From Cladosporium halotolerans (Eukaryota), in the NCBI RefSeq assembly GCF_011745625.1, contig NW_027191459.1:1-64000 (forward strand): a stretch of 64,000 bases of DNA. Direction: 5' to 3'. Under the pieces are notes generated by a model. That model was not told where the DNA came from and made no database searches. It worked only from the letters and a program-made list of their open reading frames with translations. This document shows, piece by piece, positions 1-64,000 of the stretch; the stretch's first letter is position 1, and every line of letters begins with the position of its first letter. The position numbers and the translations under genes were made by a program.

Positions 1-792
1 CATTCCTCCTGTCGAGATATGCGACGATAGAGCCATGTGTTGACAAACGCGTCGCGTGAGCACGCGGTGGGTCTGTGCACACGGTGGGGAAGACTTCTAT
101 GCTGATCGCGAGATGGCTTCAAATTTCAGGCGAAATGCATGGCTCCGTTCATATGAGGAAGGTTGCCTGTCACATCCGTAATTCGAAAAAAATGTGACAC
201 GTTTGGATTGCAGGTGTACGTGTCACAAAGTGAACGGCTTCATTGGAACAGCTCCCGGTCACTCGGGATTATTTTGTACCTTGGTTCTCATCACGTGTTC
301 GCGAACGGCGGCGCAGGCCAATGACGCGCGGAGAGATCCCGCGGGCAGGGCTCCCCGAAACAGAAGCTACGCAGCGGCTTCAGCCAGCACCAGCGACTTC
401 CTCGAACCGCACCCGACCACCAGCGCAATAACAACACCACCGCACCGCACGCCGCTTCTTCGCCTCGACCAGACCGAACCCGCGACACCTCCACGCCCTC
501 TCACGCATTCCCTCATCCTCTCTCGTGCATCCCTCACAGCATCCAACATCATCACTGCCTGCACAAATTCAATATCCATTCGCACTCAGCATACCCCTCC
601 GTCGCTTAATACACCAACCACCCACCTTCGTCTTATTTGACACACATTGCCAGCAACACAAAACTGTGAACGCGCGCGACTGTATCTTCCGAAAAAACTC
701 ACTCATCTTCCATCACTTGCGCACACCCTGCTCGCCTCCAGAATCAACAGACACCCTTTGACTGGTCGGCTTCTCCACGGAGACGTCCCGCC

Positions 793-3264
793 ATGTCAGT
801 CCGCCACTACACCATTGAGCAGCTGCTCAAGCTGCGGGAGTCACCGCTAGTGAAGAAACCGGAGGACCTGCCAGCTATTGAGCAGTGGATAGAGTATCTC
901 TACCTCGACAAAGACTCAAGGGAGAAGCTAAGGATCCCTCACAGTGAGTCGGCCGTGCAGCAGCAGGCGCACCCGCAACAGTCGCAACACCAGAAAGATG
1001 GCAACAGCAAGGATGCTCGGTCTCGAGTCGCGAGGCCGAGTAACAATGGCGACGCTTCGCCTATGGGCAACTTCAGTACTGGCCAAAGGCCGAGTCTCAT
1101 GCAGACGCGGAGTCACGCTTCCAAGAACGGTGGTGAGTTCAAGGCAGAAGCTTGTCGCACGAACCATTCGCTGACCTTTGTTGCAGACGACGTTGTACTT
1201 GGCCCACCCAAGACTGCGTTCTCATCGAGCAGCCGATTCGCGCGTGCGAACCAGACCGGAGAGAACAACGCTGGCGGCGAGGAGACTGAGGGAGCGCGTT
1301 CGCGCACATTCGGCGAGCGTCAGCAGAACCGCAACAACAAGAGCATTGGTGAGAAAGACGGAGGCCGCGACTGGACAGCTTTGCGCCAGCCCAAGGCTCA
1401 TGGTGAATCCGAAGATACAAGAGATACCTCTGATCGCCTCGGCAAGTACGGAAGGCGTGATCGTGACCGCGATCATGATGGCGAGCGCCGCAATGGCGAC
1501 AAGCAGGACAACCGCTGGGGCCAGAGGGATGATAGGCGTCAGAATGGCGAGCGTCAAGGAGGATGGCGCGATCGCGAGAACAACCGCCAGAACCGAGGTT
1601 GGGATCGAAGTGATCAGGCTGAGAAGGAGCCGGAATGGTTTGATGAGCCTATGAAGAAGCAAGAAGAGGATCTTGGAGTCGGCACGGCTCATACCCAGGC
1701 TGATTTCCAGAAGTGGAAGGAAATGATGAAGGGTAACAAGGCGCCAGCAGAGGAAACTGCGCCGGCTCCACCGCCCCCCACTCAGAAGACTCCCGCTAAA
1801 CAGACTGCTGTGAAGCTCGACAGCTTCTCGGAACCGATGTTTGGTGGTTTCGGTGTCAAGCCCATGGACTCTCCATCAGACTCTGCGAAAGCAGCGCCAT
1901 CAAAGGCAAAATCCAGCCGTTTCGCCTCTGTATTCAAGAAGGATGAGCTACCCCAGGTTGCTCCTCAGGAAGCTCCTGTGCAGCAGCAGCCTATGCCAGA
2001 GCCAGGACAAGGCCTTAACGAGGATAAAGCCGGCTTTCAGCGCATTCTTCAAATGCTCGGTGGAGCGAACATCGGCCAGCCACAAGCTCCTGCTATGCCT
2101 GCTGGTCCTAGTGAACCGGCCTCACCGCAAATTCGTGGCCCGGCAGGCGGTGCTAAGCAGAAGAGCCGCTTCTTCGACTCCGCCCCAAAGAGTCCCGGAG
2201 AGGTGCACTCGCCCCAATCGCGTTTCCAGTCGCCGCGAGTTCAGGCTAATAGTCTCCCTCCTGCGAGTCGTGGCATGGTCGACGACCCGGCCGGGTTCTT
2301 TGGTCTCCCTGCGCCACAAAAGTCGCAACAGGACTCGCCTGCACTGCCATTCCCGCCAAGCAATGTCGTATCCCCCGAGCCTTCCCAAATCTCGAACGGT
2401 AACCGCGAATCGTACCCTTCGCAGCAGCGCCCCCATGAGGCGGGTGCGAGCGGCCCGCCGTCTCGTGGGTCTGCCACTCCGGATGTTGGAATCCAAAACT
2501 TACTGGCTGCTCAACGGGCCCAGCGACCGCAGGCCTCGAACAAGGACAGCGAGTTTCTTCTTGGTCTTCTGCAAGGTCAAGGTCCACGACCTGCTTCTCA
2601 ACAGCCTCGTCCTCAGCAAGACTTCAACCTCTGGGTCGGCCAGCCGCCTGAGCCTCATGCCCCCAAGCCGCGCGCTCCTCCCCCTCCCGGTCTGATCGAT
2701 GATCAGCTGCTGCGTAACGCGCCTCCGGAGATGTCGAGGCCTGATCAGCCGCCTATGGCTGGCCCAGATGTTGCTCGCCGTTCATCTCAGCGAGCACCAG
2801 CCGCTGCTCCTCCTGGGTTTGATGAGCACATGTTCATGCAACAACAGATGCAGCAGCGAAGAAACTTTGCCGAAATGCCTCAACAACCTCAGCAACAGCC
2901 ACCGCCGCCTAACCGTCGCATGGGTGGACACCCTAGCCTTTCAGGAATGATGCCTCAGCAGCAGCCCCAGTTCCCTCCCGACTTCCCTTTTATGCAATCA
3001 CCTCCAATTCCTCATCAAGGCCCACCTCAAGGGCCGCCTGGCTTCGCACCTAACATGCGCCATCCCCAAGGATTTGCCAACGGTCCGAATATTTTCCAGG
3101 CTCAACAGCAGCGTGAGCCTCCGGGCTTTGGAGGTATGATGCAGAACCCGATGTCGCCGCCCGCACCTCCTCCCGGATTCGGACCTCCACCGCCTGGCAT
3201 GCCACCAGGATTAATGGGCATGCGTTCCCCTCCTTTTGAGGGAATGCCCGGCCAGAGGCGTTAG
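793..3264 (+). CDS. eIF4E-binding protein (Eap1/4E-T-like), largely disordered and P/Q-rich
   Basis: The N-terminus HYTIEQLLKLRESPL matches the canonical YxxxxL-phi eIF4E-binding motif. It is followed by an RD/RG-rich region, an EKEPEWFD motif and a P/Q-rich tail. Two probable introns, 894-944 (GTATCT..GCTAAG..ACAG) and 1133-1186 (GTGAGT..GCTGAC..GCAG), are both in frame. Confidence 0.7.
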   Translation: MSVRHYTIEQLLKLRESPLVKKPEDLPAIEQWIEYLYLDKDSREKLRIPHSESAVQQQAHPQQSQHQKDGNSKDARSRVARPSNNGDASPMGNFSTGQRPSLMQTRSHASKNGGEFKAEACRTNHSLTFVADDVVLGPPKTAFSSSSRFARANQTGENNAGGEETEGARSRTFGERQQNRNNKSIGEKDGGRDWTALRQPKAHGESEDTRDTSDRLGKYGRRDRDRDHDGERRNGDKQDNRWGQRDDRRQNGERQGGWRDRENNRQNRGWDRSDQAEKEPEWFDEPMKKQEEDLGVGTAHTQADFQKWKEMMKGNKAPAEETAPAPPPPTQKTPAKQTAVKLDSFSEPMFGGFGVKPMDSPSDSAKAAPSKAKSSRFASVFKKDELPQVAPQEAPVQQQPMPEPGQGLNEDKAGFQRILQMLGGANIGQPQAPAMPAGPSEPASPQIRGPAGGAKQKSRFFDSAPKSPGEVHSPQSRFQSPRVQANSLPPASRGMVDDPAGFFGLPAPQKSQQDSPALPFPPSNVVSPEPSQISNGNRESYPSQQRPHEAGASGPPSRGSATPDVGIQNLLAAQRAQRPQASNKDSEFLLGLLQGQGPRPASQQPRPQQDFNLWVGQPPEPHAPKPRAPPPPGLIDDQLLRNAPPEMSRPDQPPMAGPDVARRSSQRAPAAAPPGFDEHMFMQQQMQQRRNFAEMPQQPQQQPPPPNRRMGGHPSLSGMMPQQQPQFPPDFPFMQSPPIPHQGPPQGPPGFAPNMRHPQGFANGPNIFQAQQQREPPGFGGMMQNPMSPPAPPPGFGPPPPGMPPGLMGMRSPPFEGMPGQRR

Positions 3265-3420
3265 GAGAGCCCCGTGCATGACACACAGACGTCTCCACAA
3301 GATCAAAACCCGGTGCTTTCTCGAGAAACTATACTGGAACCGTATGTACCACTCGCGTTTGAAAGGCTTTTCAGCCCATTAGAAGGCGTCATTGCAGCTG
3401 CAAGTAGGAATGTAGTGGTC

Positions 3421-4815
3421 ATGATGGCCAGCTCAGATAGAATCGAGCGGATGAGGGATTTGAGACTGGACTCTGCCCTGCCGGTGGATGGCACCGGCGA
3501 GACTGATCAAGACAAGCGTCGAGAATCGACTCTGAGCCCACAGGCCTCCGAGATCCAGCCTGGTGCAGCCCTTCACTTAAGCGAAAGCGAAAACGATTAC
3601 ATACCTCCCATCCGTTCCAACGTCCAATTTGCTCCTCGTCTGCCGAGCGTCGATGAGACTTCTGTTCCACCAACAACGACTTTTGTACCCACACCATACT
3701 ATCAGCCGCTGCCGTCGCTCTCTACAGCGACCCCTTTCGTTCAAGACAATGATGAGGCCCAGGTCTCGCCGACGACTGTCTTTGATCCTTCTCATGAATC
3801 TTACCCGGCTTTACCGCAATGGACCGCTGTGAACAGTGTGCCGAGTACTCATGAGACCCCCGACTCGTTTATACAATACCCTCACCCGTCACCGCTTTGG
3901 ACAGCTGTGAACAATGTAACTGGCGCAACTGGGACATCCGGCTCGCCAACAGTGGCACTTCCTCGAGCTTCACCCCAGTCTCCTACAACAGGTTTTTCCT
4001 CAAGACAGTCTTCGCTGCAGCTATCACAATTCGTACCTCCCAACGAACCCGTCATAGCACCTCTACAAAGCGAGAGCCCAGCAAACAGCGCCTACAGCCC
4101 GCTACCTACTCCCGCCCTCCGCCGCTCCCCTCACCACGCACACTTCATCATCGGCGCGAGCGACTCCTCGTCGTCCATAGCATCATCGAGCGCCCCAAGC
4201 CCCAGCACACAAGCGCAACGCCGCCGCCGGCTCAGCGGCCTCACGAACCGCGACATTCAAGCCCAGATGGAGCTCATCCGCCGTCAGGCTCTGCAACTGG
4301 GCGAGATCTTCCTGCCGACCGGCTACAGCACTCCCGCGCCTTACATGAACGGCCCCATTGAGCCAGCCGATCCCGGAAGAACGCCCACGCCCGTCATCGC
4401 TAACGGCAGGACGGCCGCGCAGCGCGACCGCTCCCCGCTCCGTCCGGTCCGCTGGATGCCCGCGCCAGGCGGCAACCCGGCTGGTTTCACGATTCCTCCT
4501 ACGCCCTCGGAACTCCGCACGCCGAGCCCGGAGCGTACATTGACCCTGACGCCTCTCCCCGTCCTTTTCAGAGGCGTCGTCGCGCCGCCGCAGGATGCTC
4601 CGCCGCGGACTGCGGAGCGGGAGAGGAGGTACGACGAACATCGGAGGCCGGAGCAGTTCAACTACGATGTAGAGGCGGGCAGTGATCATGCAATTGCTTT
4701 TTCGCCTGAGAGGAGCGCGCTGAGTGAAATTGACCTAGGTGGTGATAGCGATGCGGACGATGAGCGGAGCGAGGAGGATTGGATTTCAAGGCTGGAGAGG
4801 AGAGCGACGAGGTGA
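3421..4815 (+). CDS. Hypothetical Ser/Pro/Thr-rich disordered protein (about 464 aa from the first ATG)
   Basis: The reading frame is open from 3265 to 4815, with the first ATG at 3421 (MMASSDRIERM). It is in the same frame as the upstream gene and has an acidic C-terminus. No recognisable domain. Confidence 0.55.
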   Translation: MMASSDRIERMRDLRLDSALPVDGTGETDQDKRRESTLSPQASEIQPGAALHLSESENDYIPPIRSNVQFAPRLPSVDETSVPPTTTFVPTPYYQPLPSLSTATPFVQDNDEAQVSPTTVFDPSHESYPALPQWTAVNSVPSTHETPDSFIQYPHPSPLWTAVNNVTGATGTSGSPTVALPRASPQSPTTGFSSRQSSLQLSQFVPPNEPVIAPLQSESPANSAYSPLPTPALRRSPHHAHFIIGASDSSSSIASSSAPSPSTQAQRRRRLSGLTNRDIQAQMELIRRQALQLGEIFLPTGYSTPAPYMNGPIEPADPGRTPTPVIANGRTAAQRDRSPLRPVRWMPAPGGNPAGFTIPPTPSELRTPSPERTLTLTPLPVLFRGVVAPPQDAPPRTAERERRYDEHRRPEQFNYDVEAGSDHAIAFSPERSALSEIDLGGDSDADDERSEEDWISRLERRATR

Positions 4816-5155
4816 GATGGCCGTGTTGGTCGCTCGCTGCTATTGTACGGCTCACTGTATATCAGCTCTTGGGGGCTTCCGGTGATGGGGTAATTGATAA
4901 TTCCAATACAGCAAATAAACATACTCGCTACTGTGAATCGTGTTCTCGAAATCGGGGTACTCGCCGCCTCACAATGCCGAACTCCAGCACTGACAAAACC
5001 ACTTCTACCTCGTAAATGCGTCTTCGTCAGCTCTCACTCAAAAGAATCCGCCTCTAGCAAACAACAGAAACGCCAAACCTTCAATGACATTCCCGATCGT
5101 CACCCACCCAACCCTCAGCTCAAGACCTCACTCAACATCCCACTCAAATCACCTA

Positions 5156-5970
5156 TCAAACCAGACTCTGTCCTTCATGCCCCTCCTCCCCACTCCTCCT
5201 CTCACTCCCCAGCGTCTCCGCGCTCTGCCTCGGCGTATTAAACCCACTCGTCTGAAACTCGCTCGACTCCCTCGCCACGCGGTGGTCCTCATCGTACGGT
5301 CTCGCAAACGGCGCGTAAACCTCTTTCGCGCTGCGCGAATGCCCCGGCCCGCCGTCCGCGATGTGCTCGTTCGGCAGCGCCACGCGCCGCTGCCAGCGCG
5401 GGAGCGCGGAGGGCAGGCTGTGGTTGCAGTTGGGGCAGGAGCGGGGCGCGAAGAGGGCCGGGAGGGCGAGGAGAGTGAGGTAGGTGTGGATGCAGCTGGT
5501 GGGTTGGGGTTAGGGTTTGGTTTGGTTGGTGGGGAGGAAGGGGGGAGACGGACAAGTTGATCATCATGGGGAAGGTGGCGTAAGTTCCGAGCATGACTTC
5601 GTTGGATGACCAGTAGTGGGTGGTTGCGAGGTGGATCCAGCTGGGTTGTGGAGGGTCAGTGATTCGGGCTTGATTGACTGCGGGCCGGGGGGGTTTATTA
5701 CCTGAGTATCAGCACGAGGATCAGGGACGAGGCTACGATGAAGTCCGCGTGAGGCCCTTTGGGGAAGCGTTTGCCCTTGCCTGCGAGGACTACTAGGCCG
5801 AGGAAGCAGGATGCAGCCATTGGGATGAGGCCGAGGGCTGGGAGGGGTTTGGCGGACACTACGCCGGCGGGGATGGCGAGTGCCATGGCGGGGATGAAAG
5901 TGAGGACGGTGATGGTGCGCAGCTGGCGGTTTGGGGCGCGAGGTGCATCGGGGATGGTGTTGGACGCCAT
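5156..5970 (-). CDS. Small multi-pass membrane protein of unknown function
   Basis: ATG at 5970 is followed by several hydrophobic helices. Removing introns 5641-5701 and 5496-5553 joins the frames into ...SWIHLATTHYWSSNEVMLGTYATFPMMINFCIHTYL...CPNCNH..., with the stop at 5156. Confidence 0.7.
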
Positions 5971-6687
5971 TTTGACAGGATGTGTTTGTTAGTGCTGAGG
6001 CTCCGTAGGCAATCAATGGTGATGGCGTTGTGATTCAAAGGTTGGTTTCAATGCTTCTTAACCAACGAAGGTCACTTTTTGTATTGGGAGATATATAGTC
6101 AGCACCTATGCTTGCAGCCTGGAGAGTTGCGGCCATTCTCGCGCGTCAGTGGAGAATGTCGATCGAACGGAGTGCGGTTGGTTTGAGCTAGAGATCCTTC
6201 GCGACAGGCGTCAAGATTTGCGCTGGCGTGATTGGCCAGAGCATCGTGTTTCCAACGCTCGCTACGCTATTTTCGAGCTGATATGTACTGAAGTGGACCC
6301 GGGAAGTGCCAGGGAGAGGCGCAGGAGTGTCTCGGTTTGAAAATTGGACTGCCTCCAAGCCATCAAACCAATGGGAGTACAAGCTTCGTTGGCCGCGCTC
6401 CAGAGAATGGGCTCCTCAGCTGAGGCAGAAGAGGCCGGTGCTTGCAACATGGACAGTTTGTTTTCTGGGGGTATCTACATCTTACACGGATCTCGTTGCC
6501 TTTTCACAACCGTGGGCCGAAGGCGCTCCTCTCCTTGTGCGCGGAAACCTTCACTTCATCCCGCGTTTGCCCTCCCTCGATCGCCATTGCTCACTCAAGG
6601 TATCTCGTTAAAACAAACTGAAAAAGCCGAACCAAAAGAAAACGTCACAAATAGTACAATGCGAAAGCATGCAGGAGCTCCCTTCAT

Positions 6688-8739
6688 CTACTCGTCATCG
6701 ACGAGGATGGCACCTTCATCTGCGGTGACACGTGCCTCCACGGCCGGCGCCTCGGGCTTGGCTCGCTTTTGTGTACTCTCGATGCCCTCTTCCAGGTCAC
6801 GTTTGCGCTTTTCGCCGGCGACATCGCTAGGCTGGGCGCTGTCGATTTGGACGTGGTTGCCATTGGGCTCGGTGCGCTTCGCTTGGCTGATTGGAGCGAC
6901 TTCTTCGATGGGCTCATCGTCATCGTTGATGGCACCGTTGGTGTCGTCACTTGTAGGTTCAGGCGCAGGCTTCGGCGGGAGGTGAAGCTCCGCGGGCTCT
7001 ATTTGCGGGATGCCGTGCTGTTCGGTGTGCGGCGAAGTGCTCAGAACGAGATCGACACGGGGAGTATCGCTGTCGTCCATGATGGTGATGAAGTCGTTGC
7101 TGGAGAGGTTAACACCAAGCTCGGAGAGCGGGCGTTCCAGGTTCTCCTCAAGGTCCACGTCGTAGATCACGTTGTCTTGTACAGAGATCGATAGCTCATC
7201 ACGCTGGTAACCTTTGCTTTCAAGTTCACTGACGAGCTGCGAGATTGTCGGGTTGGACTCCTTCGGGATGAGTAGGCGAGCGTAAGTCGGTGAACAGACA
7301 GGGCAGCGTGGATTCGGTTGGCCAAGGCTTTGAGTGGCTATGACTCGTTCTGTACTCCTAGAGTTAAGGAATACCATCTTTGAGCCGCCTAGAGGCGGGT
7401 CGTCTTTACCCGTCAGAGTCGTGGTGGGGAGGCTGTTATTTGCAGTAGGCTTGGCCATGGCTTCATTCTTGCCGGCTTGACTCTTCAGCACCTTGTAGGA
7501 CTGCATGACGGACAAACTGGCAGTCATGGCGTTTGACGTCGCAATGGCTGGTATGATGTTGCCCGCCATTTGTTTGATTTCCCACTCGCTGTTCGCAGGG
7601 ATACCGAAGATGTGTGAGCGCAAATTGGCGGCTGCGGAAACGAAATCCAGAGTGTCCTTGTCGTCCTTGTCGAAGCTCATAGTGTGCTCGCCCGCTTGGG
7701 CACGATTGCAGAGTGCATCCAGGCTGTAGCAGAACACGGCCAGATTCTCTTCAACAGTCCAGACGCGCTGATCCTGCACTGAAAGCGCTTGTCCTGTCTT
7801 CACCAGATCCGTATCCGCTTTCAATGCGTCGAATGTGAGTGGTTCAGGAGGTGTCCGGTTCTGCCACATCTCACTCATGGACCGCAAGCGTTCGACATCA
7901 TCGTGGAAGACCTTGTTGAATACCGCTCGCGCAAATTCGCTCGTTCCCATCAAACTGCGAATCTTTTTCAATGCTTGCGCTTCCTCCCTCAATTTGACCA
8001 CCTCTTCAGCATTGTCGGCGTCCGTCACCGCAACGTCCGTCGAGTCCTCCTCGCTGGTACCAAAGAGCTCCGGAAAGAGATAAGACTTTGCCCAGACAAT
8101 GCAGTGTATGGGTTGCGAAGGAGTCGATCTAATGGTGCAAATTGGGAAGCTTTTCTGTACAGGCTTGGGGTTGCAATCATAGCACTCGGTGTTGCCCTTC
8201 TGAATGGCCTGGACCTGCCCGTTGAATCCAGTCGTACCGCTTTCGATGAGCGGCACGCTCGCCGCGAGGCACATGCGGTTTACATGACGCCGAGCCTTAA
8301 GGTTGTCGAGGGCGTTGAAGACAATATCAAAACCAGCGAAGAAGTCGACATCGTATTGCGAGTCAAAGATGTCGCCGTGGTGTGCATCGATATTCACTGT
8401 TGGGTTGAACTGGCTAGCGGTCTCCTTTGCGACGATGGCTTTCGGCTTCTTGATATGCTGCTTTCGGAATAGGAATTGGCGATTGAGGTTGCTGAGATCG
8501 ATGGTGTCCAAATCAATGAGCACGATGCCGGGCGTGCGCGCGAGGAGTGTCGGCACAGGCGCCTCTTCTTGTGCGTCGCTCGATTGTGTGTATCCCGAAC
8601 CAAAGCCAGAGCAAACAAGGTTCTTCAGCAGCTCGCAGCCAATTCCACCAGCACCAACGACCAGGACTCTGCTGTCCTTGACGCGCTTTGCGAGTGGCAG
8701 GCCAAGCGCCTGAACCAATCCACGATCCCTCCTCTGCAT
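6688..8739 (-). CDS. UBA2: SUMO-activating enzyme E1 subunit 2 (Uba2/SAE2)
   Basis: ThiF adenylation motifs VLVVGAGGIGCELLKNL and DTIDLSNLNRQFLF, the CYDC and CPVC zinc ligands, catalytic Cys in FPICTIRSTPSQPIHCIVWAK, and AGNIIPAIATSNA. Intronless, with the likely start at ATG 8739. Confidence 0.95.
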   Translation of the reverse strand: MQRRDRGLVQALGLPLAKRVKDSRVLVVGAGGIGCELLKNLVCSGFGSGYTQSSDAQEEAPVPTLLARTPGIVLIDLDTIDLSNLNRQFLFRKQHIKKPKAIVAKETASQFNPTVNIDAHHGDIFDSQYDVDFFAGFDIVFNALDNLKARRHVNRMCLAASVPLIESGTTGFNGQVQAIQKGNTECYDCNPKPVQKSFPICTIRSTPSQPIHCIVWAKSYLFPELFGTSEEDSTDVAVTDADNAEEVVKLREEAQALKKIRSLMGTSEFARAVFNKVFHDDVERLRSMSEMWQNRTPPEPLTFDALKADTDLVKTGQALSVQDQRVWTVEENLAVFCYSLDALCNRAQAGEHTMSFDKDDKDTLDFVSAAANLRSHIFGIPANSEWEIKQMAGNIIPAIATSNAMTASLSVMQSYKVLKSQAGKNEAMAKPTANNSLPTTTLTGKDDPPLGGSKMVFLNSRSTERVIATQSLGQPNPRCPVCSPTYARLLIPKESNPTISQLVSELESKGYQRDELSISVQDNVIYDVDLEENLERPLSELGVNLSSNDFITIMDDSDTPRVDLVLSTSPHTEQHGIPQIEPAELHLPPKPAPEPTSDDTNGAINDDDEPIEEVAPISQAKRTEPNGNHVQIDSAQPSDVAGEKRKRDLEEGIESTQKRAKPEAPAVEARVTADEGAILVDDE

Positions 8740-10215
8740 TTTGAATTGTGTCCGGTTTGGTGTTGGTTGTGGTGTCTGCTTGCAAGCGTTTGCGCGCAAA
8801 CGAGACTATGCCTGCGTTCGAGCACGTGCGAAAGTCGGAGTCGTAAAGCGGCGAGTTCGAGTTGCGCACGTGACCATACGCAGTGAGGCGACCAGAGTCC
8901 TCACTCGAAGAGGGGGTGTATTCGAAGAATGAGGAGGTGATCCAGCGCACGCCCGAGCCTTGGGAGCCCGAAGTCGGGTGTTTGGAGGTCGCAGGCGCAG
9001 CACGAGATGTGTCGCGGCACAGTCGATGGTCGGGGTGAAGGTTTGCGCGCGGCCAGCGAGTGTCAGAGATGTGAAAGAGAGGCGGTGATCTTCAAGGGCG
9101 ATAGTTCGGGCGGGTGCGCGTGGGAGGCTTGAGGCTCTTTCGTCGGGGCCCGGTCAACGCGCGTGCATTGGCTCGACAGCCCGCCAAACGCCCTCAAGCT
9201 CTCGCGCCACGCCGACGTCCCGAAAGGCTGTCCGAGCTCTTGGCTTACAACGTCATTTCCGCATCGGGCTAATGCTTATTCGTCACTTCACTTCCAATTC
9301 CTCGAGACGATGCGCAACTCTACGCCGACTCGTTTCGCGCGTAATTTTGCATATTCTCGATGCACGTGAAAGCGAACCGTCAAGCAAATATGATTATCCG
9401 TGGTGGGCCACGATCGGACAGGCTCCAGTGTCGCGGCAGTCTGTCACTCGTCGAAGCTGGACCATCTTCGAGAAATCAACGCGATGCGTTACAACCCATG
9501 GTAGAGTATCAATTTCCAAGTTTCATATAATTTTTCAAGGCCGCCTACACCCTCTCGTTCGAGAGGTTTCCTACTCGGATTACGCAACATGTGACTGCTT
9601 ACCACGTACTGTCCTCCAAAGCTCCCACTTGCACATGCAGTGTCAGATGCTTGACTTCCGTGAAAGGTCCCTACGAGAAGTTTGCTGAGAACAGCGCATC
9701 CGACGATATTGATACACCTCGTGGCAAAGACCGTGTCAAACCACCTTGTTATCGGGCGCCACCCCACGGTCTCTACACAAGGGAAGGTGGTGGAATTGCA
9801 GCATTGTAACGAGGCCGAGCTTCAGAACAATTGCTTGGTTAATGCCGTCCCCATGCCTCCCCTAACTACATAGCCTGAGAATGCACTTCTCATCTTCATG
9901 GCATCTCGGGTGCTGACGGGTCAATGACTGCCCTTGACTGATCTCATGGCGCAATCACGCTGGCAGACGGAGTCAGTCAATGGGCTATACCGGGCCGCGC
10001 ATCAAACTGTTACTACGTGTATCATATTTAAGCGTTTCCCCTGCTCCTTTCATGCAGTCAGCGACAACTTATTGACCATTTGCTCGGGCATTCAACAACG
10101 CAGGGAACATTATCGCCAAGCTTCACGCCGCCTGGGACTGTGGAAGTGTGCACATTAATTAAAGTATTTCAAGCAATACTCCAGGTGGACTCTACTCAGA
10201 TTTGGCTGCCATTTG

Positions 10216-12004
10216 ATGGAACCTAGCCACAATGTAAGGAACACCGAGGGGAACGAGCGGCAATCGCCGCCAACAGCACCGTCGCAGGATCAAGACTTCT
10301 GGTTGAACCATGAATTCGAGGAGCAGTTCGATTTCGATGCATACTTGCGCAACCAGCAACAGGAAGAAATGAATTTTGATCAGCCCTCCGCTACAAACGC
10401 CGCCTTTGGATCGGATCGTCCTCAAGATTCCTTGTATCGAGACTTCCTGTTCCCAGAATTCGACCAGTCAATGTCAGGGCCATACTTCAATGCTAGTTCA
10501 ACACTTGGACAGAATGCTACGTCGGAGTTGATGGTGAATGGCACGATGCGATACGGAGATCTAAATGCCTTTCAGCATTCTGGAGACCTCGATCTCAGGC
10601 AAACAACTGCCAACGCATCACTCTTTTTGGGCGATCCCAACGCCGCACCTACCCTTCCACATCTCAGATCCCCAGATCCAGTAGATCCTGATCTGACGGC
10701 ATTAACCCATTCTTATAACAACCTCTCTCGTCTTCCGTATCCTGGACCTTCACACGAACATATGAGTGGAGCTTACGGGCACTCAGCCTTTGGCCGTAAC
10801 ATCAACCAGTCTTCTCCTGCTCCGACGCATCTGCCGATTGAAGCAACAAATCGCCCTAGGAGACGGAGACGCACCTCGACAGAATCGATGCAAACACCAG
10901 ATCCAACGCGGCTCAAAAGAGAGTGTGCTGGTTGCGCCAAAGCTTTCAACCAGTCCAAAGATCCCGATCTCCACCGTTGCACCCGCTGCTACGAAAAGCA
11001 CGTGAAGCATACCGCCGGCCCCACCACCTACATTTACCAGCCAGAAATCACGATCAACGAAGCGTGGAAGACATTGTATCCGATCCTGGCTCCCATAGCC
11101 TTAGTGGGCGATGACGTGCACACGGCAAAATCGCTTCAAGGACATTACGTCCGTCGGTTGATCGAGGCTATCTCCGTGCCGTACCTGAGCGATCAGAGTG
11201 GAACGAAAGAAGATCAGCAGCGCGTCGCGCAGCAATCGAAGCTCAACAAGAAACCCTTCGACAGCACGCAGTACCGGGACGACAAGGTGAACGCGCGTGT
11301 TCAGTTTCTCTTCGTAAGCACCTCCTCGCCCTCATCTTGTCCCGCAAAGTATCATCAATAACTGACATCTCCCCAAGCACATCGCCCTCAGCTACCATGA
11401 GGGCGGGCCCTCCTTCTACGACACCGGCGGCGACAACTCCGGCTACGGCGAAGACAAGACCCTCAAGTTCTCCGACCGCCTCGAGCGCATCATCCAGCTG
11501 CTCACCGTAAGCATTCTCCCCTTACACTCCCAATTTCCAACCAAGCCCACTAACCCTCTCCCCTCCGCCAGCTCGACAAAGACATCGCCATGGACGTCAT
11601 CGAAGGCCGCGGCGTCACAGCCCTCGTGCACAACCCCAACAAATACGAGCGCGTACGTTGCCCCCCTGCCCCATCCCACTCTCCCTTTCCTTTTCCCCCA
11701 AACATATTTCGACTAACACGCCCCACTCCCACAGCGCAAACGCGACAACAAGAAATCCAACGACACAAAGCAAGACCTGCAGGAAAAGGGCAAGCAGCTG
11801 CACATGCTCGCCGCCGGCGCCCCGTCGCTCAGCCCCGGTCCCGGAATCGGCACAAGTACGCTTGCGAGCGAGCAGGCGTACATGTCTCTGCCAGCGGGTT
11901 CGGATCAGCCAGTATCTGGGCCGTCGATGTTGGGCGGTGGGAGTGAGGCTGCAGGAGCGGTCGATGAGCTGGAGGGGTACGCGCCTGCTCCAAGGTATTT
12001 CTGA
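10216..12004 (+). CDS. Hypothetical protein with a CxxC..CxxC motif and an uncharacterised fungal C-terminal helical domain
   Basis: The ORF from ATG 10216 carries CAGC...CTRC next to a basic RPRRRRR stretch. Removing introns 11314-11377, 11507-11571 and 11653-11734 (GT..CTRAC..AG) gives a continuous frame to TGA at 12004. Confidence 0.8.
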
Positions 12005-12411
12005 GCGGGCTTGCGCTGGGCGTGTCGCGGTGGAAGGCGATGTGATGATCTGAACTGACATGTAAGGCGTAGCGAGGATTGGGCGTTTGATATTTTGCCA
12101 GCAGTCCCCATTCGACTCTGGAGTCGAAGGGCGGGCGAAGATGTAACATTTAATGTATTCGGGAAATCAAGTTCGGCAGTTTTGAAACATTTTCATCAAT
12201 TGGGCACGTTGAAGTATTCAGTATTTACAGGCATGTCCATTTTTGTAATCCCCAGCACAAGCCGTGGCCCGCGCGCATGAAAGAAACCATGCAAAAAGCC
12301 CAAGATCGCAATAAACGCCATGCAGAATAACAGTACGATGGAATCAACAGTTGATCTTGACCAGTATTCGTTAAATAGCAAAAATGAAGCAAGTCGATCT
12401 ATTCGATCTTC

Positions 12412-15400
12412 TTACTCGTCGTCCTCTTCGAGCTCGGCGGTCTGGAAAAACTAGTCAGTACGATTGCCATGTTTAGAGTGTCATGAGTTTCAAGCATCAC
12501 TTACGTCCTCGTGGAAAGCCTTGCCCTCGAGGGTAGGCTTAATCATACCAATGCGAATAGCAAAGTCACCGAACCTCTCGCCCTCGTTGCGCTCCGCAGC
12601 GTAGCGCTTGATGAGCGGCTTGAGGATGGCGAGGATCTCGTCCTCCTTGATGGAGCTACGGTAGAGCTTGTTGAGGCGCTGGCCGTGGTAGCCACCGCCG
12701 AGGTACATGTTGTACGCGCCGTAGGCCTTGCCGACGAAGGCGACTTCGGCCAGCCAGGGGCGCGCGCAGCCGTTGGGGCAGCCCGTCATGCGCATGACGA
12801 TGCTGTCCTGGCGCAGGCCGTTCTCCTCAATCGCGCCCTCGAGCTTGGTGATCAGCTCCGGCAGGTAGCGCTCGGACTCGGCCATGGCGAGGCCGCAGGT
12901 GGGGAAGGCGACGCAGGCGGAGGAGCTGAGGCGGAGGGCGGAGAAGTTGGTGTTGTCGAGCTTGTACTTGGCCAGCAGGTCCTTCATGGTCTGCAGGTCC
13001 TCCTCGGCGACGCGCGAGAGGATCAGGTGCTGGTTGCCGGTCAGGCGGAACTCGCCCTTGTGCACCTTGGCGATCTCGAGGAGACCGGTTTTCATGGGGA
13101 ACTCGGCGGTGTCCTCGATGCGGCCGTTCTCGATGAACATGGTGAAGTGCCACTTGCCCTCCTCGTCCTTCTGCCAGCCGAAGGTGTCGACGTTGGAGTC
13201 GAAGTGGAAGGGCCTGGGGTCTTCGAACTTCTCGCCCCAGTACTTCTCGACCTCAGCCTTGAAGACGTCGAGACCCATGTTGTCGATGGTGTACTTCAGA
13301 CGGGCGTTCTTGCGGTTCTGGCGGTTACCGTTGTCACGCTGGACGAGCATGACCTTCTCGCAAGCGATGTGGACCTTGTCCTTGCTGACGAAACCGAGGT
13401 TGCTGCCAGTACGGGGGTAGGTCTTCTTCATGTTGTGAGTCACACCCATACCACCACCGGCGAGCAAGTTGAAACCAACGAGGTGGCCATCATCGCCCTT
13501 GATGGCGATGAGACCAATGTCGTGGGCGTAGACGTCGGTGTCGTTGTGAGGAGGGATGGCGATGGTGATCTTGAACTTTCTGGGCAGGTAGGTCGGGCCG
13601 TACAGAGGCTCGAAGTCCTGGACAGCGTCACCGGCAATTTGCTCCTTCTTGCCGTCATCATCCTGCAGCCAGATCTCGTGGTACGCAGTGGTAGACGGGA
13701 GAAGGTGGTCGGAGATCTTCTTAGCGCAAGCGTTGGTCTCCTTGTGAAGCTCATTCAGCTCAGGCAGAGAAGAGCACATGACGTTACGGTTGACATCACC
13801 GCAGGCGGCGATGGTGGTCATGAGGGCCTGGTTGATGGCCTGCATAGCAGGCTTCAGCTTGCCCTTGACGATACCGTGGAACTGGAAGGTCTGGCGGGTT
13901 GTGAGCTTCATGGTCTCGTTGCCAAGGTTGTCAGAGATGGCGTCCATCTGCTGCCACTGGAGAGGGGTGGCGACACCACCAGGCAGACGGCAACGGATCA
14001 TGAAGGAGTAGGCCGGCTCAAGACCCTGGGCCTTGCGCTCGTCACGCAAGTCACGGTCATCCTGCATGTAGGTACCGTGGAACTTGGTGAGCTGCTGGTC
14101 GGAAGCACTAATGGCGCCAGTGGACGGGTCGTTCAGGCCCTCCACGATGGTGCCACGCAGGAAGTTGGAGTTGATCTTGATGTCCTCGTTGGTGATAGGC
14201 GGGGGCTCATCGGGAAGACCCTCGACGTTGCCCACGCCAAGCGCGTCCCAGAGCTTGGGCTCCCACTCGTTGTAGCCAGTCTGGTAGCCATCAGGGTCCT
14301 GGTCATCGCCGAGACCGATGTCCACCAGCTGCTGAGCACCAAGTGTCACAGCGCGAGCGAAAAGGTCCTTACCGGGCTTGTTGTAGTAGTGCTTGTCCTC
14401 CTTGCGGGGCCAGTAGTGGGAGTCACCAAGAGCGAAGACGGAGAACTTGACGTTGGCCAGATCCAGGTCGGTGGAGTCCTTGACGGCGGCCCAGAAGTTC
14501 AGGCCGTTCTGAGGGAACTCACCCTGACCGGCAGTGGAGGTGATGAAAACGATGTTCTCCTCGTTTGCCAAATCCTCGACAGGGTAGTCGTCCATGGACA
14601 TGAACATGCTCTTGAGGCCTCTAGCCTTGGCGCGGGATGCCAGACGCTTAGCAAGCGACTCGGCGTTGCCGTTGTCAGAAGCAAACAGAACAGTGACGGG
14701 AGCACCCTGGAGGCCCTCAAGAAGGGTCTCGTAGGCGTCCTTCGCCTTGCGCTTCTGCACCTTGCGAACCTCGCTGCCGTAGCTCTCGGAAAGGCTTGCG
14801 TGGAACTCAGGGTGGCGCTGCATCAGCTGGGTGAGCTTGTTGTCGCGACGGAGGAAGTCTTGAAGCTCTTGCTTGATGCGCTCGGAGTCGAGCTGGAAGG
14901 ACTCCTCGCCCTTCTCCTCGGCCTTGGGGTTCCAGCGGTAGAGAGGCCAGTAGCCGACGTCAACGGCCTTCTTGGTCTCCTGCAGAGCGGTGAGAGGGCT
15001 GTCATCCTCGCGGTTGTAAGGAAGGTAAGCAAGGACGATCGAAGGGCCGTCGAAAGCCTGAGCCTCCATGAAAGCCTGGAGAACCTGGGTGTAGCTGCTG
15101 TAGACAGCGACGGAAGCAACGTATGTGTTGCCGTAGTTCATGGCGTAGAGACCAATGTCCTTCTTTCTGCGGGCAGCATCCTGCGCGGCGCGCTCGCTGT
15201 AAGGAGTGGAGTCAACGACAAGCATGTTGACATTCTCGCCGGAAGCGATCACGTGGTGAACACCAGAGTTGCCGAGATCGTAGCTCCAGGCATCACTGCC
15301 GATGAGCCACTGGGACTCGTTGTAGAACAGACCCTTGTGGGAAAGCAGCTCCTTCGACTTAGGCGAGCCATCGGTGCCCAGGCGGGAGATGACCTCAGGA

Positions 15401-17125
15401 GCCAGGGTGTTGGCCTCGTCAGCCTTGTCGGCAGCCAAAGCCCACTGGCTGAGGTATTTGAGGACAGCATCGGTGGTGAAGGATTTCTCCTTGGCGGCCT
15501 GCTGCACCTCAGCAACGAAGCGCTTCCTGTGCTCCTTGCGTGCGAGCAGAGCGCCGAAGCCATACTCAGGGTTGGCCTTCAGCGAGCTGCTCACGCCGGC
15601 GTCCTTCTGCGACAGAGAGTTGGCAATGTGCAGTCTCTGACCGAAGAGCTGGTCAAGAACCTTCATGTAAGCGTTCTCGAGCTCAGGCTGCTTGGGCTCG
15701 AAGTCTTTCTGCACACCGGCGAGGCCAGAGTTGGGACCCTCGTGCAAGCCAATCTCCAGGTTTTGGATGGGAGTCTGAGACTTCAGGTTCTGGAAGATGC
15801 CAGACAGGGCCTGAGTAACAGTCGACTCCTCGACGTATCCAAGCTGGTATCCAACGATGAGCGGGCCCTGGCCGTTGCCAGCGCCACGGAGAGCCATCAA
15901 CATATCCAACAGGAGCGGGCCCCACTTGGTGGTCTTCCTCTTAATCTGCTCCAGAACTGCGATCTTCTTGAGAGTGGCCGGGAGAACTTCGACCAGACGC
16001 TCAGTGAGCCAAGGCCTGTACAGCACGGGGGTAATGAAACCAGCGCCGTTGAAAAAATCGTGTTGTGAAGCCTGGTCGAGCTCGTTGCTGAAAAGGCCAG
16101 GGTCGGAGCCGAAGAGGAACATGGCGGATTCTGCGTTCGGGGGCCCAGTGTACTGGAAGGGGCTGTACGAACGGCCGGTCGAGGCCTTGATCTGCGACCA
16201 AATGGAGGAGCAAATCACCTCGACATCGTCGGAGCTCACGGGCTTCGGCTGCGACTCAATGGTGGTCGCAGACTCGGCCTCGGAGGCGGCCGAGCTGGAT
16301 GCCTTGTTGTCGGTAGACGAAGAGGCAGTGGAGGGATCGCGGGTGCTAGCAGCAGCGGGCGAGAGCGTACCGCCAGCGATGGCGCGGGCTCTCTCCTCGC
16401 TTGGAACGGCGGAGGGCTTCGTCGCGCGCCTGCCCTCGCTGGCGTAGATTGTGCTCTCCTCGCATTTTGTACCCTGGTATGCCCTAGCCAAATCCACGTT
16501 CAAGACCTCAGAGCACAATTGCCTGCTCTCGTGCTGGATGGGCTGGTCCGCCTTGCTGTTCGCCGCATCGAAGAAGTGGATGACACCACGGCCACTCTGG
16601 ATGGCCAGAGAGTGTGCGGTAAGTGACAGATCCTGCGCCTCTTGCAACGAGTTGCTCTGGATGAAGGTGAAACCGGTGTTCCTGATGCTCGTGATGTCGC
16701 CGTAGTCGGGGTAGCCGCTAGGGTGAAGGGCAACGTGGATGACGACTGGGTACTGTGCGAGCTTGTAGAGGTGGGGTATGCTCTTCACGAGGATGTCGCT
16801 CGAGGTTGTGACTGTCGTGAGCTTGCCATTGCGCAGAGGCTGGAAAGCTGAGAGAAGGGGGTCGGCATTGTGGCGGATGGGGAGGATCTCGGGGAGGGTC
16901 TCGCAAACGATCGAGTTGGCCTTGTTGGTGGCGTACTGAGCCAGGAACTTGGAGAACTCGGAGTCGGTGGCGAGGGAGGGCTGAACGGAGATGATCACGT
17001 CGGAGGACAGGTAGGCGACGCGGGCGACTGGTGGAAAGAGTCAGCACACAAATACAGTCTTGCATGATCTAGGGAGGGGCAAGTCGGCGCATACCTGCCT
17101 CGCCTGCGCTCAAGATGGAAGCCAT
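12412..17125 (-). CDS. MET5: Assimilatory sulfite reductase (NADPH) beta/hemoprotein subunit
   Basis: PFOR-like N-terminal region, flavodoxin domain (ASDNGNAE, TSTAGQGEFP), TKFHGTYMQDDRD, and siroheme/4Fe-4S ligands SACVAFPTCGLA and MTGCPNGCARP. Introns at 17028-17094 and 12442-12504. Start MASILSAGEAVARVAY at 17125, stop TAA at 12412. Confidence 0.95.
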
Positions 17126-19551
17126 GCTCGCGAAAAAGAAGCCAATCTATCCGCGACGCTGGCCGTGAGGTTGTAAGGTGAATGAGAGATCCCGCCTCCT
17201 TGAGATCTAGGCAGTAGGAGGGAGAGGTGCAGAGGGGCGGATGTGAGTGGTAATCATCTGCAGACGGATGGCAAAAGTGTCGTCCCACAGGTAACTTCTC
17301 CCGCCCGCCAGACACCAGACGCCGATTGCGGGCGGTGGAAATGTAACGTACGGCGCGTGATTGGCCGGTCCCCACAAAGTCGATGGCGTGATCGATGGAA
17401 GACTGCGCTGTGCGTCTGAAGCGCGGCCGAGGCGTGCAAAAATTTACCCTGGCCAAAACATCGAGACATCATGCATTTGTTCGACTAGCATTGCACATTG
17501 GCTTTGCCATGTCTGTTGATGCTGCTGGCCGGCTTGTCAGATTCTCGCTGCGTGCTACACAACCGGGCTTTGTCATCCAAAATGCATGTCGGCTTTACCA
17601 ATCGGTACGTGTAATCTTGGCTGGGGAGCTATCGCGGCCCCGCTCAGTCCCCTACCTTAGCCTCCGCATACTTGACAGCACGCTTGGCCATGCGGAAACT
17701 CTGTACACTATTAGGAGGAGTACCTTGAGGGAGGCACGGGCGCTCTGATTCTGATGATGATGCGTGGCTTCGTCCCCTTCGAGTCGAAGGTGTCGCAAGT
17801 AGTCGAATGCTGCATGTCGAATTACAGACCGGACGACCTACAAAACATCCTGTTGGCCATTTATGGTCTGTGATTATTTCTGCTTTCTTCATATGGACTG
17901 CCCGTGAAAAAATGGGTATCACAACCGACTCTGAGATGTCTTCATAAGACGTGCGATAATTTTGCTTTCCTTATGACACGAGACGACGTTCAATATGAGT
18001 TTTCGCATGGCAACTCACTGCAGGTTGAGGAAGGAGCCACCGAGATGTCCCTCAAGGAAATCCGTTGCCGGCTTGCGCAGCACCGTATCAACGATCGGTT
18101 GTACGCTTCATCAAACGATTGATATGGGGGTTTTCACGCATTTAGTCAGGACGATTATTTCAATGTCCACGCACGATATTTCTGTCCAGAGAATGTGAGA
18201 TAGCGGCTGGCTTTTGTGTGCATTTCACAGACAAGTTGCTGGAACGGGAAATTCATTGGTCCTAGGGCTTGAAAAAGTGAGGTGTCATCAACCCTGCCAC
18301 CGCACTATACGTAAAGCGACGACTCGTTCGACGCTCGCTTATCTGCTGTGTTGTGCAGAATGATCACGGACCAAGTTACCTGTTGGTAATCTTTGCAAAG
18401 GAGTCACGGCATGTCTGAGCCGTGTTGCTGCACAGGCGACGTGATACGGATGATACTCTGAGCACCCAGCTGCCGGTGAGACCGCAACTGCAGTCGCAGT
18501 TGCTTGCGCTTATTCTGCAGACATGTGCTCGCTCTCCAGACGGTTGACCGATCTGACGTGCGCTTCATGTGAATGCCAAATGCCTAAGCGCCGAATGTGG
18601 TACTGTAGCCTTATGCGTTTACCTTGGTCGTTACCATCGTCGGTCAAGAAATGCCTCTACTTGGACCTCGGGGCCCATTCAGCGTGCATCAACTCTGCGA
18701 CGATGTAGTGGAAGAACGTTTTGTGGCCTGTTGAGCGCGTGTCCCGCGGCATTCGGGTCAGCAGCACAAAGCCAAGTGTGCAAGCTTCCCACGTGCATGT
18801 GAGGCATCACCGACGGATGGCTGCATCGAACGTCCAGACGCCCGGTCGGAGCTCATCGTCCTGCCGATCATGGGTCCGGAAAGGGGTGCATCCAGCTATC
18901 CAGAGCCTTGCTGCATGGATTGTGAGTAAGTCGAGCCGTCGTCCTAGCCTACCGGGATCGGCCTGGATTGCTGCGGTGGTTTCTCCCAAGGATCCCAAGG
19001 AAGAAGTACATAATGGAAGGCGATGTGTGGCGGTCGAGGCCCCCAGGTGTCGAGAGCGGCATCGAGCTAGCCCTGGCTCGCCTGGCACCGGTGGCTCGCC
19101 GTGGCTCCTGCCGGCAACGCCCACGCCATCAAAGTGGGGAAAATCCGGCTTGAGCGGGCAGCGCTGAGGCAAGCGAGGGCGCTCATGCTCTATTACCAAC
19201 CACCACCGCCGCGACTTCACCCGCACGCAGAACGCGGCCGGCAGAGCTCCTCGACCTCCGACCGCCAACCTCATCTCCTCCCCTGCGCCCAGCACGCCGC
19301 AAGTCCTTGCCCGTCCCACCTCTCCCCGGGCGCCGCACTTGTGTAGTCGTCGCCGTCGTGTCCGCGGAACGTGTCTCGGATGCTATGACATCGCTGCTCT
19401 AAGCCGCCAGGCCGCCGAACTCAGCCTCGACCCGCGACCTGCCCTGATCACCGCGCACCTCGTCCTCCGCCAGGGAGATCGCCCTTGATCGTCTCACGTC
19501 TGCCAAACATTCAGCCATATCGCACCCGCCAGTGAACGCCGAGCACCACAC

Positions 19552-21755
19552 ATGACTGGCCTCACGGCCAAGCGCGACGACGCCAACATGCCGCACTCGA
19601 GCGAGAAGCGCAGCTTCTCTGGCCAGAACCTCAGCACCAATGCCAAGGTCAACAACACCGCGGGGCAGAAGATCAAGAACTTCTTCCGCATCAACAGTCA
19701 CTCGAAGGACAATTCCGCCATCAATTCCGAGACAGCTAGTATTGAAAAGGGCCAAGAAGGCGCCTCCACTCCGCAATCGCAGCACAACAAAAGCAGCTTG
19801 CGGCACAGTAGGTTCATACCACACCTCACTCGCGGGAGAAGCACAACTGTCGCTTCCGAGGGCAACACGCTGGACGATGGCATGAGTCCCACTGCCCACG
19901 CGAATCCTTATTTCCAGCACCAAGGGCCTCCCGCTCTGCGACATCACAATGATAGCAGTGTCCCGCCCTCACCACCCGATACGCCTAGCAACCCAAATAA
20001 AGGAGCTGAGCAGCTGGGCAGCCAAGCGGCGGCGGTGACTGGAAAAGAAGAGCTTGCAAGGAAACTCAGGAGAGTAGCCAGCGCACCCAATGCACAGGGT
20101 CTCTTCAGCAAGAACAAGAAAAAGAGCGACGGCAGCGAGGATAGCAGACCACCCACCGCGGATTTCGAGAAGCCGAAGATGAACGGCTTGGGTGTGCATG
20201 GCAATGGCAGTGCGCTTTCTATGGTGGAAACCATGCCTGGCGATCTGGCTCCTATCGTTGGCCCGAACGGTATCCCCAGCCCTGGCAAAATTCGCGAAAG
20301 CGTCGCTTTCCGCCGAACATACAGCAGCAATAGCATCAAGGTGCGAACCGTAGAAGTCGGACCATCAAGCTTCGATAAGATCAAGCTTATTGGAAAGGGC
20401 GATGTCGGTAAAGTGTACTTGGTGCGGGAGAAGAAGAGCAGCAGATTATACGCCATGAAGGGTGAGTTTTGGCTTCAGTGGTTTTGACAACCATTGCTGA
20501 CATATTATAGTGCTCTCGAAGAAGGAAATGATCAAGCGCAATAAGATCAAGCGAGCGCTTGCGGAGCAAGAAATTCTGGCTACCAGCAACCACCCATTCA
20601 TTGTTACTCTCTACCACTCCTTCCAGTCGGACGAGTCCTTGTATCTCTGCATGGAATACTGCAGCGGTGGCGAGTTCTTCCGTGCTCTGCAGACGAGACC
20701 GAACAAGTGCGTCGATGAGGATGCCGCGCGGTTTTACGCCGCAGAAGTCACTGCTGCTCTGGAGTATTTGCATTTGATGGGGTTCATCTACCGCGATCTT
20801 AAGCCTGAGAGTTAGTGCTTCACCCAGACCATTTGGCGGAGGACTCTGCTAACAGTTCCAGACATCCTTCTTCATCAATCCGGCCACATCATGCTTTCGG
20901 ACTTCGACTTGTCGAAGCAGTCCGATCCCGGCGGAGCACCCACGATGATGTACGCATCCTCCCGATCGTCTGGTGGCATTACGTCGAATCCGAACAACAA
21001 CAACTTGCCCACAATCGACACTAAGTCGTGTATCGCCAACTTCCGCACGAACTCTTTCGTAGGAACAGAAGAGTACATCGCGCCGGAAGTGATTAAGGGT
21101 TGCGGTCACACGAGTGCGGTCGATTGGTGGACGTTGGGGATTCTGATCTACGAGATGCTTTTCGGCACGACGCCTTTCAAGGGCAAGAACAGGAACGCCA
21201 CCTTCTCCAACATCCTCAGGGACGAGGTGCCCTTCCCCGAAGGAAACGGGTCCCCAAGCATCTCCAAGTAAGCCCCCACCCTGCAACATCATTTCTTGCG
21301 CTCCCGCTAACACCCCGCTCCCCAGCCTTTGCAAATCCCTCATCCGCAAACTCCTCATCAAAGACGAGCTCCGCCGCCTCGGCTCGCGCGCCGGCGCCTC
21401 GGACGTCAAATCCCACCCCTTCTTCCGCACCACCTCCTGGGCCCTGCTGCGCCACTCCAAACCCCCAATCATCCCCAACCAGGGCCGCGGCATCGACACC
21501 CTCAACTTCCGCAACGTCAAGGAGTCCCAGAGCGTCGACCTCGGCTCCGGCGGCGGCACCAACAAGGGCTTCGGCATGAGCGCCAGCAAGATGAAGGGCG
21601 TCCCGCTCGACTCCGGGCTCGCGACGCCCGGCGGCGAAATCGCGGATCCGTTCGAGGAGTTCAACAGCGTCACGCTGCATCATGACGGCGACGATGCGCC
21701 GCACCACCACCATCCGCCTGATGCGCACGGGGGCCACGTCGGCGAGGCGAGATGA
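19552..21755 (+). CDS. nrc-2: AGC Ser/Thr protein kinase of the Nrc-2/Fpk1/Kin82 (flippase kinase) type
   Basis: Motifs [20 protein letters not shown], the subfamily-typical [19 protein letters not shown], an upstream LRRVASAPN and a C-terminal [11 protein letters not shown]. Introns at 20462-20510, 20811-20861 and 21268-21325. Confidence 0.92.
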
Positions 21756-22307
21756 TCTGAGTCGGGGTGATTCGAAGGGCGCCGGAGTCCTTGTTCTTTT
21801 TTTCGGACGGGGGAGTTGCGAACTTGCATTACGGCGCCGAATTCTTAGAGTCGGGAGGCTATATGATTGAACGACACAATCCTTTTATTTTAAGTTTCTT
21901 ACGCAGCAGCGGACTGTAAGCGAGCGGAACGTTGGACGGGATGGAGATGCCGTGTGCGATTCCCCGTGTGGGAGTGATGCGTGGGCCACTCCGGGGGAAA
22001 AGTTGTACATACGATGTCTTAACTACGCTGTCTTGGTCGGTTACATTCTCTTGTAATATGTTGCTTGTAAGATCCTCTGACATCGGTCGAAAGGTCGCAG
22101 TGTTCTTACGCCACCGGCAAGAAAAAGGGCACGCACTTTGCACCCAATCGCGATATCTCATTTCTGCTAAAATAGTGGATGCCACATCTTGGGGTACGGT
22201 AGCAAATGTCAAAAGGAGAGTTCAGCAATCTGGTCATGTACTCATTGATACGGTGTAGACGTCTATATTTTGACCATCCCCGTCTGGCCAGCAGGTCAAA
22301 GACACAC

Positions 22308-23419
22308 TTAGTCAATCTTGATGCAAAGCTTGCCAAAGTGCTTCTGGTCCCACATGTACTGGTAAGCCTCCTTGGTCTGGTCCAGCGAAAACACCTTCTC
22401 GTCCACCACGGGCTTGATGTCGTTCGCCTCGACCGCGCGGTTCATCTCCTCGAACTGCATCCTGTTGCCGACCAGCACGCCGCGCACCGTGCAGATGTTG
22501 TTCAGGCACTCCAGGAACGTCGGCTGCTCCTCGCCCTTGGCGCCACCGAGGAAGCCAATAATGCTAATCACGCCGTCGATGCTGATGGCCTTCAAGCTCT
22601 GCGCCATCGTGTTCGGCCCGCCGACCTCGAGGATGTGCTGCACGCCGCGCCCGCCGGGCGTCAGCTTCTTCGCGGCCTCGCCCCAGTTCGGCTCGGTCTT
22701 GTAGTTAATCACGTGGTCCGCGCCGAGCGCCTTGAGCTTCTCGCCCTTCTCGCTGCTCGACGTGGTGGCGATGACTTTCGCGCCGGCGGCTTTGGCAAAC
22801 TGCACGGCGAACATGCTGACGCCGCCCGTGCCCTGCGTCAGCACCCAGTCGCCGGGCTTGAGCGCGCGGCTCTCGAGCCCGTACAGCCCGTTCCACGCCG
22901 TCAGGCCGGCGCAGGTGAGCGTGCTGCCCTGCAGGAAGTCGAGGTTGGCCGGCATGCGCACGAGGCCTTGCTCGTCGTACGCGCCGTACTGGCGCAGGGC
23001 GCCGTCGATCGTGCCGCCCACGCCGGTCGTGACGCTGTACCCGTCCAGGGAGCCGGCGAGGTGCGCTTGGTTGAAGAGGGTCAGGACTTTGTCGCCTTTG
23101 GCGAAGCGGGTTACGCCGGACCCGACGGCTTCGACGGTGCCGGCGCCGTCGGAGGCGGGCACTACGTTGGGGGATTGCGCGAAGGGGTAGAAGCCTTTGA
23201 CGATGGCCAGGTCGCGGTAGTTGAGGGAGGCGCCGTGGACTGGGTGTTGTTAGCGTCTGATTTTGGCTCTTGTGTATTTTGCGTAATCATATAGTAGGAC
23301 TTACACTTGACCAGGACGTCCTTCTCGCCGATCTGAGGAATGGGGGCGTCGGTGGCGAGCTTGAGGCCGTCAAAGCCGTTGGTGTCGGCGACGGTCCATT
23401 GCTTCATGGTGGAAGGCAT
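22308..23419 (-). CDS. Medium-chain dehydrogenase/reductase (zinc-type alcohol dehydrogenase-like, NAD(P)-dependent)
   Basis: Motifs SLNYRD, PASDGAG, TCAGLTAWNGL, QGTGGVSMFAVQFAK and HFGKLCI. ATG at 23419 and one intron at 23240-23304. Confidence 0.9.
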
Positions 23420-24137
23420 GCTTGTAAGTATGATATGGTAGGTCAATCAATGACGAATGATGCAATTCTGCTATGCGATGATATGGAATTGTATGGATGA
23501 GAAATGGTAAATATGTTGTAGGAGCAAATGCACGCTGTAAACAATATAGTATTTCACTCACCAAGGTCAAGCGAAGCTCGACGCTGTGACGTTTAAAATC
23601 CGGGCCTTGCCTTGAGCATTTCTAATCCAATGGCAGCGACCTCGGGCTTCCCTGGGCATTTGTCTAAGGGACCCGCAGGCCGGCGGTGGGTGGAGATGAC
23701 GTTAATTCGGTACTTGGAGCAGCAGGGGAGATGGACATCCAGCCAGCCTGAAAACTGCCGAAGTCCCAGATGTGCGACGCTGGCGGCGGAAACTCGGACT
23801 TGTGTGCTGTGCTTATTTGCTGCGAAGATGCCCTTGCATGAAGGATCGCAGCTTACATGTCGGGTCTGAGCTCAGCAGTGATGTGAAATGATAAGCAAAT
23901 GAGAAGTGAATGCGCAATTCATCGATCAATTGAAGAGCTAAAAATTTGGAGTCCTGAGACCCCCATTTTATCCTTTTCTGTTTCCCATTTCCGAGACGTT
24001 CAATCATAACCATGTCAATCACACAAAATCAAAGCAATCAAAAAAGTCGGTGCAAGCACCAACACCATGGCCACCGGGGCCAGGTAAGAAGGGAAGAGAG
24101 CCGAGCATAAAACTCAATGTACACCCAAAAGAGGTTT

Positions 24138-25667
24138 TCAAGCACCGACAGTGCCAGCATCGCATCCACTGACGCCCTGAGACCAGCCAGTCAGCCTGTT
24201 CGCAATGTCGCTGCAGTAGCAGTGAGTGGCGACACCGAGACCGAGGTTGCCGGAGGAATCGACAGAGCCCGAGTTGTACATGCGAGCGGCCCTGTAGAAG
24301 TTCTGCACACCCTCACCGCCGGCTTTACCAAGCAGCTGCTTGAGACCGTCGCCAGATGCAGTACCTGCGACACCATCCTCGATCATCTGGTGAATCTCGG
24401 TCTTGGGGCAAGGGTTCTGCACGTTCGAGCCGTCATTGCAGGAGCCTTCGCCCTGGTGGGATTGGAACAGGCCAGGGTTGGCGTGCGAGTAGCTGGTTGT
24501 CGGGGCGCGCGAGCAGCCGTTGGACTCCTGCATCATGATCACGAAGATGAAGGCTTTGCCGACGCCGGTGGAGGCTGCGACGTCTTCGATCGACGACTTG
24601 ATGTCCGCGAGCTCTTGGTCGGAGTTGTCGGCTTGGCTGAAGGCGTTGGAGCACGAGGACTTCATGATGCCTTGGTTGATCTCCCAGAGATTGTCGAAAG
24701 AGAGCCACTGGTCTTCGCTGGGCCAGCCGGCTGCAGAGGATCCGTCGCCTTTGTATGTCTTGATGTAGCTTCCGCCTTGGCTTTGGCTCCCCCCGCCGCC
24801 ACCTGAGGTCGGCGCCGGAGCGGAGCTGCCGTAAGACGAAGTCTGTTCGGCGGTAGAAGAGGCAGTGGTCTCGGATGAGGTAGGCGCGGCCGAAGTAGGC
24901 TCAGCAGAAGATGTAGGGCTGTCGGCCGGTGAGGACGGCTGCGCAGTAGTCTCAGTGGTGGGAGCGGAGTATGTCGGCTGTGGGTTAGCAGACGGGGCGG
25001 GCACCGATGGGCCGGCATCAGAGGAAGGCAATCCACCAGAAGAGGTGGTCGTCATCAAGGTAGGAATGGGTGATCCGTAAGTGGGACGACCCTGCCATGG
25101 TCTGTCAGCGGGAGCTTTTGTGGGATTGGCGGCAATGGAAAGCTTGGAATCGCTGGAGTCTGAGCTGACCAATGATTCAGAAGTACTCAATGGAGGAGCA
25201 GGAGGGGATTGAGGGGAGTCTCCGGACGGGGCGTTGGACGACGGCTGGGCAGCAGAACCAGAGCCGCATTGACCGAAATCGGATTGGCATCCAGCACCGC
25301 AGTGGTATTCAGAGTTGCCGCACCAGCCATTGGGACTATTGACTGTCAGCAAAAATAATCGATGCCACTAATGCATTCAATGAATTCCATACCCGCAGCA
25401 GAAACCGGCAGCGCAAGGAGCACCACTCCAGGTTCCGCAAGAGCCATCATAGGAGACCGAGCGACCAGCGATGGAGTTCTCGACATCCGGGTGAGCGAGG
25501 TGTTTATTGGCATGAGCAATGCGATGACCGTGAGAGCGGTCACGTCCAGCGTGAGGAATGGCCGAAGCCAGAGCCACCAGTGCAACGACTGAGAGCTATA
25601 TTCATGTGAGCGCCAGCACATAGAATTGCACGAGGCTCGAGGAGTCTACCTTGATGGAGAAGTGCAT
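24138..25667 (-). CDS. Secreted protein: signal peptide, hevein/CBM18 chitin-binding module, Ser/Thr/Pro linker, lysozyme-like (SLT/GH23-like) domain
   Basis: Signal peptide MHFSIKLSVVALVALASA. CG..C..GFCCGPNGWCGNSEYHCGAGCQSDFGQC is a hevein pattern. The C-terminal domain has IMMQESNG, NPGLFQ and AARMYNSG, the three SLT-type motifs. Introns at 25596-25649 and 25336-25392. Confidence 0.8.
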
Positions 25668-26031
25668 CCTTGCGACGATGGACCTTGGCGAGTTTATCGT
25701 GGAAGGCGTCTGTGGTTTTGTAGTAAGTGTATTGTGAGGAGGTATTCAATGAGCGTGGGCACTCTGTCAAAGAGTGTTTGAAAGTCGGTGGTCAAGGAAT
25801 GTAGTCGAAGGTCGACAGAGAAGGAGGGATAGTGTCGTGTGCACAAGTGGATGAGAGCACAGGCAGACAATAGTAAAAGAACGGCAGGTTAATGACAGGT
25901 CGGGCCAGATGCAACCCACTCACAACAAACGGTGAAAACGGAAGGAGCCACGTCAGGGAAGGAGCGACGGAGGAGGGAGATGGAGTGAAGTGTGAAGGCC
26001 CCTCGTGAGGGATTTTATACATGTCATGCTG

Positions 26032-27881
26032 CTAGTACCAGATGCTCCGCGTCCGGTGATGGGGTATAGACTCAGTACCTACTCCGTCGAATCAGCAAAG
26101 GAAGATGTCAAAAGTGCGGTCTCACGCTTTCAGCCTGCCGTCGCTCGTTTGCAGAGCGCCATGTCTTGGCAGCTGATTGGTCGCCGCAGTGGAGGGCTCC
26201 TAGCGGGAAGCCGCAGGGGCACGACGCCACGCGCGGAACATGCACGAAACGTACCTGATGATTCAAACTCTTTCGCTAGGTCGTACAGTAGGAAGTCCAG
26301 CAGTACCGCGTGCATCTCGGCTTCGGCTCCGGGGTGGTCGGCTCCAATTTGCCGCCGGATCAGCTCGACAGCCCATATACTACAGCCGCGGAGTTGAAGC
26401 TCCCAGCTCTCGCCTGATTTCAGCTCCTCCAGCCTGCGCAAACGACCCTCCACGGGCGGCGCGAACGTGAGAACACCGAGGTTGTACAACATCTGGGGAA
26501 CCCGGTAATCTGGACTCAGAGTGTCACTATAACTTGTCATGCAGCAGTCGGTGGCACAAAGGGATACTTACCAGCGAACATCGTAAGGTGGCCGATGTCG
26601 TAGAACTCGCCGAAGCTTTTGCCGTTAAATGCCGCCCATAAGTCCGCCACGAATATCTGTGCGCGCTTGAGGAAGCGCACCTTGCGACCTTCGAACCGGC
26701 CTTCGTCTCGGAAGCAAGGAAAGTGTTTTGCTAGCAAGTTGACCAGCTTACCAGCTGAGTGGTCGGCTTCATCTATGAGGCGTATGACGGTCATGTCAGG
26801 CGGGTCCTGAGCTTCGGTATGTTTCAAAGCCGGCGGCCGTTCATTGGACTTGTGGTTGACATGCGTCGACTGGTCATCTACCTGGACCGCATGCTCGGCC
26901 GGAGTGTGTACCTGAGATTCTGACGTCGCTGGCGTGAACTCTCCATTCGCAGAGTTTTGGCCCACGGAGACTGAGCCAAAGATGTGCACACCTTCTTTCT
27001 CACCCATGTCTGCATCTTTGACAGATTGTGAAGAAACTAGGCTGTTGGAGTCGTCATTTTCATCTGAAGTCATGCCACCGCCTTCCTCATCGCGAAAAGT
27101 CTGATCGATCAGCTGAGCATTGGTCATCATTGGAACCCATGAAACTTACCTCGTGAAGGACATCTCCTGCCTCTTTCAGCACTGCGACCCTCTGTTCAAG
27201 CAAAGGAATAGACTCGTCCGTCGCGCCGGCAAACACCTTTGCTACTGTAGCCTGCAAATCCGCATTACTCCGCCAAAACCTCGGCGTCGTAATGGGAATG
27301 CCATCGTCAAGGCCCCTCCTCAAGCACGCAACCAGACTATTATATCCAGTCCACAGCTTCCCGCGATACTCTACCTGATACCGCTCCTCCGCCGACTTTT
27401 CGGACCAGAACGAGAAGTTCAGCAAATCCATCGTGAACACAAAGTTCACCAGCCCTACCTCATCCACGTCCACACCTAACTTCGGGTGCAGCTCGTGCTC
27501 GCTCCACGTCTCCGTAGAGTACTTGCGCTCGCACATGGCTTTGTACAAGCTCGCCGCGGCGTCACGCGTACCGTACATCGACAGCGCGACGTCGATGGCG
27601 TTATGCGCGATAAACTCGGCATCTTTGAGCACACCTGCGCGGCCATCAGCAAGGCTGTCTCCGATTTCGGGCAGGGTACTTTGGGACGTCGCGGCGGCGG
27701 CGCTGGTCACAAGGGGGCGTGGCACAGAGCGCGTGTCCGAACAATGTAACGAAGACAAAGGGACTTCCACTGCATGAGCCTTACCTGTATCGCTGGACAC
27801 TGCATCTGGGGCTTTGTTCGAGAAGCCCAGGCTTTCCCTCAGTAGAGCGATTAGTTCGTGGTCGACGTCGGGATCATCCAT
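26032..27881 (-). CDS. QNG1: Queuosine salvage protein (DUF2419; queuosine-5'-phosphate N-glycosylase, QNG1/C9orf64 family)
   Basis: Motifs HELHPK, DLLNFSFWS, FPCFRDE, KRAQIFVADLW, LTMFADYRVPQML, LRGCSIWAVE and terminal IPHHRTRSIWY*. Introns at 27635-27784, 27101-27149, 26510-26571 and 26079-26254. Confidence 0.9.
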
Positions 27882-29541
27882 GATGTTCGTCTTGATATTT
27901 TGCTTCTGATGCGCCCGCTATTGGTGCGCGGGTTTTGCCCTACCGATTCTGTCCTAGCAGCATGCAGGTACTAGAGAGGTGAGGAGGGACTTTTGTGTAA
28001 AGATGGGGGAAGCGAGCGAATGGGCGACGCAAGGAAGTTGATGTTGCAGCTGTGGCGCATGAGAGCTTGCGGTTGCTTGGCGGGGAAGAAAGGGGAACTT
28101 CGCTGGCAGCTGTTTGCGAGTACAGCGTTTACCACCATCATTGAATGGATCAAAAGCCGTGATCGAGCATGCTTCATCTTTTGTTGTTCGAGCATGCCCC
28201 AATTCCTTTGCGTGGATATGCAATTGAACGGGAGCTTTGACTCGTGCCGCTTGCTGCTGGCGAGCGATTTATTACTGGTCGCTTCAACACAGCATCTTTG
28301 CGCGCCGCAGATACGATAATGTTGGGCTGGAAAAGGTGACATCAGCAAATCACTATCTCTTCCGTAGCCATACGCCATCTATTTGGGCAGCAGCCCGAGA
28401 CCTTGGAGCAACGGTAGGTACAGAGGCTTTCTAGACCAAACGCTTATTACAAAGAGCAGGTTACCTTGGTTCTGGGCGGTAAGTTCTCAATTTCCCTCCA
28501 AAGAAGAGCATACGAGCTTATTTTGTGGCTCTCAATGGTGGCAGAAGTGATTCCGATGCGGTTGGCTGACAGCTCATCAGATCGTCCATGTTCACTGCAA
28601 AATAGCAATTCTGGGAATGGTTTCACTACGTATGCTTGCTTTCACCGAAGAACGTAAGACTTGCTCACTGCCGGGCATGGATTCATAATTTCAAAATCTA
28701 TTCCTTAAGAGAATCTCTCGGACTTTCCTCAACCCCGTACAACTTGAGATGTTCAGTACTTCGATGCAGGTAGGGTCGCGTTGTGAGCGAAAGGGGCGCA
28801 GGCTCTATGCCACGTCTATCCCGCCGGTCTTGTATACGGGTAGCGAGTGCTCTCTTACCCTTTGCGTGGTATCGTTTACAGCATTCGAGATATGAAAAGC
28901 GCGTCTTACTCACAGCTGGAAGCTTCTACGGACCTACCTCAGCACCTTCTCTCGGAAGCCCCATCAGGAAGCAGTCACGAACTCCTGGAGAGGAAGAATG
29001 CCCTGGATTATATCGACAGCACACTAAGCTCTCGCAAATCAACCACGTCGCAGCGTCGACTCCCTGGGGCATCAGACGCCTATACTTATCCAGTCACTGC
29101 CGAGACATGCAGCCCGAGCACAAAGGCTTTTATCAGATTCGCCTCTCGACAATGGAAGTCCCGCTGGCCTTGCGCCATACGAGCGCGAAGGAGACGCCAA
29201 CTTCACAGCTACGCCAGCACTTACTATTCACTATCGGCTTCAACATGGCCACCTTAGGCTGCAAGTGCGCCGGCACGCTGGTGGCCGTCCTTCACAGTCC
29301 TCACAGCGGGCTTATGACGCTTATGGTGTCGTCCTGCGCCGTATCAGATCACCTTCCAACGATAGACGTAAAACCACCCTCTGGTCTCCGACGCTGCTTC
29401 TTGAGAGAACTTCCAGCTTGGTCAACGAACGCTTATTGACTTGCAACGAGCAAGACACCGGCCGCAGCATCTTCTTTCTGAGCGACAAGGAAGTAGGACG
29501 AGCAAACTACCAACATTCTCCAACCACCGACAGTTTGAGCC

Positions 29542-31383
29542 ATGTCTTACCCTGACAATACGGAGTTTCTAGACATGGACGAGCTCTTCCAGCTCTCGCC
29601 CGACCCTTTGCAGAATGACACCGCTGGTTCGATAGATCCGGTCGACAACGACAACGACTTTCTCATGCCCTACGTGCCAGATTCACGTTCTCTCGAAGAC
29701 GCTATCGCCAACAGCGGCTTTACCGACGGAACCTTCAACGCCGATGCGTTCTACTCGCAGACCAACTGGGATGCAGTGCCAGACTACCTTGCCCCCGCCT
29801 CATATGCCAACTTCGACTTGGCCAGCGCTCTGAGGCCTCCTGTCCCCAACGATGAGGACGAGTTCTCCATCGACCCGGGCCTTGCGTTCGCGGTTGAGGA
29901 CCAGCACAACAACCTCCCTGATCTTGATTTCAGCGGCCCTGATGCCGATCCCTTCGCCAAACTCGACGCTTTGGGTGCTGCTAATGGTGTTACTGCCAAT
30001 ACCATGAACCAGATCGACCCGTCCTTCTTCCCTGGCCTCGCCCTGACTCCTGGCGTTCAGAACCATCCTTCTGAGGCTGAGGGTACCAATGACCAGAACG
30101 CGCTTGCTGCCCATAATCTCGATCCACGGCTCGGCCTCACATTCAACTGGTCCCCAAACGATTGGAGAGCGACGGCAAGTTACATCGACTGCATTTTGTC
30201 GAAACCTTCGATTGCTAACATTCCCAAGCCCCCTCCAGAGCAGCCAGCAGCTCCTAATGTTCCCCATCAGAATTCTCTACAGTCTGATGTGAATATTGAG
30301 GGCCAGGCACCGGCAGTGAAGAACAAACCCAAGCCTCAGGCATCACATGCGTCCCCGGCGGCATTCACTGTCAATGCAGCTATTTCAACGGACGGGACTG
30401 CACCTTCCGCTTCACAGGTCACGACCCACAGACGTACCAACCGGAGAACCCCAAACAAAACTACCACCCCAACATTGCCCTCTCCAATGAAGACCATCAC
30501 TTCCCGCAAGGGCCAGAAGTCCAGCAGCGATGTCGCCACACCATCTCCTGCTGACGACTTCGCGTCCTCCACGACCACCAGGCGCACCCCTCCCGCCCCA
30601 GCCAAGAAGCGCGTCAACAAGTCCAAGAACCTCCCTCCCAGAACCCAAATCTACACCAAAAAACTCCTGATCCGCGACCTCGCCACCGCCACCCACTACG
30701 CAGTGAAGTACACGCAGCTGACCGTCGCGAACGACGACCGCGACCTCGTCGCCGCCGACCCGAGTTTCTGGATCACGACCCTCGCCAAGGCCTTCGACGC
30801 GCCCTTCAAGGAACTCCCCGAGGATCCCGTCAACCGCACCCCCGCCCGCCTCGCCGAGTGGACCCGCTGGCAGACGGAGCACGAGGATAAGACCTGGGCA
30901 CTGCTCGCGGAGCACGACGACCCGCGCCTGATGGCGCAGTCCTGCGCGCGCATCTTCTTCGAGCAGGTGCTCGAGGCGCACGAGCCTGGCCGCGGGCTGA
31001 AGGAGGTCGCGAAGACGATTGCCAACGGCGGAGCGGACTTGAACATGACGTGCTCGCAGCGTCTCGCGGCTGCCATTGGGGCGCTGGGCAATTTCACGAT
31101 TGCGCGTTATGATCTGCTCAAGTTGGAGCGCTTGGATGCGCTGGCTGCGAGTCCGGACGGTTTTGTGTCGAGGAAGGTCTCCAACATGTGGTTGAATTTC
31201 AAGAGGAAGGACCCAGGGAAGGCCGCTGGAGAGAAGGGCAATAAGCGCGCGGCTCCTGCGGTGGAATCTGACGATGATGAGGATGGCCCGGGTGCTGGTG
31301 GTGACACCGCCACTACCGAGTCTCCTATGAAGAAGGTGAAGACGGAGGGGAATGCTACCCCGAAGAGCCGCAGAAAGAAGTGA
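29542..31383 (+). CDS. Hypothetical 613-aa protein: acidic N-terminus, basic low-complexity middle, uncharacterised C-terminal helical domain
   Basis: Long intronless ORF with coding-like GC3 bias. The C-terminal segment aligns without gaps to the protein at 10216-12004. Confidence 0.8.
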   Translation: MSYPDNTEFLDMDELFQLSPDPLQNDTAGSIDPVDNDNDFLMPYVPDSRSLEDAIANSGFTDGTFNADAFYSQTNWDAVPDYLAPASYANFDLASALRPPVPNDEDEFSIDPGLAFAVEDQHNNLPDLDFSGPDADPFAKLDALGAANGVTANTMNQIDPSFFPGLALTPGVQNHPSEAEGTNDQNALAAHNLDPRLGLTFNWSPNDWRATASYIDCILSKPSIANIPKPPPEQPAAPNVPHQNSLQSDVNIEGQAPAVKNKPKPQASHASPAAFTVNAAISTDGTAPSASQVTTHRRTNRRTPNKTTTPTLPSPMKTITSRKGQKSSSDVATPSPADDFASSTTTRRTPPAPAKKRVNKSKNLPPRTQIYTKKLLIRDLATATHYAVKYTQLTVANDDRDLVAADPSFWITTLAKAFDAPFKELPEDPVNRTPARLAEWTRWQTEHEDKTWALLAEHDDPRLMAQSCARIFFEQVLEAHEPGRGLKEVAKTIANGGADLNMTCSQRLAAAIGALGNFTIARYDLLKLERLDALAASPDGFVSRKVSNMWLNFKRKDPGKAAGEKGNKRAAPAVESDDDEDGPGAGGDTATTESPMKKVKTEGNATPKSRRKK

Positions 31384-33152
31384 GAGGTTGCCACTACTAC
31401 TCACGGTCCAGCGGACGATTTCCTTGTGTTCACAGAGGTGCGAAACGAATCGCCTGCATCAGCGGCGTGCTTGGATTGATTTCTTTTGTCGATTGCATTG
31501 CGAAGGCGCTGGTGCATAGCGTCTAGAGAGGTCTTGAAGCACGAACAGCCCAGCGCCGACCAGGGAGAGGTTGCTTCGCCTTATTGGCGAGGGAATGACT
31601 CGAGAATGCTGTGACACTACCTCAGTTTGATTATTAAAATGCTTTTCCTACATCTATGTTTACCGTTCTCCAGTTCTCCCTTGCTGTGCCAATAATACCT
31701 GACCGTGTTGACGAATCACATTCAAAACAGTAGCACGTTCGCGCTTTTACCGCCGGACAGCAATGACACTCGGGGATGCTCGGGCAACTCAATGCAAACG
31801 ACTGGAAAAAGCATCTCCAAAGCTCCAAAACCTGGGACAGCGCACGACTTCACGGACCCTTTCAACTGTCTTACATTTCTGCCAGCCATATCACCGGAAG
31901 TACCAGAAGCCCTTATCGCTTCCTCTCTGGCTCAGAGCGCGATAATCCTTTGAGCATGGATCAGGCGCCTCCACGGAGATCGACGCATCGAGAAGGAGAC
32001 GAGACTAGGAGTGGTTCCGTAGCTCCGGTGCTGAGGACCTGGCGGACATCGCCAATGCCCATGGAGCCACGACCTAGAGTTTTCTACTCAGACTCAGAAA
32101 CGCCTCGGCGCCGTGGCTGCCTGCGGTCGCATCTGTCAACGGACACCGAGCCGTGCTCCTGGGTGATCCTTCACAGATGCCGAATGCATGAGATCGTGCA
32201 TTCTGTACAACGCCGGGCGTGCAGCAAGATATTCGCCGAGACATTTTCTCAATATCATCTTCTTTTCTTTTCTTTCCAACGCACGCATTGGCTGTCGATA
32301 GTCAGGCCCTAGCCCTGCGAGGTCGAGGCCCGGTCACAGCACTTGCCGGGACTAGTGGGCAATCGTCAGGTGCGAGCGTTGGGTGCTCGCGTGGGACGGG
32401 CCCTAATGGCCAAGGCACAAGCGAATGAGAGGGCATGGGGCCCTCGGAGGCGGACAAGCAAATGCAGGGAGAACCGAACGAGCATGGCACTGAATCCTAC
32501 AAGCCGTGCACAGGCGTTCGTCTCACGTTGCGCCCTGTTCCGCCGTTCGCCTAGGAGATAAGACCATTCGTGACACTCTGCGACCGCGCATACACCGCGC
32601 CGCGAGAGAGCGCCAGCTTGGTGCCGTGGCCGATACTGCTAGGGTTGGCGACTGCGGCGGCGAGGTTGGCGTGGTTGATTGCTGCAGCACATGGGAATAG
32701 CGCGCAGGACCTGCCCACACAGGCAGCGCGCCGCGCAGAACGAGGCGCTGTCAGCCGGCGCCTCGGCAGCTTTCTGTGCGTCCTTATCGCCCGCCAGCTG
32801 CCACACGCCATGCCACGCCACTCTACTTGTACTCCATCCCCGTCCCTGCCTATACGAGCTACATGTTTTCTTATTGAGCCTCCTCTGCGCTGCCCGCCCA
32901 CACCCTGTCCTGCCCCTGCGTGCGATTTTCCTCGAATCTCCCTTATCTTCGCCAATAATTGCGCCGTACCCACCTCTCCCCGGATTGCCGCCATGGAGTC
33001 AGGCCAGCGCTAAAACCACCGCACGCCTCGCCGTCTGAACATCATCCGGGACCCCCATTGCGCTGCCCTGTCCGGCAGACTGCTAGCCGCTGCACATCGT
33101 CCGAACTGGTTGTCCCCTCTGCGCTGCTGGTGCGGCAGCTCCACCCGCACCG

Positions 33153-36100
33153 ATGGCCGTCAGGTTAGACCTCCCCACCAGCACTCTATTTCACGTCCAT
33201 CAGCCCTAGCGGTTGCCGACACACCATTCCTCAATGCCACGATGAGGCGGTCGGTAGTTTCATTTGCGCTCGCTGACACGGCCGGTGACAGAACGATCAA
33301 GGATGCCACCAAGGCGCTGCAAAGCCACTTCTGCGCCGCCAAGCCTCCGCCTTCGTTGCCCACCGAGGCCCGGCGCATGCTGCAGCACTTCACGGATCAA
33401 CACGACGGCCAACTGAGCGACGAGAACTCCTTCCGCGCGAACCAGGATCTCAAGCATTTCTGGGAGCGGTATGTCGGCGACAGTCCGCAGAGGCTGGGCG
33501 CTTTCGCAGGCGTGCTGAAGGAGCTGAGGCCTGCAATCACTGCCGATCCAGAGCTATGGGAATGGTGGCGAAAAGCTATCAGGCCGGTCGTGGCTTCTAC
33601 AGGCTACCGCAAGCAAGCTCTGGACGATGCGCAGGATTTCCTCATCGGGGCAATGGTCCATCGTGATGAGGAAGTAGGCAGCGACGGCCATTCTGATCTA
33701 TCAAATCGGCTTTGCAGTGAGCTTTTCGGCATTTACATCGCACGAACGCGAGAAGTCTCCGACGATGATGCTCTAGTTGCCCCGGAGAACGCGCAGATCG
33801 CTCAGCAGGTGGAAAGTGTTCTGATTGCTTTTGGAAAAAAGAAGACCAAAGACTTCTTCCGCAATATCGACGATCTTGTCCGCACCGCCAGCTGCCGTGT
33901 TCAGGCCCTCAATCTCCTCGGCAATTTCCTCAGGACACAAGCACCACATACTTACACGGCAATTGATACGCCACTCGTGGAAGATATCTTGAAATGCCTG
34001 ATGAACGACACGTCGACAACTGTTTTATCAGTCGCGTTGACTTGCTTGGTGATGCTATTACCTCACATCCCTGGGCCAGTCGCTGTGCATTTACCACGAC
34101 TCTGCCTCATCTACAGCAGACTTTTGTGCTGGGAGAGATTTAGTCCACTGAGTACAGAAGCACAGCGCGATCTTGTGACAGACGATCGCATTGATCCGGA
34201 CTCTGACGATGAACGAAATATCGGCGACGTCGGAATCGACCCTTCATGGGAAGTTCTCAGACCCGACGCGGGTGTTGTGGAAACCACGGTTCCTGAACTG
34301 CTGAGCTACTTCACCTACCTCTACGGACTATATCCTTTGAACTTCATGAGCTACGTCCGCAAGCCTCGCAAATACCTGAAGAATCTCGATTTCCCTGGTT
34401 CAGACGACTTCGATCTCGACCAAGCAGTGATCCGCAGCCGGACAGATCAGTACAGAGAAGTCCACCTAATGCACTCCAACTTTTATAATCTCACGCCGGA
34501 AGAGGAGCTCTCAGATTCAAAGTGGAGCAAAATGGAGCCTGCAGATGTCGTCGCTGATTGCAATGCACTGTACAGTAACAAAAGGATTCTACTCGCCAGC
34601 CCTGGTCCGCCGCCGACTGCAAAACTACCAGATTTACCGCCTTTCCCTCCGCTCAGTGTCCAAACCGGACCATCGCACCCATCAGGCAGCACACAAATTT
34701 CCCCAGTCGCTAGCCAGACCAGCCTGCGTTCTGGTGTGAGCTGGCGTGAAGCTAACATGGGTTCCCTTTCGGCACATAACCCGGAAGCGGACAGCCCAAC
34801 AATGGGACCGCAAGGGTCAGACGATGAGGGAGCAGGTGACCAGCTGCGCATCCCGAGTAGGTCTGGCCCCGCCAGCAAGCGGACATCTTTGAACGTCGAC
34901 GATCCCACTGATGCTGGTAATTCATCATCTATTCGTACGAAAGACAAGGGCGAGGTCCCTCAAACAAACCTGGCATATTTGCAGCGCGAGATCACATTGC
35001 TGCGCAACGATCTCAATTTCGAACGATGGCACAAAGCCCAGTATTCGCAGCATATCGGCCAGCTGTCTCGCAAGAACGTCAAAGATGCCACAGCCGAAGC
35101 CGAGACTCTCAATCTCATCAACGCGAATCGTGCCCTCAAGAAGCAGCTTGAGCACATCCGCAGCGCACGCGAGGCCACTCTCAAGGATTCTGCTTTGACG
35201 AGAAAGCAAGCCAACAACATGGAGTCGCACATGCTGGACCGTCTTCGCAGCATGAAGAAGGAGCAGGAGACTTGGATGACGGAAGCTGCTGAGCTCAAAC
35301 GACTCCGGGCAGAGACTAAGCAATTCCGTGAGCTCCTTGTGGCCTGCGAAGCTCGAGAGCTTAACAAATCCCATGAGCTGGAGCTCCTGCAAAGAGACAT
35401 GGCCCAGCTGCAGAACGTGCAAGAGCAGCTCCGAGAAGCCGGCAGACGCATGCGCGAGTACGAGTACCGCGAGTTCGAGTTCGAGCGCGCAAAACGAGAA
35501 GCAGAGATCCTGCAGAACGAAAAAGAAACGCTCCAGATGAAGCTCACGCGCAGACAGCAAGACTCCGAGCGCCTGAAGCACGCATACACAAACCGCATCG
35601 CCGAGCTCGAATCCCAAATCGACTCTGTGCCTGACTTTTCCCCAACCCGCGCCGTCTCGCAAACCTCCCAAGACACGCAAATGGCCATCCAGCGCGCCGT
35701 TGCCGACAGCCAGGCGAAGCTCGCACAGCTCAAGAAAGCCCACTCCCGCCTCCTGGAGAAATACACCGACCTCGAACTCGAGTACCAGTCCGTCAAGGCC
35801 CAGCTCGACGCCCTGCACGGCGGCTCCCCCCACAACGGCGAATCCCACACTTTCTACCACGACGCCGACCTCTCCTTCCCGGACCGCCCGGGCTCCGGCG
35901 GCGCCCTGACCGCCGCCGACAGCGGCTACGACACTTTCAGCGAGTACCAGCACCCGGCCTCGGACCCCACGAGCCGCCGCTTCCAGGCCCCGCCCATCGT
36001 CGCGTCGCGCGGGCCAAACATTGGCAGCTTGCCCTCGCCGCAGGGAGGCGTGCCGGCGTGGAAGGCGCCTGTGAGCAGAGGGGATAGCATGCGCAGCGGC

Positions 36101-36462
36101 AGCACGGCGGCCCCGGGTTCAGGCCCGGTCGTGACGTACAACCAGACGACGCCGCTGGGCGACGACGAGCAGTCGCAGCGCGCGAAGAGCGTTTCGAAGA
36201 GCGGGTTTAGTGACGCCAGCAGTGATATGTCGGGCGGGAAGAGGAAGGACAAGATCACGCCGGATAGCGAGGTGAGGTATTACGGGAGGGGTGAGTAATC
36301 AAACTTCTGTATCAGCGGAAACTGCAAGTACTGACGAGTGATCGAACAGGCGGCGCGCAAAACATCAAGCTGAAGAACAAGGAGAAGAAGCCGAGCGACG
36401 ACGGGTCGTCGGACAAGGCGAAAGGGAAGGGCGGGTTTAGGGGTTTCAAGGGGTTCATGTGA
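33153..36462 (+). CDS. TSC1: Hamartin (TSC1 homologue)
   Basis: Motifs LKCLMNDTSTTVLSVALTCLVMLLPHIP, YFTYLYGLYPLNFMSYVRKP and LRNDLNFERWHKAQYSQHIGQL, a long C-terminal coiled coil, and YGRGGAQNI. Introns at 33164-33291 and 36291-36349. Confidence 0.9.
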
Positions 36463-37053
36463 TGTTTTGGCCCGATCTGACCTCTCACGCCGTAATCCAA
36501 AAGTACTTTAGTAATTTTATCTCCCAATGGCTGAAGAAGTCTGGATGCCATGTGGGTCGATCTTTCATGCCGCCCCTTTCGACGAAGTCGATTCACATTT
36601 CCGTTGCGTGACGAAGTTGTCTCACACGATACGTCTTGTCCCGGAGGGTCTGCTGTCATGCGGATGCAAACGGAACTGACCCAGCAAAGAGGCGGCGACT
36701 AACGATCATACTGAGAAACCAAGAGCCGCAAAGTAGAGGGTAATAGAAGGTTGTTTTACAAATGTAGTAAGGTATCGTACATCGAACGTTGCGACGGCTC
36801 TTCGCGCGTTCGCATGCTTCCCGCTCCAAAAACGCCATCCTCCGTCCATTCGCTATGCTGTACAAGATGGCGAAAAAATAGAAAGTACACCCATTTTCCG
36901 TCCCGAAAATCAAACGCCCGCTCCTCACTGTACTGAATCCCTTTTTAAGGGATGGATCTATCCCGTTTTCCTCCCCTTTCTCGTTATCCTTACTCCTATC
37001 TTCCGCGCCGTCTATGAATATTTTCTTGTGCATGGTGTCGACGATCAGACCCT

Positions 37054-40000
37054 TTAGTGGAAGAAGTACTTGCTCTGGCGCAGCCTCTTGACGTCGAAGT
37101 CGCCCTTAGCCGGGACTTCGGGGAAGGTGAGCGGCAGCCAGACGTAAAGCTTGCGGTCATAGGTCTTGCCGGAGCGCGAGGTCGTCCTGCCCTTAACGCG
37201 CGACTTGGACTTCGCCTCCGCGTCGCCGGCCTCGTCGACGACGTCTTCGGCCGCGTTGGGCTCGGCGGCAGAGACCTCGTCGTGGGCCGCGTCCAGGTCC
37301 TTTGGACTCACGCCCACGGCGTCGGCGTCCTCGGGCAGCTCGCCGAGCTTCTGGCCGCCCATGTCAGGGGAGGGCGTGAAGGCCGTGGCGTCGCCGCCGC
37401 TGAGCCAGATGGTGGCGGGAGTGACCATGGCCTCGCCCTTGGCGCGCTCGGCGGGGTCCTCGCTGGCGATCAGGCGCATGCGTTCGCGCTCGAGACCGAC
37501 CTCGGAGGTCTCGCCGACGCGACTCTTCGTGTCCTTGCGGAAGGCGATGATCTTTCGGCCGACCTCGCTGTTGGCGACCACGGAGGCGAGGTACATGTGG
37601 TCCTTGTAGCGCGTGACGAACTCCTCGCGCAGGCGGCCGATGATGTCCTCGCTGTGCATGGCGACGAAAGCATCACGGAGGACGACGCTCATCTTCTCAA
37701 TGTCGCCCGCGTGCGTCCAGAAGGAGTCGTGGACGGAGGCGAAGGTAAGACCGATTTCGTTGCACTTCAGCGCGCTGAGCATCATGTGTGTTGCGTCAAG
37801 GGAGTGAATGAAGTTGGGAGGGAAGGCTTGCAGCTGCTTGCGCTTGCTCACCGGGTCCCAGACTTGCGGCTCCTGCAGTGTGATCTTCTGCATGTTGGTC
37901 ATAACAGTGCGAGAAGAGCCCGATCGATAGGGTTGCACCACAGGAATACGAAGAGGCGTAGTCCAGGTGACGCTCGACTTGAAGAGGGGCTTCGCGTTGG
38001 TCAAATGAGCTTTATCCTCAATCGATGTCCCTCCAGACGACGTAGCCTTCTTCTCGGCCTTTATCTCTTGTTCTGCAAGCATCTTGTCTCTCCTTCGCTG
38101 GATCACCTTCTTGCCTTTGGTCCCAGCAGCCTTCATATCCACCTGTGTCTGGACGTCTGCTGTAAGCTGCTCAACCTGCTCGGGACTTAAGGAGGTAGAA
38201 ATGCGATCCGCGCATGTACCGAGCCAAACCTGAATTGCCTGCGCGCCCTTGAACATGGAGCCCAGCGACTTGAAGATTTTGGTGGCAATGTATTGCGACA
38301 TATTGCCAGGGTTGACTTCACCATGGGAACGAAGATTAGGGAATATGTCCACGATCTGCTTCTTGACTTGGGCTCTCGCGCCAAAGAAGGTCACACCGTA
38401 CACGTTGGTCATGACGGGTTGCTTGACGACCTTACGCGAAATGTTTCCCTGTAGCATTTTGGCAACAGGGTCTCCAGCAGCAGCGTCGCATTCGACTTCT
38501 TCTTTCACCGCATTCGCGACCGCAGTGTAGATATCTGCGGGACGGTCGCCTGGCTCCAAGTTGACCTGTGCGGCACCAGCTTTATCGCCACCAAGAGCAG
38601 CGTAATGTTGTAGGCCGTTGCATGTACCGTCCTGGTGGGTTGGAAGGTGTGAGACATACTTTGTTGGGTCCGGAGAATCCAAGGCGGCGGTAAGCTCGTA
38701 GCAGGCCGCGAGTGTTTGCCACGCGTCTTCAGATTCCAGCCACCAGCGACGGCCGTTCAGAGGGTTCTTGACCGAATCGTAAATGTCGTCCAGGTGTTGC
38801 ATCGTAAAATCCTCGCGCTCTTGCAGACTTGCTTTGTCGTAGCCGGCAACGTTGGCCAGGTGGATTTTGAGCCATCTCAGCCCTACCTCACCAAGCTCCT
38901 TGCCCTCTCCGAACATCATGAGACCCCTCGCGTTGTCGGCGCCCATGTGATTCAGATATGGAGGAATGGGGTACGCGCGACCGCGGAAGTCCATGTTGTG
39001 AGGGAAGTAAAGGGTTTCGTTCGCGAACGCCCTCGCGATCTCCAGTTGAAAATTCTGGAAGCAGCGTTGTGAGTGCACTCCCGTCTTCTTGTTCTCCAAC
39101 TCACGAATTTCATTCAGCCATATACGTCGGGGACCTGGATCTGTGGAGGGTTCTGGCTCTTCTGGCATCTCGTATGTCGGATTCATGGGCGCAAAGTTGG
39201 CGATGCTCTCGCCCGAGTTCCAAGCTTCGATCTGAACCTTGAGAACATGGTGGTTGAGTTTCCACGGCACCCGGCCGAGAGCCGTCAGGCCTGCATAGAT
39301 CTGTTTCGTGTCGCCTTTGGACTCAGCCGCCATGAAGTAGTCTTTCCCACTCTTATCACCAATGGGAATTCTCATGATAGGTGTAGGGTATTGCAAGTAT
39401 CCGCCTTCGCTCCAGCTGGTCCACGGCCTCGGTTCCACGATCATTGGCATGCGCTTGGCAATCAGCGATCCTAGCGGCTCATGTTCTAATCTTTTCTGGA
39501 GATCAGGATGCGGCATGACCATGCCGACCCGTTTTCCCATCGTGAACTTCATGGTATGCAGAAATGCTGGTTGCATCTGAGTGACCTTCTCTCTGGTTCG
39601 AGGATGCTCTCTCGTAACAGGGAACTGTGCAGTTTCAACAAGCTTGGAAATAAGCATTGCGCCCAACTTGGCTTTGGTGTCGAGAGGCCAAGACAGAAAC
39701 GGTTTGATGGCCTTCACGTCCTGGGGCCGGCTTGGTTTTGAATCAGGTGTCGTTGTCGTGTTGTGATCTTTGCCCATAGCATGATCGGCGTTTTGGGGCG
39801 AAGCAGCTGCCTTTGCCTTGCGGCGCTGACGAGCTTTGTTAAGCCTCGCCTGTTTGGCTGCGTCAATGGCACACTCCTGCTCAATTGCTTTTCCGAGTCC
39901 CATGACAAGCGACGCAAGTTTCGTATCTGGGCAATAGATATCGGTGTCTCGGTCCTTGCCTTTCGTCATTGCGGTCATGGAAAACAGAATGGTGTTGGCG

Positions 40001-41397
40001 GCCACCTTGCGCAAAGGCAATAGCTCCAGGTAGGGCGCATAAGTGACACGATCGGAGTGACCGGTGACGTTGGTGGTGCTAGCCAATATCTTCTTGCACT
40101 CCTCCAATTCTTTCTCCAGTACCGGCAAAAGCGCAGAGTACCACTGCCACATGAGCGCGCCAAGAGGCTTCGTCTGCATAGCGGTAGAAATGCCGAGTTT
40201 TCTCAGCTCGTTGTCCTCCTTCCGCCACCTCTCAAGAGCAATGTCCACAGAGGTCTCCTCCATGATGCGCTGCCTTTCGTATGCGCGCAAGCGTTGCGCT
40301 TCGGGAGACGCAGTCGAAGGTAGGGCGGGAAGCCGAGTCCAGGCTTCCAAAGATTTCTTGATGTCATCCAGACCCGACCCCTTTTGGTCAGTCCGCGCCA
40401 CAGACGGGAGGTCCTCTATTACGATCTTGTCAAGCCTCTGCAGCTGTGTCATATCCATCTCTTCGGTTTCGGTTACCTCGGGTTCTTCCATTTCTACTTC
40501 CTCGTAAAATTCCGAAGTGGCGGCTCCGAGGATAGTGAACTCATTATCGTCATAATCCTCAGAAGACAGCACCTCATCGTAAGTTTCATCCCCGAGCTTG
40601 CTGGCCATTTGAGCATATCTACGGATCGCCCTGTCCCTCTGGGATCCTTGTAGGCCACGAATAGCAGCCCTGACCATGACGACCAGAATCTTCGCATCAG
40701 GTTGTATTCCGTTCGAATTGACCTCCACCTCGAACCACTTCTGCATCTTGCGCTGAAACTTGGGGCGTTCTGCTGTGGATGAAGCCGCCAAGTGGCGCAA
40801 GAGTTCTTCCAGGTATGCGGTATGCGCATGCAAAACTTCGGGCGAATTAAGCGGACTTTGCTCAGCCAGCCTCCGAATGATGTTCTCAGCCCTGCTCATG
40901 CGACCGACTCGCAGCGTCGTGTATAGATGTTGCAGCAATTCCATAGAAGTACCGACTATGCCGTTCTGAATCTTGATCAAAGGATCTGCCGTCTTAACGG
41001 TGTTGTTGATGATGACCGGGTCGGAATAAGGTCGTAGGTTCGCCATGCTGGGCTCTGAAGGATTCTTGGTGTCCCAAGGGATGTTCGGATCTTGCGCGGG
41101 GCTCCGGAAAGCATTAAGAGGAGCACCATTGGGTTGATACTCATGTTCTTGTCGGGAGATGGTCTGGTCCGTCGAAGTGGCTAAATGCCGCACGTGTGCC
41201 CTTGCCTGCTGCGAGGCTTTCGAGTCGCTCCGTCGTCGGGCGCGTGGCGAAGGCTGTGTCGATGCTGGCGAGTGCGTGGCGCTCCATCTCAACTGCGCCG
41301 GGGCGAGCCATGGCAGACTGAGCTGTGCAAAGGAGGAGGCAAGAAGTCTGGATGTATGACGCTGCTGTCTCCGGCCAGCAGATCGAACGAGCATCAT
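37054..41397 (-). CDS. RPO41: Mitochondrial (T7-like, single-subunit) DNA-directed RNA polymerase
   Basis: Motifs HNMDFRGRAYP, HQDGTCNGLQHY (motif A), RKVVKQPVMTNVYG (motif B), PPNFIHSLDA, SVHDSFWT (motif C) and terminal YFFH. Arg-rich mitochondrial presequence starts at MMLVRSAGRR (41397 or 41394). Intronless. Confidence 0.96.
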   Translation of the reverse strand: MMLVRSAGRRQQRHTSRLLASSFAQLSLPWLAPAQLRWSATHSPASTQPSPRARRRSDSKASQQARAHVRHLATSTDQTISRQEHEYQPNGAPLNAFRSPAQDPNIPWDTKNPSEPSMANLRPYSDPVIINNTVKTADPLIKIQNGIVGTSMELLQHLYTTLRVGRMSRAENIIRRLAEQSPLNSPEVLHAHTAYLEELLRHLAASSTAERPKFQRKMQKWFEVEVNSNGIQPDAKILVVMVRAAIRGLQGSQRDRAIRRYAQMASKLGDETYDEVLSSEDYDDNEFTILGAATSEFYEEVEMEEPEVTETEEMDMTQLQRLDKIVIEDLPSVARTDQKGSGLDDIKKSLEAWTRLPALPSTASPEAQRLRAYERQRIMEETSVDIALERWRKEDNELRKLGISTAMQTKPLGALMWQWYSALLPVLEKELEECKKILASTTNVTGHSDRVTYAPYLELLPLRKVAANTILFSMTAMTKGKDRDTDIYCPDTKLASLVMGLGKAIEQECAIDAAKQARLNKARQRRKAKAAASPQNADHAMGKDHNTTTTPDSKPSRPQDVKAIKPFLSWPLDTKAKLGAMLISKLVETAQFPVTREHPRTREKVTQMQPAFLHTMKFTMGKRVGMVMPHPDLQKRLEHEPLGSLIAKRMPMIVEPRPWTSWSEGGYLQYPTPIMRIPIGDKSGKDYFMAAESKGDTKQIYAGLTALGRVPWKLNHHVLKVQIEAWNSGESIANFAPMNPTYEMPEEPEPSTDPGPRRIWLNEIRELENKKTGVHSQRCFQNFQLEIARAFANETLYFPHNMDFRGRAYPIPPYLNHMGADNARGLMMFGEGKELGEVGLRWLKIHLANVAGYDKASLQEREDFTMQHLDDIYDSVKNPLNGRRWWLESEDAWQTLAACYELTAALDSPDPTKYVSHLPTHQDGTCNGLQHYAALGGDKAGAAQVNLEPGDRPADIYTAVANAVKEEVECDAAAGDPVAKMLQGNISRKVVKQPVMTNVYGVTFFGARAQVKKQIVDIFPNLRSHGEVNPGNMSQYIATKIFKSLGSMFKGAQAIQVWLGTCADRISTSLSPEQVEQLTADVQTQVDMKAAGTKGKKVIQRRRDKMLAEQEIKAEKKATSSGGTSIEDKAHLTNAKPLFKSSVTWTTPLRIPVVQPYRSGSSRTVMTNMQKITLQEPQVWDPVSKRKQLQAFPPNFIHSLDATHMMLSALKCNEIGLTFASVHDSFWTHAGDIEKMSVVLRDAFVAMHSEDIIGRLREEFVTRYKDHMYLASVVANSEVGRKIIAFRKDTKSRVGETSEVGLERERMRLIASEDPAERAKGEAMVTPATIWLSGGDATAFTPSPDMGGQKLGELPEDADAVGVSPKDLDAAHDEVSAAEPNAAEDVVDEAGDAEAKSKSRVKGRTTSRSGKTYDRKLYVWLPLTFPEVPAKGDFDVKRLRQSKYFFH

Positions 41398-41997
41398 CGC
41401 GGTCCTGTGTATTAGGGGTATAGAAGGGCGGGTAACGGCGAGGCGCGTCGCATAGACTACACGCCGGATGCCGCACGTAACAACAAGAAGGAAGGAATGG
41501 CGTAAAGCGTTGGCGGATGAAAACGAAAAGCGAAGCTGGGAGCACACGACCTCGCGCGAAAGTTCACTCTCAGGGAGCGAGCAGACCCAGCTTCGAGAAG
41601 ACTTGGCGGAAGCGGGCCGCGGCAGGAAGCGTTAGAAAGGGGAGGCATGGAAACCTTAAATTTGCCACCATTGCTGCTCGATCCGGTTCTACGCATACTA
41701 GACGCATCTTGCTGATGCCCGAGCTTCGTCATCAGCCAAAGCATTCAGATGCACAGGATTTGTTATCACAGAAATATTGACCCATTGGCGCCATTCCAGG
41801 ATATTTGAAGGAAGGGCTTATTCGGCGATGTCACGATCTATCATAAGACCTCTGAAATGAATAACACTCTTCGCATCGTTCATTCGAACAAGCCACCTGT
41901 ACTTTCAAATACTCAAATCTCACTCTTTCGAATTTACCAAAGCCGTCTCAATTTCAGTCATGTTCTACCAGTACAACCTTCCCGGAAGTCGCCCCGC

Positions 41998-44900
41998 TCA
42001 CTGATAAATCGGGACGACCGTCGTCCGCCTCACGCAGACGCTCCCGGACACCGATCCATAGCGCGTAGAAAGCGACGACTTATCATGATGACATCCGTTC
42101 GCATGCTTGCAGGGCTTAGTGATCGTCACAGTCTCCGGCTGTGTGTGGTGACAGCGTGTGGAGTCGGCGCACACATGCGTCGTTTTTGTATAGATTATTG
42201 GCGGAACCGTTGTTGAGGTCGTCGAGTTAGAAGAGGACGGAGTGCTTGACGGAGTCGAAGTCGAAATTGATGTCGAACTTGAGCTACTCGATGAGGCTGT
42301 TGAGCTAGGAAACGGACTGCTGGACGATGTGCTCGAGGTTGAGGACGTGCTGCTTGACGATGTACTGGAACCTGGTGGGATGCTAGAGCTGGACGATGAG
42401 GAACTTGTCGTTGCCGTAGAGACAGAAGAAGTGGTCGATGTTGTGCTGCTGCTAGAAGTCGTCGAAGAGCTCGTTGAAGTCACAGGGACAGTTGATGAAG
42501 ATGAAGATGATGACGTCGTCGTCGTTGTGGTCGTTGTCGTTATCGGGATCGAGGAAGAGTCGGAGCTGAAGCTAGACGAGGTGGTACTCGTAGTGACTGT
42601 CGAGGAGCTGCTGCTTAAAGGAGAGGAAGAAGAGGATGTGCTAGAGCTCAAGGTGGTGGTGGTTGTAGTGATGGTAGTAGTCGTCGTCGTTGTGGTAGTC
42701 GCCCTCGTCGTTGTCGTCGGAGGTGGGGTTTCCGTAACGGATGATGAGGAGCTCGTTGTTGTCCTGGAAGACAGTTAGTGCATGTGCCGTGGGTAATTTA
42801 GAACAGCAGTCGCACGTTGTAGTCGTGGTGTCTATCGACGTTGTCCTTCAAATTGGTCAGCCAACTTTTAATCAAATGTCAAATGGACATTGTTACGTCG
42901 TGGAAGTCGTGGTCGTGCTCGTCGTTGTTCTTCAGGAAATCAAAGGTTAGCAAATCATGACCACTGTTAGTGCTACCGGACAATGTCTTACGTCGTGGTG
43001 CTTGAACTTGTGGTTGTCGTTGTTGTGCTCGTTGTTTCTTCCGGATACTGGGGCGGCACTTCCTCGCTGCTCGAGCTGCTCGTAGTGGTGGTAGTGGTGG
43101 TAGTGGTGCTTCAGCGTTGTGAGTGAGAGCAACCATAACGCCGCATTTTCACGATGCTGCACTTACGTAGTTTCATCCGGATACTGTGGCGGTACTTCAT
43201 CACTGGTGGTGCTGCTCGTTATCTCGGTGCTCGTCGAGGGAGTGGTCCTTTGCTAATGTCAGGGCATAATCTAGCGTGATGGAGGGGGGCTCTCACGTCG
43301 TAGTGGTCTCACCCGGGTATGCCGCCGGCGGTGGATCAGCTCTAACAGCGATGACGATGTCGTCCGCAGGCTCGTAACTTGTAGCCACTTCAGAGAAGTA
43401 GCAGAAGCCGTCGGCAAAGTAAACCGATCCGCAATATAGTGAGGTATCGCATTCTGTCAGACAATCGGACAATGATGGCGCAGACCTACTATAGTAGGCA
43501 GGACCGTACGGTTTTAAGTTGCATGAAAAGGCGTAAACCTCCCCAGATTGATCGGCCAGGGTCGTGCCATTGCCACCAATTTCCGCAATGTCATCACAAT
43601 CTTCTGGTATTACACTGGCGGTCGGGACTGAGCTCTCGCTACTCGTTGCTGCTGATGTTTCTGATGTTTCCGATGCTGCTGGTGTCGTTTCCGATGTCGT
43701 TGATGCTTCCGACGTCGTTGACGTTTCTGATGTCGTTGACGTCGTTGGAGTTGCTAATGATGTTGATGTTTCTGACGGTGTTGATGTTTCTGATGGTGTT
43801 GATGTTTCTGATGGTGTTGATGTTTCCGATTGCGTCGTACTTCACCAAGTCAGAAGGTCGCTAACAATTTCACAAGCCCTTGAAAGGGGTGGAAAGACTT
43901 ACATCGTCGTCGCTGTCTCAGACTCAGAAGCGCTGATAAGGAAAGGTCAGCAGATATCATCTCCCTGCTACTGGATCAAAGTGCTCACCTGCTTGACGTC
44001 GAGGTAAGCATCGTTAAAGTGGTCTGATACATCTGTCAGCAAACTCATCCTATTTGCGGAAAGCTGCATTTTCCTGAGAAATTTTCACTTGCCGTCGTGT
44101 TAGGGGCGTTGGCGGGGCAGTAATAGATTCCCATAGCAGCAAAGCCACCACACATCTGGGTCCTATTTCCGTTGCAAGCAAACTCCGGGTCTGAACACGT
44201 GATGAGAATGTCGCCCGCGGCCGTGTTGCCTGAGGCCAGTTGGTGAGGCGGCTGGATAGCGTTGTCGCAATAGCATTCTGAGCCGTACTCGACGCCTGCG
44301 TACGTGAAGCCGCGGCCCAAGCAGACCGATACACAGAGATCGATCGTCATGAGGTTGCGGTCGAGATTGTCATTCCTACTATCCAGAGCGCGGGGAGGCC
44401 CGTCATCGTCATAGCAGCCTACCCAATTGCATCCACTGACCACCAAGGGAGTAGCTAGGGGCGCTGCTGTATAGCTGGGCATCCTTGTGCTAGTCATGGA
44501 CCCTCCGGGCATATGCTGGTTCGGGGCGCAATTTCCGCCTTCGCAAAGTGGCTGTGTGGTCGTGTAGACTGTAGTGACACCGGCCAAGTCGGTGGTTGTC
44601 ACCGGAAACTCCGTCGTGCCGGTCGTCAATGGGCCATATTGCGTAGGCCCGGTGCTCGTGTACTCTGTGACGCCTCCAGTCGAGTCGGTTGTCGCGACTC
44701 TAGTCAGCGGAGCACGAGCGATACCATTGAACGTACACGGAGATTCCTGGGGTTTGGGAGAGAATCTTGGGCCGTCAATCTGATACATGCTCAACCGGAA
44801 GTAGCCTCCACACCTGTCCGTCGAATCGGCGCAACAGGAGTAGCATTCTGTAGAGAATCTGAAGTCAGCGTTGGTAGCGCAACGGAAGCCTTTGGTCTCA

Positions 44901-46129
44901 GCTAGAGATCAGGGACCTCTTTTTCCTAGGACATACTGAGACCTTGTTAGCACGGCCACAACACTCATCTATTTAATCAATCTTACCCGCCTTGACAATC
45001 GGCCAGTTGGGCGTTATTCTCTATCTCATTGCCGCAATAGCCTGCGTCGGTGTCAGTCGATCACCAACACTATCTCATGGTAAACACTCACACTCGTTTC
45101 CGTACTCGAGACCAAAATATGTGTATCCCTGGCAGAACGCGGAGCATTTCTCGATCGATCCCACGTTGGTGTTTGAGGAATTTCCCTGCAAGGTCCTTGA
45201 GTCTACATTGTCTCTGTAACAGCCGATGTAGATGTAATCGCCGTATTTCGGCTGGATGTAGGAATCGATGATGTACTGAAAGGCCGTCGCATATGGATCG
45301 TATGCGGTCGATGTTTGGCCAGCTTTCGCGTACTGCAAGACAGTCATCAGCGGATATGTGCTGGCCATGTAGACAAGGCTGTGCGCACAAATCCAAGCGT
45401 CCCGAATCCGCCGCAAAGCTCAGTGTTGTCGCCTTTGCAGGCGAAATCCGGATCGAAGCAGGTCAATGCAGACTCCGTGTTGACTTGCCGAGAATCGCCG
45501 TTCAAAAAGTCACCGCAATAGCCTTGAGGTCAAGGTCAGTATCTTACTGGCCGTTCAACAATTTCCATGTGTCCACTCACATTCGGATCCAAACTCTACG
45601 CCGAAGAAGTTGTAGCCTTGACACTAATCGTCCGGAATCAGCACTGTGCATGAAGTGTAACCCCGACGCCTGTTGCGCTGACGAACGAAAGGCCATGACG
45701 CCACGAAACGTACTGAGACGTGTCAGCACACTTCATCGCATAATCAATGATCATGTATCTTACCAAATTGAGCGCACACTTCAACAGTGACATTGACCTC
45801 GGGAGGGAGCATGGCATCAGATAAGGCGCGGCCCCCATTCGAGAGCTCTCTATAACAGCCGATCCATGAGAAGCCTGTTGCAAAAGAGCAATATGTCAAT
45901 GCACCTGCCAGCTTTCGGAACGATGGAGTCGACTGCAAAGCTTACCGTAACCCGGGTCGAGGATAGTCCGTGGTCCGTTGCTGCCATCGGGTTGTTGACG
46001 CCGTTCATGACTATCTTGTCGTATCGCCGGAACATAGTCCGGACTTAGCATCTCCCATCCTGCCAAAACACGATGAGCAAAGTAGGCAGTTATGAGAACC
46101 CACACGGGAAAGAATGTCCTGCTGGCCAT
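41998..46129 (-). CDS. Secreted multi-WSC-domain, Ser/Thr-rich (mucin-like) protein with many small exons
   Basis: Signal peptide MASRTFFPVWVLITAYFAHRVLA. Three WSC signatures: WIGCY..VEVCAQF, YIGCY..CSAFCQGYTYFGLEYGNEC and WVGCY..CVSVC..YAGVEYGSECYC. Long S/T tracts and more than ten short introns. The exon structure is only partly resolved. Confidence 0.8.
43761..43829. repeat. 18-bp coding tandem repeat, about 4 copies (SETSTP on the minus strand)
   Basis: TGTTGATGTTTCTGAYGG repeats directly at 43761, 43779, 43797 and 43815, with more degenerate units back to about 43650. Confidence 0.85.
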
Positions 46130-46619
46130 GGTGCCAGCTGCTTGCAATATTGAACGACTGTGTATCTCCACGCTGGTCTAGAGGACGAGATAAGAGAAAA
46201 CAGGCATATAGGGAGTGTTGTTGCTGAGTGCAGGGCGTTGCATGGGACGGGGCGATATTGCATTCCTCGTCCCGAAGAGACGGGAGAGCAATGATCAACG
46301 CCATACTTCACATAGATGCGAAGTACGGCCAACTGTGAAGATGTGTTCAGATCACGAAATCATCGACATGTATCTTAATCGCTCCTAGAAAGACCGGCAC
46401 ATCAATTCCGTAATCGAGATCGCCGAGAGATCAAGAATGCAGGCAAACGCTGAGTAGCTGGAGCCATGCAATGCTTGTCATGATGAAGCCAGGGATTGCC
46501 CAGGCCACACGGCAAAAAGAACCATGTTGTCGGGTCACAGAGCAACGGGGTGATACCCACGGTCACAATATGGGCAAGAATGGCAAAAAAGAAAGGTCTG
46601 ATCATGCTTTGATAGGAAT

Positions 46620-46741
46620 AGCCGAAGGTGGGGCTCGAACCCACGACCTTGAGGTTGATCTCTTGAACTGATACCAACTACCGTGTCATGGTAGATGATG
46701 GTCATAAGAGCCACACGCTCTACCGATTGAGCTACCCCGGC
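46620..46741 (-). tRNA. tRNA-Lys(CTT) with a canonical 49-nt intron at position 37/38 (46656-46704)
   Basis: Reverse complement reads GCCGGGG TA GCTC AATCGGTA GAGC G TGTGG CTCTTA [intron] A CCTCA AGGTC GTGGG TTCGAGC CCCAC CTTCGGC T, which is 73 nt mature. A T6 terminator lies at 46585-46590 on the minus strand. Confidence 0.9.
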
Positions 46742-48377
46742 AAGGGTAATGATTGATGAAGGGAGGAGAGGGTCACGCGTATAAGAATCGTGCGCTAAAT
46801 CTTTTTTCCGACCAAAATCGGCTGAAAAATGAATTTGTGAAGCAATTCACTTCCAAATTACGTGCCTTCCTATTTCGTGGAAATCGCTCACCCACGTCGC
46901 GCGTCGAAAGTCTGTAAGTTGGGAGTGATCGGGTTGGCCATGTTTATCGTATGGTTCAGCCTCGACTGTACAGCATCGATAGCCACCGAGATACCTCGAT
47001 TGGAAGCCCTTGTGCATGGGTATTTGATGTCCAGCGAAGAAAAAAAAATTCTGCCTTCAGGTCGAAGTACAATCGGCGGCCTGGTCACGATCCTACTTCT
47101 ACCGCTATCATTCTCGGTCAAGTATACTATTGTGTGTTGTCTCGTGCAGTGTTGTGTTTGGTGGTCTACCACCGCCGAAGCGGAATGGAACAATTTCATA
47201 GAAATTGACGACGTGCAATGACGACGACCGATCAATGCCAAAGTACGCATGAAGAATTTCCATCGCATCTCGTCGAAAGTAATGCACCTCCCAGCGAGCA
47301 TCGCCAGAACACCAATCCACGTTGCTGCAGAGAAGTAATTCCCACAAGCCAACCCCAACCCTTACCCTAACAACCCCACCGGCGCACCACCGCCGCCGAC
47401 TGCCACCTCCTCGAGCCGATCATTGATATTCTGCCGCACAAGACCCACAGGCAGAATTCATCATCTCCCTGCACGGTTCTCCTCCAGACGACCTCGCAAG
47501 CACAGACGCCGCTCGGCAAGATCTCCCCGACCGCGACGGCGCTCCGATTCCGAAAGTCGCTTGCTGAGTAAACCAGACGTGGCAAGCGTGGCAGGGCTTC
47601 GTTCACCGACTGGGGAGCTAGGGACGGCTAGGTCGCTGATGGGGTCATGGATAGTTTTTTGCCCTAGTTCTTTTTTTCGCTGAGTCAAAGGCAGATGTGG
47701 AATGTCTGTGGTGTCGCTTTTGTACACGGGACTTGAGAGTCATTGCCACTGTAGAGGCGACTTTCACATATTGACGTGGGCCGGCGCTTCGTGCGACGGG
47801 GAGTTGAAGTGGTCGCGCGACCGACTGGAGGCATGACATTGACAAAGTTTGAAGTCAAATTCGAAGCGCAATTGATGCTCGGTGAGCTTTCAATCTATTC
47901 GCTACAGGTAATCCAACACAGCCTGATGCTCTATCCAAGTCCTGTGCACCTCGTTTCCCATGCCTCTCTCCCGCCGCACGTCCTGTTGAGCGGGATCACC
48001 CCGTTCCAGCGCCAAAGACGTGTGCTCTATGACAGTACACCGTTGCGTGGGCATAATGAGCCCAGCGTAGCACGTACTGCCAGTCTGGCTACCCCGAGTC
48101 ATCTCGCCTTGCCGACACCATTGGTGCTTTTGATCGTCGCCAATGCACCACCATCCACAAGACAGCTAGCAGATTGCTTAGCCGGATGGGCGCTTCATAA
48201 GTTGAATTGGCGTTCTACCGTCCGAGTGAATACTGTCGATGTCCGCGTCCGTTGAGGTTATTGATGTAGATCGTATAGATCGTAGAGTCGTGAATCATTC
48301 TGATCGTGATAAATGTCGCAACCGGTCAACCAGCGCCGGTGCGATGCTGCGTCTCAGAAATAAGGTTGGCCAGTCGC

Positions 48378-48623
48378 TCACGCCTTGTTCTTGCGCAGAG
48401 AGAAAGCACGCAAGCGTGTCTTCACAGGAGTTGCTGTTGTCTGCGAAGACGGCGATGAAGGCCTTCCGCTTGAAGACTGACTGCTGTCGCTCGCGGTCGA
48501 GATGCTGCCCGACGATGCTGACCGTCTGCGAGTCTCGTCGATTGTCGCCTCAAGACTCACGTTGGCGTTTGAGTAAGGTGTGTCGCATGTGTCGAGGATC
48601 TCGACGAATTTGGAGGACGACAT
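48378..48623 (-). CDS. Small (81 aa) Ser-rich hypothetical protein
   Basis: Clean ATG in a good context (CGACC ATG TCG). The MSSSKFVEILD..PYS.ANVSL N-terminus resembles small Pezizomycotina hypothetical proteins, from memory and not searched. It is the only plausible ORF in an otherwise gene-free region of about 4 kb. Confidence 0.6.
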   Translation of the reverse strand: MSSSKFVEILDTCDTPYSNANVSLEATIDETRRRSASSGSISTASDSSQSSSGRPSSPSSQTTATPVKTRLRAFSLRKNKA

Positions 48624-50660
48624 GGTCGTGTGTGATGATGTGGTATCCGTGCTTTATCGCGGTGTCGATAGACGAGATTGTAGTAACAGATCTGATCGCA
48701 AAATGGTGTAGGGCTTTTTGAGGTTGACAGGGACTTGAGTAGAGGCAGGGATTGAAACACCTCCCAGCCAGAGGCGGGACACGAGGGGTAGGAATATGAA
48801 TGATCGCCACGAAACGCGCAAGTAGGTGGGCGTCAGAGGGCTCGCATACAACAAACCCTTCTGGCGTTTGCGCATAGCCTCCACACCCACGTCAGAGCCG
48901 AACCCACAGGGTCCGGCGCCGCGCGGAGACTATCTTTGCCCTGGGCGAGACCCGAGGCCGCACGATATTCGGCTCGACTTGCTAGCTTTCCTTAGTCCTG
49001 TCGCTCCGTCGCTCACTCTCCTCTCTCGAGGCGGTGATCGAAGGGGCTGCTCGCTGCAGGCTGCGGCAAGACAAAATGTGACCGGTCGCGCGCGAGTCCA
49101 GACCTGTGCAGATTGCAGACGTCTGGCGCAAATGGGTGAGGCGGCAGGATTGCGGCGGGCGCTCTGCACCGTGCTGCACACGTGGTTGGTGCTGGGCGGT
49201 GGCACAGCCGTTCTTCCTCCTCGGCGTGAGGGAAGGCCGCGGAGAGGGGAGGGTGGAAAGGATGTTCCAGACCTGCATAAGACTGCGCGGAGCAATCTCA
49301 TAGTGTCTTGCGTAGATCATGGCGACGCGCCATGTGCCGTACCTGTGCCGCCCTTGCGTCTGTCGCATGTCGGTTCTGTTTCGGGCCATGTCGACCGTGG
49401 CTCGCACATCCATTTCGAGCGTCTCCGGAACATGCAGCCTGGCTCGACTGCGGTACTGGGTGCAGAGGGCGAGCCAGCCAGCGCACAGCCGATAGTGGCA
49501 AAGACGCAGTCGGCCGACACACGCCGGTACGCGACGTATCCGACCGCGGCAACAATACACGACTTTGTCATTGAGTTGGTGGCGGTGCCGCCTGGCTACC
49601 ACGGCTGCAGGCACACACTTTCCACGCTCGCGTCGCGTCGCCAGTCGTCGAGTGTTTGTTGCGCGGCGGCGAGGCTGATGCAGCCATCCGCCGCCTTCCA
49701 TCCGCTGGACGCGAGCCGGCCTTCCATGCGCCGGGAAGTCAGCATGGCATTGCGAACGACGCGCTCAGCACCGTAAACAAAGCAGGCCAAGTCACGACTC
49801 TCACTGCCGTCTATCCCGACGGCCTCCCGGCTCACCGCAAAAGCTTCAGCGCCGCATCCGGCGGAGGCTCAAAGTCAGCGTTGGTATACTTTGCAGCTGT
49901 GGGTTTCCCGCACGCTCGTGACCTGCAAATTGCAGAGGGACGTCACGCGCCTATCGAACTTCATGGAGGCATCGAGCTTTTCGAGCTTCTCGGGCTAGTT
50001 TATATGCAGAGGGGGATCAGCTATGCTGCTATTGCTTGATATATGATGAGCGATATGGCCTTTTTCAGAAGCAGATGATCTTGTCGGACGGTGCGCCGGT
50101 GTTAGCGTCGCTACTGTCAGCCCGTTCATGACTCTCTATGTTTGCAGACTCTGGAGCTCGCTGTCAGTAGGTAGCCGATGGCGTGATACAGTACCTAGGT
50201 ATGCCTCGGCTTGAGAGCGTACAGCAGGATTCCAGAAGCCTATTGTGAAGAGCGTGAGCGAACCACCCGGAGATCTCCCATGGTCGGAAATCGGATGACA
50301 GAATGAGTCGCGAGAATTTCACTAATCTTGACCGCTGCACAAAGTACGGGGGCATGTATTCACATATATTTGACGTGAGGATATCTGCTGACCCCGACGC
50401 AACTTCAATCACGTGTTGATGACGAGACTTGCGAAATTGGTGCTCTTCGGCGCTCATAGTCAAGCGAGGTGAATTAGTGGCAAGGTTATGCGGCTGTCGA
50501 GGAAGCGTACAATTTTAATGGACACCTCATGCTTCAATGGTGCTGCCGGTGCGATGACATTGCATGTCGAAGGGGTGGTGTGCGAAGAATCATCATGTTG
50601 TTGCTTTATATTTACGTTAGATGGCAAAGTCGTCATCAATTTCAAGCTTGAGCTTGACCA

Positions 50661-50788
50661 AGCTGAGTGGCGCAGCGGAAGCGTAAGTTCACTCTCCGAG
50701 TTCGAATCTCATCTGAACCAATTCTAACAACCACATAGGCGCCGGGCTCATAACCCGGAGGGCAATGGATCGAAACCATTCTCAGCTA
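50661..50788 (+). tRNA. Initiator tRNA-Met(CAT), interrupted in the D-stem by a 56-nt GT-AG intron-like insert (50683-50738)
   Basis: Joining 50661-50682 to 50739-50788 gives AGCTGAG TG GCGC AGCGGAA GCGC G CCGGG CTCATAA CCCGG AGGGC AATGG ATCGAAA CCATT CTCAGCT A (72 nt). All four stems are fully Watson-Crick paired. Initiator hallmarks are present: A1:U72, GGG/CCC anticodon stem, A54 and A60. Confidence 0.93.
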
Positions 50789-50790
50789 CA

Positions 50791-50807
50791 TTTCTTTTTG
50801 TTTTTTT
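50791..50807 (+). terminator. RNA polymerase III oligo-T terminator of the tRNA-iMet gene
   Basis: TTTCTTTTTGTTTTTTT begins 3 nt after the discriminator base. Confidence 0.8.
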
Positions 50808-51081
50808 GGCCCCTTCTACTTTCTACGTTTCATGCAAGCCCTCCTACGAAGGATTTATTGTTGATTTTTTTTGTATCCTCTAGCAAAGTTTCTCCGTTGC
50901 GCCAACGATCTCAAGACATTCATAATCAGACATTCATTACATGTAAACAGGGCTATAGAAAGGCAAGCCACATGACCAGTGAGAGCGGATATACTTGCAA
51001 TTTCATGGAATCCTCTATACCAATAATCAAAAGGCCTTTGGTGAGATTGCAGCTACCAAGGCGTAGTCTATTGTCTAGAAA

Positions 51082-52688
51082 CTATTGCACCGTACACATA
51101 CCAGCATCCCCAGAAGTATCGCTCTCCTCGTCAGCGACAGCCACGCCACCACTCGCGTTCAATCTCGCAGCGATATACGCCGTCCGAAGTCTAGTTCCAA
51201 TCTCAACCCAGTGCGCGTTCCCAAAATCCCCTTCGTAATCCACAAGCAGCTCGAGCAAATCATCCCGCGTCGCCTCCTCTTCCGCCGCCATGTACGCGGC
51301 CACCAGACACAGCGGAATGTGACTCGCGCCCAAAGGTCTGGACGACGAGGCTTCGCGCGCGAGCGAGACGGCGTCGCAGCAGAAGCGCACGCTGTCTGCG
51401 GTCAGGGAGAAATCTGAAGGATCGAGCACGGAGAGGACGGCGTTGCAGGTGATGCAGATGCCGAGGAGGAGGCTTCGGGCTACTTGGAGCAGGGGCTTCA
51501 TTTTCCGCGCGAGCGCGGTTGCTGACGGATCTGGGCTGGAGGACGCGAGGTCGGAGAACGTGGCTTGCCGCGCCATGACCTCCTCGCTGTCGAGGCAGGC
51601 GCAGTAGTACAGGCTTTCGATCTCGAGGAGGTTTGCGCGCGGTGCTCGGAGGAGGTCGGGGAAGCCCGCGAGGGTTTCTAATGTGATTGTGTTGCGTGGG
51701 AGGCCGTCGGTTGGTGGGCCAAAGGGGACCTTCCCGTTTTGGGGTTTGGCGGGACCACTGTGGATTGAGAGGTTTGCGCGATACCACGGGTGCAGTTTGA
51801 TGGTGGGGTCGAAGATTGATTCCAGGATCTGATCAATGTGTGAGGTTTTCGGAAGAGTACATGTATAGATCAATGTGCACTCACCACCACCATACACATG
51901 GAGGTCAGCACCTGGTGCTCGAAGCCTTCGCCCAATTGATGTACGGGGAACTTGCCGGCGACGGCATTGAGGACTTGAGCAACGGCTTTGCCATGGCGTA
52001 TCATCTCATCTCCGGGCTTTGCAATCCAATTCTACGTATCCAATCAACGACCTGTTCAAAGTAAAGCTGATGGACAACATACCTGGCAAATAAGCACAAA
52101 ATAGATGGCGCAAAGTAGTTCCACGATCTGGTCTTTGTTGGGTGAGCTCAAGGACTTCCTGAGCACTCGCAAGGCACGCCCATACTGGGCTAGAGCTTCA
52201 TAAGAAGGCTGTCGGTTGTACACTGCGGGATAGGTGCATATCAGAGCCGATGCAGATGCATCAAGAGCCGGATGAGCACCCAGACGTTTAGGGATCTCGC
52301 CTAAAAAAACGCCGTAGCAAGATAGATCAAACCTGGGATCTTTGACGCCCAGACCAGTGACAAAAGAGCCGATGAGGAGCGTTGCCTCATTTGAAGGTGG
52401 TGGCGATGGCTTGAACAGCTTCGCGACACCCTTCCCTTCTGGCGATCTCCGCTCTCTCTTGACGACAGTCCCCTCTTCGATCTGTACGAACTTGAATCGA
52501 CGCTGTCCGCTTCCCAGACAGGTAAGGCCTAGCCGTTTGCATCGCGCACAGGAAGGCTGCTGCCCATCGCACTAATAAGCGAAGCTTTAGTAAAAGGTGT
52601 CGTGGCACTCCACTCGAGACGGCAGCCTGACCTTCTTCTTCTGCTTGCGACAGGCGTCACAACCACGGCCCGATGGCACACCGGGCAT
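51082..52688 (-). CDS. Zn(II)2Cys6 fungal transcription factor
   Basis: MPGVPSGRGCDACRKQKKK|CDGQQPSCARCKRLGLTC after removing intron 52572-52631. Further introns at about 52032-52082 and 51850-51884 link to the 271-aa C-terminal frame. Confidence 0.88.
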
Positions 52689-53231
52689 TCTACTGCGCTG
52701 CGTGCTACCGCAATGGGGCACCAAGACGGCGTGTGAGATGCATGTGTACCATGGAGGAGTACTTCGAATCTTACATTATTGAGACCGAAGGTGTCTGGGG
52801 TACAAAGCGGTGCGGCTGAGAGCTGAGTGCTCGCGTTCGTCAAGGGTCCACTAATTGCGACAATACTGGCCAAGGTCCATACCCAAAGGACCAGGTAGCG
52901 CCAAGAGCGGCGCAAGCGACCTCTTTGGGCATGAGTGGGTCGAAGGAATACAGCACCACCTCATGGCCGCGCTTGGGAACGTCATTGGACCCATCTAATT
53001 TTTCGCCTTATGTATGGCACACCGACCGATGATTCTACCACAGCCACAATCGACTTGACATGCCACAGGCACTAGAAGAATGTGACCACAGCGAGTAGGA
53101 TCAGTGTACGCACGATGAGAAGCAATCTAACACATTTCGAACTTGACAATGGATCAAAACCTTTAATAAAGACTATGCTACGTATCAAGCCACTGGAAAT
53201 TCATTCAGCGTCTCGTTACTGTATCACACCC

Positions 53232-54833
53232 TCAGGCCGCCGCCGCCGCCTCGCCACTGCCCGCCGCCATCTCCCACGGACCCATATCAGGCTTACACCG
53301 GGACCCAACATTCGGCAGCACGCCGTCCTTGAAATAAGCCTGCAGATGCCTAGCAACACACTTCGAAGGCGAGACCGCCAATCCGTGTCCATAGCCACTG
53401 TGCGCCAGCACCATGCTGCCCTTGAACCCCGCGCTCGCAGCATACGCATTCGCGATCGGAGTGACGGGGTCGAACTCGCCGTTGACGTACAGGATCGGGT
53501 GCTTCGTCGTCGCGTCGAAGTCGCCCGTGTACCGCTCTTTCGCGTCCATCCGCCAGCGCGCGGATGGCCAGAGGCTCACGTACTGCGCGCTCCAAGAGCT
53601 GACGCGCGACTGGCGCTCGACTTGCGGGAGGTACTCTGCGCTGCTGTTCGTGCGCCACAGGGCGTCGCTGCCGCGGATGCCCATGACGGCCCAAGTTGCG
53701 CCGAGGTTGTAGGGTTCTATGGCGGTGGTGGTGTTGAGGAGGGGGGAAGCTGTGCTCGATCCGTTCAGGACGCCTGTGAGGAAGTCTGCGAGCAATGGCC
53801 AGGTTGCGGGATAGTAGAGAGGGCCGAACACTGCGCTTGTGCTGCCGCTGTAGAGCTGCCAGGCGAGATTGCTTGAATTTGCGCTTTGCGCGAATGGGTC
53901 GAGGTAGTCGTTCAGCGGCTCGAGCATGTCGTTGATGGAAGTTGCGTTGGTGAACTGCGCCAGCGAGCAGTTCGGTTTGTTCGCCAGGCATTCGTCCAGG
54001 AAGCCCTCGACGGCTTTGTCTGCGTCGCGGAGGAAGTCTCCGTAATGCCCGGCCTGGTAGTCGGTGGGAAGGAGGTTTCCGTCGAGCACCATGCGATCCA
54101 CTCTGTCCGGGAACATCGCTGCCGCGTAGGATCCGAGGACCGTACCGTATGACCAGCCATAATAGCGGAGCATCCCGTCCTCGCCCAGCGCGTCGACAAT
54201 GTTCATCATATCGCGCGCGGTGAATGCAGTGCCGATGTACTGGCCGGTCTGGTTCATGGAGGCGTAGCATGCGTCTGCGATGTCGCCGGCAGAGTCCCAG
54301 CCGTAGTTGAGAAAGTAGTCCGTGAGGTTCGCGCTGGCGATTCCTGAATAGTCACGCTTACTATGACCTTGAGGTGTCGAAAGCATTAGGGCATCCATCC
54401 CGCAATCGAAAGGTAGCGTTTTGCCAGTGCCCCGAGGGTCCCATGACACAAGATTCCATTGCCTGCCGATGTTGGCTGCCATTTGGTCTCCAACGGCAGC
54501 GAGATTCTCAACGCCGGTGCCGCCAGGTCCGCCAAAGTTGATCAGTACCGATCCTAGCACAGGCTCTTCCGTTGCGTTGACTTTGAACAAATCTAGCTGG
54601 AGTTGTTCTGAGGTTTCATCGGTGTAGTCCAGAGGCACTTCGATATGAGCGCAATCAAAGGTGGATCCTTGCACCTGGTTCAATATTGTGATATTCTGGT
54701 TGAGTTCGGGGCAAGCCTGCCAATTGATGCCTCGATTGCCTTGCGACTCTGGTTGCTGAGGCGGCGAGTTTGCTGCCACAATGAAGTCTGCCGCGGCCGA
54801 AGCCACAGCAGCGTTGAAGGCGTCGGTAGACAT
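53232..54833 (-). CDS. Alpha/beta hydrolase, tripeptidyl-aminopeptidase-like (TAP-C domain)
   Basis: Motifs INFGGPGGTG, SWDPRGTG, nucleophile elbow GWSYGT, MVLDG, DPVTP (catalytic Asp) and GYGH (catalytic His). Intronless. Confidence 0.88.
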   Translation of the reverse strand: MSTDAFNAAVASAAADFIVAANSPPQQPESQGNRGINWQACPELNQNITILNQVQGSTFDCAHIEVPLDYTDETSEQLQLDLFKVNATEEPVLGSVLINFGGPGGTGVENLAAVGDQMAANIGRQWNLVSWDPRGTGKTLPFDCGMDALMLSTPQGHSKRDYSGIASANLTDYFLNYGWDSAGDIADACYASMNQTGQYIGTAFTARDMMNIVDALGEDGMLRYYGWSYGTVLGSYAAAMFPDRVDRMVLDGNLLPTDYQAGHYGDFLRDADKAVEGFLDECLANKPNCSLAQFTNATSINDMLEPLNDYLDPFAQSANSSNLAWQLYSGSTSAVFGPLYYPATWPLLADFLTGVLNGSSTASPLLNTTTAIEPYNLGATWAVMGIRGSDALWRTNSSAEYLPQVERQSRVSSWSAQYVSLWPSARWRMDAKERYTGDFDATTKHPILYVNGEFDPVTPIANAYAASAGFKGSMVLAHSGYGHGLAVSPSKCVARHLQAYFKDGVLPNVGSRCKPDMGPWEMAAGSGEAAAAA

Positions 54834-55421
54834 TCTGGGAGAGTGTTGCGAACCGTATTCAGAGGGCTGTGAGAGTTGATGGCAGCTATTGCAGCCATGA
54901 CAGGCTACAATATATTTGTTTGGCAGCGGCGCATGCTTCTGGATGCAGAAGCCAACATCTGACGTAGCCCAAGCACTGCGCCTTGTAAGGATTATTGAGC
55001 CAAGATGCCTCTGCGCACATTAGCAGACCGAAGAAGGATAACTAGCAAATTAACAGAGCCACGATGAAATCCTTCTTGCATCCTATGGGGCTTGGGAGCG
55101 CTAGATGCATCCATATAAAGTTAGCGTCTCGTACAGCCCGCATGAAAGCTGGCTCCGCGCCGTGGAGGTGTCTTAGTGCGAGTCATGGGGACGAGGAATG
55201 ATCACGTGGCACGTCCTGGAGAGAAATGCATGGCTAGCACGAGAGGTGTAAGGTCTCTATGAAATATCGAGGTAGTGTTATGAGTTGATCGTGGCGGGTG
55301 GTAGTCTGCCATTGCTGCCATTTGACATAGTCTTTAATTGCATCTTCATGACGCCAGGAATATCCAGAGGGCCAAATAGGATTGGCGTGCGACCTGGAGG
55401 GCGTTAGATAGCTAAACCGTC

Positions 55422-56564
55422 TTACGGTCTGAACTCCGCTTCCCAATTGAATCCACCTATTTCATCGTCCGTATCAGCTGCCAAAACCCGCCCGCGACTC
55501 TCTACAATACTCCTCACATCCTGTAGCGCCTCCTCAGCACTCTCATACTCTCCCTTCCATGCCTTGACCAGACACGGACCTAACTGCTCTGTCTGCAACA
55601 CCGGCCAATCCTCAAACTTGCCTTCCTGCACGGCTAATTGCTGCGCCCTTCTCTCCTCACGAGTCAAGCGGTGCCGATCATCTAACACCACTTTCTCAGC
55701 TACAGTCAGCCGACGCCTGCGCTTCGACATCAGTTCGTACACCCAACACGCCCAATCGAAAAGGTCCGTTTTCGGTTGTCCGCACTCATCCACACCAAAA
55801 GGTGGATCAACTTGCTGCACATCTGATGGGCCGAAGGGCGAAAGGAGTGCATTCGCTGTCTCCATGTTCCCAGCGGGAATGTCGAGCTCGCGACACGAAG
55901 CTCCGACGAAGGCCGCTACTACGATAGATAGGTCCGGCCGCAGCCATATGCATGAGCCTTGTGGCGCGTTGAGCACAATGCCCTTGCCGTGAATGTAGCG
56001 GCAAGCTGAGAGATATTGCAGCGCCCAGCGCTGGTGAAGAGCCAGGCGGACATCACGTTTCTCGTCTGCGTGAGGGATATTGTCCCAGGACATGGTTAAA
56101 GCCGGGTATTCGATACGGTAGGAAGATTGTGTTGAGCCTAGAAACTTGACCACCCGTTTGCAGCTCGCTTCTCCAGTTTCGAGTCTCTCGTGTATTTTGA
56201 TCGTATAAGCTAGACGGCGGGCAGGTTCAAGATGCACTGGATGTCGGGCGTCATCCTCATAAATGACTTCTCCTGTTTCAGTCTCGGCTACGAACGAAGC
56301 AGGAAAGACCAAGGCGTCACGGCCATTGTTAGCTGGAGCAATACGCCAATCCTCATGCCATTCGTCTAGAAAGTCTGTATCTTCGTCGAAAAGTGCATCC
56401 TTGGGAATTGGGCTGCCACTGTAAGGTCGTCTGCGGTCGCTTTCATGATGAATTCGGGGTGAGTCGTATTTGCGCGCATATTCTGCTGCAGCGACTCTCT
56501 CGTTTTCTTCACGTGGTGATCTGGAATCGTATCCGAAAATACGAGAGATATATCTGCTCAGCAT
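55422..56564 (-). CDS. Protein-kinase-like fold protein, probably a pseudokinase
   Basis: RWALQYLSACRYIHGKGIV, KTDLFDWACWVYELMS and LGPCLVKAWKGEYESAEEALQDV resemble the alphaE, alphaF and alphaH/I segments of a kinase C-lobe. The catalytic HxD and DFG motifs are absent. Confidence 0.6.
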   Translation of the reverse strand: MLSRYISRIFGYDSRSPREENERVAAAEYARKYDSPRIHHESDRRRPYSGSPIPKDALFDEDTDFLDEWHEDWRIAPANNGRDALVFPASFVAETETGEVIYEDDARHPVHLEPARRLAYTIKIHERLETGEASCKRVVKFLGSTQSSYRIEYPALTMSWDNIPHADEKRDVRLALHQRWALQYLSACRYIHGKGIVLNAPQGSCIWLRPDLSIVVAAFVGASCRELDIPAGNMETANALLSPFGPSDVQQVDPPFGVDECGQPKTDLFDWACWVYELMSKRRRRLTVAEKVVLDDRHRLTREERRAQQLAVQEGKFEDWPVLQTEQLGPCLVKAWKGEYESAEEALQDVRSIVESRGRVLAADTDDEIGGFNWEAEFRP

Positions 56565-58102
56565 GGTGTAGTGCGTTGGTTTAGGAGGCTGAGGTCCCCG
56601 GCGAAAGTTCGAAGCCGACTTGAGACTGCCCAATTGTAGCAGCAAGCGTCAAGAGGAAAGAGTAATCCTTGCCGAATAAATACATGATTGGCAAGAAAGG
56701 AGACGATTGGTTGTTGGTAGAATCTATGTCAGTCTACCTCACGGATGAGAACTGCAGCCATCCTGACAAGTGGAAAGTGAGCCTGACGGAAGTTGACTGG
56801 ACGCTGATTGGCGCGGCTGCAGCCGGCGCTAGCTCCGGGACACATCCTTCTCACTTGACAAGACCACGTGACGAGACAATTTTTCCGTTCTACGATGGCA
56901 TGCGCTTGGAGCTCCCATCAGCTGTGAATGGAATCCCGAGGTAGCAGTAGTGAGAAACCATGCTCCTGGCTGATCAAGAACTGTAGAACTCTGATTGGCT
57001 ACTTGGGGGCTGGCGCTAGCTGCGGGCAGTCTCTGTGATGTATCACACGTCACGTGATCAATTTTAGACAAGGGCTGCTAGTCGATCGTACGGCGTGTTA
57101 GAGGATCTGCATGTATTTAAATAGAGCAGAAACATGTATGTTTACTCCCACAAGACACTCGTGTTCCTTTTCATCAGCAGCCTACCATGTTGTCGTCTTA
57201 TCGACTGGGTTACGTCGCATTGCGATCGGGTTCAGGTCACAACCGCACGACGATATTGATCGGCTATCGTCCCACGCGACTAACACAAGGGTCGACGCTG
57301 GGTAGTCGGTAATACTGTGTGAGCCCAGTAGCATACCTGATTGCAGTGAGGATATGGGCACCATCTTCGAAACACTGGCATCTCGAGCAAGTGTCAAATC
57401 TCACAAAGTCCTGAGCTGATGTACTACTTGGAGCGCGACAGGGCTCCTGCGATTGACCGCGCGAATTCAAGTTTGGGGACCATTCGAAGATGAGAATACC
57501 GATTTCAGGAAAAGGACAATTGCCGACGGGCTTCCACCGCTTCTCGCTTGATGAGGCGGAGATAAGTGCGGAGTCGGAGGCGGGGGTGGAGACGATCAGG
57601 GCTAACGGCTCAGGGTTCGGGCTGTCTTTCCACGAGGCACCCACTCACATTTACACTCACACCTTTCCCTTCCAAGTTAAGGTGATCAACCCCAAATGCA
57701 ACCCCGGTTAAATCTCTCGCCTTTTTGACTTGCCGTGCTGACCAGCCGGCGATTCAACACTCATTGTCCGAGTCCCTCGGCTTCTGACTGGCACCCAAAC
57801 CTTGAGGCACGTCATAAAGCTCATCCGGCATACCACGAGGAAGTTGTCGACCGCGGTAAACTTTCGACGGTGAATTGGGGAATTGCCATGAGAGCGCGAA
57901 CTCCACTTCTATCATCCGTGCCCCAGCGACTGTCGGGTTATGTGGTACCGCAGCGGGGTACTATCTTCGCAAAGGTAGGATCTTGACCGGGCCGAGTATT
58001 TCTTAGCCGAGCGGTATAAATGTAGGTCCCAGTCTCGATGTGCCCAGTCCGACTTTCTACTATCAAGCAACCAGCGACATGCCTCACGCAAACATGGAGG
58101 CA

Positions 58103-59980
58103 ATGAAAGCGGCCGCTATCGGCCTACTTCTTTCTGTCCCATCTGCTGTAGACGCACAACAAGTCTACCTAGCAGCCAATGGCTCCACACCGCGGCCTCA
58201 GTGCTCCGAGTGCAGCAGTGGTGAGCCGAGTTACACCTATACGCCTTTCGCCTACAGCATGACATCGACCGTGCGTTATGCGACCTCACGTCCTTCCCCG
58301 ACCACGACCGCTACCTACGCCCCTCCTCCAGAGAGCCTCGTGTCCCTCATTCCGTCTCAGTCATACACGACATGGGGCAAATGGAATCCAACCGCGAATG
58401 CTTCTGCGACAGACGCCAGTGATCCGTACGGCAATGCTGCTTGGACTGCTCTCTGGGTGCATGCCAACCCACCCAATTTTACCCAGGAGGCAACGAGTGC
58501 CATCTTCAGCACCACCATCGAGCCGACTCCGATTCCCTCCTCAGAGCTGGTACTGCCCCCGCGTGACTACTTCGGACCGAGTGATTGCTACAACTTCCCT
58601 CCGGGTTTCGAGTTTGGTGTGGCCAGCTCCGCGAGCCAGATTGAAGGAGCTACTGCGGAAGAGGGCAAGGCTCCGTCTCTGATGGACATCCTTGTCCAAG
58701 ATGAAAGGCCCAAAGACTACACTACGAATTAACACTATTATTACTACAAGCAGGATATTGAGCGAGTCGCTGCCATGGGTGTCAAGCATTTCTCATTCAG
58801 CATTGCCTGGACTCGAATCCTACCGTTTGCTCTTCCCGGAACGCCGGTGAATCAGCAGGGCATTGATCACTACAACGACGTGATCAATTACATTCTTGAG
58901 AAGGGCATGGTTCCAGAGGTCACACTCCTCCATTTCGATACGCCGCTGCAGTTCTTCGGATCCAACTTGACTGCAGCACAGGAGCCACCAGAGATTGGAT
59001 ACGTCAATGGCGCCTACCAAAACGAAACCTTCCCAGACTCTTTTGTGAACTATGCAAAGATCGTGATGAGCCACTACGCGGATCGCGTCCCTGTCTGGTA
59101 CACCTTCAATGAGCCTCTGCTGTACTCCAACAACGGACAATCGATCTACAACGTCATCAAGTCGCACGCCCGAGTCTCTCACTTTTACAAAGACGAGCTA
59201 AAGGGCACCGGCAAGATCGCTCTCAAGTTCAACAACAACTTCGGTGTACCACGCAACCCTGAGAGCGAAGCCGACGTCTACGCCGCAGACCACTTCAACT
59301 CCTTCCAACTCGGCCCCTTCTGCAACCCCATCTTCCTCGGCGAAGACTACCCCGAGTCCTACAAGATGACAATCGCCGACTACGTACCCCTCACACAGGA
59401 AGACCTCGAGTACATGAACGGCACCGCCGACTTCCTCGGCGTCGACCCCTACACCGCGACCGTCATCGCGCCGCCCGTGCCCGACTCCCAAGAGAGCATC
59501 GCCGACTGCGCCGGCAACTCCTCCTCGACCTTCCGCCCCTACTGCGTCAACCAGACGACCACCGACGTCTTTGGCTGGAACATCGGCTACCGCTCGCAGA
59601 GCTACGTCTACATCACGCCCACCTATCTGCGCCTGTATCTCAACTATCTGCACAACACGTGGCGCACGCCCGTCGCCATCACCGAGTTCGGCTTCCCCGT
59701 CTTCGGCGAGGAGGACAAGCTCAGCCTTACCGACCAGCTCTTCGACTCGCCCCGCAGCCAGTACTACCTGAGCTTCATGAGCGAGGTCCTGAAGGCGATC
59801 TGGGAGGATGGCGTCGAGGTCGTTGGCGCCTACGCGTGGTCTTTCGCCGATAACTGGGAGTTTGGCGATTACGCTCAGCACTTCGGTATTCAGACTGTCA
59901 ACCGCACGACGCAGGAGAGGCGGTACAAGAAGAGTTTCTTCGATTTCGTCGATTTCATGAAGGCTAGGGGTGTGGACTAA
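58103..59980 (+). pseudogene. Secreted glycoside hydrolase family 1 (beta-glucosidase) gene with a single in-frame TAA at 58730-58732
   Basis: Signal peptide MKAAAIGLLLSVPSAVDA, then FEFGVASSASQIEGA, N*HYYYYKQDIERVAAMGVKHFSFSIAWTRI, acid/base TFNEP, nucleophile ITEFG and WSFADNWE. Both ORF halves are in the same frame. Confidence 0.75.
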
Positions 59981-60156
59981 GGGCTTGCCTTCAATGCTTG
60001 CTAGCTTGTGAGATGAAAGATCATAAAGATGCGAATAGGATGGATAATCACGTGGCGATAGAAATGAAAGTGTGGTACAAACTCAGAACTCTTAAGGTTT
60101 CGCTTCATGGCTTCAATCTCACTGAGCGTTCTATCAACTCCCCTTTACGGCACAGA

Positions 60157-61297
60157 TCACGTTGACGCCCCGTTAGCCCGCCCCTCCTCAGCAGCCTTCT
60201 TCTCCTCCTTGACCCTCCTCTCCGTCCGCTCACTATACCGATCCGCAAACAGCTCGAAATGCGGCCTCATGACAATCGTATACTTCACAAACTCCTCCAT
60301 GCAGTCGACGACCCGATCCCGATTCCCCAAAGGCATCAGCCTGCTCCCGCCCTCCGCCTTTACTACATCCGTCCCCGCCTCGCACGCGTCGGTAAACTGC
60401 TTGTAGGCCATCGGAACCGATGACTGGTTCGGGATCGCGAACAGGCGCATCCACCGCCCCAGCATCCGCAGCGAGTTGACGGTGTTGAACGACTGCGAGC
60501 CGCCGGAGACTTGCGCGATGGCGAGCGTGCGGCCTTGCGTGGGGCGCACGGAGCCGGTGGAGAGCGGGATCCAGTCGATTTGGTTCTTGAAGACGGCGGT
60601 CTTTGCGCTTAGAGTTAGCTCGGGGGCAAATCGGGGAGGTGGGGTTGAGGGTGGGACGTACGAGGTTGCCGTGCTGCTCGGGCGAGACCCAGACATGGCC
60701 GTCGCTCCAGGTGCTTAGTTGCCGGAGTTCTTGGACTTTGGGGTGGTCTTGCTTCGTGTCGTCTTTTACGGGCAGGTCGGTGGGGTCGAAGACGCGGACG
60801 TCGCAGCCTAGGCGATGCAGGATGCGGGAGCATTCGAAGGCGAGGAGGCGGGAGTAGGATCTTGATATGATGAGCTCGTGTTGATGGAAGCATTGGGGGG
60901 TGGACGGGCCTTACCTTGAACGCAGACTGCCGTACAAGACAAGGACTTTTATGCGGTTGTGGTTGGTGGCTGTGAGATCTGACTGAACCATGCTTTCGAC
61001 CGTGTCTAGTTCTAGTTTTGAGACCCAATCGGTGTTGGCAACATCCTCGTCCAGAAGGAATGGTCGGTATTTGCTGCGGATCGTTGCATCGTCCTCGGAC
61101 TTGGGCACTTGTAGATCAAGTCGACCATTCTTCAGTGGCGTTGTGGACTGTGGCGTAGCCGTGCCATTTAGAGATGATGGCATTGTGCCGCTGTAGGATC
61201 GAAGAGTAGCCCTTGCAGTGAAATAAGGTATCGTGAGTGGCGACTGAAATTGTGATACACGCCTGAAAATGCTCGAGCGAGCAACGCAAGTCACCAT
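60157..61297 (-). CDS. arsH: ArsH-type NADPH-dependent FMN reductase (organoarsenical oxidase family)
   Basis: Motifs [73 protein letters not shown] and DRYSER. Introns at 60861-60914 and 60601-60661. An alternative start lies at 61183. Confidence 0.9.
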
Positions 61298-61982
61298 GTC
61301 AAGAGGCCCAAGAATGACTGCAAGGAAAGGAAGATTGTATCGAGATGAAGCTAGGATCTCGTATCCTCGGAGTCGAGTCCATGGTGTTAATACATCTATC
61401 TCGAAAGAGATTAGAGATTAGGAGCGAACAGATTACGACGGACGAATGAGGGCGTGGCAGCATGTCGCTGGCATGTCACTGCGCTGGGGCGCTGAATTGC
61501 GTCAAAAACGTCGGACGATGGCTAAGCATTCTTCGCTTATTTTCTACAACGTCAGCTCAGGCCTTCACAATGGCAATGTTTATCGGTCATCGATAATCCT
61601 CTAGATCATGTTCCGCCAGCAGAATTGCCGATAGGGACTTCAGCATTGGATCAAAGTTCAGCGCGAGCCTCGCTGAGCGGTTTTCTCAACGCTCATGACG
61701 TCGTCCGGCCCTCGACGGGTCCTTTGTTGCGCTCCAACCATGGCATTCACTTTAGGCTCCCTCCGCGGACTTCACTGCAATGCGAGTGAAAGAAGTGCCG
61801 TGAGTATAAATACATAGACCTCGTTCGCATTTGGTAACAGTCAATCGCTCCGCAACCAACCAACCGAACAACACCACCCAATCAACGGACCAAAAAATAG
61901 TTCCCGAATAAGAACACCAACCCAAAGCATCTACAACCCAAAAAACCCAACGCACAAAGCAACCAGTCAAACTCCAGCCAAC

Positions 61983-62716
61983 ATGCCCCCAACCCGCATC
62001 CACCTCCTCCGCCACGGCCAAGGCCACCACCAACTCCCCCCCACCAGCCAAAACCGCCTCCTCCCCGACCCTGCCCTAACCCCCGCCGGCATCACCAAAT
62101 GCAAGTCCTTCCACGACCGAATCTTCCCGTACGACCGCATCGCCCTCTCCCTCCTCTGCGCCTCCCCCATGCGCCGCGCAATCCAGACCGCAGCCCTCTG
62201 CTTCCCCTCCCCCGCGCCACGCCCTATCATCCTCCTCCCCGACGCGCAGGAAGCGACGGCCCTGCCGTCTGATACTGGGCGGGCCAGGGGCGAGATTGGG
62301 AGCGAGTTTGGAGGGGAGGTGGACGCGGGGTTGGTGGGCGAGGGGTGGAATTCGAATGAGGGGGAGTATGCGGAGACGAAGGAGGCGTTGGGGGAGCGGG
62401 CGAGGAGGCTGAGGGAGTGGTTTTGGGCGTGCGGAGAAGGGGAGGTGGGCGTCGTGGGGCATGGGATGTTTTGGCATTGGGTTACGGGGGAGGTGGATGA
62501 GAGGGGCGAGCAGACTAGTGAGTATCCTTTTCCTTTTTTTTGATTTTGTTTTTTCATGTTGGAATTGGGGAAGGAAAGCCGTGCTGACTTGATCTTTTAG
62601 CGCCCCACTGGGAGAACACGGAGTGGCGGACTTATACGCTTGAGAGGGACGCGAAGGGCGAGGTGGTGATGGTTGAGGAGCAAGAGTCGATCGAGAGGCG
62701 CCGCCTGCCGAATTGA
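61983..62716 (+). CDS. Histidine phosphatase / phosphoglycerate mutase-like protein
   Basis: Motifs IHLLRHGQG, DPALT, ASPMRRAIQTA, AQE..PSDTG and VVGHG. Intron 62518-62600 leads to WENTEWRTY and TGA at 62716. Confidence 0.88.
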
Positions 62717-63001
62717 AAATGAGAATGGGTGTGCGTGTGATTATTACGGAGGCATAGTGCCTTGCTACTGGATTTCATTGGGGCGTCAGGAGCCAGCGCG
62801 TCGGGCGGTCCTGGGTCTTCTGGCCTGAAAGCCACGAGAATTGTTCGTGTCGGGTTGATGCAATGGCTCCTCTTCGATCGAAGGGATTCTTCTGAATTGA
62901 CGCCTTGTTGCGCCTGGCAGCGTCGTCGGGAGCGAATGGTTGCTCTCTGGTATTAGTCTAGATAGCCCTCTAGAATGCGATGACTGCGGTTCACCGGTTT
63001 G

Positions 63002-63957
63002 TCAAAGCCAGCCTCTCTGTCTGCTCGGGGGTCTTTCGCCGCTGTTTCTTCCGTTGCTGAGAGGCCACCCGAGCCCTGCTCTCTGATTGTCCATAGCCAT
63101 GCTCGAGAAGGGGCAGCCGCCGCTTGACCCGGAGTTGTAGGAGAAGTCGTCTAGTGCATCTTTGTTGCGCCCGAGGCTTGTCTTATTGCTGCCCGCGTAT
63201 GACGCAGAGTCTGATACGGTTCGCGAGGCCGATGAGTTGAAGCTCTGTGCGTCAAGGTGTGATGGCTTCAGCTGAGGCGAGCCCGTGTTATGTGCGTGTA
63301 TTACTGGCGACGGGACTGCCGAGGGTGTGTGCAAAGAAGAAGTTTTTGAGCTCGAGCCTATGTTCTCCTCGTTGATGTGCCAGCGCGCAAGGAGATCGTT
63401 TTGGATCCAGATAAGCTTGCCCAGAGCTCGGACGATTGAGATGCGGAGTCGGAGGTCGACGGTTGTGTTGGTCAGGATAGCTTCGGTGAAAGCGTCTTGG
63501 ACAAAGCCCATGCAGATACCAAGGAACATATAGTCGACGTGGAGGGGGTTGCGGCGGCCAGAACCGACATGCATTTCACTGGAAGGAAGTTAGGGCTTAT
63601 CGAGTATGTTCAGGTGTGGACAGGGACGAACCCAACTTTGTCGAGGTACTCCCACTGCGTAAGAATGTCAGTAAGGCTGGACGACAGCTGCGAGGCTGCA
63701 GATACGTACGAATTCTCTCTTGGAAGGATCTTGGTTCAATCTCGTCAAATACCATCGCAAGAAGATCTTGCGGTTCTGAATCGCGGGACTGCCATCTTGA
63801 GGCCAGACAGGAGGATTCTCATCGTCTCGGCTATCGCGGGTGGAGAACACGCGAGCGGTGATGTCGTGTTGCAAGAGCTTGCTGTACACGGCGTTGACGA
63901 TGTCGGGGATGACAAGGCGAACGAGGTCTTGGCCACGCTCGAGAGCGGCGAGGTCAC
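63002..63957 (-). CDS. Protoglobin / globin-sensor domain protein (5' end outside the window)
   Basis: Spliced frame ...VNAVYSKLLQHDITARVF...RKIFLRWYLTRL...F|WEYLDKVG|EMHVGSGRRNPLHVDY...ALGKLIWIQNDLLARWH, the fungal protoglobin pattern with the proximal His in MHVG. Ser-rich tail containing GCPFS. Confidence 0.8.
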
Positions 63958-64000
63958 CTGGCCAGCTATGAGTAACGGGAGTGGGTAGCGAGAAACGGTG

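Follow-up and report, generated by a model that had tools for sequence, protein, structure and literature searches.

The window analysed here, a stretch of 64,000 nucleotides of fungal DNA, holds the two halves of an initiator tRNA-Met gene on either side of a 56-nt insert that looks like an intron of an mRNA gene. This raises the question of how such a locus could yield a tRNA: whether the insert is an intron, which machinery removes it, whether the gene works, and which polymerase transcribes it. In our reading, to which we give a probability of roughly 0.8, the locus is a functioning nuclear gene that encodes the cytoplasmic initiator tRNA-Met, in which the 3' strand of the D stem is split by a U2-type (GT-AG) intron, and whose precursor RNA polymerase III (Pol III) would make and the spliceosome would mature. 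Split initiator genes of this kind are conserved, are multi-copy in the source fungus and are present in many uncultured fungi.

The split gene and its surroundings

Upstream of the tRNA gene lies a gene on the + strand, and downstream of it one on the - strand. Its parts and the signals around it are the following:

50605..50614, + strand: TATA-like element, a putative upstream promoter element (-56 to -47 from the tRNA 5' end)
50633..50639, + strand: upstream motif TCATCAA, shared with loci of the window's clade
50661..50682, + strand: exon 1 of the initiator tRNA-Met, 22 nt (acceptor 5' strand, D stem 5' strand, D loop, G22 and C23)
50668..50678, + strand: A box of the gene-internal Pol III promoter, lying uninterrupted in exon 1, assigned from the known A-box position in tRNA genes
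50683..50738, + strand: spliceosome-type intron, 56 nt, between tRNA positions 23 and 24
50683..50688, + strand: 5' splice site GTAAGT, read in the sequence
50699..50709, + strand: B-box-like element within the intron (9 of 11 against the tRNA B-box consensus)
50724..50728, + strand: branch-site motif CTAAC; its branch A, at 50727, precedes the intron end by 11 nt
50736..50738, + strand: 3' splice site TAG, read in the sequence (the intron ends in CATAG)
50739..50788, + strand: exon 2 of the initiator tRNA-Met, 50 nt (remainder of the D stem, anticodon arm with CAT, variable loop, T arm, acceptor 3' strand and discriminator A)
50767..50777, + strand: the gene's own B box, of the initiator type (A54, A60), in exon 2
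50795..50807, + strand: Pol III terminator made of T5 (50795-50799) and T7 (50801-50807), 6 nt behind the discriminator

The two exons, once joined, form a 72-nt initiator tRNA without flaw. ARAGORN calls the joined exons tRNA-Met(CAT) (73 bases) and draws a perfect cloverleaf in which the anticodon is CAT, the first acceptor pair is A1:U72, three G:C pairs close the anticodon stem, and the T loop reads ATCGAAA with A54 and A60. Eukaryotic initiator tRNAs are marked by the CAT anticodon, by A1:U72, by three G:C pairs closing the anticodon stem and by A54/A60 in the T loop. This perfect tRNA is obtained only once 50683-50738 is removed. When introns are allowed and the unspliced DNA is given, ARAGORN miscalls the locus as a tRNA-Glu. 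The junction is ambiguous by one G, so that the GT..AG and TA..GG readings lead to the same product. A two-block initiator pattern with a gap has a single match in the window and none in 100 shuffles. The original prediction had described a perfect two-part initiator tRNA with GTAAGT, CTAAC, CATAG and a T tract, and all of its statements about the sequence were found as written. The insert thus has the three signals of a U2-type intron (GTAAGT, CTAAC with its A at 11 nt, and TAG), and the locus has in its sequence the parts of a Pol III type-2 gene (A box, B box and T5/T7).

The window offers two kinds of introns for comparison. One neighbouring gene (approximately 51.1-52.7 kb) contains three RNA-supported introns of 56, 51 and 60 nt, all GT..AG and on the - strand, which served as the control. 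The tRNA insert matches these mRNA introns (51-60 nt) in length and signals, so that the likeness claimed for it in size and signals holds as measured on three introns of this one gene. The only other tRNA gene in the window, a tRNA-Lys(CUU) at 46620-46741 (- strand), carries an intron of the ordinary kind behind the anticodon loop, in which no CTRAY was seen. Hence, a conventional tRNA intron coexists in the same genome with the initiator insert. The latter resembles this canonical 37/38 intron in having a similar length (about 50 nt) and because both interrupt Pol III tRNA genes of one genome; it differs from it because the Lys intron follows the anticodon loop and lacks GT..AG. The tRNA-Lys intron holds the sequence AAGAG, which by our reading could pair with the anticodon loop.

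Another neighbouring gene gives an indication of the affiliation of the DNA. Among named proteins, the one encoded at 53232-55019 (- strand) is closest to those of Endocarpon, Exophiala, Fonsecaea and similar genera (approximately 57-62% identity), besides one match at 98%; the nearest named proteins are those of the Chaetothyriales/Verrucariales group, which places the organism among the ascomycetes, near these orders. We also considered that the intron might be a mobile (introner-like) element and set this idea aside, as the 56-nt intron has no similar copy elsewhere in the 64 kb, where the next best match to it spans 12 nt.

Intron signals, positions and mode of removal across related loci

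We searched metagenome contigs for relatives of the gene with a pattern that combines two blocks of the initiator tRNA, that of the D loop and that of the anticodon loop, and allows any 38-98 bases between them. This pattern contained no splice signal. The scan returned 53 loci, of which 51 are initiator genes with an insert; the other two (L006 and L032) are chance matches, in which a bacterial-type initiator tRNA lies beside an unrelated match, and none of the counts includes them. All 52 loci (the 51 from metagenomes and the window) can be read with a GT..AG deletion that brings back the 7-mer of the D and anticodon stems; 50 of these deletions were identified by script and two (L009 and L053) were read by eye, displaced by one base, at 29/30. 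As paralogues or orthologues of each other make up many of the 51 loci, the counts given here are not counts of independent events.

The splice signals are very well conserved among the 48 distinct first introns, which are 48-60 nt long. All 48 start with GT and have a G at +5. The commonest 5' hexamer is GTAAGT (18 introns), followed by GTAAGA (9), GTATGT (5), GTTCGT (5), GTTAGT (4), GTGAGT (3), GTACGT (2) and GTAAGC (2). CTRAY is present in every one of them, with the branch A located 9-13 nt before the 3' end, and the introns end in CAG (24), TAG (23) or AAG (1), i.e., in YAG for 47 out of 48. The rest of the intron drifts: 18 loci, including the window, have an identical spliced sequence, and their introns show a mean pairwise identity of 49% (range 30-77%). 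It had been proposed that relatives should keep GT, CTAAC and AG around a divergent interior, and this is the pattern observed, with GT and CTRAY in 48 of 48 introns.

The introns occupy nine positions of the tRNA, from 8/9 to 56/57, and some genes have two introns. Their distribution is as follows:

22/23: 2 distinct loci
23/24: 10 distinct loci, including the window
24/25: 5 distinct loci
25/26: 17 distinct loci
26/27: 12 distinct loci
29/30: 2 distinct loci
8/9: second intron, in L001 and L020/L038
45/46: second intron, in L009 and L053
56/57: second intron, in L025, where it splits the gene's own B box

Within the window's clade, the intron lies at 25/26 in 15 loci and at 23/24 in three (the window, L033 and L043). 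The introns at both positions share interior motifs, by our reading of the alignment. These motifs make them look homologous, with positions displaced by one GC unit within the GC-repeat of the stem. Identical exons, homologous-looking introns and positions shifted by a GC unit would make these loci a clean natural series for the study of intron sliding and gain.

Which machinery removes the introns? For nuclear tRNA introns, the relevant parts of a tRNA processing review and of work on tRNA introns name only splicing by endonuclease and ligase (PMC10275265, PMC12530127). In the same vein, all nuclear tRNA introns described in the relevant part of a tRNA processing review take the endonuclease route (PMC10275265), and the window itself contains an ordinary endonuclease-type intron in its tRNA-Lys. 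One may thus suppose that the tRNA endonuclease and ligase, or another protein endonuclease, excise the insert as well, much like the ectopic introns of red-algal and nucleomorph tRNA genes, and that its GT-AG look is incidental. We searched the introns for the bulge-helix-bulge (BHB) motif, trying five offsets for each. The central helix is complete (4/4 pairs) in just 1 of 53 introns, and the outer helix is poor there; the positive control, the tRNA-Lys intron, did poorly too, so that the rule used is strict for archaeal-type motifs and weak for eukaryotic ones. Stronger arguments against the endonuclease come for this reason from how the positions are spread and from the folding of the genes. 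RNAalifold, run on 40 unspliced genes, recovers the tRNA's own helices and finds none within or across the intron. In the window, the insert lies at 23/24 rather than at 37/38.

The tRNA splicing endonuclease recognises structure and, in eukaryotes, also measures how far a site lies from the body of the tRNA. An endonuclease of this ruler type could not serve nine positions scattered between 8/9 and 56/57. Furthermore, an enzyme that reads structure would not demand the GT, the G at +5, the CTRAY at a fixed distance and the YAG that are kept in 47-48 of 48 introns whose interiors drift. We therefore regard excision by an endonuclease as highly improbable. What is conserved are the signals needed by U1, by the branch-site factors and for the choice of the 3' splice site, which makes removal by the spliceosome by far the best reading of these sequences. 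The view of the insert as a spliceosomal intron, first taken on the window alone, gains support from the relatives, through their splice signals, their nine positions and their diverging interiors.

Gene function, copy number and transcription

Removal of the GT..AG introns gives a complete 72-nt tRNA from 46 of the 48 distinct loci, the other two being cut by contig ends. ARAGORN assigns all 46 complete spliced loci to tRNA-Met(CAT). They comprise 21 distinct spliced sequences, in which none of the 441 stem cells is unpaired and 8 of the 21 pairs show changes on both sides; in this count, acceptor pairing was our own filter, the search pattern prescribed the D arm and the anticodon loop (CTCATAA), and the T stem could vary freely in loci whose 3' half has no intron. 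The same eight compensatory pairs were recovered by RNAalifold from the 40 unspliced genes. The first acceptor pair is A:T in all 21 sequences, and the T loop is ATCGAAA in all 21, a loop that the filter required for loci without an intron in the 3' half. In 42 of the 44 loci with enough flank, four or more T in a row begin no more than 20 nt behind the discriminator, and in 39 of 44 a run of T5 or longer is found within 30 nt. The 400-nt flanks of the metagenome loci contain no convincing coding ORFs.

We compared four coded sequencing runs (X19, X1, X9 and X5) with positions 44500-58500 of the window. The DNA-like run X19 contains 98% of the sampled words of 46500-56400 and is probably from the source or from the same strain. 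Its unitig 50659-50764 has a single-copy depth of 39.5, and its unitig 50737-50788 has a depth of 139.8 versus about 32-34 on the flanks. This repeated piece starts at the AG before exon 2 and continues unbroken to the discriminator base, with no branch at 50739. From these depths and boundaries we infer approximately four gene copies with the same exon 2, each following an AG. An intron-less copy would branch the unitig graph at 50739, and we saw no intron-less copy with this exon 2 in the X19 unitigs.

These data bear on the possibility that the locus is dead and tRNA-derived, with the real initiator produced by intron-less genes elsewhere. Against it, the exon-2 unitig of X19 has about fourfold depth, begins at the AG and does not branch at the exon start; the stems are fully paired, with compensatory changes among the 21 distinct spliced sequences; and the terminators are conserved. 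A dead locus is accordingly something we hold to be very improbable. The claim that the gene is functional and no decayed pseudogene stands on this same set of observations: full pairing, compensatory changes, terminators behind 42 of 44 genes and about four copies that all seem to carry the intron.

A spliced form was sought in the other runs. The type of run X1 is a guess on record; we take it for RNA, since its contigs lack the three GT-AG introns of the neighbouring gene and since its genes are covered to very unequal depths. In that gene, X1 shares the three joints with X9, which is declared as a metatranscriptome. The organism in X1 is a relative, approximately 3-5% different from the window. 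One X1 contig joins 50682 to 50739 exactly, with a depth of 17.7, at least 26 letters on each side and one letter ambiguous; this joint is a single assembled contig of the relative, which could hold an intron-less copy, and carries the tool's label 'between: not known'. We read the boundaries of the contig as those of the true spliced form, since a paralogue with a different intron would align through its GT and AG. The joint was not seen in the DNA-like runs X19 and X5. At the tRNA locus, X9 and X5 have no cover or no joint and are uninformative either way.

The promoter elements and terminators are informative about the polymerase. The A-box block is constant, save for one C/T position, in all 51 related loci, a block that belonged to the search pattern. 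Of 53 introns, 5 contain T4 or longer runs versus 11.0 expected from shuffles, and 1.5% of the shuffles have as few. We infer transcription by Pol III from the A box, which is whole in exon 1, the B box in exon 2, the T-run terminators and the introns poor in T runs; these features point to a polymerase that would read through the intron. In the five introns concerned, the runs are T4-T5, which is a point against read-through by Pol III. Upstream of the genes, CATC[GA]A is found within -80..-1 in 16 of 46 loci, and in 12 of them, which include the window and all belong to its clade, it lies at -22..-36. TATA-like motifs are found within -80..-1 in 26 of 46 loci, with clusters at -65..-48 and -39..-32.

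The B-box-like element of the window's intron could contribute to transcription. This 11-mer (50699-50709) scores 9/11 against the tRNA B-box consensus, which is the score of the gene's own deviant B box, and it may possibly have a promoter role in the window copy. At most two mismatches are reached by 4 of 53 introns (shuffle mean 0.18, largest value 3 in 1000), and at most three by 8 of 53 (shuffle mean 1.75, with none of 1000 shuffles reaching 8). The hypothesis that an intronic B box is the general reason for these introns was rejected, as 45 of 53 lack a match within three mismatches.

The mechanism that we propose combines these elements. Pol III would transcribe the gene from the A box of exon 1 and the B box of exon 2, possibly helped by the intronic B-box-like element. 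Transcription would pass through the T-run-poor intron and stop at T5/T7. The spliceosome would then recognise GTAAGT, CTAAC and TAG by intron definition, release the intron as a lariat and join C23 to G24. The D stem and the L-shape would form only after splicing, and would be followed by end processing and modification. Spliceosomal splicing of Pol III transcripts is usually thought inefficient, with the U6 of fission yeast as the known exception, and splicing coupled co-transcriptionally to Pol II is the rule. One can conceive of a spliceosomal intron whose substrate is a Pol II transcript, arising by read-through from upstream or from a TATA-like promoter, from which RNase P and RNase Z would free the tRNA, with a minor or absent role for Pol III. 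Several observations fit such a transcript. A record of run X1 (record 3, 1095 nt) aligns to the upstream gene at 49623-50560, and its joint from 50560 to 50641 indicates run-on towards the tRNA. The spliced contig extends at least 26 letters to the 5' side of its joint and so includes at least 4 letters of leader ahead of the 22-nt exon 1, and TATA-like motifs lie far upstream (-65..-48) in many loci. Yet contigs can show neither the starts nor the strands of transcripts, the A and B boxes are intact, and terminators placed directly behind 42 of 44 genes, together with the depletion of T runs in introns, are sensible only for Pol III. We thus consider a Pol II substrate unlikely, and favour a Pol III precursor spliced by the spliceosome.

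Known introns in non-coding RNA genes and implications

Spliceosomal introns have precedents in fungal non-coding RNA genes. Tani and Ohshima (1989, 1991) reportedly described an mRNA-type intron in the U6 snRNA gene of Schizosaccharomyces pombe and other fungi, and Frendewey et al. (1990), judging by the title, are said to have found a match to the tRNA B-box consensus in the U6 introns of Schizosaccharomyces. The window's gene is like that of S. pombe U6 in having a short GT-AG intron in a small, structural, Pol III-type RNA gene, and like the Schizosaccharomyces U6 introns in having a B-box match (9/11) within its intron. It is unlike U6 in that the host is a tRNA, which is no component of the spliceosome, so that an origin of the intron by reverse splicing into an RNA at the catalytic centre is not directly applicable. 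Other differences with U6 are that the intronic B-box-like element is present in only 4-8 of 53 introns, that positions vary by single nucleotides and that a 72-nt gene can have up to two introns.

Bhattacharya et al. (2000) are said to have reported spliceosomal introns in ascomycete rDNA, and Takahashi et al. (1993, 1996) reportedly found them in the U1, U2 and U5 snRNA genes of Rhodotorula. The likeness with these systems is that the introns are spliceosomal and lie in fungal non-coding RNA genes, which are no classical Pol II mRNA genes. In contrast with the rDNA and snRNA hosts, the host here has 72 nt and its exons can be as short as 8-22 nt. The part of a U6 review that enumerates such hosts lists spliceosomal introns in U6, U2, U5 and U1 snRNA genes and in rRNA genes, and that list contains no tRNA (PMC5855946). 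The relevant part of a tRNA processing review contrasts tRNA splicing with the spliceosome and mentions no exception there (PMC10275265). As the original prediction had it, no such case seems to be described: we found no spliceosomal intron in a tRNA gene in the full texts searched, which comprise few subscription journals. There is a modest chance that an earlier report exists beyond that literature. From the sequences, the tRNA would be a new and unexpected host among the non-coding RNA genes with spliceosomal introns.

We lean towards a broader reading, according to which every initiator tRNA gene of a broad ascomycete group carries one or two spliceosomal introns, which would add a third kind to the nuclear tRNA introns. 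In that case, a transcript of only approximately 130 nt made by Pol III must pass the spliceosome before any protein synthesis can take place, the introns slide by 1-2 nt along the GC-repeat of the D and anticodon stems, and some of them took over promoter duty via a B box, as in the U6 of fission yeast. As the intron seems to be present in every copy in this fungus, its translation initiation would rely on the spliceosome, and these fungi probably need the spliceosome to make their initiator tRNA. Initiation would then be hostage to splicing. The spliceosome would also have a new class of substrates, RNAs of very small length that have no cap, are highly structured and probably come from Pol III.

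Ectopic tRNA introns in red algae and nucleomorphs are cut by the tRNA endonuclease. The genes described here are like those of Cyanidioschyzon merolae and nucleomorphs in having nuclear tRNA introns outside 37/38, sometimes several per gene, that ordinary finders miss; they are unlike them in having full spliceosomal signals and no BHB. The relevant parts of the studies on C. merolae and nucleomorphs indicate that genes disrupted by ectopic or multiple introns were uncovered by searches keyed to the BHB (PMC3728597, PMC3978253).

The suspicion that standard finders would miss the window's gene proved right for one program and wrong for another. At its default settings, ARAGORN calls no tRNA anywhere in the window, and with introns allowed it gives the false tRNA-Glu mentioned above. 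The Rfam tRNA model, in contrast, finds the window copy, covering 50661-50788 end to end with 42.3 bits (gathering score 29) and leaving 67 nt unaligned in the D arm. Among 20 related intron-bearing loci, the same model reaches its threshold at three, and two of those are partial matches. Such low recall would help these genes to escape notice and, if our reading is true, would explain why initiator tRNA genes are perhaps 'missing' from fungal annotations.

Position and number of introns in the initiator tRNA genes

The 56-nt GT..AG intron of the initiator tRNA-Met gene (50683-50738) lies between tRNA nucleotides 23 and 24, as do the introns of L033 and L043, two of the 53 metagenome loci (L001-L053) identified by a scan for two initiator-tRNA blocks separated by a gap. 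In 15 other loci the intron is instead at 25/26, and the spliced tRNA is identical throughout. The offset between the two positions corresponds to one GC unit in a GC repeat of the stem, and the introns at both positions have interior motifs in common. Judged from these sequences, the two positions appear to be an instance of intron sliding in nature.

In several metagenome loci, the 72-nt initiator tRNA gene is interrupted by two GT..AG introns.

Initiator tRNA genes with two introns (positions are the flanking tRNA nucleotides)
L001, L020/L038: introns at 8/9 and at 26/27 or 23/24
L009/L053: introns at 29/30 and 45/46
L025: introns at 24/25 and 56/57

The 56/57 intron of L025 interrupts the gene's own B box and itself contains a B-box-like sequence, GGTTCGAG.

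Upstream region and transcripts of neighbouring genes

Two elements precede the initiator tRNA gene (negative positions are upstream of the tRNA 5' end):
50605-50614 (-56 to -47), TATA-like element
50633-50639 (-28 to -22), TCATCAA motif

A TATA-like motif is present in 26 of the 46 loci, and CATC[GA]A is found at -22 to -36 in 12 loci of the window's clade, the window included. Such motifs may point to an extended 5' leader or to a promoter element upstream of the gene.

An RNA contig from X1, a sequencing run of a relative differing by a few percent (its kind on record only as a guess), matches the end of the gene upstream of the tRNA (49623-50560, within the region 49623-50763). It contains a joint from 50560 to 50641 that skips 80 nt, which indicates that the contig extends from this gene towards the tRNA. 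This extension could result from read-through transcription across the tRNA gene or from an indel in the relative. The same run skips 48 nt at 47334-47383, in a C/A-rich, repeat-like stretch within the gene at ~47.15-48.3 kb; the ends of the skipped segment are GT..GG, with GT..AG on neither strand, and it is probably a strain indel, not an intron.

Detection of the genes and a tRNA-Lys gene in the window

When 20 intron-bearing initiator loci from L001-L053 were tried with the Rfam tRNA model, three met the gathering score, two of them as partial matches. In fungi that have them, such genes probably often go without annotation. L006 and L032 are chance matches of the scan pattern and are not fungal: their first-block match is unrelated and a bacterial-type initiator tRNA lies downstream.

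The window also contains a second intron-bearing tRNA gene:
46620-46741, minus strand, tRNA-Lys(CUU) gene (Rfam, 49.5 bits)

Its intron, of the ordinary kind, is ~50 nt long, is positioned 3' of the anticodon loop and lacks GT..AG. It includes AAGAG, which by its sequence could pair with the anticodon loop. The anticodon stem has one U:U mismatch, and a T-run lies 3' of the gene.
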